A stretch of 62,823 nt of DNA, counting the filler, from Dugesia japonica (taxonomy: Eukaryota): assembly GCA_001938525.1 (NCBI GenBank). It is 5 parts of 5 records of this genome, joined end to end, with 100 filler letters (N's around TTAATTAATTAA, not from the genome) between each part and the next. Parts side by side here need not be neighbours in the genome. Positions count along the whole stretch, not along the records: positions 1 to 10,318 come from MQRL01615544.1; 4 more parts are not named here. The stretch is one strand, 5' to 3'. The notes beneath the pieces are model-generated. The model had not been told where the DNA came from and did not search any database. It worked only from the letters and a program-made list of their open reading frames with translations. Below are positions 1 through 62,823 of the stretch, piece after piece. Every line of letters starts with the position of its first letter. Positions within the stretch are counted from its first letter, which is position 1. The position numbers were made by a program, and so were the translations under genes.

Positions 1-1431
1 TATTTAATAAATATTTCATAATTATTTTTATATTGAATTTAAGGTTGAAACATTTTTCAATGAATGGATAAAATTTGGGTTTAACTTTATGATTTTTATA
101 TCTAATTATTTTTTATATTTGTATTAGTGAATCTTTGGGAAATTTTAAATTATCTCTTTTGAAAATGTGCAACTAATTATCAATATTTACTTGTGATGAA
201 TTTACATTCAGTGATTCAAATATATTTTTGTATTCAACTATTTTACAATACACCAGATTTTCTTTTTACATTAACGTTTTTTCACGATTTAGAATTCTTC
301 TTAGACAGAGAAAATGAAGTCTTCAAACACTTTCAAAACAAACATAATGTTTAACCAGAAAATCATCACATTACATGGTAAAGATTAGTAACAGGCTACA
401 TTTCTACACTTCACTGAAAGAAACATGAACAAATATTAATTATAGATGATAAACCTCAGAACAAAGTGGTGTTCAGCAATTACAATAATTAAAAAAATTT
501 TAAATAAAAAAAGTTTATATCAATATCAATAAATAATATTTTTAAAATAAATATATTTATATAAAAAACGAAATAATATTAATTAAATAAAAAAATTTTT
601 TTAGTACGAAGTTCAAAGAAACTTTTAAATTTTTTTATTTTAAAATTAATTTTATATGAGAATAATTTTTTTAAATGAATTTTAAAATTTTTTTTATGAA
701 AATCCATTTTTAAAATAACATAAATTGTATATAACATAAATAAAAACACTAATTATATATAAATAGTAAGTAATTAAATTAAAACCAGAAAATAAATTTT
801 AAAAATCACTAATATATTAAAACTATATAAAAACACAACTAAAAAAATTAAATATCTGACAAACTTTTCAATTTAATTAATAAAAAAATATTTTTTTAAA
901 AATTTTTAAGAGTTAATTTAATTTAAAAATAAGATTAAAATTCATAATTAAAATGAACCAATAAATATCTGATAAAATCTAGAGAATTGAGTAACAAAGA
1001 TCTATTGCGTTGAATCAATCGAGAAGACTATTGTCGAAAATTTGAACTTTTTTACAAATACATTTTATTTTGACCGAAGCTTTTTTATTTTAATGAAATC
1101 TTAGACAATTCGATAAAATATTTCATAAAATGTGAAATAATTATTTTATATTTCCTCCATCGAATAATGTATTCAGTGATTTATTCATTTTCAAATGATA
1201 AACATTTTCAATGGCCTATTCAAATGTTACGTTGATAAATTTTTATATGCATCATTTTTTCAACTTCTTTCAAATGACTAAATTGTTTAGATTAAACAGC
1301 ACCTTGAATTTTATCTTAAAAATTTTTATGCCAAAAAAATTTTGTCAAACAAATTTATGCCAAAAATATTTTATGCCAGAAAAATATGAAAAAATAAATT
1401 TTTGTGCAAATTTTGTGATTGTGCACATTCA

Positions 1432-1884
1432 AAGACGTTGGATTGGAATAAATGTACCTGTGGGGTGGGCGCCAAGATCACCAGATTCTTATCCATGGGA
1501 CTTCTTCATATGTGGCCACAAAATCCAAAGCTTATGAAATTGGAAAACCAGCAAATGAAGGAAAATTGATCCAGAGGATTTTTTGCAGCGTTTGAAACGT
1601 TGAAATCAAACATTGAAAACAACAATTGGCAGAAGAAGCTGTTGAATGGTGTGGCTCTTTGTGGGAAAGTTGAAGGAGGTCACATTGAACAGTTGTAAAT
1701 TCTTTTATGTTTTAAATACAATGTTTATACTTATAAGTACAATTTTTATCTTCGTCTTTCTTTGATTCTCAACATTTTGTAAATGGTTGATAATCGGACT
1801 CATGTTTATAAAACATTTTTCCTTTATAATGGCTCAAGGGAGCTTATTACAAAGTCCTGTGCATTTCTCCCCAAACACCCTGTA
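1432..1884 (+). mobile_element. Tc1/mariner transposase C-terminal remnant with right end (CACCCTG followed by TA)
   Basis: Translation RRWIG..GWAPRSPDSYPWDFFICG matches the Tc1/mariner WPPRSPDL.P.DF.LWG motif and is frameshifted downstream. The sequence ends AAACACCCTG|TA at 1882-1884, the usual CAGGGTG end plus TA target. Confidence 0.75.
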
Positions 1885-2140
1885 TATATCGATTTTTAGC
1901 TTCTTTCGAATGACGAAATTGCGTGTTTATAACAATAAGTAGATATTGCTAAAAATATCAAATTGTAGACACTAATTTTTAGCATGTGATTATATTACGT
2001 AACCATTCAATAATTGCTACTCGCTATTATACATAAGTAATTATAAATATGTCAATCAATAAATAGACCCGTTACTCATATTTATGCTAGTTTTATTTTT
2101 TTCATATTTTCTTTTTCATTATTTATTGTATTTATTAGGT

Positions 2141-2565
2141 CAGGGTGGACAATTGTTTTGACTAGCAGGCTGCAATGTGATTTCAGAAACAAGCCGCAGG
2201 CCGCACATAATTTTTTTATATTTTATTGAGATAAAAACCATAAACAATGATTGTAATTGTGTACACGAAGCACTATTACTCTTTTTTCTAAATGGTGGAG
2301 ACGTAATTTATTACATTTTTAAAATCTAGTTCCATACATGCTAAATTTAAAATTCATCAAAAATAAAATAAATTCAACAACAATTTGTATTCATATGTTC
2401 AAAGTATGTTTAAAAAGTTAGATTAATGCAGGATAGGGTTTTTTTAAAAAATTTTACAAATATGAATGGATTTTGGATAAATCAACTTTTGTCCCTTAAA
2501 AATTTTTAAAATGTTCTGTAGGGATGCACTAAACCTCTTGGCAGACCACCATCTGACCACCCCTG
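2141..2565. mobile_element. Non-autonomous hAT (Charlie/Buster-like) MITE
   Basis: Ends are CAGGGTGG.. and ..CCACCCCTG. Flanking 8-mers TATTAGGT and CATTAGAC match at 5/8 positions with a central TA, as in Charlie targets. A GCAGGCCGC subterminal motif is present. Confidence 0.6.
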
Positions 2566-5500
2566 CATTAGACGTTTATAAATTTTATGTTTTCCGTTTT
2601 TATACTTTGTAATTTACATATTTTGTTTATTTTATATTTATAAATATACTTTGCGAAATGTGGGCAATCAGTTCCGCCAAGATTTTGAAATTGAATTATT
2701 TGAGAATGAAAATTTTGTTCCGAAAAAACTCCTCATTTCAATAAATAAATGCGATTAATAAATTAAAAGTTGTGGGTTAGAAATATTTTTTAAAAAAGCT
2801 TTTCGTAATTAATTTTCTCCGCAATATTGATATCTACATGATTATTTTATTTGAATTTAATTTTCATAATTTTCTTATTATAAAATAATTTTCTTGTTAC
2901 AAGCAAAGTATACGGCTATATTCAATATTGGAATAAACTTCCATAAAATAATCTGATGTTTCAACTATTCTAATAATTTTTTTTAATTTTTTAAGTTATT
3001 AATTCTCGTGTCCTTATTCTCCTTCACACTATTATAATGCTGATCTTCTATTTTGAATTAATTTTATCGTATTTTCCCATTGATTATGTGAATCTAATGT
3101 TTTATACTGAAAACGTTTAGATAACTTGCATCTAGTAGATTTTCACACTCTTTAAATATTGGATAAATATTTTGTATAGATAACCCGCGAGTTAATTATA
3201 AAGAAAACCTTTTAGATTTACGGAATTTTATTCTTATTCTTAAGTTTCCATCGAAATCCAGATAATTGTCATACTGGTACTGAAAATATGTTATCAGGAT
3301 TGTTGAGTTCAATCGAAGTGAGTTGTTCATTTATGTGGACATCTATTTGAGACTTCCATAAACGCTTGACTTCGTGAAAATGATGCTTCTTGATTTGTAC
3401 GCCTTTTTGTAGCCGAATATATGGAAAGGGTCTTGACTACGTAGCTTCATTTTCAAGCGTTGTATCATGTATAATACAACTCGTAAATTTGATGGCATGA
3501 AATAATGTATAGTAATAATAATAATTTAATGTCCACTTATGACATTGGTCTATATTTATATAATGGGTACATATTCTTTAGTCTATACCTATTGAAATTT
3601 GTATGAATTTAAGGGGATTGATAAAGTATTTGATAGTGTATTTTTTGTAAATTAATAAGAGATAGTATGTGTTAATGAAAAGCAGTCTATGTTTATATAA
3701 AATTTGATTATACTATGAATAAATTAATGCATATTTATGAGAATTTGCTGTATGAAGAACATGTATATACCGATGATGTTAGGTCAATAAGTATTAAAAT
3801 GGCTGTATAATTTAAAGAGGTTTGTATATCATAGCTATCATTTTTTTGATACTGGTGTAAATCAATTAACTTAATGTATTATCTTTATGAAACTCTTCAC
3901 AAATTAATTAAGTCTATCATATCCAGAAGAAAGAAGAAACAGAAAAAGTAGAGGTGCAAGCAGAAATACAGGTAGGTGATGAACTATATAAATTTTGAAA
4001 AGAATACATAGTAACAATTAATGTGGTATTATGTAGCATATTAGTGAAATAAGCCTATTAAATAAGTGCTTGTCTTGACATTTGAGTAATCAGTTGCTAC
4101 TAGTTACTATGTTAAAAAAAATACTCATACATAACAAATTCATACGATCACTATAAGCTGAAAAATTTATAACACAATGTTTGACTATAATAAAATGCTG
4201 ATGTCTTTTCAGAGATAACAAAGCATTTTTAGCTATAATTCCTTTAAACAATGTATTGACGAGTTTAATTTCAAGCTCGAGCATACCAAGTTCAGTACTA
4301 TATAATTAGGTTTGGTGAAGAAAATTGAAAATCAAATTAATTGGGCAAAACTTTGAACGTGATTTTCATAAAGAATAAAGTATTTCTAGAAGTTTTGCAT
4401 GAATATGAGCCTGATCTAATTTATAATTCTTTATCAAATGATATCGATTTTGATAAAAAATAATTAAATCAAAGAGCTGTAAATTCGCTATTATTTTTTT
4501 CGGAGAGAACCAAGCATTTTCGATAAGGGTAAAATTATATTTCTATATAGCTTTTAATTCAGAGTTGAATAGTATAAAACTATTTTGAAAATATTATTAT
4601 TAATTAAACATTTTTCACTAGAAGTCCTTTAAAAATGTATAGATAACTTTTTCTTGTGAGTCTAACTGTACCAAAATTGTCACGATATAAACACTTAAGG
4701 CTGAGAAATTTATAACGCAGTGTTTGACTGTGCCAGTGCGCTAGTACGATTTTTGAAAAATCCAAATATATTTACACAGCAAAACCTAAACACAAAATGT
4801 TTAGTGTTTAATTCTAAGACGATTGGTACCAAATTCTAAACCATACGACTATTTTTGACCACAAAATCTAACATAAAAGATTTGAAATCCGATCTTCCTG
4901 AGCAATTTTCGACCATTTTGACACAAAATCGAAATACTTTTCTTACCAAAATGTGGACCAATTAAAATGCTTGGATACTAACACAGTGAAATCGCCAAAT
5001 TTTTATCACAGTCAGTAGGGTAGAGGTACTGTACCAGTGTGCTGGTATCTACTTGGTATAACATGTATAAAATAAAATAAGAAAACAAAGGGCTTAGTCT
5101 CTTAATATTAATCTCTATTAACTAAGTATATAGAGTTATCACTAATAAGTAAGGAACTTCATTCACTACGTCACGCATATTACTCCAAAAGTAGGTTGTA
5201 AAGCAGTCTAGTGTATCAAAACAGATCCTGTATAATTCAAATTCGGGTTGTCAGCAATAGTAGTCTTTGGGTTTGTACTGCACCTCTGTTTTTGGTAAAA
5301 TTATTCCTAGATAAACAGTTGAAATTGTTCATTATTACTTTAGCATTCCGGTTATGTGGATTACGGGCTAAACTTATCAGGATAAGATTGTCGAACAGAT
5401 TCATTTATTTTCCAAAAAAGATCATTATTCCACCCCCACCTTACAGAAAAAATTCATTTAAATTTTATAATGTCAACTAATTAATTTTGTTTCCAACAAA

Positions 5501-7066
5501 ATATATTTTCCCCGAAGTAAAAATTTGTTTAACACAATTATCTTACTTGCAAAACTCAACCAATAAAATTATCGGTTATAAAATCTTTAAATTAACTCTG
5601 CTATACCATCAACATATTTCCTGTCACATTATCTCTTCAACAAGCCCTCAACTCTACTAACATTCCTAAAAATAGCGCGCGATAACTCATCAGCTGTTCC
5701 AGTGCGCTACCACTCCTTGTAGAAAGAACGGTGCATCCTACTCCATACATCCTTTAGACAATGTATATACAGTATTTTGGTCCCTAAACGCCATAGACCA
5801 CCATTTCCACACTTACACACACAAAAATATCTTCATTACACATCCCCGTTCCCCCTGGATCAAAGATCTAAGATCCAGATCCAAAAACCTTGATCCGATG
5901 AAAAATCTGATCATCCCAAAAATCTTTTAACAAATCCACGATAACCAATACCTAATTTCAAGCACAGTGTTAAGATTTTTTGCTAGGGGGGTGTTCCAGT
6001 GCGATATTGCCTACCTATTACCTTATCAAAATATACATGTATAAAATATAAATAGAAAACAAAGGGCTTAGATAAAAATTGAAGTGATTAACAACGAATA
6101 AATAAAACCAAAATAAATTACAATAAATTACCATTGATTTATTAGTAAAACTTATCAAAATTGTGAATCAGATGAATTGGAGTCTTCGGACTTGAGAGAT
6201 CTCTCTTTTTCAGCAAATTTTTCTTCTTAGGGAAATGTTTTTTTAGGATATACACAGTTGAATACTATGCTGCCATAAATAGTGCTTTTATAAAGAATAT
6301 TATATACGATTTTATTTAAAGTTTAAGATGAATTTTTGTGTAGGTCATAATGAATTTTTAGTGCATTAAATATGGGTTAGCTAAGTATTGACTAGCTATT
6401 TTATCTTGGAAAGGTTGGACAGTCGTGGTAGTGTAAATTTAGGACCAAATGTGAACAGTCAGAAGCGCTTCCTATAATGATTTACATATTGTAATCGATC
6501 TTAGCCTTATTAAAACCACACAAGCCAATTGATAAGCTTAATTGTGAAAGGAATCGGTTGTATACTAACATGGGCTACGATTTGAGACCCCATGTGAACA
6601 GTCAGAATAACTGCTTGATTGTACATGTCAAAGGAGATAATGTAATGGTATGTAATGAAAACAAAATTTTTATTGTAGGAGTTTATAAAAATAATTTTTA
6701 ATAATATTAATTATTATTTTACTTAAACATAAAAATCAACAATTGTATTTCTCGGGGGAACATTTAATTAAAAAAAAGTTATCGACACACAAACAAATTA
6801 CATCATTTTAGTAAAAATGTTAACTTTGCTCGGAAGAGAACTAAGGTTAAAATTAATATTGCCTGGTGCGTCTAATGTTGATATAGCTCACGGGAACATA
6901 ACTCTACTTTATAGAAATTCGGATAATTTAAATAAAAATAGTATTTTTCACTGATTTCTTATGAAAAATCAATAAAGTCATTAATTTCAATTAATTTAAA
7001 CAAAAATTAATATAGCTCACAAGTATAGGTATAAGTACGGTTTAAAGCCAGGGGGGTACCCCTCAC

Positions 7067-7186
7067 TATCTCAAGTGTAAAATATTTTATGATAAATGCT
7101 GGATGTAAAATATCTCAAGTGAAAAATATTTTATGATAAATGCTGGATGTAAAATATCTCAAGTGAAAAATATTTTATGAAAAATG
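7067..7186. repeat. 44-bp tandem repeat, about 2.7 copies
   Basis: The unit TATCTCAAGTGAAAAATATTTTATGATAAATGCTGGATGTAAAA starts at 7067, 7111 and 7155. Confidence 0.95.
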
Positions 7187-7392
7187 ACAAACTAAAATGG
7201 TTGATGAAAAATATTCCTAATATAAAATGCCGGATGTAAAATATATGAAGTAACCTATTGAGTTAAACTCAGGGNNNNNNNNNNNNNNNNNNNNNNNNNN
7301 NNNNNNNNNNNNNNNNNNNNNNNNGTAAAATATATGAAGTAACCTATTGAGTTAAACTCAGGGTACATGCCGCATGAAATATTTAAGAGGAA

Positions 7393-7698
7393 TTATTTTT
7401 CTATAGTAAATTTAATGTGGTTTTTAAATTCATCATTTGACATATTTGAATAATTTTTTATTGGTTTGTTTTCTTTATTTTGTGAAATGTGAAATCGTTT
7501 CTCTAAAGATTCATAATTTCCACTAACATCTCTTTTTGGTAATTTTATAAAAATTTTTCTATTATAGGGGATATTATATTTTCTTAAATAATTTNTTATT
7601 GTTTTTTCATTTACATTATTTTCTCTACAAAAACTCAAAACAGAATTTTTAATAAAATCATAATCTTTTAGCACATTATAAAAAGTACTATTATTCAT
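7393..7698 (-). CDS. Small helix-turn-helix-like DNA-binding protein (paralogue of 42096-42506 and 42672-42971)
   Basis: SVLSFCRENNVNEKTI.NYLRKYNIPYN has HTH spacing. The same block and a downstream RD..G.Y.SL motif recur in both locus 2 paralogues. Confidence 0.7.
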   Translation of the reverse strand: MNNSTFYNVLKDYDFIKNSVLSFCRENNVNEKTIXNYLRKYNIPYNRKIFIKLPKRDVSGNYESLEKRFHISQNKENKPIKNYSNMSNDEFKNHIKFTIEK

Positions 7699-7721
7699 TT
7701 TTATAAGATAAATTTTTTAAA

Positions 7722-7798
7722 ATTGTATTGTATTGTACTGAACTGAATTGTATGATTGTACTGAACTGAATTGTATTGTAATGAATTGTATTGAACTA
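7722..7798. repeat. Pentamer tract (ATTGT/ACTGA) between divergent start codons
   Basis: Seen directly between ATG 7698 (-) and ATG 7816 (+). Confidence 0.9.
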
Positions 7799-7815
7799 AA
7801 TTTTTTATATATAAA

Positions 7816-8451
7816 ATGGGGGATAAAAAAATAACACATGTTATGAATTTAAATACTTTATACACCACTATTGGTAATATTAAAAATTTAAAAGAATTAA
7901 ATGTTGATGAAATTGAATATTTTAGAAATTTTGAAATTACAAGTAAAACTGCAACAGAATATTTTAATCTTTTAAAACAAATGTATGATCAGATTGGTGA
8001 TAATAAAGAAAATGAAAAATTTAAAATTTTATTAAATATTATGGTAACTAAATTTTGTGAATCAGATTGTAAAAGTCTAATGATAAATCAACTAAATCAT
8101 CAAGATTTAATAAATATAGAAACAATTAAACAATTAGAAATTGATTATCAGAAAGAAAGAGATGAAGTTAATAATTTAAGGTTAAAATTAAATATGGAAC
8201 AAAAACCAAAAGAAAAAGAACATCCTGGATTAAAATGTTCAATAATAAAAAATGAAAATAAAATTTTATCAAATGCCGAATGTATAGAAGCCACCAAAAG
8301 AATAATAGAAAGTGGAAAAGAATTAAATGAAAGAATGACTCGCGTTAAAGTTCCAGAAGAATTGGGAAAAAAAGTGAGTCGAATATATNCGGGTAAAAGT
8401 GATACATCTAGTATTATAGTTAAAGATTCAAAATCCGCCTCTAAGAAATAA
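7816..8451 (+). CDS. Polinton hypothetical protein, 211 aa, partly coiled-coil
   Basis: Intact ORF whose TAA abuts the capsid ATG (TAAATG). No recognisable motif. Confidence 0.7.
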   Translation: MGDKKITHVMNLNTLYTTIGNIKNLKELNVDEIEYFRNFEITSKTATEYFNLLKQMYDQIGDNKENEKFKILLNIMVTKFCESDCKSLMINQLNHQDLINIETIKQLEIDYQKERDEVNNLRLKLNMEQKPKEKEHPGLKCSIIKNENKILSNAECIEATKRIIESGKELNERMTRVKVPEELGKKVSRIYXGKSDTSSIIVKDSKSASKK

Positions 8452-9737
8452 ATGGAAGTAAAGTTAGATTTAGATGATAATATTCAATTTTTACATACAT
8501 CAATTAAAAATGATTTACTTATAATTTCTCCATCAGCATCATCATTAAATAAATTAAATTCTTCAGGTGAAATAGTTTTTCAATCTTTACAGTCAACAAA
8601 TCCACTTGATATATGTAATTCAATGTTATACTTTGAAATTGAAATTGGTAAGGATGTAGATGTGACAAAAACAACTTTAGAAAATAATTTCTTTCCAAGT
8701 TTATTTAGTTCAATGAGATTTATAATAAGATCATCTGAAGTAGAAACAATACATGATCCAGGTGTAATAAGTACAATGTTAAATTTTATAACTACAAGTG
8801 AAACATGGAAAAAACAATATGGACAAATGTCAGGTTGGATGCCGGATATTGATGATGGTGATACAAAAAATAAAGGTTATGAAATTAGAAAGAAATTATA
8901 TGTCACTAAAAAATTTGAAGGTTATTTTCAATTGAGAAATTTATTTGGTTTCATGCAAAATTATAATAGACTTTTATATAATACAATGATAGAGTTTAGA
9001 TGTAATAGACAACTTAAAAATAAATTAATATTTTATGGAGAAAAAGATGAAAAAGTGGGATTAACAATATTAACTTTAGAACTTCATATTCCAGAATATA
9101 ATTTATTACCTAGAAAAGAATTATCAATATTAGAAAGAATAGCTACAGAAAAACCTATTAAAGTTTCTTATTTAAATCGTATAACAGGAAAAACTAATAT
9201 TGAAACAGGTGTAAATTATACAATAAAAATTAGTAGTTTAGCATATCAACCTAGATTTGTTTTCATTTGTTTTAAAGATAATAATATTTCAGAGGAAAAG
9301 AATAATAATCTATTTATTCAAAAATCTACAAAAACTAATAAAGATAAAGTTATAACAGATCATTATTTAAAAAGTATACAATTAGTATTAAACAATACTT
9401 ATTATCCAGTAATTAAATGTGAATTTAGCATGAAAAATAATAAAATGATTTATCCTTACATGGCATATGTAAAATGCTGTCATAAATTTTTACAGAACCA
9501 CAAATATCATTAATAGATTTTGGTAATTTATATCCAATGTTTTGTTTGGACACTTCAGCTCATGATGATAAAATGAATATTAATAATGTAGATGTAACAC
9601 TAAAGATTACAAAAGATCCAGATTTTAAAGCTACCATTCATTGGTGTATACTTGAAGAAAAACATATAGAAATGAAATTATCAAATAGTAAAATTGTTAT
9701 GATAGAAAATATTAAAGGTATTGATATATCATCTTAA
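8452..9737 (+). CDS. Double jelly-roll major capsid protein (Polinton MCP/hexon) with one frameshift near 9487-9491
   Basis: Motifs LN..GEI.F, NS.LYFE, ENNFFPSLFSSMRF...E.I..PG..STM, PRFVF and YPMFCLD.S..DV.L fit Polinton MCPs. Adding one base in the T run joins the 353-aa and 66-aa ORFs (via TEPQISLIDFGNLYP) into about 428 aa. Confidence 0.85.
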
Positions 9738-9741
9738 ATAA

Positions 9742-10318
9742 ATGGCATCTAAAAACTTTATATGTGAAGAATGTGGAAAAATAATATTAAAAAAAAATAA
9801 GTCAAGACATTTAGAATTATGCATAAATATTAAAGGTGGTGATCTTCAATCTAGTAAATTAACATCAACATTATTAAAACCAATAACTACAGAAAAATAT
9901 CCTAGTGAAAGACATTTATTTAAACATAATTACACTGGACCTGGAACAAGATTAGATATTAGATTAGATTCTGAAGGCATGCCAAATCCTGGTGAAGAAC
10001 CAACTAATCAAATTGATGCAGCAGCTTTAAAACATGATATTGCTTATAATTCAACTGATATTAGAGATAGACATATTGCAGATGTAAATTTAATACATGA
10101 TCTTAATAATATTGAAAATCCTACATTAACAGAAAAATTTCAAAGAGCTCTTGTAAAATTAGCAATGAAAGGTAAAATAATTATTGGTAGCGGAGGCACA
10201 AAAAACAATCCATTTAAAAAAAGTACAATTATAGATGAAGAATCTGAAAATGAAAGTGATGAAGATAAAGATATTTTATCAAAAGAATTACATAAAGATT
10301 TTAAAAAACCAAAACATT
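9742..10318 (+). CDS. Zinc finger + parvovirus-type phospholipase A2 domain + probable start of Polinton integrase (truncated by contig end)
   Basis: CEECGK..RH finger. NYTGPG is the Ca-binding loop and DAAALKHDIAY contains the catalytic HD of parvoviral VP1u PLA2. The terminal LSKELHKDFKK resembles the L..ELHKP.R start of Polinton integrases. Confidence 0.8.
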
Positions 10319-10418
10319 NNNNNNNNNNNNNNNNNNNNNNNNNNNNNNNNNNNNNNNNNNNNTTAATTAATTAANNNNNNNNNNNNNNNNNNNNNNNNNN
10401 NNNNNNNNNNNNNNNNNN
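10319..10418. other. Artificial contig spacer
   Basis: N44-TTAATTAATTAA-N44, which puts stops in all frames. Confidence 0.97.
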
Positions 10419-10692
10419 CCTCTTCAAAATCATCATCACGTTGGTCACATTATGTTGATTATTATCCTTGGTTATATCTTAAACACAATAATACTGGATG
10501 TAGATATTGTGAAGATGCATTTAAAATATCAACGTAAATGAATGCAACAAAATGGACAGATCCAACACCAACATTTGAACTAAATATTAGTGATCGACCA
10601 AAGCGAGCTTTACGTCAACATCAGTTATCAAAAAATCATCAACGAACAATTGTGATTCTGAATGGAAATTCATTAAATGACGAAACCAATTA
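10419..10692 (+). pseudogene. TTF-type zinc finger fragment (hAT-transposase-derived)
   Basis: YPWLYLKHNNTGCRYC...LRQHQLSKNH with an internal stop. Confidence 0.55.
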
Positions 10693-13600
10693 AATTAGTA
10701 ATGTTAATTTTTACTTGAGCATGGTAAGTTTGTGTTCAGTTTTTTTGGGAATTCATTGAAAAATTCAAATTTGTTTACATTTTCAAGTTTTCTAAAAATA
10801 TTTAAAATTTTTGTGATAAATTGGTGAAATTAGGTCATCTTTGTTTAAATTTTCAGACTTTTTAATTTTTGAAATAATTTTTTTATGAAAATCCGTAACA
10901 TCCCAAATTTTAAAAATAATTTTGAAAGAGTTATTTGTCCAGATTTTTACATCAATCGTTGCAGAATTCAATAGAGATTATTTTTCAAAAATAAAAATTT
11001 TTGGATTAAGTAGTTCAGAATTTAGGATATTTAGGCAGCGATTAAATTTATGTGCATTAAATAACTTTAGCTCGTATTGTAAACATTTGCCGTATTCTTT
11101 TCAAAGTTTGGGCTTCTTAAGCTATATTATTTTTCAAGATTTTTGGTTGATAATTTCTTCGGTTATTTCGAATGAGGTTGATTTTTTGGTTGGTTCAGGT
11201 GATTTCTTTATGGTAATTTAATCTTTAAGGTCGAATCAGGTAGAATTTTGGTTTGTTCATGTGAATTTGTTTGATAACTTCTTCAGTGAGGTCGAATAAG
11301 GTTAGTTTTTGACTGACTTAGAGTAATTTTTTGGTTATGTGGTCAAATATGTCCTCGAGTATAGTCAGTTTGGGTTGAATCTTTCGGAAATTCATGGGAA
11401 AAGTCGAATCTGTTTAAATTTTACAGTTTTTTAAAAATATTAAAAATTTTTGTTGTAAATTGGTGAAATTAGATCATCTTTGTTTAAATTTTCAGATTTT
11501 CTTTTTAAATTAATTTTTTATGGAAATTCGAAACATCTCAAATAGTTTACTTGAAAATTTTGGTTGGAAATTACTTGATTTTTATTTGGATAATTTTTAT
11601 AATTAGGTGTTTTGAAAGTGTTAAAATAAAAGTTTGAATTATAAATATCTAATTTAGTATAGGATCTACTTTCAAAGGTTTCTATATTAAGGTAAAAATA
11701 TGTGTATAATTGACTAGTTATTGGCTGCAAAGTATAAATTAAGGGTTAGGTATTAACTGAATAATCAATAGGTAAATTATGATAACGAGTATTGTGTATG
11801 TGAATACTTATGATAGCAAGTATTTTGGATATTAATACTTAATGATAGTGAGTATTATGAATGTTCAGGCTTGATGATAGAGAGTTGCGTACTATGAATT
11901 AAACCTTATGATAGCATATATTCTACTAAGTATGATTAATAGACGAATAATGCACATAAGTTAGAATGAACACATATTTTCAACGGATCTATTGAAATTA
12001 AGGTATAAAATATGCGTATGGTTCATTGAACTATTTGGTTTGGTGAAGATTGGCAATAATTGTAAGAGCAACATTTATCCAGTTTGTTTTATTTAATTTC
12101 AAATTTTAATTTATTTTTGTAATGCGTTATTTATGATTTGAATTTAGATTTAGTCAAATAAAAGGATTGATTCTGAAAATCTAACGAATCATGTTAATTT
12201 GATGAACAATCACATATATTATTCGAATAATGCTCCAGATTTTAAGAATTATATGACACATGTAATGAAATCAAGTAGGATTTGTTGATTTTATTAAATC
12301 TCCAACTTTTACTTGAATTATTATTAAAAATTTATGCTATTCATATTGTTAGGATGCGGGCTTACATATCCATTATCAAGAACAATTTGATTTTCGGAAA
12401 ACATATATTATATTTTAATAAAGACTATAACAGAATATAAATAGTAATATTAATTTAACTAACAAACTTACAGTTAAAAATATAAAAATCTTACGTTACA
12501 AATCCAAAAATCAAATCAACTGGGAAATTCCTAAAAAATAATGTACAACAATAATTTTTTTAAGTCAAACACAAATCCCTGTTGAATATTCAAACTACCA
12601 AATTTAAAATATTAATTCAAAGCAATATTTAATTTTTAAAAACTCAAACTATTCAATAAATAACGTATCTCACACACATCATTTAACTTGTGAAATTTGA
12701 ATTTATGACTTCAATTATGATTTTATTGCTTCATTTACGATTAATTTGCTGATTATTAATTAATGATGAATTACATTTTTGATGATTAGCTATAAATTTA
12801 ATAAAAAATTTATTGTTATCAATTTAAATTTAATATGAAAATAATTGTGTAAGGAAAATTTAATCAAGTTTGTTTTATTTAATTTAAAATTTTAATTGAT
12901 TTTTGTAATGATTTGAATTTAGATTTAGAGTCATATAAAATTATTGATTCTGAAAATCTCATGAATAATATGATGAACAATGACATAAATTATTTAAATA
13001 ATGCTCGAGATTTTTTCTGTGAATTTTAATGTTCACAGAAAGCAATTAATATAAAGTACTTTTTTTGATTTATTTCAATATGAATAAAGATTTTTGATTT
13101 TAAAACATGTTTTCCTTACTCAACATAGACCTTCCTATCGAATAGATACTTTGATGATCAAATTTGAGGTACTTTTTTATTTTTTCAAAATTCAGTGGTT
13201 TCCTCATTAGAGATAATAATTATCAATGATAGCAATCCATAATAATTGTTTTTAATTTTTATATCGTCAATGACAATTTTTGACGATATTTATCCACATT
13301 AATTATGATATTTCAAAATCTTTTATTGAATACATTATCCAGTGGTAATAGCATTTTCGTACATTTAAATAGAGTGCTAAGTAGAGGGCCTGGGATCATA
13401 GTGTGTAGAAAACGAACCTGTTTTAAAACACCTCGGTTTCAAAGCTAGTGCGATAAGGAAATTTGCACTGATATCGATCAGAAAATGTATTGCTTGGTCG
13501 ATCAAAAATTGGCTCTTCCATAACGTACAAGCTGGTACAATAGAGAATTCTGATCAAGAATGTGGAATTGATTATAAAAGTGAATCTATAATGAAAGATT

Positions 13601-16600
13601 TGAAATAAGTTAAACAATTTCTGGAGTTTTCTCTGCGTTTTCTTATTTGTTGTGTTTTTGTTATTTTGATTTTTTACAGAGCTATTGCTTGCCAAACCAG
13701 GACTCAAATTATTCTGGGGATAGTTTTCCGGTCTGACCTTTGTCTATCTCTGAGTATTAGTACGTGTCGTGTTGGGTTTGATTCATGTAACTGTTTATTT
13801 AAATTACACTTTGTTTTACAGAGTTTGCCAGTTTACTCTAACGTTTGAAAATTTTAGATGATAATATTCAGAATCAGCGAAAATCTATCTATGTAATAGA
13901 TACTTTGATGTTCAAGTTTAAGTTACTTGTTATGTTTTCAAAATTTGATTGTTCTTTTTTACAGACTTTAATTATCAATGAGAAAAACCCATAATCAATA
14001 CTAGTTCTTAACTTATTTCATTTTAAATAAAGCTGAAGAATTTTAATCCGTATTAATAATGATATTGGAAATATTCTTATTAGTTCAGTTGTAAGAACGT
14101 TTCTTTTAAAGCTCATCAGTGGTGAATTCAAATCAAATAAATTACTATTTATTTTACACTTTTTTTTTAATTTACAAAGTTCATATAAGGATTGAGGATT
14201 TTAAGTGATGATATTCAGAATCAGTGAAAACATCTTTATCCAACAGATAATTTAATGTTCAAATCTTGGATACCTTTTATTTTTTTGAACTAATATCATT
14301 GGCCCTTAAGGACTTCTACATCAAGTACATGTATTTTCAAATTAACTTATAATCTATAAGGTTTAATGACTTTAGGTGATGATTTTCATGATATGTGAAA
14401 ACATTTCTATCGAATAGTATCGATTTCTTCACGTTTCGATATAATTTTTCAATTTTCGAAAAAAGATACTAAATACGAGAGGAAAGCTGTGAATCTTCGC
14501 TAGGAAGCATTTTTGTCGAGACTATAATGCCGCAGGTACCCCTTCTTTTTTTCTTCTTAGCAAACATACCTAATATATCCAGCGTAATTAGGTATGGATT
14601 ATCGAAGATTTTCTATTGTATAAGAAAAATAAATCGAATCGCTTGTTTTAGTGAAGTCTGTGCAATAATACATAACATCTGTGGCGTTTTTGGGTATCAG
14701 TTATCGCTGATCTTTCTATAATATAATAAACATTAATTGTTTGCTTTAATTTTGACGCAATTCTTTAATTAATTATTTTCTTTTTATGTTTTTATAATTA
14801 ATTAATCAAAGTGAATCATCCGCATTTTCAAAACGAGCGATATTGCATTTGACATTCATTCTGCCATACGATTTCTTGCTCTGTCAATCATGCATATGAC
14901 TTACCTTCATTGAATTAATTATGTCCATATATACATATGCGATAAACGATATACAGTGCAATTGATCAGATCTCAAGTAGCCAGTGGTGGGCGATAACTG
15001 ATTGCATTCACACAATTATTCCGCGCTAGTTGATACTATGGTATGCTTTGTACAAATAGAAATCTCGCACATATAGAAATAATTATTGATGATTGCACCT
15101 TTATTTTAATTAAAGTAATTAATAAAAATAAATAAAACAAGTCTATACATCTTTACTACATCATGTAACACATTTTGTCATATGTTTTGTTCAATTTAAT
15201 GGAACCTTCACCATATTTTGACCATTAAAATGAAATCTTCATACATCCTTTAATTCATTTATATCGTAATATTCCGAAATTTCATTCAAAATTTAAATTG
15301 AAATTGTAAGGTAATTTTAAAATTTGTAAATATTTTTAAAATTTAATTCAATAATGATTAAATCAATATTTGTTAAAACTTAAAATGTAAATTCGAAATA
15401 TTTTTAAAATATATTTTTAATAAATATAATAAATTTATTTAAATTTATTATTATTTAAAAACATAAATTGGGAAAGGCAAGTTTTGAAAGAGGCGTTCAA
15501 AACGAAAGAAGAATTAATTGTAATTGAAAATTTGTCAACAAAATAGCTTAGTCACCTCAAGCTAGACAAGGACTTTGCATAGAAACAAAACCGATTATTC
15601 AGAGGTCATACGAGGTGACCGATTGAGTAATTTAGAAAATTTTGCTGAATGAAGTTACAACTAACAAGGAGATAGGTGCACACAGAACAATAACGAATGG
15701 GACTCCAATAAGCAGCGTTAAAACGCGAAACTGCCGTTTTGATTCGCTGGCTAGTCAGCATCTAAATTTTTTGTTCTTCAGCAGTAATAAAACTGGGAGA
15801 CTCGAACTAGAAAGAACACAATTTCAATACTAATTTTAAAAATTTTAAAAAATATAAAAGGAAAATTTTAATTTGTAATTCTAATTAAATTTTTATTTCT
15901 GAAGCAGTGGTTAAGTCATTCTTATTAATTAACAAAAATTAATTCGAAAAAAATCTCAGAAAATCAGAATATTCATTGACAAAAATTGATACGAAATTAT
16001 TTGAGAAAATCAGAATATTTATTGGCAAAAGATTCTTACGAAATTATTTGAGAAAATCTAAATAGGCATTGGCAAAAATTATCGTAAACTATTTCAGAAA
16101 ACCAAACTATCCATGGGCAAAACCATCATAAACTGATAAAGAAATTATAATGCTAATTACAGAATCTTTCTGAAGATAGTTGTGGTAATTGACGAACAAT
16201 GGATAGAATCAATATGCAATTAATTGTGGAAAACCAAAAAGATGGTGGTAAATGATTGGGAAAGTGAATATAGAAATCGATAGAATATGAGTGAAATCAT
16301 GATGAAAATGATTATGAGAAATGACATGAAAAATTGCCAAACTCATTGTGGAATTGGTTATGGAATTCCGAAGAAAAATTGGCGAGGCTGCTATTTAATT
16401 AAGTATGAGAAACGGGAAGAAATACATGAGATCCTGAAAATTAATGAATGGAAAATGCTAAATTGACAGCAAGACGGAGTAATTCTGCAAAATTTAGACA
16501 GAGCGGTGGGCTGAAAGTTTGTGCTTTGAGTAATTCTATGAGCAAGGCTATGGAAGGGTTATTAAAAACCGATTTTCTGGGAGCTCGATTGTCATATAGT

Positions 16601-18149
16601 ATGTTTGCTCTTATAAATTCTTCTAGTTGGTTGTTTACCCTGATGTAATTTGGATTCAAGTTTATATTTGTTTAAAAAGAAAATATTACGTTCTATAAGT
16701 TTAATAATTTTTTTTTATTTAAAAAATTTTTAATTGGTCGTAAAGTAAAATCCGATAAGTTATCATGGAATCACGAATCATATATAGCAAAATAAATTTT
16801 CTTATAAAGTTTAACGTACGTTGTATGTCTGCGTTTATTTTTTTAACACTTTTGAATTAATTAGTTAAGGGAAGTCTTGCTAGAGATTTGCACCAGCGGG
16901 GACGAGAGAGAATGACTGCTTTTGTGGTCATCTTCTCTGGCCCGTGCTATAAAAGCGGGGACTCAGATCTAATAGGCCGCAGGCCGAAGAATCGTGAGGT
17001 ATTTGTAAAACGAGCTTTAAACAATCATGTTAAAAAATGAAAACCACCTCTTCATTTTGAGAATAATGAAGCATTTATTTTAAACTAATTTTAGTCTTAT
17101 TCTATCGATGACCAAGCTAGAAAAAAGAGTTAAAAACCGCACAGAAGAGATGGACCTGAGAAATCCCATGCGTATAAATAAATGTTAACTGATGTTTGCT
17201 GAATTATTTAGATTTTTTTTGTGTACTGTAAATTTTTATCGTAATTTAATTTCAAAATAGAGTATTAACTGAGCAAGTTGTCCATGAGTTATAGAAGTGT
17301 AAGACGCGAAACCGCAAAGTCGTGCTGGATCCAGGAAAGAGAGAGGCATGGTACAGAAGTACCATAAATGCTAGTGGTTTTTAGGTATGTCTCTAGACTG
17401 CGGATTTTTAAAAATCATGAAAGTGAGCAACTGAAAAAGAGATAATTTATTAACATCAAAAATCCTAAAAACCCAACAAAATTATTTATAAATAAAATTA
17501 TTTAAACAAATGTCAATTAGACGTGAAATAAAAATACATTATTAACAATTATACCAAATTATAAAAAATATTAAAAAAAATGTGTCGATTTGTCGTTTGT
17601 CGAATTGTCATGTAACCATAAATTTATTCAATCATTAAAATTTAAATCAATTATTCATTAACCTATCATTAAACTTTCGAATCAATTAATTTATTCAATT
17701 AAACATAAATTTTTTTTAATTAATTAGTTAAATCATCAAAGATATTTTATTCAAAATAATATTATAATCAAATAAATAACTATTTGAGTAACTAATTTGT
17801 TTCATTGAATTCAATTTTAAAATGATCCTTATCTGGAACATTCATCTTCACATTTAAAAATTGAACATTTTTCTTTCTAAAAGTTTTTTAAGACAACAAC
17901 AAAAACACAACATAATTATTTGTCTTTGCAAACAAATGTAAAAGTTTTATAACTGAGACATATTATAAATTTAAAGTTTAGTTAAGTTGTAAACATTTAA
18001 ATACTTAAAACTTTATGTTTATTTAAAAATTTCTTTTATGATTTAGTTAAAAATATTTAATAAAATGATTTTAATAATTTCGTCTTAATATAAAAAAATT
18101 TAAACTACTTTAAAATTGTAATATCCTAATTGAAAATAAAAAATAATAA

Positions 18150-19210
18150 AGGTTTATTCCTCTCTGTAATTGTAAAAGCTTCAATTTCACTTATTATTTT
18201 CAAAGGTCTAAAGTATTTTACACTTAAAAATAATGTTTTAGATACTTTTCTCATATTTAAATGAAAATTATTTGTTCAATGAATTATTTTAGTTATCTTC
18301 AATAAATATTTAAAATTTTTTCAAATTATCTAATACTTATAAAATATCTCTTCATTCTCATCATCATCCTCTTCTCGAATGACATGGATTTCTTTGGTAT
18401 AACTCAAATCTTTTGTTTGTTGTACCTTCTCTCTTTTAGTCTAAGCTTACTAATGTTCAAATAACATTCTTCCGCTCTGTGACCTGGTACTTTACATCTA
18501 TTACATACAATTTCTGTATACATCTTTCTGATATGACCAATCTTACCACATCCAAAACATTTTGGTGGTTTCTTGTCTGGACAATTTCTATTTAAATTCC
18601 CTTTATTGTAACAAGTTCAATATTTCACATGAGAATGTTTTGAAAACTCTTTTTGTAACATATCTCTGGCATAACTAACACTATGGTTCTGTTCTTTTCT
18701 TAACTTTCTCGATATTTTGCCTCCTCTCTCAGAAACATTCTCCACGTTTTACGATCGCGTAACTCTTTACTTCGTTCAAAGGTTCTCTTATTTAAATTTT
18801 TTAACCAAGGATAGCATTTCTTTTATATCTTCTACTTTCTCAAATTTTTGCATGATAATCTCTTCTTCTGATTTTTGACTCTCTGCACAAATTATTAGCA
18901 TTTTTGACAAGGGTTTTTCTTTCAGCAGCCTTACATTTGATAAATATTTATTGACTAAGTCTTCGACCATTTTAAAGAACACTTCAAGTTCTTCATCACC
19001 ACGACGATAGCTTACAATATTTTGTAAATTTTTTATTATGTCTCTTTTGCTTTCAAAAACTAATCGCAACTTTACTTGATATACGCCTGCTTTCTTCATT
19101 GTTTTGACATATGATTCAATAAAATCATCATCAAGCATACATATAACAAGCGCTCCTGATCTTTCTTAAAATCGATGTTCTTCGCCTTGAAGTATGTTTC
19201 ACACCGTTTA
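18150..19210 (-). pseudogene. Decayed LTR-retrotransposon gag with CCHC knuckles
   Basis: Perfect knuckle CNRCKVPGHRAEEC at 18464-18505 and a second knuckle CFGCGKIGH. Upstream helical gag-like ORF 18788-19138. Confidence 0.7.
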
Positions 19211-19229
19211 ATAAACTTCTTTAGAGCAA

Positions 19230-20293
19230 GTGTAGTTATGCAGCTGCGTTAGAAAACACAACATAACTCAGCCAGTTCAGCTAGAATATTATTCAAAACT
19301 ATCACAGCAACATGAACTTGAGGATCTGTCAACTTTTTCAAACAGTACTTTGCAATATGATCTTTATCCTCATAAACTTGTATAATCGTCAATTAACATC
19401 ATATAATTTCTCGATAAGTCTTTTACAGCAAAATATCTAGACATCCACGGCACCTCATTAATTGGTCGAAATGAAATGACATCATAGTCTGCAACATTGC
19501 ATAATACTTCAAATTTAGCTTTTTTAACACTTGACCTACTGAAAGTAGTGTATATAATTTTTAATAATAATTCAATATCTTTCACCATAGTTAGATTCTT
19601 CCACGCATCATCAGTGCCCAAATCTTTCCTAAGTGCAACACAGTGCTGCACCGTGAAATGTCTCACCTCTGCATAAAAAAGAGCAGCAACACCATTGCGC
19701 TTACCCAACATTACTGATGCACTATCTGACTTAAAGATCACCATTTTCTGAAAATCAAGTTGATGGTCTGCATAAAACTTATTGATTGCTTCATAAATAG
19801 TTATACTGTTACATGCTGTTAATTTAAATACACCAGCAAAATATGTTCGATGGTACTTTACTGTAGTTGATCGATATAGATAATCAATATTTTAGTGACT
19901 AATATGTCTGTACTCTCATCCAAAATCAATGTATAAGGGCTTCTCTAACAACAGAATAAATACACTCGACAAATTTGAAAGCGTAATTTTTACTCCACCA
20001 ACTCTCTAGAATTTTGACATACTTTGTCAAATGATTATGAATGTCTTGCACAGAGAACATAGATGAATTCATTGAAATTGACAGAAAAACATTGTCTATC
20101 AAAATCCATACTTTACCATCTTTAATTTACCACGAGAATTTGAAGCAGGCAAAACTGCTGTCTCTGAGGCTGACAAAACATCATATACTGACATTTGTTT
20201 GTGTTCTCCTAAATATTCATTATCAAGATCATAAATCTTTTTGCTGAGAGGACCAGAGCAGCATTTTAGATTTAATGCTATTAAATCAAACAT
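19230..20293 (-). pseudogene. hAT transposase remnant (ZNF862/KIAA1586-like)
   Basis: LILDESTD (first catalytic D, about 19918), SDSASVMLGKRNGV, HCVA and a W.SR motif. Several frameshifts. Confidence 0.8.
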
Positions 20294-21479
20294 AGAAATT
20301 CTAAACTTATTAATTAATTCTTATTTAAATATTTAACAAACTGATTTCAATAAATTCCGCCTCAAAATACAAAAAATTAAATCTGCTTTTAAAAATCACC
20401 TTTCGGGTTTATTCTCTCTAATTTGCATTATCCACCATTAATCATACTTCGTAATAATATTCGCAATAATAAGGTTTAAGTCATAGTAAACAACTCTCGC
20501 TATCATCGAGTCTCAATATACACAATACTTGTTATCAACCTTCACCTATTGATTATTCAGTTATTGATTCAATCTGTTCATCGCTTATTTCATATAGTCT
20601 GCTCTTTAATTAACATTAAAATATATACTTCAAAACTAATAAACGGAATATTATTTACGTATTTTCACCTTAATAAAAAAAATTCCTTTGAAAATAGAAC
20701 TTTTTTGTGCTTTATTAACCAGTTAATCATCAACTTGTAATATATAAATTTAAACATTCATTTATTAAAATTCTAACCAATTACTCAAGAACATAATATT
20801 TACCTATGAAATTAATTTATTAATTAAAGCTTTTCAGAAAATTTTTTTCAATCAATTAACATTTAGAATCAACACATAAAAATTTTCAACTTTTATTTAT
20901 AGATTCAATATATTAAGAAATTATAATACACGAAAGAAAAATTGTAATATCCTTAAAAATAAAATAAAACACTTAAAGATAATGTTTTACCTACTTTTCT
21001 CATAATTATTTGAAAATTATTAAATCCATCATACTTAATATATTCAATCAATATTATTCAAATTATTTGCAATTTGAAAACCATCAAGGCTACTTTCCAT
21101 TGACTATCCAAACAATTTGGATTTTAAAACTCGACAATGAAATTACTAGTATTGTTATCCGGACTAATAAGTGGACAACTATTACTTTGTTACAGTGTAT
21201 AAAAATTATCTGTTTTGCTCATTTTTCGTCCTTTTAGTTGAATTAACGATTTAAAAGGCTAATATCCAAGTTAGTTTTTTTATCAATGTCGTTTAAATAT
21301 AATTATTTTGTCTTTCTATTACACTTTGATCTAATAATCTTTTTTCGTCTAGCTACCTTTGGTGTTGGAATCATTTGCAATTCCTGCTCAAAGAATTTTT
21401 TCTTGAATGATATTATCTTCAAAGTTTTTAATCACATACATGATTGTGTTTGGTTTGGTATTGATTTTTGATATTTGAA

Positions 21480-22855
21480 ACAACTTATCACTCCCACTAC
21501 TATGAAATTCTTTATGGATNNNNNNNNAAATATCTTTGAGATTCTAACATGATCACCGACATTAAATTTTGGTTTTATAATTGGTTTTGAATTTTTGTTT
21601 CAATAGCCTTAATTTTATTGAATTTCAGATGATACATCTTCAAATCTTGTTTCATTTAATCCCTTGTGACTTGTATGATTATAGCTAATAATTATTTTTC
21701 TTAATAAATATATCCAGATTTTATTACCAGTATGCACAAAGTACTTTTTCAATGCAACTTTTAATGTTTAATACAATCTTTAAACATATGCTACTTTGTA
21801 TTGTGCAAATACAGAATAATGATTAATCTTGAGACTTGAAATAAGAGTCTTGACTTTAGAATTGTAGAATGCCTTTCTCAAATCAGTTTGTGAATCTGGT
21901 TGTCAATCTTCAAACAATGTCTCGATTGCAGCTTCCATTCCATAAGCATATTTTGATTTGACTGGAACAACTCTCCCATATCTGCTAAATACATCGATAC
22001 ATATCGAACTTTACTTTTTTCCTTTAATAGTATTTGAATAATGTATCATTTCCATTAAAACCATTTGTCATAAATCTTCAAAACCAAGTGTTTTATGTGA
22101 GTTTTGTCTGAAATCTTTCAAATATTCGATATTTTAGATCGAACGCTAGTAAATCTGATAGCCACTGTTGCATCTCGCCTTTTTAAGTTTTTAATACTTT
22201 CCATAGTTTTTCTACTCCTTTAAATTCTGCTGGAATTTGCGGGTTTCTCCATGTCGTCTTCATTACCACAATTAGATGTAAATCTTAGATAAAGTTTTGG
22301 TAATGATTCCAAATTATTCATTGTTTATATGAAATTCGATATGTATTGTTTATGTACAATTTGCTAGACCTATTGCTGCTAATGCGATAGGTAGAAATGC
22401 AGCTAGAAAGCCCCATGTTGTTTGTACAATAATTTCTTCGTTAATTTCTTATTCGTGGTATGTACAATTAATAGCAATATTTTCTAGCTTTGCTTATAAC
22501 TACAATACCTCAAACTGTTTACAATAATCTCTAGTAAATCAACAGCAGCAAACAATAGAAATAACTACAACATTTTTCCTCTAGACTCTTTTGGAGCCTT
22601 CAATAATATGCTAAAATACAGAAGACTTTGTTGAAATTTCATAATTTTTATTAAATAACACATTGAGTTATTTGTTTTTAACTTTATCTGTTTCCTATTT
22701 ATAACATATAACATGGCGATTACACAATACCTTAAAAATTATATAAAACCCCTGATTTTCACATAATAAATACGTAACCGGTATGCCATTACATAACTAT
22801 GCTGTTGTTATTACATAACAATGGGAGTATTCTCGAACGCTACTATCTATCTACT
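21480..22855 (-). mobile_element. Decayed Polinton locus 3: terminus-like end, small hydrophobic ORF remnant and integrase
   Basis: The minus strand begins AGTAGATAGATAGTAG at 22855. A WGFLAAFLPIALAAIGL remnant lies near 22370-22415, followed by the integrase. Confidence 0.6.
21535..22265 (-). pseudogene. Polinton-type retroviral-like integrase pseudogene
   Basis: Motifs CIDVFSRYG, QTD..KAFYN, INHYS, TLK..L.KYF, YNHT.H and KFNVGDHVRISK, with many stops. Confidence 0.85.
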
Positions 22856-22884
22856 GACGATGTGTCATTAATTTTTGATTCTGA

Positions 22885-22984
22885 NNNNNNNNNNNNNNNN
22901 NNNNNNNNNNNNNNNNNNNNNNNNNNNNTTAATTAATTAANNNNNNNNNNNNNNNNNNNNNNNNNNNNNNNNNNNNNNNNNNNN
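22885..22984. other. Artificial contig spacer
   Basis: N44-TTAATTAATTAA-N44. Confidence 0.97.
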
Positions 22985-23091
22985 AACCGGCAACTCATCT
23001 AGACTTTAAATTTCTACGTCAATTTTGATTTCAGTCACATTAATAATTTCTTCATCATTATTCATTAATAATCTTATCAAGGAAAAGATTT

Positions 23092-23330
23092 TTACCTGAT
23101 CACATGTTTTTTTGTGTTGGTCGAAATAATCATACTTGTTAGAGTCTTGATGTTGCTCGAATTAAATAAATATGGTCGTACATTTGTCGCTAAATTTCTT
23201 TTTTCTTCTACTCGGGAAATTAATGTTATTTTGAACCGTATATCCAATATAAACTTTAAAGTAATATCTGCACTAAACAAATTTGCACTTCGAAACACAG
23301 ATTTGATGACTAAATGAATCGACAGAAACG
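23092..23330 (-). pseudogene. Possible DNA transposase fragment (hAT-like)
   Basis: RSANLFSADITLKFIL...RVEEKRN resembles a hAT C-terminal segment. It is short and degenerate. Confidence 0.35.
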
Positions 23331-23574
23331 CTATGATTATTTCTGTAAGTAAATAAAATTCATCCTTGTAAAAATAAATATCTATTTTTAGGTCTATTAA
23401 TTAAAATTAAAACCTCACAACTCTCCAAATGTTTTTGTTTAATCACAAAGTTTTTGATTAAATTAAAAAAGATGAAGAATAATCCATAGTATTCAAACAA
23501 ATAATCTGAGAAATTTAATTTTCATTTTTAAATTTTTAAAATGAAATATTTTAAAAATTTTGATCTTATTTTAA

Positions 23575-23601
23575 ATATATATATATATATATATATATAT
23601 A
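23575..23601. repeat. (TA)n microsatellite
   Basis: Seen directly. Confidence 0.95.
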
Positions 23602-23662
23602 CTTTACATAGTTAAGTTATTTTTAAAAATAATTTCTTAAAATAATTTAATACTTTTACTTA

Positions 23663-25026
23663 TGTTGGGATCTTATCTAGGTGAGTTAACAAGTCTAGGG
23701 TATGGAGCCGTTGACTCGGAATCCCAGTACAGACTCGCATACCTTTGGTTTGGGTTCATATCTCGTAATACTTGCTAAATTTTTAGAACTACTCAAGCTA
23801 TATTGGTTAATAGTGTCAGTTTAACAAAATAATTTTAATAAAATAAAACCATACTAAATAAAAGAAAATCCGGTTATGGATAGTTACATTATTGTTAATT
23901 CCACACCTTAAATTAAAATCACATCAATAAAACTAACAACTAANGTGAGCAGCAATCTCGATCTGGAGCAAGCACATAGGAATTATTTTGACTTATCGTG
24001 ATCACCAATTGTATACCACTTAATCATTAATTTCGGATCCACATCTGCATAACGACGTCAATTATTTTGGGTTCCATAATTTCTGCAACTCATTAAGTCG
24101 GAAATCGTCGCGACTGTAATCAAATACTAAAAAATAATCACCTTCTGTGATAATTGAAAATTTTTCCGTCTAACTGCAGGATTTTCTTAATAAAAGATTG
24201 ATTTTTTGGTGAAAATTACATCAGTATTTATACCCGGTTTAAGATACACCATCGTTCTTTTTATTGGTCATTTGGAATTGTACGATTTTTCTGACGTTTC
24301 CATTGGCTTGAACGTTACATGAGTTCTTTTTATTGGTAGTTATTTTAGGATTACAAAATTATTGGTCAATCTTCAACCCCTTATAACTTCTTTCTGGATC
24401 TTGTTACAATTTTTAACTGGCATTTTTTAATTCCCCGATTTTTTCTAGTCCATAATTTTCTTATTTGCCAATTTTAACTCCAANNNNNNNNNNNNNNNNN
24501 NNNNNNNNNNNNNNNNNNNNNNNNNNNNNNNNNNNNNNNNNNNNNNNNNNNNNNNNNNNNNNNNNNNNNTAAATAAGTAATTTTATTTTATTTTCTTCAA
24601 AATTTTAATTACATGTTCATTTCTTTTTTTCTGATCTAAATTAATTTACGTTCGTCGTTTTTCTATCATTAATTAATTCCTTTAATTTATTTCCTCCTTC
24701 TCCAATTATTAGTTCAATATNGTTTTCTTAGTTTTGCTTAATGAACTAATTGTTATCCATTATTTTCTTTATCTGACTGATAGCTTCTATTACTTCTTTT
24801 CTTCATTTTGGCTATCTTATTTCGCAGTTGTTTCTTTAGATATTTCTGGTTATTACGTTGGTTTAGACTACCAACCTTGGTTTTTCTTTTAATTATTTCT
24901 TTCCTTCAATGAATTGTGACCTTCCTCTGTTTAGATTCTTTGTTTCTTTATTTGGTGACTATCTTTTCACTTTCAGCTTTAACTATCGCCATTTTTATTC
25001 TTCGTACCAGGTGTTTCACCCCAACA
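23663..25026 (-). mobile_element. Insertion A of the TGTTGGG...CCCCAACA family, 4-bp TSD CTTA
   Basis: CTTA|TGTTGGGATC...GGTGTTTCACCCCAACA|CTTA. Confidence 0.85.
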
Positions 25027-25872
25027 CTTATAATAATATATAGCAATTAATTTTTTGATCGAATCTTCTATGACTGTTTCATTGAAGTGATATTGAGGGA
25101 TATTTGCATTATTACATTTATCATGATATTTCTCATTATTATATTTATCAAATTAAATCTTTAATATAAAATATAGAGAAACCAAACCTTATATTTTATT
25201 ATACTACAAAGATATTTTTTTTAATTTACTGAAATTACCGCGAATTCCAAAAAAATTACTAGTCTATCGGTAATAGAATTTGAATATAATTTATCGAAAA
25301 CCGGTAATGCAACGTAACTCTAACAATTTTCAATTTTACATTTCCAAATTATTGGTAATTTATCATCAGTTTTCTATTTTCTATTTATTCGTTTATCTTT
25401 AGTTTTGGTATATTAGATTTATAAGCATTTGTTATATATTTTTATCTATAGTTTATGTTTCGTCCTTTCCCATAAAATTAAGGCAAAATTAATCAATTTG
25501 GTTTCCTCTTTTTGTTTTAGCCTTCGAAATATTTCTACCAATTTTGATATTTTTAGTTTTGATATCTTTAATTTTTTATTTTAATAACTTATTCTCATGG
25601 ATTTAAGAGAAATTCTAATTATTTAGTCGGGATTTTTAAGTGTTTATATTTGGTTTTTAATTATCTTATTTATTACTCATTGAGTTATTTTTGAATATTT
25701 AAAGCAAAAAATTAAATAATTAAATAAAATTTGATTTAATTTTATGGAAATATAATGTGTACATATATTTTAATTTAGTAATTTGAGCTAAAATTATTTG
25801 TTTTTACTCGATTTTGAAAGTGAGTTGTTTAAATCTTTGATTATTATTTATAGATTATTTAGTAATTTTAAA

Positions 25873-27254
25873 ATGTTTGGATTTATTCAGAAAATATTAG
25901 ATTGGATTAAAAGTTTATTTTGGAAGGAAGAAATGGAATTAACATTAGTAGGATTACAATTTTCTGGAAAAACAACATTTGTTCACGTGATATCTGTAAG
26001 TAAATTTTATAAAAAATAAGTATTTGATTTTATTAGTCTGGTCAATTTACCGAAGATATGATACCAACAGTAGGATTCAATATGAAAAAAATAACTAAAG
26101 GGAATGTTTCAATAAAAGTATGAAAATTATTATTATTTAAATTTATCCGGAGATTTTAGATGTGGGATATTGGTGGACAACCAAGGTTTAGAAGTATGTG
26201 GGAGAGGTATTGTCGAGGTGTTAATGCTATAATGTAATATTATGATTTTTTGCTTATCATATTTTGTTGATAGATATATGGTAGATTCTGCTGATCATGA
26301 TAAAATTGAAGCTGCAAGAAATGAATTACATAATTTATTGGATAAACCTCAGTTACAAGCCATTCCTGTACTCGTTTTAGGAAATAAACGGGATCTTCCT
26401 AATGCATTAGCAGAACATGAGTTAATAGAAAAACTTAACCTCAATCAAATAACAGATCGAGAAATATGTTGTTATTCAATATCTTGTAAAGAACAGGAAA
26501 ATATTGGTTAGTTGTTAGAAAGTCTTTAAAATAGATTAACCATGAGATATTTTTATTGGTTTTTGATTATTCTAAGAAATTAACTTTGCATCCTATTAAA
26601 TTCAATATTTAGTAAATTTGAGAAACCCAATTACTTTTTTATTTCTATTTTAATAAACTAAATATGATTAATTCTATTATATATAAGTTAATTATTATTG
26701 TAAATTAATTAAAATCCCTGAAATACTGGGGGAATTTAAAAATGTAGAAACAATAAAAAGTTTTCTACTGTTTTTTTTGTAAAATCATTGGGTTAAGTTA
26801 AACAATTAATTTGAAATTAAATCACAATAAATTAGGTCTACGTTTTATATAAATTTCAAAGTATAATTTTCAATAATTATGCAATTGATCAGTAAAAAAT
26901 TTCATGTTTTTTGTGTTGCTGTTTTTAGTTATAAGAAATTTGAAATAAATCAATTAACATTCAAACCTTCAATTTATTTAAGTAATTCAATTTACGTATT
27001 ATTTATATTATAGTATTTTCACAATTTTAGAAAAAAATTCCTTCAAAATACTGTTATAAATCTTATTTTATAAACAACAATTATTTCAAGTTGTTCATGT
27101 TTGGTTTTTTAATCCAAGTGCTTTTTCAAATTATTGTGGGTTATTTAAACGTCTAATTTGCGTTTTGAAAATTTAATAAATTCTGAATGTATTTAAAATT
27201 ATTTTAGATATAACTCTACAATGGTTGATGAAAAACTCCAAGTCTGGGCGATAA
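25873..27254 (+). CDS. ARL8: ADP-ribosylation factor-like protein 8 (185 aa); exons 25873-25995, 26037-26117, 26160-26233, 26274-26506, 27208-27254
   Basis: [55 protein letters not shown] and CYSISCK..NIDITLQWL. All introns are GT-AG and the exons sum to 558 nt in frame. Confidence 0.97.
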
Positions 27255-28466
27255 TTTTTTTTGTTTAATTGAATTTGTGATTTATTTATGGATTTCAATG
27301 ACATTTGAAAATTGATTTATGTAGATTTTAATGTTTGTATTTTATTATAAAAACCTAATGTTTATTAATTTTGCATGTATTTATAATTATTAAAGTAATN
27401 NNNNNNNNNNNNNNNNNNNNNNNNNNNNNNNNNNNNNNNNNNNNNNNNNNNNNNNNNNNNNNNNNNNNNNNNNTTGGGATTCTCAATTGTTTTTAGTAAT
27501 AGGTATTAATTTAATTCATTTTGTAGAGAAAATAATCGTCTTTCTATTACTTTTTTAATAATTCAAAATCGTAGTAGTGATACAAAGAAATTGTCACTAA
27601 GTTTACTGATAAAATTACTTAAATAATTATATCTAAAAATGATAATTGTTAATATGTTTCAATAACCACCAGGAATTAAGTTTTCTTGACTTTGTTTGAC
27701 TCAGATCTGTCCTCACTGATCCTACTAGTAGGGGTGCCAATGCCCTTCAATTTGATGGATTTTTAATTCTTTAATCATTATCTCGTAATGTTGTTTTTGA
27801 TGAAAGTCAATTGATCTCTTAAGTGACGTTTTATTATAATGGTTGGGGTTCCATCTAGGTAGCTCAATCTAATTCCATGTCATAGGGTCAGATGACCTCG
27901 TAAAACCCCATGAAGAATTAAATCTAGCGTCCTTATTCTAGATCTTCGCATTGGAGCCGGTGACTCGTAACCCGTTCGAGTGTATGCTCGTATTCCTTTG
28001 GTTCGGGTCAATATTTCAATAATCGCTTTGATTCGTTAAAATTTTCTAGACCGAGCTTACAAGCTATACAATCAATTTTATTTGTCGACGACGATGGAAT
28101 CTTTGTCGTATTCTATCATCTCGTGATCGTTCGTAGGTTTCTTCTGAAATTTGCCGTCGGGATCCCTCCTTTATGCTTTGATATCTTTAAGGATTCTCTT
28201 TCGAATTACTCGTTCGATTATTCTGTGTCTCATGGAAAAACTTGTCTGGTTGATCAACAATCTTTATACATATTTGGGGCACCTTATTAACTTATCTATC
28301 GTTCTCTCTCATAATCATTGTTGGCATAATTGTTATGATTACTCGGATCAAATTCATCATTACGATAGTTGTAAACTTTAAACAAAATGGGAATTCTTAC
28401 AATTCTTCAATTAGTACAATGCAAAATTNTTAATTATATGCAACTGTTCCAACTATCAGATCAAGG

Positions 28467-29467
28467 ATGTATTCGCAAACTATAAACTTTTTTATAGTAA
28501 TAAGTTGTTTACATGTAGTTAATGCGCAATATGAATTTCAATTTAAGATACTACTTATGGAGAAACTAATGCTACGAAGAGGGTATCCTATGTTTTCAGC
28601 GAGGATAACGGCTGCACTGGTATTTCAATATTTAATTTCCTTTTATTATGAATGATATTGTATAGATTATGAAATAGGACATCAGCATCGTGAAGTTAAC
28701 ATCATAAACTTAAAAGGCAATCATAATTACTATGTAGTATTTAAGTATCAACAATACAAGCTGGACGATTGGGTAACTTTGTCTAATATCAAATGGTATT
28801 TAACAACATTGCAGATCAAAAAAGAAAAATATCCTATCTACAATCATGTACAATATTTTCCAAAACATACCCGGATGGAAAGGTAACATAAATAAGATTC
28901 TTTTATCAAGTAATTCGAATTTCTCAAGGATATGATACAGATAGTTCGTGCGAAAGCCAGATTACATCAATAAATGTTATGTATTATCGACGGGAAAGTG
29001 GAAAATATGCTTTATATTTGGTATATTCAGAAGAAATAAAATTAGACCCAAAACGAACTACTGTTAATCAAAAAGTTACAGAAAACATGACAAAAACAAC
29101 GATTACAAGCAGAATTATTGCTAGCTCAACAATTAGTACAGCTATGAGTAGCCCATTGAGTAAAAAACCTATTTTGAAAAGATTGAATGCAGAATTTTGG
29201 AGTGAAATTAAATAATGTCAGGCGGAAAATATCACTGGAAAGGCAGTTTCAAAAGTGATTTTAACAAAATGTAATTGTTCTACAATAATCCCTTGCCTAA
29301 TAAAAAGGGGTGATAAAATGTAAAAGCAAATGCAAATGATAATTGTCATATTATTAACGGTGTTTGGATTTATGGGCGTAATTGCTATATAGTTATGGGC
29401 ACAATACAGGCTGAAAACGTTACGACTTCGTTTCATACCAGAAAATCCACACGAGTTGGATGAATGA
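28467..29467 (+). pseudogene. Decayed type-I membrane protein (signal peptide, S/T-rich stalk, TM helix)
   Basis: Signal-like MYSQTINFFIVISCLHVVNA, stalk TKTTITSRIIASSTISTAMSS, and TM MIIVILLTVFGFMGVIAI followed by basic RLKTLRLR. Interrupted by stops and frameshifts. Confidence 0.5.
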
Positions 29468-30304
29468 TTAAAAAGCCTTGTGACAATTACCAACTAAATA
29501 TAATTGAAAATTCAAATTTAAAAAGTTTTTCAACAGATATATCTTTAATAATTTTGGCATCTGAAGGGTATTTGTCAAAAGTCTCAGGAGGAATATTATC
29601 AATGGATGACATTTCTCTTTCAGTTTACTATGCTTTTCTTCCTCATTAGCTTTTATTGACTTTGATCTAGTAATCATCTCACAAATATGTTGGATCTCAT
29701 TACTTATTAGAATACCATGTTTGCTTTTCATTAGAATTATTCTAGTATTCACCGGTACTTCTTCAATTCGAGGTTCAACATTTGCAAAAGGCGCTTTATC
29801 AATTTTCTCATTATCCAAATAAACACTCACAGTTTCGCTAGTTAGATCCGAATTTCAAAGGTATCGAAAAAGAATCANAGTTGTTGATGTAACATTGAAT
29901 ATGTATTTATCCAGAACTTTGGTTGTGGGCAAAATAGCCATATTGACTTATGATTTAGTGCAATACTTTGCCACATGTCCCTGAAATCCACACGTTTAGC
30001 ATTTTATTGGTTCCTTAAAATTTGATCTTTGTAGATTTGAATTGATTGTATTATTTGAATATCTTTTAAAGTCGTTGGATGCATCAATTCTATCCAATAT
30101 TCTGATATTCTATTTCTTCGATTTTGCTTCTTAAAATAGGAACAATATTTTTCGAATACATATTAATAATTGTTCTTCCAATATAACTTCTTTAATTGCT
30201 TCTATTTCTAGAGTTAATTCTGACGGTAATCTGTGTAGCCATTCTACTTGATTTTCTGACTCGAGCTTTTGTGATGATCAAAATTTCTTTTTCAGTATCG
30301 TACT
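29468..30304 (-). pseudogene. gag C-terminus with CCHC knuckle and protease-like region
   Basis: C*TCGFQGHVAKYC at 29960-30001, then a beta-rich protease-like stretch ending HGILISNE..ITRS. No clear D(T/S)G and no RT. Confidence 0.6.
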
Positions 30305-30788
30305 NNNNNNNNNNNNNNNNNNNNNNNNNNNNNNNNNNNNNNNNNNNNNNNNNNCAAGAGTAACAAATAAGAAAAAATTGGGATAGTGAAGATTTTAAAA
30401 CCTGCAATTAGAAAACTCCTGAATAGATGAATCATCCTTTAGATAAACACCAATGAATTTATTAATAAAGTGGATTTTCCTCACTCTTGAATACTAGGAA
30501 ATCAAGATTTTACTATTTTGTCTAGATTCAAGTTTGGTCAAAAGTCGTTAAATATTCAAATTGAAGTATTTAGTTCAACAAATCATCTCTTAAATGGAAT
30601 TGCGGCAATCTGATCTTAAATCCGAAAAAGATTTGAAACAAATTCGTGTCATATATTTTAAGATACGGAGTCAATAGCAGGATGACATTAAACCAAACTC
30701 ACGATCAAGTATCTCAACATCAANNNNNNNNNNNNNNNNNNNNNNNNNNNNNNNNNNNNNCCAGAAGATAGTTAATCAGGAATCCGTT

Positions 30789-30968
30789 AGTAGTTATAAT
30801 AATACGAATATAATTCAACAAATGCTTTCCTTCTATTCATATTGAAAATTCTCACTTCGTTCGCTGGATTTTCAATATGAAAATTAAAAAAAACTATCTG
30901 CATAATTATATTCGTTTTACAATTTAATATGATCATAATTTAATTATATTCGTATTATTATAACTACT
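30789..30968. mobile_element. 180-bp fold-back MITE with 27-bp perfect TIRs and an internal 14-bp-stem hairpin
   Basis: AGTAGTTATAATAATACGAATATAATT (30789-30815) is inverted at 30942-30968. The internal stem is TTCATATTGAAAAT/ATTTTCAATATGAA. Confidence 0.8.
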
Positions 30969-31831
30969 CGTATTTGTATAAATAATTTTTAAAATAATTG
31001 ATTTTTTAAAAAAATGAAAAAAGGATATTTTTTAATTCAAATAAATGAAATATTATTGATTTTAAAAAAAGCTTATTTTGTTAATTAATGTAAATACATA
31101 ATTAGTAACCGATTTTAAATATAATTATTTAATAGCATTGAAATTGTGAAATTTAATAATCATTTAAATATGATATTTTAAGTAATGCATCTTTGAAAAA
31201 AAGAAATGAAAGCCATTTGATATATATAATTTTTTAATAGTATTATAAATTTTAAAAATAACAAAACTCAAATGTATGAGATGCTGATTAATTTATATTT
31301 TTTTAAGAACCGGTTCTTCACCATCTCAATAATTGTTAATCATCTAATTTACATGCAAGTAATTTTGTAACAGTAAACACGTAAATCAAAGTCATAAACT
31401 CCTGTAATGATCTAACTTAGCAAACTATGCAATTTCTGTAGCATACATAAGCGAGTTATACCAGGAGCTAGTTTGGAGAAAGTAAATTTTCTACTTCAAT
31501 ATACTTTCCTAATAATTATAAACTTTTTTCTATAAATAATACATTTTCATTTTAAAATATTAAAAAATTTATTTGCTTGAATTTTTTTAAAGTAATTTTC
31601 AAGAATTTTTTAATATGAATATATATTAACATTTTAATTAATTGATATAATTAAATTTTAATTAAAAAATTAATTACAATAATTAAAATTAAATAAATTA
31701 ATTAATTAAAATTTTAATTAAAAATAAAAATATTTTATACGTTACAATTGATTCTAAAATAATAATAAATAAAAAAATCTACTACTTATTATTGTAAGTA
31801 GAATTATTTTATGAATTTTAAATAATATATT

Positions 31832-31931
31832 NNNNNNNNNNNNNNNNNNNNNNNNNNNNNNNNNNNNNNNNNNNNTTAATTAATTAANNNNNNNNNNNNN
31901 NNNNNNNNNNNNNNNNNNNNNNNNNNNNNNN
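31832..31931. other. Artificial contig spacer
   Basis: N44-TTAATTAATTAA-N44. Confidence 0.97.
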
Positions 31932-32889
31932 ACCAATCAAATTAAAGGTCATAAAATAAAAAATCAAAGCACATTTGACATACAAAATCTTTTCCATCAC
32001 ATTACTTCTCCAAAAATCCATCTACCAACAAATTCCAACAAATCCATACAAACCTACAGCCCTCCGAAAATCATCCCACGATAACTCATAAAATTGTGCC
32101 CGTGTGCCACCATAGTTGTAGGACAAACCATCCATCCAATCTCATAAGTCCTTTAGACAATATATAGACCAAATTTTTATCCAACATCAAAAAAATTTTT
32201 CAAAACTCCGAAAAAGTTATTTCCAAAATCTCCAGCTCCTCCTCCTCCGTTTTTCCACTCTTTCACACACACACACAAACTCAACTTGACCTAATTTTTA
32301 AAAACCACGTTAACAACCCAAACACATAAAAATTTTAAAATTTAAAAATACACACACACAAACCACCAGGATAAAAAAAATGATCCGATCAAAAAAGATT
32401 TTGATTCGATCAAAAATTTTTTGATCCCAAAAATCTTAGTAAAAAAAAAACAACACAAAAATCATAGTTAAAAAACGCAGCTCAAGCGTAATGTGTTTCC
32501 GAGCCCCCCCGGGGGGGTCCCTCGATAACTGCTTAAAAAATTGTGCCTGAATTTTGGCTGATTGCCAAATTGTGCCCGTGTGCCACTATCCCCCTACTGT
32601 ACATGATTATAATAATGCAATTCATAGTTCTATTAATGTAACTCCGAAAGAATCTAGTGAAAATCCAGATAAAATAAAAGAAATAATCGAAGATCATACG
32701 AAAATGATAACTTTAGTTTTAAACAAAATTTAAAATTAGAGATCGAGTTAGAATCTTTAAATATAAATTTGAAAAAGGTTTTACAGCTAAATGGACAAAT
32801 GAAATATTTATAAAAACCCAAGTTTACAAGACGAAACCTTTTACTTATGGAATTAGTGATTTAGAAAATGAAGAGTTTAGGTAGATTTT

Positions 32890-33306
32890 ATGATGATAAT
32901 TTTCAGAAAACGGTTTTATAAATTTAAAATTAATAAAGCAATAATGTTTAAATTTATTTTAAAAGGTACTTTAGAAAAAGAATTTATTGAAATTGTTAAA
33001 GAAGAATTAATTAAAATTGATAAACAAGAGTTAAAAGAAGAAATTAAACAAGAGTTAATAGAAGAATTAAAAGAAATTTTAAAAGATGAAATCAATAAAA
33101 TAATTCCATCACAACCTGTTCGTCCTAAACTAGTTTCTGATTATATTAATAATAAATATAATGATAAAGAAAGGTATAATAAAACAACATCAGAAATAAA
33201 TAAATTATTATTCCGACATTTTGGAAGATCTGATACTTCTGGTTTGGAAGTGTTCAGCTTGAGGGTATTAGATTGTGTAATAAATAAAATTATTAATGAT
33301 GAGTGA
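32890..33306 (+). CDS. Polinton hypothetical protein (E/K-rich coiled coil)
   Basis: Open 138-aa frame at the head of the + strand gene array. The start may be a later ATG. Confidence 0.55.
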   Translation: MMIIFRKRFYKFKINKAIMFKFILKGTLEKEFIEIVKEELIKIDKQELKEEIKQELIEELKEILKDEINKIIPSQPVRPKLVSDYINNKYNDKERYNKTTSEINKLLFRHFGRSDTSGLEVFSLRVLDCVINKIINDE

Positions 33307-33346
33307 ATGTAATGAAAATAACTATTTATTTTTTTATTTAATAAAA

Positions 33347-33706
33347 ATGAGTAAAACCCCATTAATCTGGAATAAAAATAAAAACTGCTGTTGCAAGTAC
33401 AGTTAGTAATTCAAGATCTGCTCAAGCGCAAGCTCTAAAAAAATAAAAAAGCAAAAAGAAATTGAATTAGTTGAATTACAGAAAAATAAATTACAAGAAA
33501 ATCCAAAAGAGTTAGATAAAACTAGTTCTGGATGTGGACTTAACTTAAAACCTTATCAAGGAAGTACAATTCATAAATATTTTAAAAATAGTTTAAGTAA
33601 TTCAAATCCCCAATTAAAGATTATTACTAAAAACTTTTAAAATGGGATAAAAGTTAAAATAAAAGGTGATGGTTTATATTTAAAACCTTTTAAAAATGGA
33701 CACTGA
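33347..33706 (+). pseudogene. Basic core-like protein with G.GL.LKP(Y/F) motifs, frameshifted
   Basis: SSGCGLNLKPY and IKGDGLYLKPF are motifs typical of small Polinton virion proteins. Confidence 0.6.
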
Positions 33707-34494
33707 ACAAATAACAGAAAGAATAAAACTTTTGAAAGAATTAATTAAAGCTCAAGATAATTATGATAATTTATATACTGGAAATGTAATTGAATGAAGA
33801 ACTTTACAAGATACTTTAACTATTCAACAACTTCCTACTTTTAAAGCAATTGAAAAACCCAGAAGGCCCCAATTAGATGATAAACCTAAAATTCCCTTTA
33901 AAAATAGAATACCATTCTTTACAAATACTAATTTTAATACTGAATTTTGAAAAGTGCCATCAGTTATACCAATATTTTTAACAGAAGCTATTAATGGTAA
34001 AAATTTTCAAAAAATAATTTATCCTAATCTTAGAGGATCTATAACAGAAATATATTTATTTGAAGAAGATGGAAGGAAATACTTTGAAAATAATAAAAAA
34101 TTAATTCCTTATTCTGAAGAATTAATGAATTTAACTTTAGGAAATGGAAGTAATGATCCAGAAGCAATTAATATTTATTTAAACAAATTTTACATTACAT
34201 TTCACCACAATAATAAATATTTTAAATTTTTAACTTGGGGAGAAGTTGATAGTGAAAAAGAAAAACCTAACGAAGAGTATTAAAGGTGAAGGTTTAAACC
34301 CCAAAGGTGATCCCATAACTTTATTTGAAAGATTAACATTATTAATTTCAGCTGTAAAAGCCGGTCATAATAATTTAAACAAAGAAATTAAATCTGTTTG
34401 TAAAAAATTATTAAAACAGGAATTAATTACTCAAGAAAAATATGTTAATAAAAATAAATATTTTTCTCAAATAAAATGTCTCATCAATTTTTAG
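33696..34494 (+). pseudogene. Conserved Polinton protein ending in the DP..L.ERL.LL.....AG.N...EI motif, broken into three frames
   Basis: The C-terminal GEGL..GDPITLFERLTLLISAVKAGHNNLNKEI....L....LI motif commonly precedes the penton gene in animal Polintons. Confidence 0.65.
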
Positions 34495-35182
34495 TTGTTG
34501 GTAAAGAATCTGATCTTAAAGTTAACTTAAGATTTCCAATAGAATTAGATGCCGGAGGTTCCAATTCAGAATATGAAATGGGATTATTATGTTTCAGTTG
34601 TTATAATATTATTTTTAATGTAACTAATAAAAATAATACTTTCTACTGTAATGATAAATTAATAACCAGCTTCGCAAGTGTAACTATAGAACCAGGTGCT
34701 TATGAAATTAAAAAAATATCTAATAAATTGTCAAAGTATAAAATTGAAGTTACAGCAGATCAATCAGCAACAAAATGTAATTTAAAAACAGAAAATACAA
34801 TTAAATTTGATGACAAATCTTTCTTTCATACAATTTTAGGTTTTTTACCAAACCAGTATCCACCAGGAAAATACTATTCAGAAAGTAAATTGATATTTTA
34901 AATATTAATATGATAAATATAATTTGTAATTTAGTTAAAAGTAATTACATTAACGCCAACCGACAAGTCTTACCAATGAATTTATTATATTCGTTTCCAG
35001 TAAATACTGTTGGTTTTGGTTTTAAAATTATAGAAAGACTTTATCCACTAATTTAATCAAGATTAAATTCCAAACGTATTGATTCTTTAAAATTTAATAT
35101 CATAGATGAAAATAATAATACTATAGATTTAAATGGACAAACTATTTCTTTATTAGTTCATATTAGAAAATGTCAGAAATAA
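34476..35182 (+). pseudogene. Minor capsid protein (penton, single jelly-roll), frameshifted
   Basis: FPIELD..YEMGL...YN.IFNV...NN.F, IEPGAYEI, ILGF, then INIICNLV and IIDENN..IDLNG..I...HIRK in shifted frames. Confidence 0.85.
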
Positions 35183-35692
35183 ATTATAAAATCCTACATT
35201 TTTTTAAAAACATTTGAAATAAATACAAAAACTAATTTTGATTTGTATTCTATTGCTAATTTTTTAAATTTAGAACTGGAAGTATTAATGAAAGATGAAT
35301 TAGGTGAACTGCAGTTCTCCTTCCATAATGTAACCTTTAAATATTTAGAAGATGCAAGCTTCTCCAAACATATGGATAAGTGGCGTATGCAGACGCCAGT
35401 TCCCTCACGACTGGAAGGAGTTCCGTTAATTATTAATTATCAAAATTCAAATCAAAAAGGAACTCATTGAGCTGCTTTTTACCAAGGATATTATTTTGAT
35501 TCTTATGGTTTAAAACCATTTAAAGAAATAGAAAAATATGTAAATTTTTGTAATGAAATTCAAGTTCAACCTTTAAGAACAAGTATTTGTGGAGTCTGGA
35601 GTTTAAATTCTTTATATTCACTAAGATCTCACAAATCTTTTGATGAAATAATAAATGAATTATATGAAACTTTTAAAGAATTACTTAAATAA
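35170..35692 (+). pseudogene. Adenain-like cysteine protease with a nonsense codon at the conserved Trp
   Basis: IIN......GTH(W>TGA at 35468), YFDSYG and QVQ...SICG give the H, D, Q and C catalytic set. Confidence 0.9.
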
Positions 35693-36799
35693 ATGAATTT
35701 TTGTGGAGAAACATTAAATAGTCAAAATAATACAGAAATATTAAAACATGTTTCTGCTAAATTAAAATTAGAATCTATTATTAATGAATCAAGGTTTGTT
35801 AATGAAAGTGGAGATGTAATTACTAATTTAAAAATTACTAATGGACCTAAAAATGAATTAGATGCAGTTAATTTAAAATATTTAAAGAGTATTATTATTA
35901 AATTAGAAAAACAAGTTCTTGAGTTAACACTATCCACAAGTGATTTAAACAACCAATTAATAAATCAAAATATTTATATTCATCAACTTTTTCTAAATAA
36001 TAAATCATGGATTAAAGATAAAGCCGATTTAATAATTAAAATAAATAAATTTAAAAAATCTGTTATTAATTATAGAGATAATGTTTGGAGTGCTAAAACT
36101 AAGATTGAAACTGAATTAAATGATATTCTTAGAGAAGTAAAAAATCTTAAACAAGAAATTAATGATTTATCAAGTACTTGTTCTCCAGAAAAATTTAATA
36201 AAATTAATTTAGAAATTATAAAGCTCGAGAAAAAAATCAAATTATTAAACAACCCTTTAATTCTTTTAGTAGAAGAATTTAATAAAATAAAACAAGATCT
36301 TCATATTGATCGTGTTAATGAAATTAATGATTACATTATTGAAATAAATAAAAGGAAGTCTCATGAAAAACTGTGCAAACAAGATTTATTAAACAAGATT
36401 AAAGATATAATTGATAACTATTTTCCTTACTCTGATAAAATAAAATGGACCCAATCTAAAATACTTTTTAAATTATTTACTTTATTAACAAAAAACGAAT
36501 TACCTTATCACACTGTAGTAACACCATTTAAAATAAAAAGAAAAGAAATATTAAAAAGTGTTCCGAATCAGGATCACAAATTTTATTTTCTTGAAGAATC
36601 ATTAGAACTTTATTTTTATTTTGAAAAACCATTAGAACAAGTAAATTTTTTATTTGGGGGTTATTGTGATATTACTATCTTTAAAATCTACATTGCAATT
36701 AATAATAAATTAGAAGAACATGAATATAATTTTACTAAAAAAGATGAATTTAATCTTTCAATAAGTTCTGGGAAACATAAATCAATGGAATTACTTTAA
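35693..36799 (+). CDS. Fibre/spike-like coiled-coil protein
   Basis: ITNL...PKNELDAVNLKY motif, then a long heptad region and a beta-rich C-terminus. Intact 368-aa frame. Confidence 0.5.
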   Translation: MNFCGETLNSQNNTEILKHVSAKLKLESIINESRFVNESGDVITNLKITNGPKNELDAVNLKYLKSIIIKLEKQVLELTLSTSDLNNQLINQNIYIHQLFLNNKSWIKDKADLIIKINKFKKSVINYRDNVWSAKTKIETELNDILREVKNLKQEINDLSSTCSPEKFNKINLEIIKLEKKIKLLNNPLILLVEEFNKIKQDLHIDRVNEINDYIIEINKRKSHEKLCKQDLLNKIKDIIDNYFPYSDKIKWTQSKILFKLFTLLTKNELPYHTVVTPFKIKRKEILKSVPNQDHKFYFLEESLELYFYFEKPLEQVNFLFGGYCDITIFKIYIAINNKLEEHEYNFTKKDEFNLSISSGKHKSMELL

Positions 36800-36918
36800 T
36801 TTTACCACCAAATATTTATATTAATAATATTACAATTTCAAATTAAATCTTTAAATTAAAAATAAATAAAATTGAAGAGGAAGAAATATTAAATGAAGGT
36901 AAAAATATTTATCCAGAC

Positions 36919-37473
36919 TTGGAAAAATATATTAACAAAGACCAAAAATATGCAATTGAAGATTTAAAAACTAAATTATCAAATTTAAGAATAGAAGATT
37001 TTGAGTCTGATCTTTTCTTTATTAATGATAAAATAATCCACTACAAAAAGATTTATAAAAGATGGTCAAGGTTAGATATTTCGATTAGACTTAAAGAAAT
37101 ATTTATTGGTACAATTGTTGGAATAACTGGAACTATATTATTATCTTTAGGAACTTTTGGAATTGGGGTAAATTTAATTCCAATAATTTTAACCACTTCA
37201 GTTTCTTGTATTCCAGTTATTGGAACTTTGAATTCATCTTTAATAAGATCAAAAAAGAAAAGTATAAAAATTTAATTCATGAATTGGAAACTGTTAAAAA
37301 TAAGTTATTTTTATTTCAACAAAAACCTTGAAGTGATGATGTATTAACTAATGAAGAAATATCAACAAGTAAGAATATGGTGAAACAAGTTAAAGATTTA
37401 ATTTCCCATGAAAATAAAAAAGAAGGTAAAAATGAAAATGAAATGTTAAAGAAACTTGAAGAAACAAATTAAT
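36919..37473 (+). pseudogene. Two-TM membrane protein, frameshifted
   Basis: Hydrophobic IFIGTIVGITGTILLSLGTFGIGVNLIPIILTTSVSCIPVI flanked by charged helices. Confidence 0.55.
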
Positions 37474-37546
37474 AACCAACAGAAAATAATTAGTAATTTA
37501 AAGAAATAAAGTTGGCGCCTGCAGACGCCACTTTTGATTTTAGATT

Positions 37547-40500
37547 CTATATTAAACTATAATTTAATTTTCTTTTTAATTTATCTAATCTTAAATACCC
37601 TTTATCACAATTTTCACATTTAAATTTATTTCCATGCGGCCATGTCCTTATTCCATTATCATCGAATAATCTTTTATCCTCGTAACCAGGTAAAGCTATT
37701 TTTTTGTTCAGTTAATTCTATTTCATGTTTCTTTGATTTTAAACTATAATTAGTTCTATAAACTATTTCTTTGGGATTACTTAAAACTTCATCATAATGT
37801 TCCATTTCTATTTTATTAGTTTTTGAAACTTCTTTGTGTTTAGTTTCTATATTCTTAGAGCTGCTCGTATTATCTTGATCCTGAATAATATAACTCTTTG
37901 CTTTTATAAAATTACATTTAATTATTTCATTATTTGGTTTTTCATCTTTCATTTGGAATAAATTATTTCCTAATAAACTTGTTCCTTTGTTTAAATTCTA
38001 TTGTTCTTTTATTTCCATAAAAACACAATCCGTATCGCTGTAATGAATTTTATACTTGTTTGGTATTAATTTATCCATCTGATTATAAATGTAATCGTAA
38101 ATAACTTCTTTTGCATATTCCAAAATAGTAAAACCAATTTATGGGAATTTATTATATTTTAATTTTGTTTTATAAAGATGCATTGCTGCTGTTTTGGCTT
38201 TGCTACGATTAAATTCTCCTGTAAATATTTTACTTGATTTATAATTAATTTTACTAGCAAACTTTGGATAATTTTTTTTATTATCTACTATTTCAACATT
38301 ACACCTGTTTCTAATGGTTTCTAAAGTTTTTCCATAAAAAGCATTATTTAATAATTTAAAGAATTTATCCCCAAAAACATCCTTATTTCTTTTGGCCTAA
38401 TTTCTTTTATCAATATTAAATTGAATATAGTCTTTTAACCTAAATTTTATTGGCATTTTATATTTAGTATGAATTATTTTAATTTTTATTCCTAGAGAAA
38501 TATACAAATCTAAAGTACTTCCTAAAACTATATAATTTTGTTTATCAAATTGATTTAGTGTTAATTTAGTATTTTTCTTGGATAACGTTTTATTGAAACC
38601 TAATTGATATGGGGCCAACAATTTTTCAGTTATATTCAAAGGATCTGGAGCCAATGGAAAGTATTTTGTCTTTTCATGTGTCTCTTTTGGATATTCTAAA
38701 TCAACTTCATAAACATAATTAATATCCTTTGTTGATTTAGTATAAATTAAGTCTTTGCATTCATATAATTTTCCTGTTGGTAATGGTTTTGTCATACAAC
38801 TAGCATACAAAGAATTTTCATCTAAATATTTTAAATATGTTTCTTCGAAATAATCATCTGGAAAATATTTTTGTTCTGGATTTCTAAATATATTTAATAA
38901 ATCATCTAATTGAGCATTATTTATTGTTTTATTATTTCTTTTACTATTTCCAAATACTTGTCTTTATCCGCAAACACCTTAATATCCCCTCTAACCCCTC
39001 TTTCAATTTTAATAAATTTATCGTAACTTTCTTTCTGAGCATATTTTAATTTCACTTGAGTAAATTTTATACCTGCATTCCAAGTTAATTCTGGAGCTGA
39101 ATAACAATAACTTGGATCCAATTGATAATTATTTAAACATGTTTCTCTAAAGTTTTCAAAGTAATCAGCTAAAATAATTACATCTAGTTTCATATAATGT
39201 AACATATAATCCCATAAATTATTAAAGTTACTAACACCTTCGGCTTGAGCTCCGCGAAAATCATTTAAAAATTCATTATATTCTTGATCAGTTATTTTCT
39301 TTTGTCTTAATATATTGAATAAATCTTCTTTTGATGGAATGTTACTACTCTTTAATAATTCAATAACTTCATTAATATTATTTCCTTTAACGTATTCATA
39401 TGGAAATGGTATTTTTTTTGGTTTTAGATTAAAAGTTTTCAAATGATTATATTTTTCTGATTCATTTAATATTGAACCCATTTTCTCAACTGAAGTTTGT
39501 GTACACATTCTTGCTGAGTCTAAAAATCTTATTGATGGTTCTTTAGGATTCCCATTTTCAAAAGAAATATAAACTTCATCAGTATGTGGAATTATTCTTC
39601 TAACCTTACCTGGATATTTACTAATTAATTCTTTGAAAAATAAATGATTATCATAACCAGATGCGTTGTGGAAATAAAATGGTATAAATAATTTTTTTAT
39701 GGATTTATCTTGTAAATCACATTTACTGTGGGAATATCCTCTGAATTCCATATTAAAGTGATCATGATCGATTACTAGTTTTACAGTTATTGGTTTGTCA
39801 CAATATCTACATTTTAAATGAGCTTGCTCACTTTCCTCGAGTTTAGGAACTTCATCTGAAAATCTTTCGATTTATTTATTTTCCTTTATATCTTTTAATT
39901 TATTATTTAATTCTTCTAAGAATTCAATGAAATTTTCATAAATACTTTCTCCATAAAATTCTTTATATTCATTTTGGATTAAATGTTGATATTTACTTAC
40001 AATATAAANNNNNNNNNNNNNNNNNNNNNNNNNNNNNNNNNNNNNNNNNNNNNNNNNNNNNNNNNNNNNNNNNNNNNNNNNNNNNNNNNNNNNNNNNNNN
40101 NNNNNNNNNNNNNNNNNNNNNNNNNNNNNNNNNNNNNNNNNNNNNNNNNNNNNNNNNTGGTTAATACATTCTTTTTGATGATTAATTAATAAATCTTTAC
40201 TTCTATATGAATTCATACATCTGATACACAAATGATTTTGATTTCTATTTGTTGAATAAAATACTTCTACATTTCTACACAAAATAAAATGGTTTTTATA
40301 AACTAATAGATTACATTTATTTTCTTCTGGTTTGGGTTTAGTTTCATAATGATTAATATATAAAGGTTCAAGATTTTTAGATACATTTACAGTAAATACG
40401 TTTATTTTCCAATCATTTAACTTTTCAAATTTTTTAACGTCATCTATTTTTGTTGGAAATTTAATTCCTGTTGTATTTAATTCACCTAAATAAGGAATAT

Positions 40501-41373
40501 AATTACTAACTCTGGTTGGTTGATCTTTAAATACATGTTTATGAGCTAAAATTGAATANNNNNNNNNNNNNNNNNNNNNNNNNNNNNNNNNNNNNNNNNN
40601 NNNNNNNNNNNNNNNNNNNNNNNNNNNNNNNNNNNNNNNNNNNNNNNNNNNNNNNNNNNNNNNNNNNNNNNNNNNNNNNNNNNNNNNNNNNNNNNNNNNN
40701 NNNNNNNNNNNNNNNNNNNNNNNNNNNNNNNNNNNNNNNNNNNNNNNNNNNNNNNNNNNNNNNNNNNNNNNNNNNNNNNNNNNNNNNNNNNNNNNNNNNN
40801 NNNNNNNNNNNNNNNNCATTTACATCTTTATTATAATTACAGTTAACATTCATTCGGACAATAATCTTTATCCGATAATTAAAATACTTGGTAATTATTT
40901 CTAAGATTTCAGATTGAAATGCGTTTATCATTTTTACTGGTCTTTTCATTTGTTCAATATTTCTAGTTAATTCTACTTTACTTTCTCTAAAATATTCAAT
41001 TTCATAATCTTTATATATTCTAAAAATATCTCTAATTTCTGGATCGAAATCAATTGCTTCTTCTCCAGGTAACTCATCAAATAATATTTTATTAACTTTT
41101 TCTTTATGTTTATTTGAATTAAAATGTGTTTTTGCACGAATTTGGCTTGAAAATGTTTTACTACATATTTCACAAAACAATGGAACGTTTTCTGAATTTC
41201 CACAATTATTAGAATTTAAATGTTTTGTTAATCCCCTCATAGATCTAAAATCTTTTAGGCATTTAAAACAATTAAATCTTGTTCTTTCTAAAGGACAACA
41301 TCTTGATCTAATATGACCTGATAATACTGATTTATTTTTAAAAACCTTTTACAAAGTTCATTTTACTAGTCAT
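37547..41373 (-). pseudogene. Protein-primed family B DNA polymerase (pPolB), fragmented by frameshifts and gaps
   Basis: FHNASGYD (ExoII), FLDS, FPYEY, Y...DV..L...FE.FR (ExoIII), YLDENSLY..CM...LP.G (motif A), KLLNNAFYGK (B), YSDTD (C), MKDE and DKR. An EndoVII-like C..C...DHDH....RG..H..C and N-terminal C2H2 fingers are also present. Confidence 0.95.
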
Positions 41374-41458
41374 TTTAAGTAAAGACAATTTGGTTGGACG
41401 GTTTTTTTCCCTAGTTTTGAGTGGGTTATTTTTAAATTAAAAATTCAAAATAAACAAG

Positions 41459-42029
41459 TAACAGGGTAGGGTACACATTGCTGGTAGAAATTAATATATA
41501 TAATATCCATTCGACAAATCACTTAAATTATTTTTAAAACGGTCACGTGGGTTTTACTTTTGAATTTAAAAAAGAATTTACAAGTAATAGGAAAAAGGCA
41601 ACTTTCAGATGGGGAATATTTATTCGAAATAAGCATTGGTATTAGTAGTAACATATTAAATAATTCTATCACTTGTGCCCTATGCTATATTTGAAGTGTA
41701 CTCCACTGTCGGCAAGTCNNNNNNNNNNNNNNNNNNNNNNNNNNNNNNNNNNNNNNNNNNNNNNNNNNGTAATAGGGTAGGGTACACATTGCTGGTAGAA
41801 ATTAATATATATAATATCCGTTCGACAAATCACTTAAATTATTTTTAAAACGGTCACGTGGGTTTTACTTTTGAATTTAAAAAAGATTTTTCAAGTAATA
41901 GGAAAAAGGCAACTTTCAGATGGGGAATATTTATTCGAAATAGGCATTGGTATTAGCAGTAACATATTAAATAATTCTATCACCTGTGCCCTATGCTATA
42001 TTTGAAGTTTACTCCCCTGTCGGCAAGTC
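41459..42029. repeat. Two diverged copies of about 260 bp upstream of pPolB
   Basis: 41459-41718 and 41769-42029 differ at several positions. Confidence 0.8.
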
Positions 42030-42095
42030 GCCTTTTTCCTATTACTCCCCTTTTGGATAACTACATTTTACTAGCCATTTTTATAATAGAAAAAT

Positions 42096-42506
42096 TTAAT
42101 ACATTATAATTTCTTTACTAATTTTATGATAATCTATCTTCGTTTGCGCTAGCTCTATTTTAGGTTTTTGTGTTTGTTGATTTGGTTGGTTTTGTTGGTT
42201 TTGAACTTGTCTAATAGGAATTTGATTTTGAACTGGTTTAGGAATTTGAGTTTGAGTTTGTGGTTTAGTAATTTGATTTTTATCAGATCGTTTTATTAAA
42301 GATTTATATTGCCCATTAGCATCTCTTTCTGAAAACTTAATATGTTTTTTTCCATTATAAGGAATATTAAATTCTCTTAAATATTTTATTAATATTTTAT
42401 CATTTACATTATTTTGTTTACAAAAATTTGAAACAGAATTTTCCATAAAATTATAACTTTTTAAGAGTTTATAAAAATCACTTTGTGTTATTTCTTGACT
42501 AACCAT
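42096..42506 (-). CDS. HTH-like protein with Q-rich tail
   Basis: FYKLLKSYNFMENSVSNFCKQNNVNDKILIKYLREFNIPYN is homologous to 7393-7698. Confidence 0.7.
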   Translation of the reverse strand: MVSQEITQSDFYKLLKSYNFMENSVSNFCKQNNVNDKILIKYLREFNIPYNGKKHIKFSERDANGQYKSLIKRSDKNQITKPQTQTQIPKPVQNQIPIRQVQNQQNQPNQQTQKPKIELAQTKIDYHKISKEIIMY

Positions 42507-42671
42507 TTTATTAATATAAAATTTTTACAGAAATAAACAGAATCAGACAGAACTTAATCAGAACTTAATCAGAACCTAACCAGAACCTTAACCATACCTT
42601 AACCTAACCATAACAAAAATATTAAAAATATTAATAATAAAAACTATTGTTTTATTCTGTTATTATATTTT

Positions 42672-42971
42672 TTATTTTTTCTTATTTTTTTTTAAAGTTT
42701 TTATTAACTCATTTTTTATTTGTGTTCGCTCAAATCGTTTTATTAAAGATTTATATTGACCATTGACATCTTTCAGAAAATTTATTGTTTTTTTATTATA
42801 TGGAATATTAAATTCTCTTAAATATTTTGTTACTGTTTTTTTATTTACATTATTTTGTTTGCAAAAACTTGAAATAGAGTTTTCCAAGAAATTATAACTT
42901 TTTAAAAGTTTATAAAATTATTCTTCATTTGTATCTAATTTGTTTGTGTTAGTATTTTTATTAGTAACCAT
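42672..42971 (-). pseudogene. HTH-like paralogue with disrupted N-terminus
   Basis: Same conserved block. Stops lie between the ATG at 42971 and the conserved region. Confidence 0.65.
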
Positions 42972-42997
42972 TTATTAATTAAAAATTTTATTATATT

Positions 42998-45900
42998 TGT
43001 TGGGGTCCCACCTGAGTTGAGTGACACGAAAAGGGTGGCTGGGGAAAAACAGCCTTCTGGGGAACCCTTTCAAGAGTTTATCCTACCGTCCCTGTGGTAG
43101 GTTTTCAGTTTATGGCGGTTGACCTTGCTCTTAATGGAAGGTACACACCGAAAACCTTTATTTCGGGTTCACTATTTTTCCCTTATTGTTATCACCAAAA
43201 AGAAGAAATTGCAACTCTGATTAAAAANNNNNNNNNNNNNNNNNNNNNNNNNNNNNNNNNNNNNNNNNNNNNNNNNNNNNNNNNNNNNNNNNNNNNNNNN
43301 NNNNNNNNNTTAAACTCAGCGATATCGTCATCGTCATCCCACTGCGCTACGTTTGGGTTCACAATTTGCCTTGATAAGTCCGCAATGTACTGCTTTAAAA
43401 ATTCAATTTTTCGCTGCAGTAATTGCTTATTCTCTGCTTCCAATGCCTTTGTCTGAATGGCAAGGTCATTTAGTTTCTTTACTATAGCGTCCAATCTTTT
43501 AATTAACTTGTCTCGTTGATCTAAATGTCGCAATAGGGCCTGGTTGGTTTTCCGTTTCAGATGCCTCTCCACCAGCAGGCGGCGCATTATGCGGTGGCAT
43601 CGATGAAGATTGTTTGGGAAATGGATACGAGGCACTAAAACAAATTATCATTAATTTTAGTAAAATTTTCTCAATGAAAAAGAATATCCACCTAATGAAA
43701 ATAATAAAAAGAAAATTAATGAGACAGTTCAAACTAGCAAATTTATTAACAAAAGAGTTGGCATCCAAATTAATTCTTAGGGGTCTGGGTGCTTTTCTCA
43801 ACCATTAGAGGTTCAAGTGGCATGGACGCCTTCAGCTTCAGAACGTCACCTACCAGTTTATTTTCTCGATCTTGGTAGGACCGGATCATATCAACCAAAG
43901 ACTCTACTTGCCCCTTCCATACCCTCTCTTGTGCATGGGAGGCCTCGACTTCCTTTCGGAAAGCCACACATTTTTTCTGGTAGTGGCTTACTTTACTATT
44001 GGCATTGGCTGTATCCGCCTCCCATTTACGCTTGACGAGTCGATACAGGTCCTAGGTCATCTCGCGGTCCTCACTGTCGTCGCGCATCTTTTTCGTAGGA
44101 GCCGAAATGCGATTAAAAGACGAGTGCACTAAAGGTTACATATTAATGCGAGCAAGATTTATAAATTTATGCATCCAGAGCAAAATATATATATNNNNNN
44201 NNNNNNNNNNNNNNNNNNNNNNNNNNNNNNNNNNNNNNNNNNNNNNNNNNNNNNNNNNNNNNNNNNNNNNNNNNNNNNNNNNNNNNNNNNNNNNNNNNNN
44301 NNNNNNNNNNNNNNNNNNNNNNNNNNNNNNNNNNNNNNNNNNNNNNNNNNNNNNNNNNNNNNNNNNNNNNNNNNNNNNNNNNNNNNNNNNNNNNNNNNNN
44401 NNNNNNNNNNNNNNNNNNNNNNNNNNNNNNNNNNNNNNNNNNNNNAGAATCTAGTACCTCGAGGAAGGTGGGCGATCGACACAGGCAATAGGGACGGCCC
44501 ATCTTGCCAATGATCAATGGTCTGGTTAGTTATTGGATCAAAAATGGTAGTTCGGTGTAGAACGTTTTGGATGCGATCGGGACCAACCCATTGATCGAAA
44601 GCTTGGCACTCTGCTGCGGCCCATTCTATTTCGTTATCCGCATCTTCCTTGGTCAAGTTGGAATAATCCGTCAGGATACCNNNNNNNNNNNNNNNNNNNN
44701 NNNNNNNNNNNNNNNNNNNNNNNNNNNNNNNNNNNNNNNNNNNNNNNNNNNNNNNNNNNNNNNNNNNNNNNNNNNNNNNNNNNNNNNNNNNNNNNNNNNN
44801 ATTTAAGTAAGTAAATAGTTTATATTTTATGAGAATAAATTAAAATACAACACGGATTTTAAATCATAACGAATTTCAACACACATTTATTCCAAGTATT
44901 CTTCAAAGAAAACAATTCACTGAGATTTTTAAATGCAGCTGCTATTCCTCATCGATATCCACCTTCTAGAGGAAACATCTCAACGAAACACTGAAGGTCA
45001 GTTTCGTCTGGATGCTCTACCCGGCCTTTGGTTAGGTAGTGGATTATCAATTGCTTCTTTCGAGCGTATCGACGCTGCTTCCTTATCTTTCGTAAAGTGT
45101 CACGCAATACTGCTGGCATTATCTAAGGAATCAAAGCAATAAGATAATAAAATCGTTAAAACAATCTTGCTATTAGTTCATATTCACTTAACCGATATCT
45201 TGATATTTTTACACTATAATTGTGAGGTGGAAACACCGTATTATCTTCGGATTTTAAGTCGTGAAGAAAATTCTTGTTTTGGAGTTCATCTTGGTTTAGT
45301 AAATTCTCGAAAATGTCATGATTAATTGAACGATTACCCAGGTACTTACCCATAACTCTTACAACTTTCATGAGGTTAAGGACATGATAGTGTTAAACAA
45401 AAATCTAATAAGGTTTGGATTACTACGCTAGTAGATAGAAAATAAATTACAAAAAAGAAAAATATTGAATCTCTCCCACCCAATTTATTAAGTTTAGTCC
45501 TGGTCAATTTGTTATTTATCCTTAATGATGACCGGGATTTTAGAGTTACTACTCATGATAATAATTATGACCAGCCATGTTAGGCACACAATAAAATCTA
45601 ATCGTTAAGAAGTATGCCTTTAGATAGATTAACTCATTTCATTTTGAATAAAATCCTGGTTTTTCTAACCATAACAAAATAAACCAAATCATTGTTTAAC
45701 AGGTTAATAATCGATATGGATTTTGCACTAAGGTCACTGTGAATTATGTCAGCAAACCAGTCAATAGTATTATCATGCCAAACACATCAATCATCTCATC
45801 ATGAGTACAGACACTCATCACAAGGACAATGAGGGAGAGACAGTTACAAACCATAAGTCTATCACCGGCAATCACCACCATCCCGATGACGGAATCAATT

Positions 45901-48811
45901 CCCACTACGGTGGCAAAATGTTGTTCAACCGATCAGCATAATTAAATTTTTAATATGATCAAGATTAATTCTTTTTTTTTAAAATTATGAACATAAACAG
46001 AAGACATTCAATCGGTCTTGAATAATTTGTTTTTAGTTGGTTGCTTAGCAACTTCTCTTATCTCATAGTGCACACCTACTATAAACGGGTAGTCATGTAN
46101 NNNNNNNNNNNNNNNNNNNNNNNNNNNNNNNNNNNNNNNNNNNNNNNNNTCATCATGAGTACAGACACTCATCACAAGGACAATGAGGGAGAGACAGTTA
46201 CAAACCATAAGTCTATCACCGGCAATCACCACCATCNNNNNNNNNNNNNNNNNNNNNNNNNNNNNNNNNNNNNNNNNNNNNNNNNNNNNNNNNNNNNNNN
46301 NNNNNNNNNNNNNNNNNNNNNNNNNNNNNNNNNNNNNNNNNNNNNNNNNNNNNNNNNNNNNNNNNNNNNNNNNNNNNNNNNNNNNNNNNNNNNNNNNNNN
46401 NNNNNNNNNNNNNNNNNNNNNNNNNNNNNNNNNNNNNNNNNNNNNNNNNNNNNNNNNNNNNNNNNNNNNNNNNNNNNNNNNNNNNNNNNNNNNNNNNNNN
46501 NNNNNNNNNNNNNNNNNNNNNNNNNNNNNNNNNNNNNNNNNNNNNNNNNNNNNNNNNNNNNNNAATTATTATTCTCATTTTCGATATTCATCATACATCT
46601 AGTGAATGATTTCTGGATTTTCGGCATAATGTAAAATAGTAAATCGTAGAAGGAGATAAAGGATTATGCGGTTCAGAGAAAACTAATAGAAAGACGGTTA
46701 TCGCATGCGAGACAGAAATGACTGAATGATTAACTGCTGATCTCTTACTACAAAATCATAGATACATTACGGCTGTTAGCATGAGGCCATGGATTATTCA
46801 GAATCTCTATCCTTCAGTGAATTCTAGCTGATCGTTTGGTCATTTGTTACAACAAATTGACATTGCTTTTACATTATTCAAACTAGTGGCTGCAATAGTT
46901 GAATGAAATTCGTGTTAGCATATCATTGATCGTAGAACATTTCGGTGATTTTTGGTAATATAAGTGTACGTGTATCCTTGAGACGGTATGGTGTGGAAAT
47001 GAACAATATTAATTTTTTAACTATCTTATGTACTGCGAATCATTAAAGTGGATCTAAAACGGAACAGTGAGTTTTATTCTATTTTAATTAGAAAAATTTA
47101 TGTAACAAATATATCGAATAAAATTTTGTTTATATTATTTTTTAATTTCGTAACATGAATTAGAAATTTTATTATTAATTAACATAAAATTACACAACAA
47201 GGAGAAAATCAATATACATAAAATTTACTTTTTAATTAAAACCAATTTCTTTTCTTCTGCANNNNNNNNNNNNNNNNNNNNNNNNNNNNNNNNNNNNNNN
47301 NNNNNNNNNNNTCTCTTACTACAAAATCATAGATACATTACGGCTGTTAGCATGAGGCCATGGATTATTCAGAATCTCTATCCTTCAGTGAATTCTAGCT
47401 GATCGTTTGGTCATTTGTTACAACAAATTGACATTGCTTTTACATTATTCAAACTAGTGGCTGCAATAGTTGAATGAAATTCGTGTTAGCATATCATTGA
47501 TCGTAGAACATTTCGGTGATTTTTGGTAATATAAGTGTACGTGTATCCTTGAGACGGTATGGTGTGGAAATGAACAATATTAATTTTTTAACTATCTTAT
47601 GTACTGCGAATCATTAAAGTGGATCTAAAACGGAACAGTGAGTTTTATTCTATTTTAATNAGAAAAATTTATGTAACAAATATATCGAATAAAATTTTGT
47701 TTATATTATTTTTTAATTTCGTAACATGAATTAGAAATTTTATTATTAATTAACATAAAATTACACAACAAGGAGAAAATCAATATACATAAAATTTACT
47801 TTTTAATTAAAACCAATTTCTTTTCTTCTGCATGGGGTCTACGGATGAATTAAAATCGAATAACATCAGGATAGTCTTCGTCTGCAATTTATTATACACG
47901 GAAACAATTGGTTTGTCCGACTAGTAATGAATTTTCTTCCTTTACTGACCACGATGGAGTCAAAACNNNNNNNNNNNNNNNNNNNNNNNNNNNNNNNNNN
48001 NNNNNNNTTCGACTAACTGTTTGTGATACCCACGATAATTACAACAATGTTGCTCCACAAAAATTTGTATTAATGTACTTAAAACACTGATGATATAGAT
48101 TGAGAATTCTAGAAATTTTGGTTTTTGTGAAAAGTTGTTGTTTTTGTTGTTAAAGTTAGGGGTCCTTTTATATGGTTTTCTTAACACCCCAACTTGAACC
48201 GGATTTGATGATTATTTTTAAATCAGCTTTTTCTTGATCTTACTGGTTACTGAACCAATTTTCCAAAATTTTCTAAACATTTTAGTTCTGCTATTGGCAG
48301 CTATTTTTATCGGCCCACCTGACATTTGATTTTTTGTTTTATTTTTAATTTCAGGTTTACTATTGGTCGGATCTAGAGAACCCTGCAGCAACCCTTTGGA
48401 AGGTGTNNNNNNNNNNNNNNNNNNNNNNNNNNNNNNNNNNNNNNNNNNNNNNNNNNNNNNNNNNNNNNNNNNNNNNNNNNNNNNNNNNNNNNNNNNNNNN
48501 NNNNNNNNNNNNNNNNNNNNNNNNNNNNNNNNNNNNNNNNNNNNNNNNNNNNNNNNNNNNNNNNNNNNNNNNNNNNNNNNNNNNNNNNNNNNNNNNNNNN
48601 NNNNNNNNNNNNNNNNNNNNNNNNNNNNNNNNNNNNNNNNNNNNNNNNNNNNNNNNNNNNNNNNNNNNNNNNNNNNGCATTTACCTTTGGCTTTATTTCT
48701 TTTCCTGCTAAGGTTGTTTTCAAACTGTATAATTTATTACCGGTGGTTATTGAAGTCCTGTTGATTTATTTTTCTGGCTTGTTCCCGTTTAGCGGGTGTT
48801 TCACCCCAACA
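42998..48811 (-). mobile_element. Insertion B of the TGTTGGGG...CCCCAACA family, 4-bp TSD TATT, nested in Polinton locus 2
   Basis: TATT|TGTTGGGGTCCC...GGTGTTTCACCCCAACA|TATT. The last 17 nt are identical to those of insertion A. GC-richer coiled-coil ORFs lie at 43192-44656. Confidence 0.85.
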
Positions 48812-51800
48812 TATTTTTCAAATTCAAAATACAAATAATCAAAATTAAAAGAATCAAAACTCAAACCAACAACCCGAAAAATTACAATTTTATATTTTTT
48901 TATTGTTTCTAATTTTTCTTTGGTTGGTTCTTGTTATATTTCTTCAACTATATTTTCCATTTTTCTTAAATAAAAATCAGAAGAATCAAAACTAGTAAAT
49001 TCAAACTAGTAAACTCAAACTAGTAAATTCAAAAGAATCAAAACTCAAAACGCAATTAATAAAAACATAAAGACAAGTAACGAGTAATCGAATACATATA
49101 ACTTACACCCAGAAATGTTAATCCATAATGTGCATTGACAATAATAATTATTTATGTCATATATTAATTTTTTTATGTTAGCGTTAAATGCCACATGCTG
49201 TATTTGGAGTGTACATTACTCGGGGCAAGTAGTATTTATTTCATTACTATCAAGAGTTAGGATTTCGTCGGACAACAGCTCAAGAATGCATAGTTAAACG
49301 AACAACTTTTAACTTTTATTGTAGAAAAAGGAGTCATTCATCATTTATAGAGTTTAAATCAATGCCTAGTTCAAATTAAACTAGCTGCTAAAAAGAATTT
49401 TATTATCCGAGAATCATTTACGGTAAAAGGGAAGCTTATGAGTAATGGAGATTTTACTGGAAAAACCTTATAAAATTGGGAATAGTATTGTTGATAAAGT
49501 ACTGGTGGTTGAAGAGTATTCAACTGAGTAATTTCAATCTTTCAAATTGTTTATAATTATTAATAGTTAATAAATTTTCATTAAAATAATACAAATCTCT
49601 ATCATTAGTTTTGAAGCTTAATAATTAAAATTTTTAAAATCCCTTACAAAATAACATACACCATTGAGTTTTTAATATAATAATTGAAAACTTTAAAAAC
49701 TAATAAAAAATCTTAAATTTGGGAAATAATAATGAATAATAATTTCAATATCATACAATAAATTTTGACTGAGAAATTTCTAAAACAAAGTAAAATGTTC
49801 CGGGANNNNNNNNNNNNNNNNNNNNNNNNNNNNNNNNNNNNNNNNNNNNNNNNNNNNNNNNNNNNNNNNNNNNNNNNNNNNNNNNNNNNNNNNNNNNNNN
49901 NNNNNNNNNNNNNCTGCACTAACTTCATTTTAAAAACTATACATATTTATCATAACAGGCAATTTTTTATCCAAATTAAACAAATTCTATAAAATACAAT
50001 AGAAGTTGACCAAAATTGACCTGCAGAGTATATCTTTGACTAAACTTGATCATGCTAAGGAAATACTTTACTTAAATTGTCCATTCNNNNNNNNNNNNNN
50101 NNNNNNNNNNNNNNNNNNNNNNNNNNNNNNNNNNNNGCCTTTGTATTTAAACAGTAGACCAACGGTTATAGTAAAATCATAGAAAACAATGTAATAAAAT
50201 AGACCAATTTATTAAGATTTATTAAATTTCCTTAATTTATAAATTTTATAATTTTCAATAGTTAATAAATTTTCATTAAAATAATACAAATCTCTATCAT
50301 TAGTTTTGAAGCTTAATATTTAAAATTTTTAAAATCCCTTACAAAATAACATACACCATTGAGTTTTTAATATAATAATTGAAAACTTTAAAAACTAATA
50401 AAAAATCTTAAATTTGGGAAATAATAATGAATAATAATTTCAATATCATACAATAAATTTTGACTGAGAAATTTCTAAAACAAAGTAAAATGTTCCGGGA
50501 GCTGCACTAACTTCATTTTAAAAACTATACATATTTATCATAACAGGCAATTTTTTATCCAAATTAAACAAATTCTATAAAATACAATAGAAGTTGACCA
50601 AAATTGACCTGCAGAGTATATCTTTGACTAAACTTGATCATGCTAAGGAAATACTTTACTTAAATTGTCCATTCGGAATAAATTTGTTAACAGATTCAAC
50701 ATATTAGAGAAAATATTCAACCGTATTCAACCAAAATTGACTAAAACGAGTAAATATTTGACCAAATTCAATAAAAATTGGCCATCACTATCCAATTAGA
50801 CTTTCCTGTGGAAATCTTTGACCAAAATCGACGAATTCTGATGAAATAATATTACAAATTTAAAAACCAAATTTCATATTAATTACAGAAATCAGGTCAG
50901 ATAAACGTGATTACGACATTGTATAATTAGATTAAGTGATTGATCTCATTACTCAACAGGTTTATGCTACGTCAAAAGAAGACAGTTGGCATAGAGCACT
51001 AGAATCTATATGTTACACACCCAATTCATTCAATCCAATAAATTAACTCAAAATAATATAACACTTGAAATAAACATTACAACACTTAAATAATGATACT
51101 TAATTATTTTTTAGAAACAATTTCTATGTTAGGAAGAGATGTATTGTTCTGATGCGCCACTAGCTATCTAATTACCATTAGAAACTCTAGTTTATGCACA
51201 CACAAATTCAATATATTCAATGTAGATAAAATCATAAGTTTAAACAGTTTATTTATTAAAATCTTTATCATTCTCCTCAAAATGGCCTTCTTCATTTCAT
51301 CATATCCAGATACTTATAGAATTCTAAAGGTAGAATTATTTGACATACAGAAACAGAATACTCAAATATAGTTTCTAAACTATTAATTGACCACTGATAA
51401 TTATTCAATATTGACAACTGTGAAAAGTGCTGTGTCAAAAAATCTTTAACACTTTGGCGAGAAATTAAAATCAAGATATTTATATGGTTTATAGTATTAC
51501 TCAAACTTTCCATTAAATTATTCAAATAACGGTTCAGTTTTATAAATGAAATTTGATCAGAATTATTATCAATCATTTCTTGATATTTAAGAAATTTTGA
51601 ATANAAATCTAATGCAGATTTTGCTTCAATATATGAAAGAAGACATTTCTCAAATGATTCTATTANATCAAATTTTAAAATAAACAAATTGAAAATTTGA
51701 TATAATTTAATTATTTCAGCATTGTATTTAACATCAACATTTGTAATGTTTGACGGATTTATTTGTTTTATCATTTTTATCAAATCTTTAAAATTAGGTA

Positions 51801-52131
51801 TTTTCATTAAAGTATCAATTAATAAACTTGATATTTGTATACATTTTCTGATTATCTTCCCATTATTGATATTATTAGATTTGAAATAATCAATNNNNNN
51901 NNNNNNNNNNNNNNNNNNNNNNNNNNNNNNNNNNNNNNNNNNNNTGAAATAAACATTACAACACTTAAATAATGATACTTAATTATTTTTTAGAAACAAT
52001 TTCTATGTTAGGAAGAGATGTATTGTTCTGATGCGCCACTAGCTATCTAATTACCATTAGAAACTCTAGTTTATGCACACACAAATTCAATATATTCAAT
52101 GTAGATAAAATCATAAGTTTAAACAGTTTAT

Positions 52132-53486
52132 TTANNNNNNNNNNNNNNNNNNNNNNNNNNNNNNNNNNNNNNNNNNNNNNNNNNNNNNNNNNNNNNNNNN
52201 NNNNNNNNNNNNNNNNNNNNNNNNNNNNNNNNNNNNNNNNNNNNNNNNNNNNNNNNNNNNNNCAGAATACTCAAATATAGTTTCTAAACTATTAATTGAC
52301 CACTGATAATTATTCAATATTGACAACTGTGAAAAGTGCTGTGTCAAAAAATCTTTAACACTTTGGCGAGAAATTAAAATCAAGATATTTATATGGTTTA
52401 TAGTATTACTCAAACTTTCCATTAAATTATTCAAATAACGGTTCAGTTTTATAAATGAAATTTGATCAGAATTATTATCAATCATTTCTTGATATTTAAG
52501 AAATTTTGAATATAAATCTAATGCAGATTTTGCTTCAATATATGAAAGAAGACATTTCTCAAATGATTCTATTATATCAAATTTTAAAATAAACAAATTG
52601 AAAATTTGATATAATTTAATTATTTCAGCATTGTATTTAACATCAACATTTGTAATGTTTGACGGATTTATTTGTTTTATCATTTTTATCAAATCTTTAA
52701 AATTAGGTATTTTCATTAAAGTATCAATTAATAAACTTGATATTTGTATACATTTTCTGATTATCTTCCCATTATTGATATTATTAGATTTGAAATAATC
52801 AATNNNNNNNNNNNNNNNNNNNNNNNNNNNNNNNNNNNNNNNNNNNNNNNNTAAAGTAGTTAATTCTCCGTTATGAAAAGGACAACTTCCATAAATTATG
52901 AAAAACATCTCCATGCAATTGGTACAAATTTTATGATTACAATTGGAAAATGTTGCATAAATATTTTCACAAATAATGCGTGAACATATTAAACACATAT
53001 CTTGTCTTGCCAAATGAAAATCAGGTTCGATTTTTTCATATAATTTATTATTATATCGTATAAGAGAAATAATTTTTGTTTTAATGTGTTTTTTTACTTC
53101 ACACATAACATCAATATGTTTCATTATCACACAAGAGATTCTTTGTCCAATATATGGAGAATTTGGTTTACCAATCATTTCTTCGTTTAATTGGTTGCAA
53201 GTTTTAAACAAATCGAAAGTTATGTTTTGCAAATTTTCATTCAAATTTTCGGTAAAACAAGTCCTGTAATTCAATTCATTGAATTGAATTTCTTTGTGTT
53301 TCACATAAATTTTTTCTAATAGAATTTGCTTTTCAGATTTCTGAAAATTTAAATAATTATAAGACATGTGATAAATGCTGTTTAATTGTAAAATATATTT
53401 ACTGATTTCCAAGCTACGATCATTAAACGATGAAAAATTTAATATTTCTTTTAATTTATTTAGAATGCTATTAATTTGCAAAACAG
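52132..53486 (-). CDS. RING-finger protein (5' end cut by contig end; C-terminus readable in the duplicate copy at 51292-51894)
   Basis: C-x2-C-x14-C-x-H-x2-C-x2-C-x10-C-x2-H at 52873-52995 within a long frame with no visible introns. Confidence 0.7.
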
Positions 53487-53586
53487 NNNNNNNNNNNNNN
53501 NNNNNNNNNNNNNNNNNNNNNNNNNNNNNNTTAATTAATTAANNNNNNNNNNNNNNNNNNNNNNNNNNNNNNNNNNNNNNNNNNNN
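53487..53586. other. Artificial contig spacer
   Basis: N44-TTAATTAATTAA-N44. Confidence 0.97.
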
Positions 53587-54059
53587 TACTAGCGTCTCCT
53601 CTACAACTTCTGCTAATGGTTCCAGATGCGCCATGAGTATGGGAATCGCTCGCGTGATGTGTTGGTTCAATCTTTTGCCTGTTTGATTGTATTCTAGCAG
53701 GTTTATCTCGAACACTGTATTTCTCGCGGTTATTGTTGGTGGCTTCTGGAGGTGCTCTGAGACCTTGTTTAAGAGATCGGCCAAAGCATTGTTTTGTTGA
53801 CCTTGATCTTCCTCCTGCTAGTGAATACGCTTGTTTAGTTGATCTACGTGTGCTCATTAACGCAGAATCTCTTTTTTTGATCGGGTATCTCTATTTCTTT
53901 GAGTCGGAATTTATCAGTGGCCATCCACCACGGTTTCCTGTCAGCACTATCATCCGTCCACGAATCATAAAGTACGGGCATATTGTTACAAGGACCGGAG
54001 GAAAATGACCATCCTTTCAACGACTTCATTGCTTCCATATTTGTAAACTTTCTGGACAT
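53587..54059 (-). pseudogene. Possible retroelement gag N-terminus
   Basis: GC-richer broken reading frame from ATG 54059 with a gag-like helical pattern. No diagnostic motif. Confidence 0.3.
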
Positions 54060-56660
54060 TTCTTAACAATTAACTATTTATGTTACAAATGACCATAATT
54101 TTGATTATTTCACACTCTGACCTTTGTGATCTTTATATGCAAGTAAGGAAGTGAGAGTCCTCAATGAGAGCTTTGTCTCTTATTGCTCTCAGAAACTGAC
54201 AGATCCCGACTTGCTACGTATTAATGATATAAAGATTTTAAGTCGCGTCAATACTTTTAGACCATTTTGTGTTATTAATTATTACTTTAACGATATCAAT
54301 ATAATAGTTAAAATTTAAATGATATTTCAGGAAATATATAACTACTTTAAATTAATTATTCTAGTTTAATTCAATAAAAAAAATTCTTTCTCGTAAACAA
54401 AAACAAAATCATACAGATCTATGAAATCAAAACGTAATAGCATAATTTTATAAACGGAAAGTTATATTTTCAAGTAAATTCATAATAACATCAAAGTTCC
54501 TAATACTCATTGAATACACCAAGCACAGTATTATCACGTTTATTTTAGTAATAGAAAGTTCAACCACCATACATCAATGCTTAAGGTATCATTAATCCTC
54601 ATCTTTCTACCATATATTACTTTATTTCGTTCATTGCCTCATTACACAAAATTTATTCTCTTTATTATCTTAAACATCAGCATCTTTAACCGTAAAAGTT
54701 TATCATCGTTATCATCACATCTCCTTTATCATAATCATCTTATTAATATTCTACTTACGCAGTGCATAAATTCATAAGGAATGATCTGGTTCATTGGATA
54801 TCTAAGTTGTGATGATCGTCACCACCAACAAGGCTAGTGATGACGACCATCACTTCAGTTTTTGTTTTATAAAAATTATTATTTATTTTTTTTTTTTGAT
54901 AATTTTATAAATAAATTAAAATATTACTTCCTGGCTTTCCGTTTCTACTTTTGAGTCCCCGTTGATAATAATAAATGCTGCTTAAAAGTTCGGTTTACTC
55001 GACTAATAAGAGCTACAGAAAATCGAATTTTCAAGACTGATTTTCCACTGATTTTGATTTCCTTTTATACCTCACTGTATTGTCAAATTTTGACAGATAC
55101 AGTTGGCGTCCACTTCAGATTTCTACTAATGCAAGGAATCGCACGCTCTTCGCACGTAGCTTCTACATAGATCTCCAAATATGGGCGTGATTATTTTTAT
55201 TTTCTGTTAATTCTGTAGAGGATTATGTGCTCACAGATGTCCTATGTTTTTTTCTCAAGTAGGGAGGCTTAATAAAATAATATTTTTCTTAAAAAATAAT
55301 AAATTTCTGAAACTTGTAAGTGTTTTAGAAATAGCGATAACTCCACCATCACATGCAAATATAAANATATCAATCCTAAATTCTTACATAAAATCATCAG
55401 ACCATCATCTACATATAAATTTCCTGTCATAATTCCTTCTTGTTCGTTATAAATAATAATATTTTTCTTAAAAAATAATAATTTCTAAAACTTGTAAGAA
55501 TTTTATAAATAAGGATAATCACATAATCACCTACAAATATGAAAATATCAATACTGAATTCTGACATAAAATCATCAGATCTTCTTCNNNNNNNNNNNNN
55601 NNNNNNNNNNNNNNNNNNNNNNNNNNNNNNNNNNNNNNNNNNNNNNNNNNNNNNNNNNNNNNNNNNNNNNNNNNNNNNNNNNNNNNNNNNNNNNNATTTA
55701 TCGATAATAATAATAATTTCACATTTTATATTTTTTATAAAATTATAATAATAATACAATTCTTGTGCTAAAACCGGACTCATAATCTATTATTTTATTA
55801 TTTATAATGATCATGATGATTTATTATGTTTTCCCCCTATAAATTCTCTCTAAAATATCAAAATATTTAAATATAATTATTTGGTTTAATCTTTCTTTTT
55901 TTTCTCATCAATATAATTTTATTTTTAATACATGAATACTTTCAACACATTTATACAAATTATAAATAATAATAGACATTTCTTGTTCTATTGACATTCT
56001 TCTTTTCTATCACTTTGACTTATTTTCTGAGCACATTTAACTTAGCCTTCTAATTATTGATTATCTTTAATCATTGTATATTTTAATATTTAATCAATTC
56101 TTCGTTTTCTCGACAACTTTATACAACTTTATATTCTTTTTATTGTTTTACCTTAGATTTGGTTTGATATTTCTTACACATTTTAACTTCAATTATTATT
56201 ATTTAATAATAGTTTCCTTATTATTTCATAGATCAATATTTCTTTTATTTCTTATTATTTGCTTATTCATTTTCTTATAAACCTTTAGTTTATTTCCTTC
56301 ACTGATTTTCACATTTCACAAAAGACAGTTTTAGTCCAACAATATCATCCACTCATTTTAATATCAACAAATATAAACCAAATGTACAAAAACAGTTAAT
56401 AAATGATAGGTCACGAAATTAAATAAAAATTAGTCATAAAAGTTAAAAATGTTCAAAAACAATTAATAAATGATAAATCACGAAATTAAATAAAAATTAA
56501 TCCATCACGAAATGAAATAAAAATTAATTATAAAAGTCAAAATCATGAATTCCAGTCATCAAAATTAAAATTGATCATACAATTAAATTCAGTCAAAGAA
56601 TGTGTCGCAAAAGTTTGATATAAACAAAAGTTTGATAGCATATTGGCGGTTTGCTGGATG

Positions 56661-56732
56661 TTGAATGGTTGTCTTGATCTTGAATTGAATGGTTGTCTTG
56701 ATCTTGAATTGAATGGTTGTGTTGATCTTGAA
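56661..56732. repeat. 24-bp tandem repeat, 3 copies
   Basis: TTGAATGGTTGTCTTGATCTTGAA at 56661, 56685 and 56709 (third copy with one mismatch). Confidence 0.95.
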
Positions 56733-59700
56733 CTGATTGGATTCTGATTGTTGTTGTTTGTTATGTGCATGTATGCTGTTATGTTTTAGGGTCTGCCTTC
56801 CCCAACACTAAGTATAAATTAAACTGCTTACATAGATATAAATTGCAACGTATTGTATTTAATGCTATCTATACAGAGTGGCCTAGTATTAACTGAACAT
56901 TAATTATAATGTAATAGAAGAATTGTTATGCTGGATGAACGTATGCCTCTGTTGAGTCTTGGAATAGTCTGCATGGCCCCAAGACCTTAGTCATCAAAAC
57001 TTCTGTCTATGAGAAGTACTCATAAATCAGGTATTTAGCGGGAAATGAAAGACGTGAAATGAAATCAGTGGATCCCAGCTTTTTTTTCGATATTTCCCAC
57101 TTTGGTGTGTTTCGCTGACTTCATCACTCACCGATAAAAATTTGTTAGTTCTACATTAAAATGTAATTTTAATGTTGAATTAACATACTTATAAATGCAC
57201 ATAAGAATAAAAATAGTTTGAGAAAGCAAAGATATAATGAGACCTTTTCATTTTAATGAAGTCTGTGAACGAAAAAACAAAGGGTTTGCAAATTGTTATT
57301 GAATATCTGTGCTAAAAGAAAGGTAGAACGTTTATGTTGATGCTATATTAATGGTTAGATGTCATACAAGCATACAAGTTATAAAAACTAAATTTTCAAC
57401 ACTCATCATCGCCCACTAACTATGCATTTACTTTTCCTAAGTGGAAAATAGCCAACATAGAGAGTATTATGAGCAAAATAAATATAATAATTTACAACAG
57501 TAATTACATGAAAATCTATTTCATTTACAAGAAATATAAGTTCAGCAAATGAAATAGTAGATTAAATCAGATGAAAATTGTATTGGAAGGAAAATTGCAA
57601 ATTCATCGTAGCAGTAATTATAATTATAATTTTTTTAATTTTCTTTTATACAAATACAAAGAAACATTTTGATCGAAACTTTTAATTTAATGAAATAAAA
57701 AATTTGCTTTTTAAAACATTTTATCAAGACATTTTTATGAATATAAATTTGAAGAAATATAAATTATTATTTATAAAATTAAATGAAAATTGAAATGAAA
57801 TAAAACATATTAAACTAAATTAACTAAACAAAAAATATTCATGAAATCATTAATTAAAATCTAAATCAAAAAGCTTCAATAAAACTTTTGTTTTTTCTTT
57901 TTTGCTAGTTGTCATAATTTTCCACGATTTTCGTCTTCTATCATATTTCCAAAGACAATATTAAAATGGCAGAGCTCAGCTATAAGAATAGGTTTCGGAG
58001 CAATCCATTGATGAATGAATTGATTGATAATCTTCAGATTATCGAAAAATGGAATGATATCGGAAAAGCTACGAAGAAAGTACATAGGTTCTTAAAAAAG
58101 TAAACGTTTCAGGATGATAGATAAATAGAATAAATTGGAAAAAAATTAATCAGAAAACCAATATTTCTCGCCATAGATTGCAAGTGAAGCCAATTGTTAT
58201 GGTATCTGTAGAATAAAGTTGAATGGGTTTTAGATACTCGATTCAGAACTAACGAGAATTACGCCGGAAAATAAACAAAAAAAAGATTGCTATTAGTAAT
58301 TGATAACAAACCTAAAATTGTCGGTAAAGTTGGAACAGGCATGACATTTTGCAAGGTTATCTTTGAGTGTCATAAAGAGTAACATTAGATCTTATTGATG
58401 GCATAGATATGCAGAAGACTTTTCGAAACCAAATTGTACGAAAAGTGAATCACGGAATGCATGAAAAAGTAGATTTGTAATATCAAAGCAAAATTTGAGA
58501 GACAAATAAAGGGCACATATAAGTATTCTAAAATTAAATACGATCATAAAGTGATGAAAATAATTGAATGCAACAAAGAAGTTTTAATGGCAGGCAAATG
58601 GAATGTTCAGACATTTGACAAAACACAATATAATCACAAGCGGTAAATTCAACTCAATTTAAAATTAATTATCTTTGAACGATCTTCTTAATATTATTAT
58701 TGTTATCTAATTATAAAGTTTAATAACAATAAATTGAAATTCAACCTTGAAATCATGTATTTGAACAAAAGGAATTGTAAATATAAATGATTTTAGATTT
58801 TTAAGCAATTGATTTAAAACCAATAATGAAGTTTTACTGATGATTTTTCTCTAAAGTTTCTTTAATATTTTCACTTTTATATTCTTTTCTAAAATAGAAT
58901 TCAGCACATTGTATGGAAATGTTTAGTTAATCTTTAAATTTTTACTTAAGTATTTAACATTTGAGATAGGATGTTATCCAAATTAAAAATTTGTAAATTG
59001 TTATTTTCTAATTTATTTAAAATTGGATATATTAGATAGATTTATCTTTCGCTATTTATTAATTTATGATATTTACTGTCAAAAATTTTTGATTAACATT
59101 CAAAATTTAAATTAAAAATTATTAAAATAAATTGAAACAAAATATTATTAAAATAATATATAAAAGTAAATGAATTATTAAGATAAAATCCAAATAAATA
59201 AAAGATGGAAATAGGAAAAATAATCTTTTTCAAGCATTAAGTGGTTAAATTAAATTTATTTCAGATTGTCTTTTAATAAAAGGAAATAGAATATTTCAAT
59301 AAGAACAAAACTGTAACTTTTATTTATTTGTTTTCTTTATTGTCATTAATAATTAAGAAATAATGATTAGATATGTTAAAAATGTTGAAAGGTTATTTTA
59401 ATGGATTTCTATCTTTTAATTTCTTTTATTTAAATATTATATTTGAGGTTTTCATAACTGATTTTAGAGAAGGAATCTGATTCAAATTCTAATTTACTAT
59501 ATGCATGGTCTGTCATTTTATGGCTAACAATATTTTTTTAATTAATACCATTTTAATTAAATTTCTAAAATAAAATAAAAAATGAAAAAACAAAAGTTAA
59601 TACGTCAAATAAGGAATCACTGTTTAAAGCAATATACATCAAACAAAATACATTTATTTCCTTAATAATAAATGAATTATAAAAATAAAAAAATTAAGTT

Positions 59701-60939
59701 TAAAGGTAGAAAAGAGAGTTTATTTTTCAAAATACTCTTTTATTTAGTTATTTTATTAAATATTTTTTAGTATTGCCTTTTTAATTCTTGTTTTTAGTTT
59801 TGTTTTAATAGTGTCGTTATAATAACAAAAAAACATAATACGAAGAAGTATACACTAGAATATGGTTCATCAAATAACTTTTGAACGAAACAAATATCTA
59901 TGTAATATAGATAACTAAAGATATTGATCATCAGTATTTCTTGTGAAAAATTACATTCTGTATAAAAGGCTTTTCCGTATAAATAATACAATTTCGTATG
60001 TAAGTGTTCCGTACAAGCGTTCTTGATATTTTATTGAAAATGTAATAATTTAAAACAACGCGTATTTATCGTGCTTTTATTCTATTAAATTAAAATATAA
60101 ATTAAATAAAGTTTTTATTATAATTAGTTTACTTAAGTTTTTTTACCAAAGAAAAAATATATGAAAAGTCTTGATAAAGAAAAATGTTTTATCAATGGTA
60201 ACGAAGATTCTGTTAGAATACTTTCTGATTATTTCATTTTTATAATTCTTTAAATAAAAAAATATAATAGAATAAAATCCAATTTTATTAATTAAAATAC
60301 TCCTTACTCTTTGCTCTTGGTAATCATTGTTCAGATTAAAAATGAAATTATAATTAATGGAATTTCGAAAATTAAGTTATGAAATTTTAAAATTAATAAA
60401 TTCCATTAATTAATTTTTAAATATTAACAAAATGGTAAGAACAAAATTGTTATTTTTCTATGTAATAATTTGTTCAATATTTCCACTATGCCTACTTCAG
60501 GAATTATTGTTCAATTAATTCTGTTATCAATTTTCATGTGCAAACAAAATTTACATTAATCTGATTAAAATGAATTGTAATTTATTGGTTATTATAACAT
60601 TAAATTTATTGAAAATATTCTTGGTTATTTACTTCTAACATATAAATAAGATCTTTTTAAATGTAAGAATTGTTTTACCATTGATTTGTAAAAAACCAAA
60701 TATTTTTGATGAANNNNNNNNNNNNNNNNNNNNNNNNNNNNNNNNNNNNNNNNNNNNNNNNNNNNNNNNNNNNNNNNNNNNNNNNNNNNNNNNNNNNNNN
60801 NNNNNNNNNNNNNNNNNNNATAGAATTAATTGAACAATAGTTTCTTAATAAAAATTTATTAAATAGAAGAACAAAAATTTTGATCTTGCGTGTGAAAAAT
60901 TTTAAATAAAAAACTTCTTTATAAAAGATTTATAAGAAA

Positions 60940-61320
60940 ACAATGAAAAATGGTGAGAAAAGATATCTAAGATATTAACAAGATGTACGAAAGGGATCCT
61001 TTTACAATTAATCAGATTGCAGTTGAATATAAAGCTTGAAAAGCATACGATTTGTAGATATATTCAAGATATATATTAAAGATGATTTAGAATTTAAAAG
61101 TGCTTAGGAAAAAAGCTCTCAAACCATTCAACAGCGTAATACAACTTGAAATAAATTATAAACAATGGTTACGAATGAGGTATCTAATAATAATGCTTTT
61201 ACATAACCTGAAGCGATAACTCTAATTTCAAGCACTTTAAAAATTAATTTAAGCAGGCCCACAATTTTTAGAAAATTTAAAGAGAAAATATTTACTTAAA
61301 GTGCCAATTGAAAGGAAAGG
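60940..61320 (+). pseudogene. Possible pogo/Tigger transposase N-terminal HTH remnant
   Basis: TINQIAVEY...TICRYI and LEINYKQWL...KFKEKY resemble psq and CENP-B HTH domains. Heavily decayed. Confidence 0.4.
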
Positions 61321-62479
61321 GCAAAGCATACAAGTGATATTGCCTTCGAACAGCAAAGAAATTCTTTCAACAGAGAACTTTTAAGTGAATCTCTACTACG
61401 GTAATTTCAACAATTTTTAACCAAAATTCTAATTATGGACAATATATAGTTCCATAAATCAACATAACTGAAAGGTTTATTATTAATTGTTTTTAAATAT
61501 TTGGTATTTTATTTATCAAAGCTCAACAGTTTTGAAGAATTATTTCTATGATTAAAACAAGATTTAAGACTCTTATATACTACTCTTATATAATATTTTA
61601 TAATAAATAATGAAAATAATATTTTAAGTGCAACAAATATGATTTTTATTTAAATTATGATAATAGAAACCAACACAATGGTTTATATGTGCATATACAC
61701 AATGGGCTTGATAAAGAAAGAAGAAAAGAACCTTTTTTTAATGAAATCTGATTTTATTTTTTCACAATTGTTTATATGGGGAATTTTAAAATTGAAATAC
61801 TTAATAGATGATTTACTGTGCCAAATTAGTTAGTTATAAAACAAGAATACATAAGAATAAATAAGAATTTATTTGAATAGAAATTAAAATGAAAGAATTG
61901 TTAATTTTAAGGGCTTCAATTCCAGATGGAACATACGAAATTGTAATTAGTAAAAGAAAATTAAAAAAAGAATAAAATTAATTATCATAAATTCCGAAAT
62001 GTTTTAACTAAACAAGTCGTTTCATCATCAATAATAACATCGATTAAGACAAAAGTAGAAAACTTGAAATACTAAAAAATATTAAAAAAATATATATAAA
62101 AACAAACAACATTTTTATTGAATCTTTTAATTTAAAAAAAATATCAAACTTGATGAATAGTTAAATTCAATAATTATTCTCGCAATAATTGTAATTATAT
62201 AAATTGATATTTCTAACTGAAATGTAATTGAATATTAATCTTATTATTTAAGTGTCGATAAATTTTTAATCAACACATTTATACGAAATTATAAAAATTA
62301 AAAGTATTCATTTACAGGGTTTTAATCTTTATTTAGTATTTTTAAACTTCAATTTAGTTTAAATATTCAATTTTGCGGCAATTTAAATATTCTGAATCTA
62401 ATTAACTAAAGTTAATATGAAAAATTTGAAAAGTGTGCAGTCATAATGGATAACGTAAAAGTAAAATTGTAACCAAATT

Positions 62480-62700
62480 AGTAGTAGGATATGAGGACAC
62501 CAGAACAAATTAGGTTGAAGGGGAGGGGGATTCTGCCGTTGCCATGGCAACCAATGTAAGTCAAGGTCGTTTCCATGGCAACCACCTTAGCAACGGTGTC
62601 GAGGTTATTGGTTAGCAAGGCAACCGTCCTTAGCAACGGAAACTAGGTCAAGGTCGTTTCCAAAAAGGTAGGTCAAGGTCATTGGTTACCATAAATTGTT
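62480..62700 (+). mobile_element. Probable Polinton terminal repeat fragment
   Basis: Begins AGTAGTAG, followed by a G-rich patch and a GC-rich cluster of CCATGGCAAC, TAGCAAC and GTCAAGGTC repeats. Confidence 0.55.
62538..62582. promoter_or_regulatory. RFX X-box motifs
   Basis: Perfect palindrome GTTGCCATGGCAAC at 62538-62551 and GTTTCCATGGCAAC at 62569-62582. Confidence 0.6.
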
Positions 62701-62823
62701 TTCAACTTTAATTAATTTAAATTTAAAGAGATTTCACTGCTTTCCAGGTGTTCTCGAGACTCCGTCAATGAAAAATCTCAAATTTTAAAGCGAAAAACTT
62801 GTTACCCCTCATAGATAAAACTG

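Follow-up and report, generated by a model that had tools for sequence, protein, structure and literature searches.

How an endogenous DNA virus might make a phospholipase A2 (PLA2) and an integrase together, and separate them afterwards, is a question raised by one open reading frame (ORF) in a 62,823-nucleotide stretch of Dugesia japonica DNA (the window), which consists of five contig parts joined end to end. The original prediction placed a zinc finger, the motif IKGG, a parvovirus-type PLA2, the motif IIGSG, an acidic linker and the peptide LSKELHK in a single frame, and translation of 9742–10317 on the plus strand confirms this arrangement: 192 residues follow one another without a stop, with IKGG at residues 30–33 (9829–9840), IIGSG at residues 147–151 (10180–10194) and LSKELHK at residues 179–185 (Table 1). 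We read the ORF as encoding the N-terminal portion of a Polinton (Maverick/adintovirus) precursor made up of a nucleic-acid-binding leader, a PLA2 and an rve integrase, a precursor that would be packed and from which the clan-CE protease of the element would free PLA2 and integrase during maturation; to this reading, fusion and cutting taken together, we assign a probability of roughly 0.6.

Table 1. Features of the window that bear on the PLA2-integrase ORF and its element (↓, candidate point of cleavage)
Feature	Position	Strand	Remark
5' portion of zinc finger-PLA2-rve integrase fusion ORF	9742..10318	+	truncated at assembly gap
N-terminal zinc-finger leader, C-x2-C-x12-H-x3-C	9763..9825	+	Pfam matches below cut-off
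Site 1, I-K-G-G↓D-L, leader/PLA2 boundary	9829..9846	+	candidate GG↓X cut
Parvovirus-type PLA2 module, D34-G149	9841..10188	+	PF08398 E 3.4e-10
Site 2, I-I-G-S↓G-G, PLA2/integrase boundary	10180..10197	+	candidate GX↓G cut
Acidic linker, residues 165-177	10234..10272	+	length and sequence vary among homologues
Polinton rve integrase first helix, L-x-x-E-L-H-K	10276..10317	+	alignment with homologues
Artificial contig join, N44-TTAATTAATTAA-N44	10319..10418	.	frame of ORF enters N at 10319
Double-jelly-roll major capsid gene	8452..9737	+	two frames, 8452-9513 and 9486-9737; frameshifted
Broken C-terminal part of closely related integrase	32572..32915	+	best piece 70% identical to fused P0002
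Two small core-like genes, broken remnants	33410..34491	+	G-x-G-h at 33530, 33665, 34285; label inferred
Adenain-like (clan CE) protease gene	35183..35692	+	internal stop 35468-35470
Broken protein-primed PolB gene	38001..40558	-	30-33% identical to 1259-aa ORF of L028

The leader of the window protein carries the ligand pattern C8-x2-C11-x12-H24-x3-C28 and is predicted to form a beta-beta-alpha unit (pLDDT 81–89), with weak Pfam matches of which the best has an E value of 0.0084; in homologues it is mostly of the C2H2 type with H-x5-H, and its zinc ligands are conserved among the homologues that possess it. In the PLA2 the two predicted motifs are intact, the calcium loop YTGPG at residues 64–68 (9931–9945) and HDIAY at residues 98–102 (10033–10047), and are followed by a second aspartate, D114 (10081–10083). 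The match to PF08398 spans residues 57–127 and scores 40.5 bits against a cut-off of 23.9. Y64, G66, G68, H98, D99, Y102 and D114 are near-invariant across 81 non-redundant homologues; phospholipase activity is presumed. A fold search with the window model returned nothing with Z of at least 8; a rice PLA2 (2wg7) came second with Z 6.9, among unrelated helical bundles and not above the background of that search. AAV capsid chains, compared for the glycines that would flank a parvoviral domain, matched over the catalytic stretch alone (E 0.1).

Longer homologues carry both domains on one protein. Specifically, PF08398 and PF00665 are found together on 15 of the 15 longer homologues recovered among 776 candidates, and Pfam confirms the two-domain fusion for P0002, P0006, P0015, P0003, P0004, P0007, P0008 and P0013. 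The closest long homologue, P0002, is fused and 55% identical over 98% of the query; its full-length model has a mean pLDDT of 88 and finds as its best match a MELD-virus integrase (E 4e-23). In the alignment LSKELHK falls on the helix at the start of the integrase of the longer homologues, stand-alone Polinton integrases start a few residues ahead of the same ELHK motif, and the window frame continues without a stop for 14 residues into the integrase N-terminus. A PLA2 and a near-complete integrase share a single ORF in 7 of 36 metagenome loci (L003, L004, L005, L013, L021, L022 and L024). A near-length search gave 51 matches, a mixture of true stand-alone PLA2s and truncated fusions. Within the window no integrase core is seen in frame with the ORF, which reaches the gap first. 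The linker in this gap occurs four times in the window (at 10319, 22885, 31832 and 53487, all identical), so the gap is an artificial join and nothing past 10318 is therefore known to adjoin the ORF. Sequencing runs X1, X3, X8 and X22, compared with 8452–10318, yielded, among the contig pieces listed, none that reveals sequence past 10318; the RNA run, X22, gave 61 reads on this interval, on both strands and with 52 of them less than 90% alike. The predicted fusion is thus upheld by the homologues and by the LSKELHK helix, with the core itself absent from the window contig. We note that in another group of loci (L007, L009–L012 and L014–L016) stand-alone PLA2 genes terminate at G-A-G-N or G-A-S-V and a second ORF lies within about 25 bases, which is integrase-like where its length allowed testing (L011, L012 and L016).

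It had further been proposed that sites of the adenovirus protease, adenain, fall at the two domain boundaries. The adenain substrates have been quoted as (M/I/L/N/Q)XGG↓X and (M/I/L/N/Q)XGX↓G (PMC6048507), and adenain motifs have also been noted in adomavirus LO6 (10.1101/341131). Both window sites match the strict consensus, having glycine at P2 and a second glycine at P1 or P1', and IKGG and IIGSG are its sole two matches within the ORF. When the window protein was shuffled, at least two matches arose in 349 of 20,000 shuffles, and one match in each boundary window (residues 24–40 and 140–175, drawn after the data were seen) in 13 of 20,000.

For a survey of homologues we aligned 128 PLA2-bearing sequences and, leaving out the window protein, reduced the remaining 127 to 81 (<80% identity), which comprise 41 fused proteins, 27 classed as alone and 13 partial or divergent ones. 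At site 1, GG is present in 37 of the 52 sequences that have the aligned aspartate and at least six residues before it, the remaining 29 of the 81 having no leader or lacking the region. At site 2, GG or GxG occurs in 34 of the 41 fused homologues (27 GxG, 7 GG), in 18 of the 27 classed as alone and in 5 of 5 covered others. P2' is hydrophobic in every one of the 37 sequences with GG at site 1 and in 47 of the 57 homologues with glycines at site 2. M, I or L stands at P4 in 1 of 37 at site 1 and, at site 2, in 6 of 34 fused proteins and 14 of 57 over all classes. The 15 closest long matches behave alike: site 2 is kept in all 15 and site 1 in 14 (one is without the region), and P4 is M, I or L in five of them at site 2 and in one at site 1. 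The survey bears out both glycine sites, which lie in flexible linkers of the models; the part of the proposal that fails is P4, a difference from adenain substrates that leads us to reject the strict adenain consensus as a family rule. The family motif is G-G-x-h or G-x-G-h (h, hydrophobic) with P4 free, and since M, I or L at P4 is not conserved, the exact consensus in the window copy is a coincidence. Site 1 of the window copy fits the family pattern, whereas its site 2 has glycine at P2', unlike the hydrophobic residue of most homologues. Judged by its distribution, the pair of sites belongs to the PLA2 module, fused or not, and the motif to other Polinton proteins as well.

These glycine motifs are probably the points at which PLA2 and integrase are cut apart, inside the particle, by the protease of the element itself. 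Where the family is still active, the precursor would be packed into the particle by means of a leader that is basic or a zinc finger, and the clan-CE (C5-family) cysteine protease of the element would then cut after G-G at site 1 and within G-x↓G at site 2. The PLA2 so released would breach a membrane at entry, plausibly by escape from the endosome as originally suggested, and the released integrase would travel with the genome. The putative recognition code would be glycine at P2, a second glycine at P1 or P1', in most cases a hydrophobic residue at P2', and a free P4. Seven leaderless fusions (P0070, P0074, P0129, P0137 and L021–L023) begin M-(0–2 residues)-D, the mature N-terminus predicted to arise from a cut at site 1. 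The leader that precedes GG-D of the PLA2 is, on comparison of the family members, exchangeable. A Cys4 domain, DUF5679 (PF18930), or a short basic stretch leads to the same GG-D in stand-alone PLA2s (P0021, P0022, P0032–P0036, P0043, P0051 and P0057).

A different explanation, which we consider unlikely, is that the fusion works uncut and that the glycines serve as a helix cap and as flexible linkers, with G149 ending the last PLA2 helix and GG-D opening the domain. Indeed, G149 closes helix 129–149 in the window model and occurs in every one of the 27 stand-alone forms, the calcium loop of the PLA2 is a GxG in its own right, and a free P4 is what this explanation would also allow. Site 2 persists in 15 of 21 stand-alone PLA2s in which just 1–15 residues come after it (compared with the fused proteins, Fisher p 0.33, not significant) and is missing in 7 of the 41 fused homologues; that it is kept with almost nothing behind it fits a structural glycine. 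Moreover, a PolB-like ORF of L032 holds four motifs in 707 aa (two other PolB-like ORFs hold 0 and 1), so its occurrence extends beyond virion proteins. Against this explanation, GG and GxG interchange at the same position of site 2, divergent PLA2s having G-S-G-h or G-G-S-I on the N side, and the motif recurs four to five times in each of four unrelated small core-like proteins of 114–182 aa, compared with 0, 0, 0 and 1 times in four ATPase-like ORFs (both labels were assigned from motifs and position). The motif is also rare before stand-alone integrases, GG or GxG preceding ELH in 1 of 39, is absent at the C-termini of two stand-alone protease ORFs, and in its strict form occurs 11 times in the 50,650 residues of 184 integrase bodies. 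In the P0002 model the sole segment with pLDDT below 50 is site 1, and site 2 comes after the last PLA2 helix; in this and the window model each site occupies a loop or a segment of low confidence that separates folded domains. We note that some of the motifs in the small proteins (L003:2378–2923, L004:2410–2919, L028:800–1147 and L031:4351–4806) fall in 10-residue repeats, and that these proteins have a GG followed by a hydrophobic stretch, which resembles adenovirus pX.

A further observation against uncut fusions comes from proteins in which no PLA2 helix exists. Fusions of protease and integrase, some with a chromodomain, form a large family with 200 matches at E 0.001 or better (P0114, P0117, P0076 and P0217–P0334). 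The protease of P0260 matches Pfam Peptidase_C5 (E 4.4e-6) and adenain itself (1avp, E 0.001). We took the best 120 of the 200 matches together with P0076, 121 proteins with 88 distinct junctions, and found GxG or GG at 86 of the 88 distinct junctions among the matches listed, in a linker that is otherwise variable. In these fusions the protease may release itself from the integrase by self-cleavage. A FastTree analysis of 170 integrase domains, in which the protease-fused set was thinned to 17 and N-truncated members were dropped, placed 16 protease fusions in one clade (support 1.0), beside the PLA2-fused P0070 and P0104, and dispersed the PLA2-fused integrases over several clades; a few of the integrases labelled 'solo' may come from gene calls that were cut short. 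An independent origin of the protease-integrase junction is unsupported, nearly all protease fusions being of one clade; their single clade implies that the junction was probably inherited, and what it shows is retention of the junction after a swap of partner.

The nearest precedent for cutting at such motifs is mavirus, whose clan-CE protease cuts GG↓X and GX↓G (Born et al. 2018, PMC6048507); the retention of GG or GxG in an exposed linker fits this specificity. Mavirus virions contain the rve integrase MV02, proposed to accompany the genome, and the lipase-like MV13, the latter as two fragments with GK↓G between them, although mavirus encodes the two in separate genes and its lipase belongs to the alpha/beta hydrolases, not to the PLA2s (PMC6048507). 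In retroviral Gag-Pol, the rve integrase is the C-terminal part of a precursor, is carried into the particle and is freed there by the viral protease. Here we are dealing with a DNA virus that has a jelly-roll capsid, a cysteine rather than an aspartic protease, and PLA2 or protease as the carrier, and the likeness is an analogy and not homology of strategy. Adenoviruses, to our knowledge, encode neither an integrase nor a PLA2.

Less probable still is that the sites are cut by another glycine-specific protease, either the vOTU domain of PolB or a host SUMO or ubiquitin protease. We know of no GX↓G specificity among OTU or host SUMO proteases, and proteins associated with the virion bear the motif repeatedly. 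Polinton PolBs do carry a vOTU protease predicted to be active (PMC11161782), and GG↓X is a general motif of clan-CE proteases and deubiquitinases (PMC6048507); however, GX↓G, which is reported for adenain and the mavirus protease (PMC6048507), makes up the larger share at site 2 (27 of 34).

Polinton PLA2 genes, integrases and proteases are already known separately. The PLA2 is described as a gene of its own, as PLA2X (Starrett et al. 2021, PMC8502044), in Sf Mavericks as CAP (PMC5803895), and by Yutin et al. 2015 (PMC4642659). Those PLA2s are likewise of parvovirus type with catalytic and calcium-loop residues, are grouped in a capsid gene cluster that also holds an rve integrase, a C5 protease and a PolB, and have been proposed, by analogy with parvoviruses, to be packed and to help entry (PMC4642659, PMC8502044). 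PLA2X has a C-terminal pX-like domain, which is absent here, where a zinc finger comes first and the acidic linker and the start of the integrase come after the PLA2, all within one frame. Neither a fusion nor cleavage sites are named in the passages of PMC8502044. Neither the PLA2-integrase and protease-integrase fusions nor a Polinton cleavage motif is described in the literature searched, which does not extend to picture maps, Repbase, bioRxiv supplements and subscription papers. The same fusions and motif are absent from the passages of PMC3671162, PMC11161782, PMC5803895, PMC11131425 and 10.1101/2024.03.25.586562, and from those of 10.1101/341131, 10.64898/2026.06.19.733378, 10.64898/2026.10.13.758929, PMC6048507 and PMC4642659. 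The fusion may nevertheless have been drawn or annotated somewhere, and Pfam pre-annotation already marks both domains on the fused homologues.

Whether the pattern is general seems to us evenly balanced. On this wider reading, many Polintons would use a retrovirus-like polyprotein strategy with one code, G-G↓x-h or G-x↓G-h, for the substrates of the protease; the integrase would enter the particle as a tail, to be cleaved off, on a virion protein that can be exchanged, the carrier being the PLA2 in several lineages and the maturation protease in another, and the code would span PLA2, integrase and core proteins as targets of an uncharacterised Polinton protease. For Polintons, endogenous DNA viruses with a wide distribution, most of the picture of particles and life cycle comes from inference. 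A precursor of PLA2-integrase or protease-integrase type would be genetic evidence for a packaged integrase that acts on entry and is not solely newly expressed, and the motif predicts a list of substrates and the mature protein ends for the Polinton protease, targets undescribed in the literature searched.

The element to which the ORF belongs is a decayed remnant, its capsid gene being frameshifted and its protease gene interrupted by a stop. The capsid gene (PF21738, E 5.8e-9 on 8452–9510) lies directly upstream of the PLA2 ORF, and the order capsid then PLA2 recurs in loci L006 and L036. A separate contig piece, 32572–42524, holds the broken integrase end, the remnants of small genes, the protease and the broken PolB. 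In L003 and L004 the two small core-like genes stand after the fusion. The protease gene, on a different contig piece from the PLA2, matches protease homologues pairwise at E 2e-17 and has no Pfam match of its own, and the PolB remnant also stands on a different piece from the PLA2 ORF. L003 and L004 have an ATPase-like ORF near the PLA2-integrase gene; tblastn with the ATPase-like ORFs of L003, L004, L029 and L031 gave no match to a packaging ATPase in the fragmented window. Of 52 inverted pairs in 5000–46000, the 25 longest include no terminal inverted repeats that bound the viral pieces; the ends of the element are unassembled. A scan of a viral contig collection found no relative, and a phage collection gave no match. 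In two DNA runs, 14,047 and 12,555 short contig pieces match the 1.9 kb of 8452–10318, mostly at 90–99%, and these thousands of related pieces indicate a very high-copy endogenous family. The host DNA is AT-rich, and poly-A RNA runs exist for it.

That the window copy is a mere PLA2 with an integrase stub, its frame stopping within the gap, we think very improbable: the lack, among the contig pieces listed, of one spanning 10318, the unseen core, the decay elsewhere in the element, the two-frame arrangement of L028 and the stop followed by a separate, more distant integrase-like gene in L007, L009–L012 and L014–L016 would allow it, but the frame is open into the integrase, the closest long homologue is fused, and the window holds a 70%-identical C-terminal piece of an integrase of the same type.

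Several smaller observations concern the remainder of the window. An uncharacterised small ORF accompanies each of the two viral pieces and is oriented alike in both places, at 7393–7716 (-) and 42096–42524 (-), and again at 42730–42917; its copies share 78% DNA identity over 191 bases, which suggests that both viral pieces are of one family. A third, more distant integrase remnant at 21375–22127 (-) is about 30% identical to Polinton integrases. Broken ORFs at 34458–35182 (+) are minor-capsid-like by position and have no Pfam support; they carry motifs that we take to be those of a minor capsid protein. A C2H2 zinc-finger ORF at 40820–41348 (-) lies upstream of the PolB pieces (zf-C2H2_jaz, E 1e-10). 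Near-identical duplications (99.6–100%) flank gaps at 46741–47832 and 51066–52803, and these, like the identical linkers, are assembly artefacts. Finally, a RING-like cysteine pattern was spotted by eye in 52132–53538 (-).

What the first reader, a model, noticed from the sequence alone, without database searches (positions are those of the whole stretch)
23663..25026. LTR-less insertion family with TGTTGGG...CCCCAACA ends and 4-bp target duplications
Seen: insertion A (TSD CTTA) and insertion B (42998-48811, TSD TATT) both end in the identical 17-mer GGTGTTTCACCCCAACA and start with related TGTTGGG(G/A)TC..A.CT sequences. A third related left end is at 27840. Only 7-9 bp are inverted, no long direct repeats are visible, and sizes and interiors differ greatly (1.4 kb, at least 2.9 kb, about 5.8 kb including gaps). 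Known: TG..CA ends with 4-bp TSDs are the signature of Gypsy-type integrases, also used by Ginger DNA transposons, which have much longer TIRs. Inference: a cargo-carrying family mobilised in trans by a Gypsy-like integrase, fitting neither a normal LTR element nor Ginger.
Basis: partly seen in the sequence, partly recalled or inferred. Interest (0 to 1): 0.75.

Follow-up and report, generated by a model that had tools for sequence, protein, structure and literature searches.

The report
Solo LTR of gypsy-like retrotransposon
The 1.4-kb insertion is most likely one leftover long terminal repeat (a "solo LTR") of an ordinary gypsy-type retrotransposon, not a new LTR-less mobile element, and a decayed gag-protease gene of such an element lies nearby.

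Summary
Unit A (23663-25026) starts TGTTGGG, ends CCCAACA and is flanked by CTTA on both sides. A second unit, C, starting at 27840, shares A's left ~190 bp. A 7-bp inverted end of the form TGTTRNR...YNYAACA with a 4-6 bp duplication is the published signature of a single LTR. Read on the minus strand, A is laid out like an LTR: an A-rich U3, four CCAAT boxes, TATAAATA, then one poly(A) hexamer. The block shared with C begins just after that hexamer, where U5 would be. A has no coding capacity and no internal direct repeats. The minus strand at 29468-30304, 1.6 kb from C's end, holds a decayed gag / zinc-knuckle / protease remnant. It is oriented as expected upstream of a 3' LTR. Its only relative found, a JGI contig 73% identical in DNA, also carries a Ty3/retrovirus-type integrase. 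Best reading: A is a solo LTR of a Ty3/gypsy-like family, and C is the 3' end of a decayed related element. Paired LTRs could not be tested, because no other copy of this genome was reachable. Ginger and TRIM/LARD membership both fail. Ordinary; low interest.

The parts
23659..23662 (.). Left copy of the 4-bp target-site duplication, CTTA
   Evidence: Chance of a 4/4 match about 0.013.
23663..25026 (-). Unit A: a putative solo LTR, read on the minus strand as U3-R-U5. It includes an 86-N assembly gap at 24484-24569.
   Evidence: Ends TGTTGGG...CCCAACA. No ORF above 52 aa. No internal direct repeats. No Rfam or tRNA match.
24201..25026 (-). U3-like part of A: A-rich on the minus strand, starting TGTTGGGGTGAAACACC. 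The boundary with R is inferred.
   Evidence: Minus-strand A content 46-54% on both sides of the gap. Sequence read.
24263..24365 (-). Cluster of four CCAAT boxes; two lie in a repeated ACCAATAAAAAGAAC motif
   Evidence: four in about 100 nt, reached by 1 of 1000 shuffles. Also (family D6).
24227..24232 (-). TATA box (GGGTATAAATACTG), about 30 nt downstream of the last CCAAT box
   Evidence: It is the only TATAAA on either strand inside A.
23834..23839 (-). ATTAAA, the only poly(A)-type hexamer downstream of the TATA box on the minus strand, 171-176 nt from the end of A
23663..23815 (-). U5-like end of A, shared with C and ending ...GATCCCAACA. The inner boundary is inferred.
25027..25030 (.). 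Right copy of the target-site duplication, CTTA
27840..28270 (-). Unit C: an LTR-like U5-R end of a related element. Minus-strand landmarks are TATAAAG at 28263-28268 and AATAAA at 28077-28082, and it ends ...GGAACCCCAACCA. The inner boundary is not defined.
   Evidence: Similarity to A's end. Motif positions. The 40 nt after AATAAA are 60% G+T.
29468..30304 (-). Decayed gag (C-terminal part) / CX2CGX2GHX4C zinc knuckle / aspartic protease remnant of a Ty3/gypsy-like element. It is cut off upstream by the N run 30305-30354. Against its relative P0001 it has 3 in-frame stops, 3 frameshifts and several short indels. The protease catalytic motif seen in P0001 is not recognisable.
   Evidence: frame. 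(P0001, E 8.6e-28). (tblastn E 1.3e-68). (73% DNA identity over 735 nt to L187). (counts).
28467..29465 (+). Decayed plus-strand ORF between C's LTR-like end and the gag-protease remnant. It has a signal-peptide-like start, N-glycosylation sequons, an S/T-rich stretch and a hydrophobic segment near the end. It carries about four in-frame stops and one change of frame. Whether it belongs to the element is unknown.
   Evidence: No Pfam match. No word-search relative.

Best explanation
A is a solo LTR. A Ty3/gypsy-type retrotransposon was inserted by its integrase, which made the 4-bp CTTA duplication and recognised the TGTTGGG/CCCAACA ends. Later, recombination between its two LTRs removed the interior and one LTR, leaving one 1.36-kb LTR still flanked by the duplication.

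The LTR's sense strand is the window's minus strand:
- U3: 25026 down to about 24200. It is A-rich and holds four CCAAT boxes and a TATA box.
- R: about 24200 down to about 23815.
- U5: about 23815 down to 23663. It begins just after the single poly(A) hexamer.

C is the same kind of LTR end from a related but different family. It probably lies at the 3' end of an old, rearranged element whose gag-protease remnant survives 1.6 kb upstream on the same strand.

Shown: the ends, the duplication, the motif order, the lack of coding capacity, the shared U5-like block, and the gypsy-like gag-protease next to C.
Inferred: the recombination history, the U3/R/U5 boundaries, and that C's end and the gag-protease remnant belong to one element.
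For: (1) The ends match the published LTR short inverted repeats. These are TGTTRNR...YNYAACA, conserved about 7 bp in perfect complementarity (PMC3601003). Most LTR retrotransposons have TG..CA ends and 4-6 bp duplications (PMC12440569). A has TGTTGGG...CCCAACA and CTTA/CTTA.
(2) On the minus strand only: four CCAAT boxes in 100 nt (reached by 1 of 1000 shuffles), then the only TATAAA in A, then the only downstream poly(A) hexamer. C has TATAAAG and AATAAA on the same strand. Its hexamer sits at the equivalent distance from the end once C's ~70-nt insert is allowed for.
(3) The A/C similarity is confined to the stretch between the poly(A) hexamer and the end, which is where U5 would be.
(4) A has no ORF above 52 aa, no direct repeats and no long TIR.
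(5) A gag / zinc-knuckle / protease remnant lies on the minus strand at 29468-30304. It is 73% identical in DNA to L187. L187 carries gag-asp_proteas, Integrase_H2C2 and rve domains, and its integrase matches Ty3 Gag-Pol (7q5b) and PFV integrase.
Against: - No paired copy of A or C flanking gag-pol, and no PBS or PPT, was seen. The piece is only 8.8 kb and no other copy from this genome could be reached.
- 1.36 kb is long for an animal gypsy LTR.
- A's poly(A) hexamer is the ATTAAA variant, and the 40 nt after it are only 50% G+T. The A-rich U3 holds several chance AATAAA.
- Between C's end and the gag-protease remnant lies a decayed ORF on the opposite strand instead of pol. There is no RT or integrase anywhere in the piece. 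The link between C's end and the gag remnant is therefore adjacency and orientation only.
- The inner (U3) end of C's LTR could not be found.
Confidence: 0.65

Rival explanations
1. A is not a solo LTR. It is the two outer LTR parts of a full-length or internally deleted element, whose interior and repeated LTR parts were collapsed into the assembly gap at 24484-24569.
For: The gap length is only an estimate. Short-read assemblers break in repeats. The piece has four multi-base N runs, three of them in or next to the element-like sequence.
Against: The contigs run 821 and 457 bases into A from unique flanks, so they do not break at the repeat boundary. Both gap edges are very AT-rich, low-complexity DNA of the same A-rich composition, which is a common cause of short technical gaps. 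No part of A is duplicated on the two sides.
Confidence: 0.1
2. One reading: these are LTR-less, non-autonomous units of variable content, recognised at short TG...CA ends and inserted in trans by a gypsy-like integrase. That would be a kind of element distinct from LTR retrotransposons and from Ginger.
For: No direct repeats were seen in A or C. A and C have unrelated interiors. C's interior holds an unrelated plus-strand ORF rather than pol.
Against: Every 'odd' feature of A is what a lone LTR shows (PMC3601003). A has a one-strand promoter / poly(A) layout. A and C share a ~190-bp stretch at one end of the unit. At the other end C's counterpart could not be located, so nothing shows the conservation at both tips that an integrase substrate family would need. 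No known route produces linear DNA with these ends without reverse transcription through two LTRs.
Confidence: 0.08
3. A is a non-autonomous cut-and-paste DNA transposon of the Ginger (or another 4-bp-duplication) superfamily.
For: TGT...ACA ends and a 4-bp duplication in AT-rich DNA, as described for Ginger2 (PMC2836005).
Against: Ginger TIRs are 40-297 bp, whereas A has 7 bp. Ginger1 duplications are CCGG or CCGT. No integrase-like transposase occurs in the piece. The nearby coding remnant is gag-protease, which marks a retroelement.
Confidence: 0.05
4. Chance: the ends, the duplication and the A/C similarity are coincidences in AT-rich DNA.
For: Short AT-rich matches abound in the piece. 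TGTTGGGR with one mismatch is not enriched overall.
Against: The joint occurrence of the 7-bp inverted ends, the 4/4 duplication (p about 0.013), a GC-richer body against the flanks and a 76-nt block at E 1.7e-6 next to matching termini is not plausibly chance.
Confidence: 0.02

Closest known systems
Solo LTRs of Ty3/gypsy (Metaviridae) retrotransposons
   Same: TGTTRNR...YNYAACA ends inverted over about 7 bp. A 4-bp target duplication. No coding capacity. CCAAT/TATA followed by a poly(A) hexamer on one strand. A conserved U5-like end. A gypsy-like gag-protease remnant beside the related copy.
   Different: Long for an animal gypsy LTR (1.36 kb, including an estimated 86-N gap). Its full-length partner with paired LTRs, PBS and PPT has not been seen. 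The family has only one detectable protein relative in the public collections searched.
Ginger1 and Ginger2/Tdd DNA transposons (PMC2836005)
   Same: TGT... termini like gypsy LTRs. A 4-bp duplication. Ginger2 prefers AT-rich targets.
   Different: Ginger has 40-297-bp terminal inverted repeats and an integrase-like transposase, and Ginger1 duplicates CCGG or CCGT. A has a 7-bp inverted end, a CTTA duplication and no transposase, and its neighbour gene remnant is gag-protease.
TRIM / LARD non-autonomous LTR elements
   Same: Non-coding or cargo-bearing units moved in trans by the proteins of an autonomous LTR retrotransposon. C, with gag-protease but no RT or integrase, and L187, with RT/RNase H missing, resemble such deletion derivatives.
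   Different: TRIM and LARD keep two direct LTRs with a PBS and PPT. No direct repeats occur within A or C.
Troyka (PMC12440569)
   Same: A gypsy-related LTR retroelement lineage defined partly by its terminal signature.
   Different: Troyka has CG..CG ends and 3-bp duplications. A has TG..CA ends and a 4-bp duplication.

Membership tests
LTR of a Ty3/gypsy-type retrotransposon (solo LTR) | Short inverted repeats TGTTRNR...YNYAACA, conserved about 7 bp (PMC3601003) | tested here: met
   TGTTGGG at 23663-23669 and CCCAACA at 25020-25026, 7/7 complementary
LTR of a Ty3/gypsy-type retrotransposon (solo LTR) | Target-site duplication of 4-6 bp directly flanking the TG...CA ends | tested here: met
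   CTTA on both sides, chance about 0.013. The 4-6 bp rule is from PMC12440569.
LTR of a Ty3/gypsy-type retrotransposon (solo LTR) | U3-R-U5 layout: promoter (TATA) upstream of a poly(A) signal on the same strand | tested here: met
   Minus strand: four CCAAT boxes (1 of 1000 shuffles), TATAAA at 24227, ATTAAA at 23834. C has TATAAA at 28263 and AATAAA at 28077. These are motif matches only; no transcript data.
LTR of a Ty3/gypsy-type retrotransposon (solo LTR) | [quoted passage not shown] | tested here: inconclusive
   G+T is 0.50 in A and 0.60 in C over the next 40 nt
LTR of a Ty3/gypsy-type retrotransposon (solo LTR) | The same sequence occurs elsewhere as two direct copies flanking gag-pol, with a PBS next to U5 and a PPT next to U3 | not testable with these tools
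Pattern scans gave only chance k-mer hits. Exact-protein look-ups were empty. The only relative, L187, is a 2.4-kb contig without LTRs.
LTR of a Ty3/gypsy-type retrotransposon (solo LTR) | Association with gypsy-type genes (gag with CCHC knuckle, retropepsin, H2C2 + DDE integrase) | tested here: inconclusive
   A gag / knuckle / protease remnant lies 1.6 kb from C's end in the matching orientation. An integrase is seen only in the relative L187. Nothing of the kind is next to A itself.
Ginger1 / Ginger2 DNA transposons | Terminal inverted repeats of about 40-297 bp | tested here: not met
   Only 7 bp (8 of 9) are inverted. Definition from PMC2836005.
Ginger1 / Ginger2 DNA transposons | Duplication CCGG or CCGT (Ginger1), or 4 bp within an AT-rich RTATAY target (Ginger2) | tested here: inconclusive
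   CTTA fails the Ginger1 rule. The length fits Ginger2, but the target TTACTTATAA is not RTATAY. One site only.
Ginger1 / Ginger2 DNA transposons | Integrase-like transposase in autonomous members sharing the ends | not testable with these tools
   None in the piece. The genome is not available.
TRIM / LARD non-autonomous LTR elements | Two direct terminal repeats enclosing a PBS...PPT interior | tested here: not met
   No direct repeat between the ends of A or within C. Caveat: N runs at 24484-24569, 30305-30354 and 30724-30760.
Troyka | CG..CG termini and 3-bp duplications | tested here: not met
   TG..CA ends and a 4-bp duplication

The most novel reading that the evidence does not exclude
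The TGTTGGG...CCCAACA units are not LTRs of paired-LTR elements. They are free-standing DNA segments of variable content, some carrying unrelated genes such as the plus-strand membrane-protein-like ORF in C. A gypsy-type integrase inserts them in trans using only about 7-bp ends plus a conserved ~150-nt subterminal block. That would be an integrase-only, LTR-less mobile family lying between LTR retrotransposons and Ginger.
Probability: 0.06. Interest if true: 0.75.

Novelty: new member of a known kind. Interest (0 to 1): 0.15.

Why it matters
If the main reading is right, this is routine repeat annotation. It adds a solo LTR and a decayed relative from a poorly represented Ty3/gypsy-like lineage in a very AT-rich, probably metazoan genome. 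Its use is practical. It gives a terminal signature and a U5 block for masking the family. It also warns that short inverted ends without visible long repeats should first be read as lone LTRs. The unlikely alternative, integrase-only mobilisation of LTR-less cargo units, would bear on how LTR retrotransposons and integrase-type DNA transposons are related.

Tried and rejected
- Rfam at E up to 1 and ARAGORN over the piece found nothing, so there is no ribozyme, tRNA-like or SINE-type module.
- Pfam on all longer ORFs and stop-free pieces of C matched only the neighbouring Arf-family gene.
- The word-index protein search found nothing for the 128-aa protease piece or the 107-aa plus-strand ORF piece. 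With P0001 it found only P0001 itself.
- Exact-protein look-ups of three window ORFs were not on record.
- Pattern scans of metagenome and prokaryote-genome contigs with the 17-mer and the U5 core gave 66 and more than 120 hits. All were chance k-mers: blastn of A and C against all 186 loci found no extended match.
- A literature search for the terminal octamer returned only irrelevant papers.
- Folding of the shared block was weak: z -2.1 and -1.3 on the minus strand, and three compensated pairs from only two sequences. I make no structure claim.
- I looked for C's inner LTR end (CCCCAACA-like on the plus strand) and for a polypurine tract. None was convincing.
- A TATTTGGGGCACC at 28271 and a TTGGGATTCTCA at 27474 resemble the family's ends but are too short to count.
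- I first read the plus-strand ORF in C as a spliced gene. The candidate introns do not keep the frame, so I describe it as a decayed ORF.
- P0002 from the big search is a repeat artefact.

Full report
**What the piece is.** Positions 22985-31831 are very AT-rich eukaryotic DNA, with GC of 17-38% in 500-nt windows. It has four multi-base N runs and four single Ns. Between the two units of interest lies an ARL8-like small GTPase gene on the plus strand, at about 25870-27253, with short introns. Its fourth exon matches Pfam Arf at 1.4e-17 and is about 80% identical to human ARL8B in the PDB. That suggests a metazoan host, which is an inference. The joined-exon protein was not built, so the organism could not be looked up that way.

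**Checking the observation.**
- Unit A is as described. It begins TGTTGGGATC at 23663 and ends GGTGTTTCACCCCAACA at 25026, with CTTA immediately outside both ends.
- At the local base composition a 4/4 flank match has a chance of about 0.013.
- The ends are inverted over 7 bases (8 of 9) and no further. Neither the repeat finder nor a sensitive self-blastn shows a direct repeat inside A or a longer inverted repeat.
- The 17-mer is unique in the piece.
- The "third left end" is real. From 27840, C reads TGGTTGGGGTTCCATCTAGG. It shares with A the terminal ~25 nt and a 76-nt block (72% identical, E 1.7e-6), with about 70 extra nucleotides in between. Beyond about 190 bp the two are unrelated.
- Insertion B lies outside my piece and was not examined.

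**The gap in A, tested first.**
- A has no ORF longer than 52 aa on either strand, so there is no frame to preserve across 24484-24569.
- The 250 nt on each side share an unusual composition: 46% and 54% A on the minus strand. In the flanking host DNA, A is roughly equal to T.
- The matched ends and the duplication tie both sides to one insertion.
- Both gap edges are low-complexity AT-rich DNA, a common cause of short technical gaps.
- The true length cannot be known from here, and I did not try to fill it.

**What A looks like inside.** The published analysis of LTR structure (PMC3601003) reports these motifs as conserved in animal Metaviridae and retroviral LTRs:
- short inverted repeats TGTTRNR...YNYAACA, conserved about seven bases in perfect complementarity;
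- a TATA-like AT-rich core promoter;
- an AATAAA signal;
- a GT-rich stretch after that signal.

A's ends, TGTTGGG...CCCAACA, fit the repeat consensus exactly.

On the minus strand only, A has the following layout:
- four CCAAT boxes within 100 nt (24263-24365), a density reached by 1 of 1000 shuffles;
- about 30 nt further on, the only TATAAA in A on either strand (GGGTATAAATACTG, 24227-24232);
- about 390 nt further on, the only poly(A)-type hexamer downstream of that TATA box (ATTAAA, 23834-23839), 171 nt from the end.

C shows the same order on the same strand: TATAAAG at 28263-28268 and a canonical AATAAA at 28077-28082. That hexamer is 237 nt from C's end, which is the equivalent position once C's ~70-nt insert is allowed for. 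The sequence shared by A and C is the stretch between the poly(A) hexamer and the end, which is where U5 lies in an LTR read on the minus strand. The GT-rich criterion is only weakly met, at 50% G+T in A and 60% in C. Rfam and tRNA scans found nothing. Folding of the shared block gives no strong signal.

**What lies next to C.** On the minus strand from 30304 down to 29468, one reading frame carries a canonical retroviral-type zinc knuckle (CX2CGX2GHX4C) and is far more open than chance allows in DNA this AT-rich. Pfam and the word-index search did not recognise it.
- The full HMMER search with its longest stop-free piece found one true relative, P0001, at E 8.6e-28 and 58% identity.
- P0001 lies on a 2.4-kb JGI contig, L187 (sample 3300016484).
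- L187 encodes a gag C-terminal part, a knuckle-like motif and an aspartic protease (gag-asp_proteas, 2.5e-10). After an internal loss of RT/RNase H it continues with an Integrase_H2C2 domain (4e-22) and an rve core (1.5e-9). The integrase's best solved relatives are PFV integrase and Ty3 Gag-Pol 7q5b.
- L187 positions 385-1098 match window 30284-29612 at 73% DNA identity over 735 nt. tblastn gives E 1.3e-68.
- No RT or integrase remnant exists anywhere in the piece.
- A frameshift-aware alignment to P0001, printing counts and outer bounds only, gives 3 in-frame stops, 3 frameshifts, several short indels, and 148 of 235 aligned codons identical. At least one of these differences may belong to L187 rather than to the window copy. 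The protease catalytic motif present in P0001 is not recognisable in the window copy.
- The remnant is cut off upstream by the N run 30305-30354. The sequence beyond that run is not homologous to L187's gag N-terminal part.

The remnant's orientation is the one expected if C's end at 27840 is the U5 end of a 3' LTR. Between them, however, lies not pol but a decayed plus-strand ORF (28467-29465). It has a signal-peptide-like start, N-glycosylation sequons, an S/T-rich stretch and a hydrophobic segment near its end. It has no Pfam or word-search relative. I could not find the inner (U3) end of C's LTR or a polypurine tract. C is therefore best described as an old, rearranged patch: an LTR-like end, an unrelated decayed ORF and a gag-protease remnant, whose unity rests on adjacency and orientation alone.

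**Explanation.** The most economical reading is that A is a solo LTR of a Ty3/gypsy-like retrotransposon. Integrase made the 4-bp duplication. LTR-LTR recombination later removed the interior. What remains is one LTR with its short inverted ends, promoter and poly(A) layout and no genes. C is the corresponding end of a related family, and U5 is the only part the two families still share. I put this at about 0.65. The main reservation is that the defining test could not be run: the same sequence occurring as paired direct repeats around gag-pol, with a PBS and a PPT.

The rivals are:
- a full element whose interior is hidden in A's gap (0.10);
- a Ginger-type DNA transposon (0.05);
- chance (0.02).

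**Comparison with known families.**
- Ginger1 and Ginger2 have TGT... termini and 4-bp duplications, but they are defined by 40-297-bp TIRs and an integrase-like transposase. Ginger1 also duplicates CCGG or CCGT (PMC2836005). A fails the TIR test.
- GingerRoot has 6-bp duplications and 100-150-bp TIRs (PMC6839031).
- Troyka has CG..CG ends and 3-bp duplications (PMC12440569).
- TRIM and LARD elements need two direct LTRs, which are not present here.
- All the testable defining features of a lone gypsy-type LTR are met, or met weakly.

**Attempts to reach other copies.**
- Scans of the metagenome and prokaryote-genome collections with the 17-mer and the U5 core returned only chance k-mers. No locus aligned to A or C beyond the seed.
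- Exact-protein look-ups of window ORFs were empty.
- P0001 has no other relative in the word search.

- I did not scan the viral-contig collection for relatives of the gag-protease. It is listed under referred steps.
- L187 came in through a look-up of a protein returned by the big search, before I knew what it was. It is a fragment of a virus-like retroelement of unknown host.
- I did not fill any N run.
While choosing stop-free pieces for tool calls, I also noted there where some stops of the gag-protease remnant lie. None of this was put into a tool call as remembered letters. None is in the notes, the script outputs or this report. The ARL8 comparison rests alone.

**Verdict.** The gypsy-integrase link is right. 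The claim of a new LTR-less, cargo-carrying kind is not supported. This is an ordinary solo LTR plus a decayed relative: a new member of a known kind, of low interest.

Noticed in passing
window 25870-27253 (+): An ARL8-like small GTPase gene with five exons. The first three introns are 41-50 nt and the last is about 690 nt. Exon 4 matches Pfam Arf (1.4e-17) and is about 80% identical to human ARL8B. A lies about 850 bp upstream of it, with its putative promoter pointing away from the gene.
   Followed up: partly
window 28467-29465 (+): A decayed ORF for a secreted or membrane-type protein, with a signal-peptide-like start, N-glycosylation sequons, an S/T-rich stretch and a hydrophobic segment near the end. 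It converges on the gag-protease remnant, with the two terminal stops 2 nt apart. It has no relatives in Pfam or the word search. It could be a host pseudogene or an antisense passenger of the element.
   Followed up: partly
window 30789-30968: A hairpin-like inverted repeat with 30-nt arms that are 97% complementary and 120 nt apart, at the right edge of the GC-richer patch. It may be a small foldback or MITE-like unit.
   Followed up: no
L187 1-2399 (JGI 3300016484, Ga0186813_110581): The only relative found is itself an internal-deletion derivative: gag-protease joined to integrase with no RT/RNase H, and with in-frame stops. The contig looks like a transcript.
   Followed up: partly
window 29468-30304 (-) and L187: One in-frame stop in the gag part is shared by the window copy and L187, although they are only 73% identical in DNA. 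It may be ancestral (for example a read-through site) rather than decay.
   Followed up: no
window 27474-27485: The first letters after the N run 27400-27473 read TTGGGATTCTCA, resembling the family's terminal TGTTGGGATCTTA. The GC-richer stretch 27660-27839 just left of C is also unexplained. This may be another fragment of the family broken by the gap.
   Followed up: no
window 24263-24340 (-): The motif ACCAATAAAAAGAAC occurs twice, 69 nt apart, within A's CCAAT cluster. It looks like a duplicated enhancer-like module.
   Followed up: no
window 23575-23601: An (AT)13 microsatellite about 60 bp to the left of A's insertion site.
   Followed up: no
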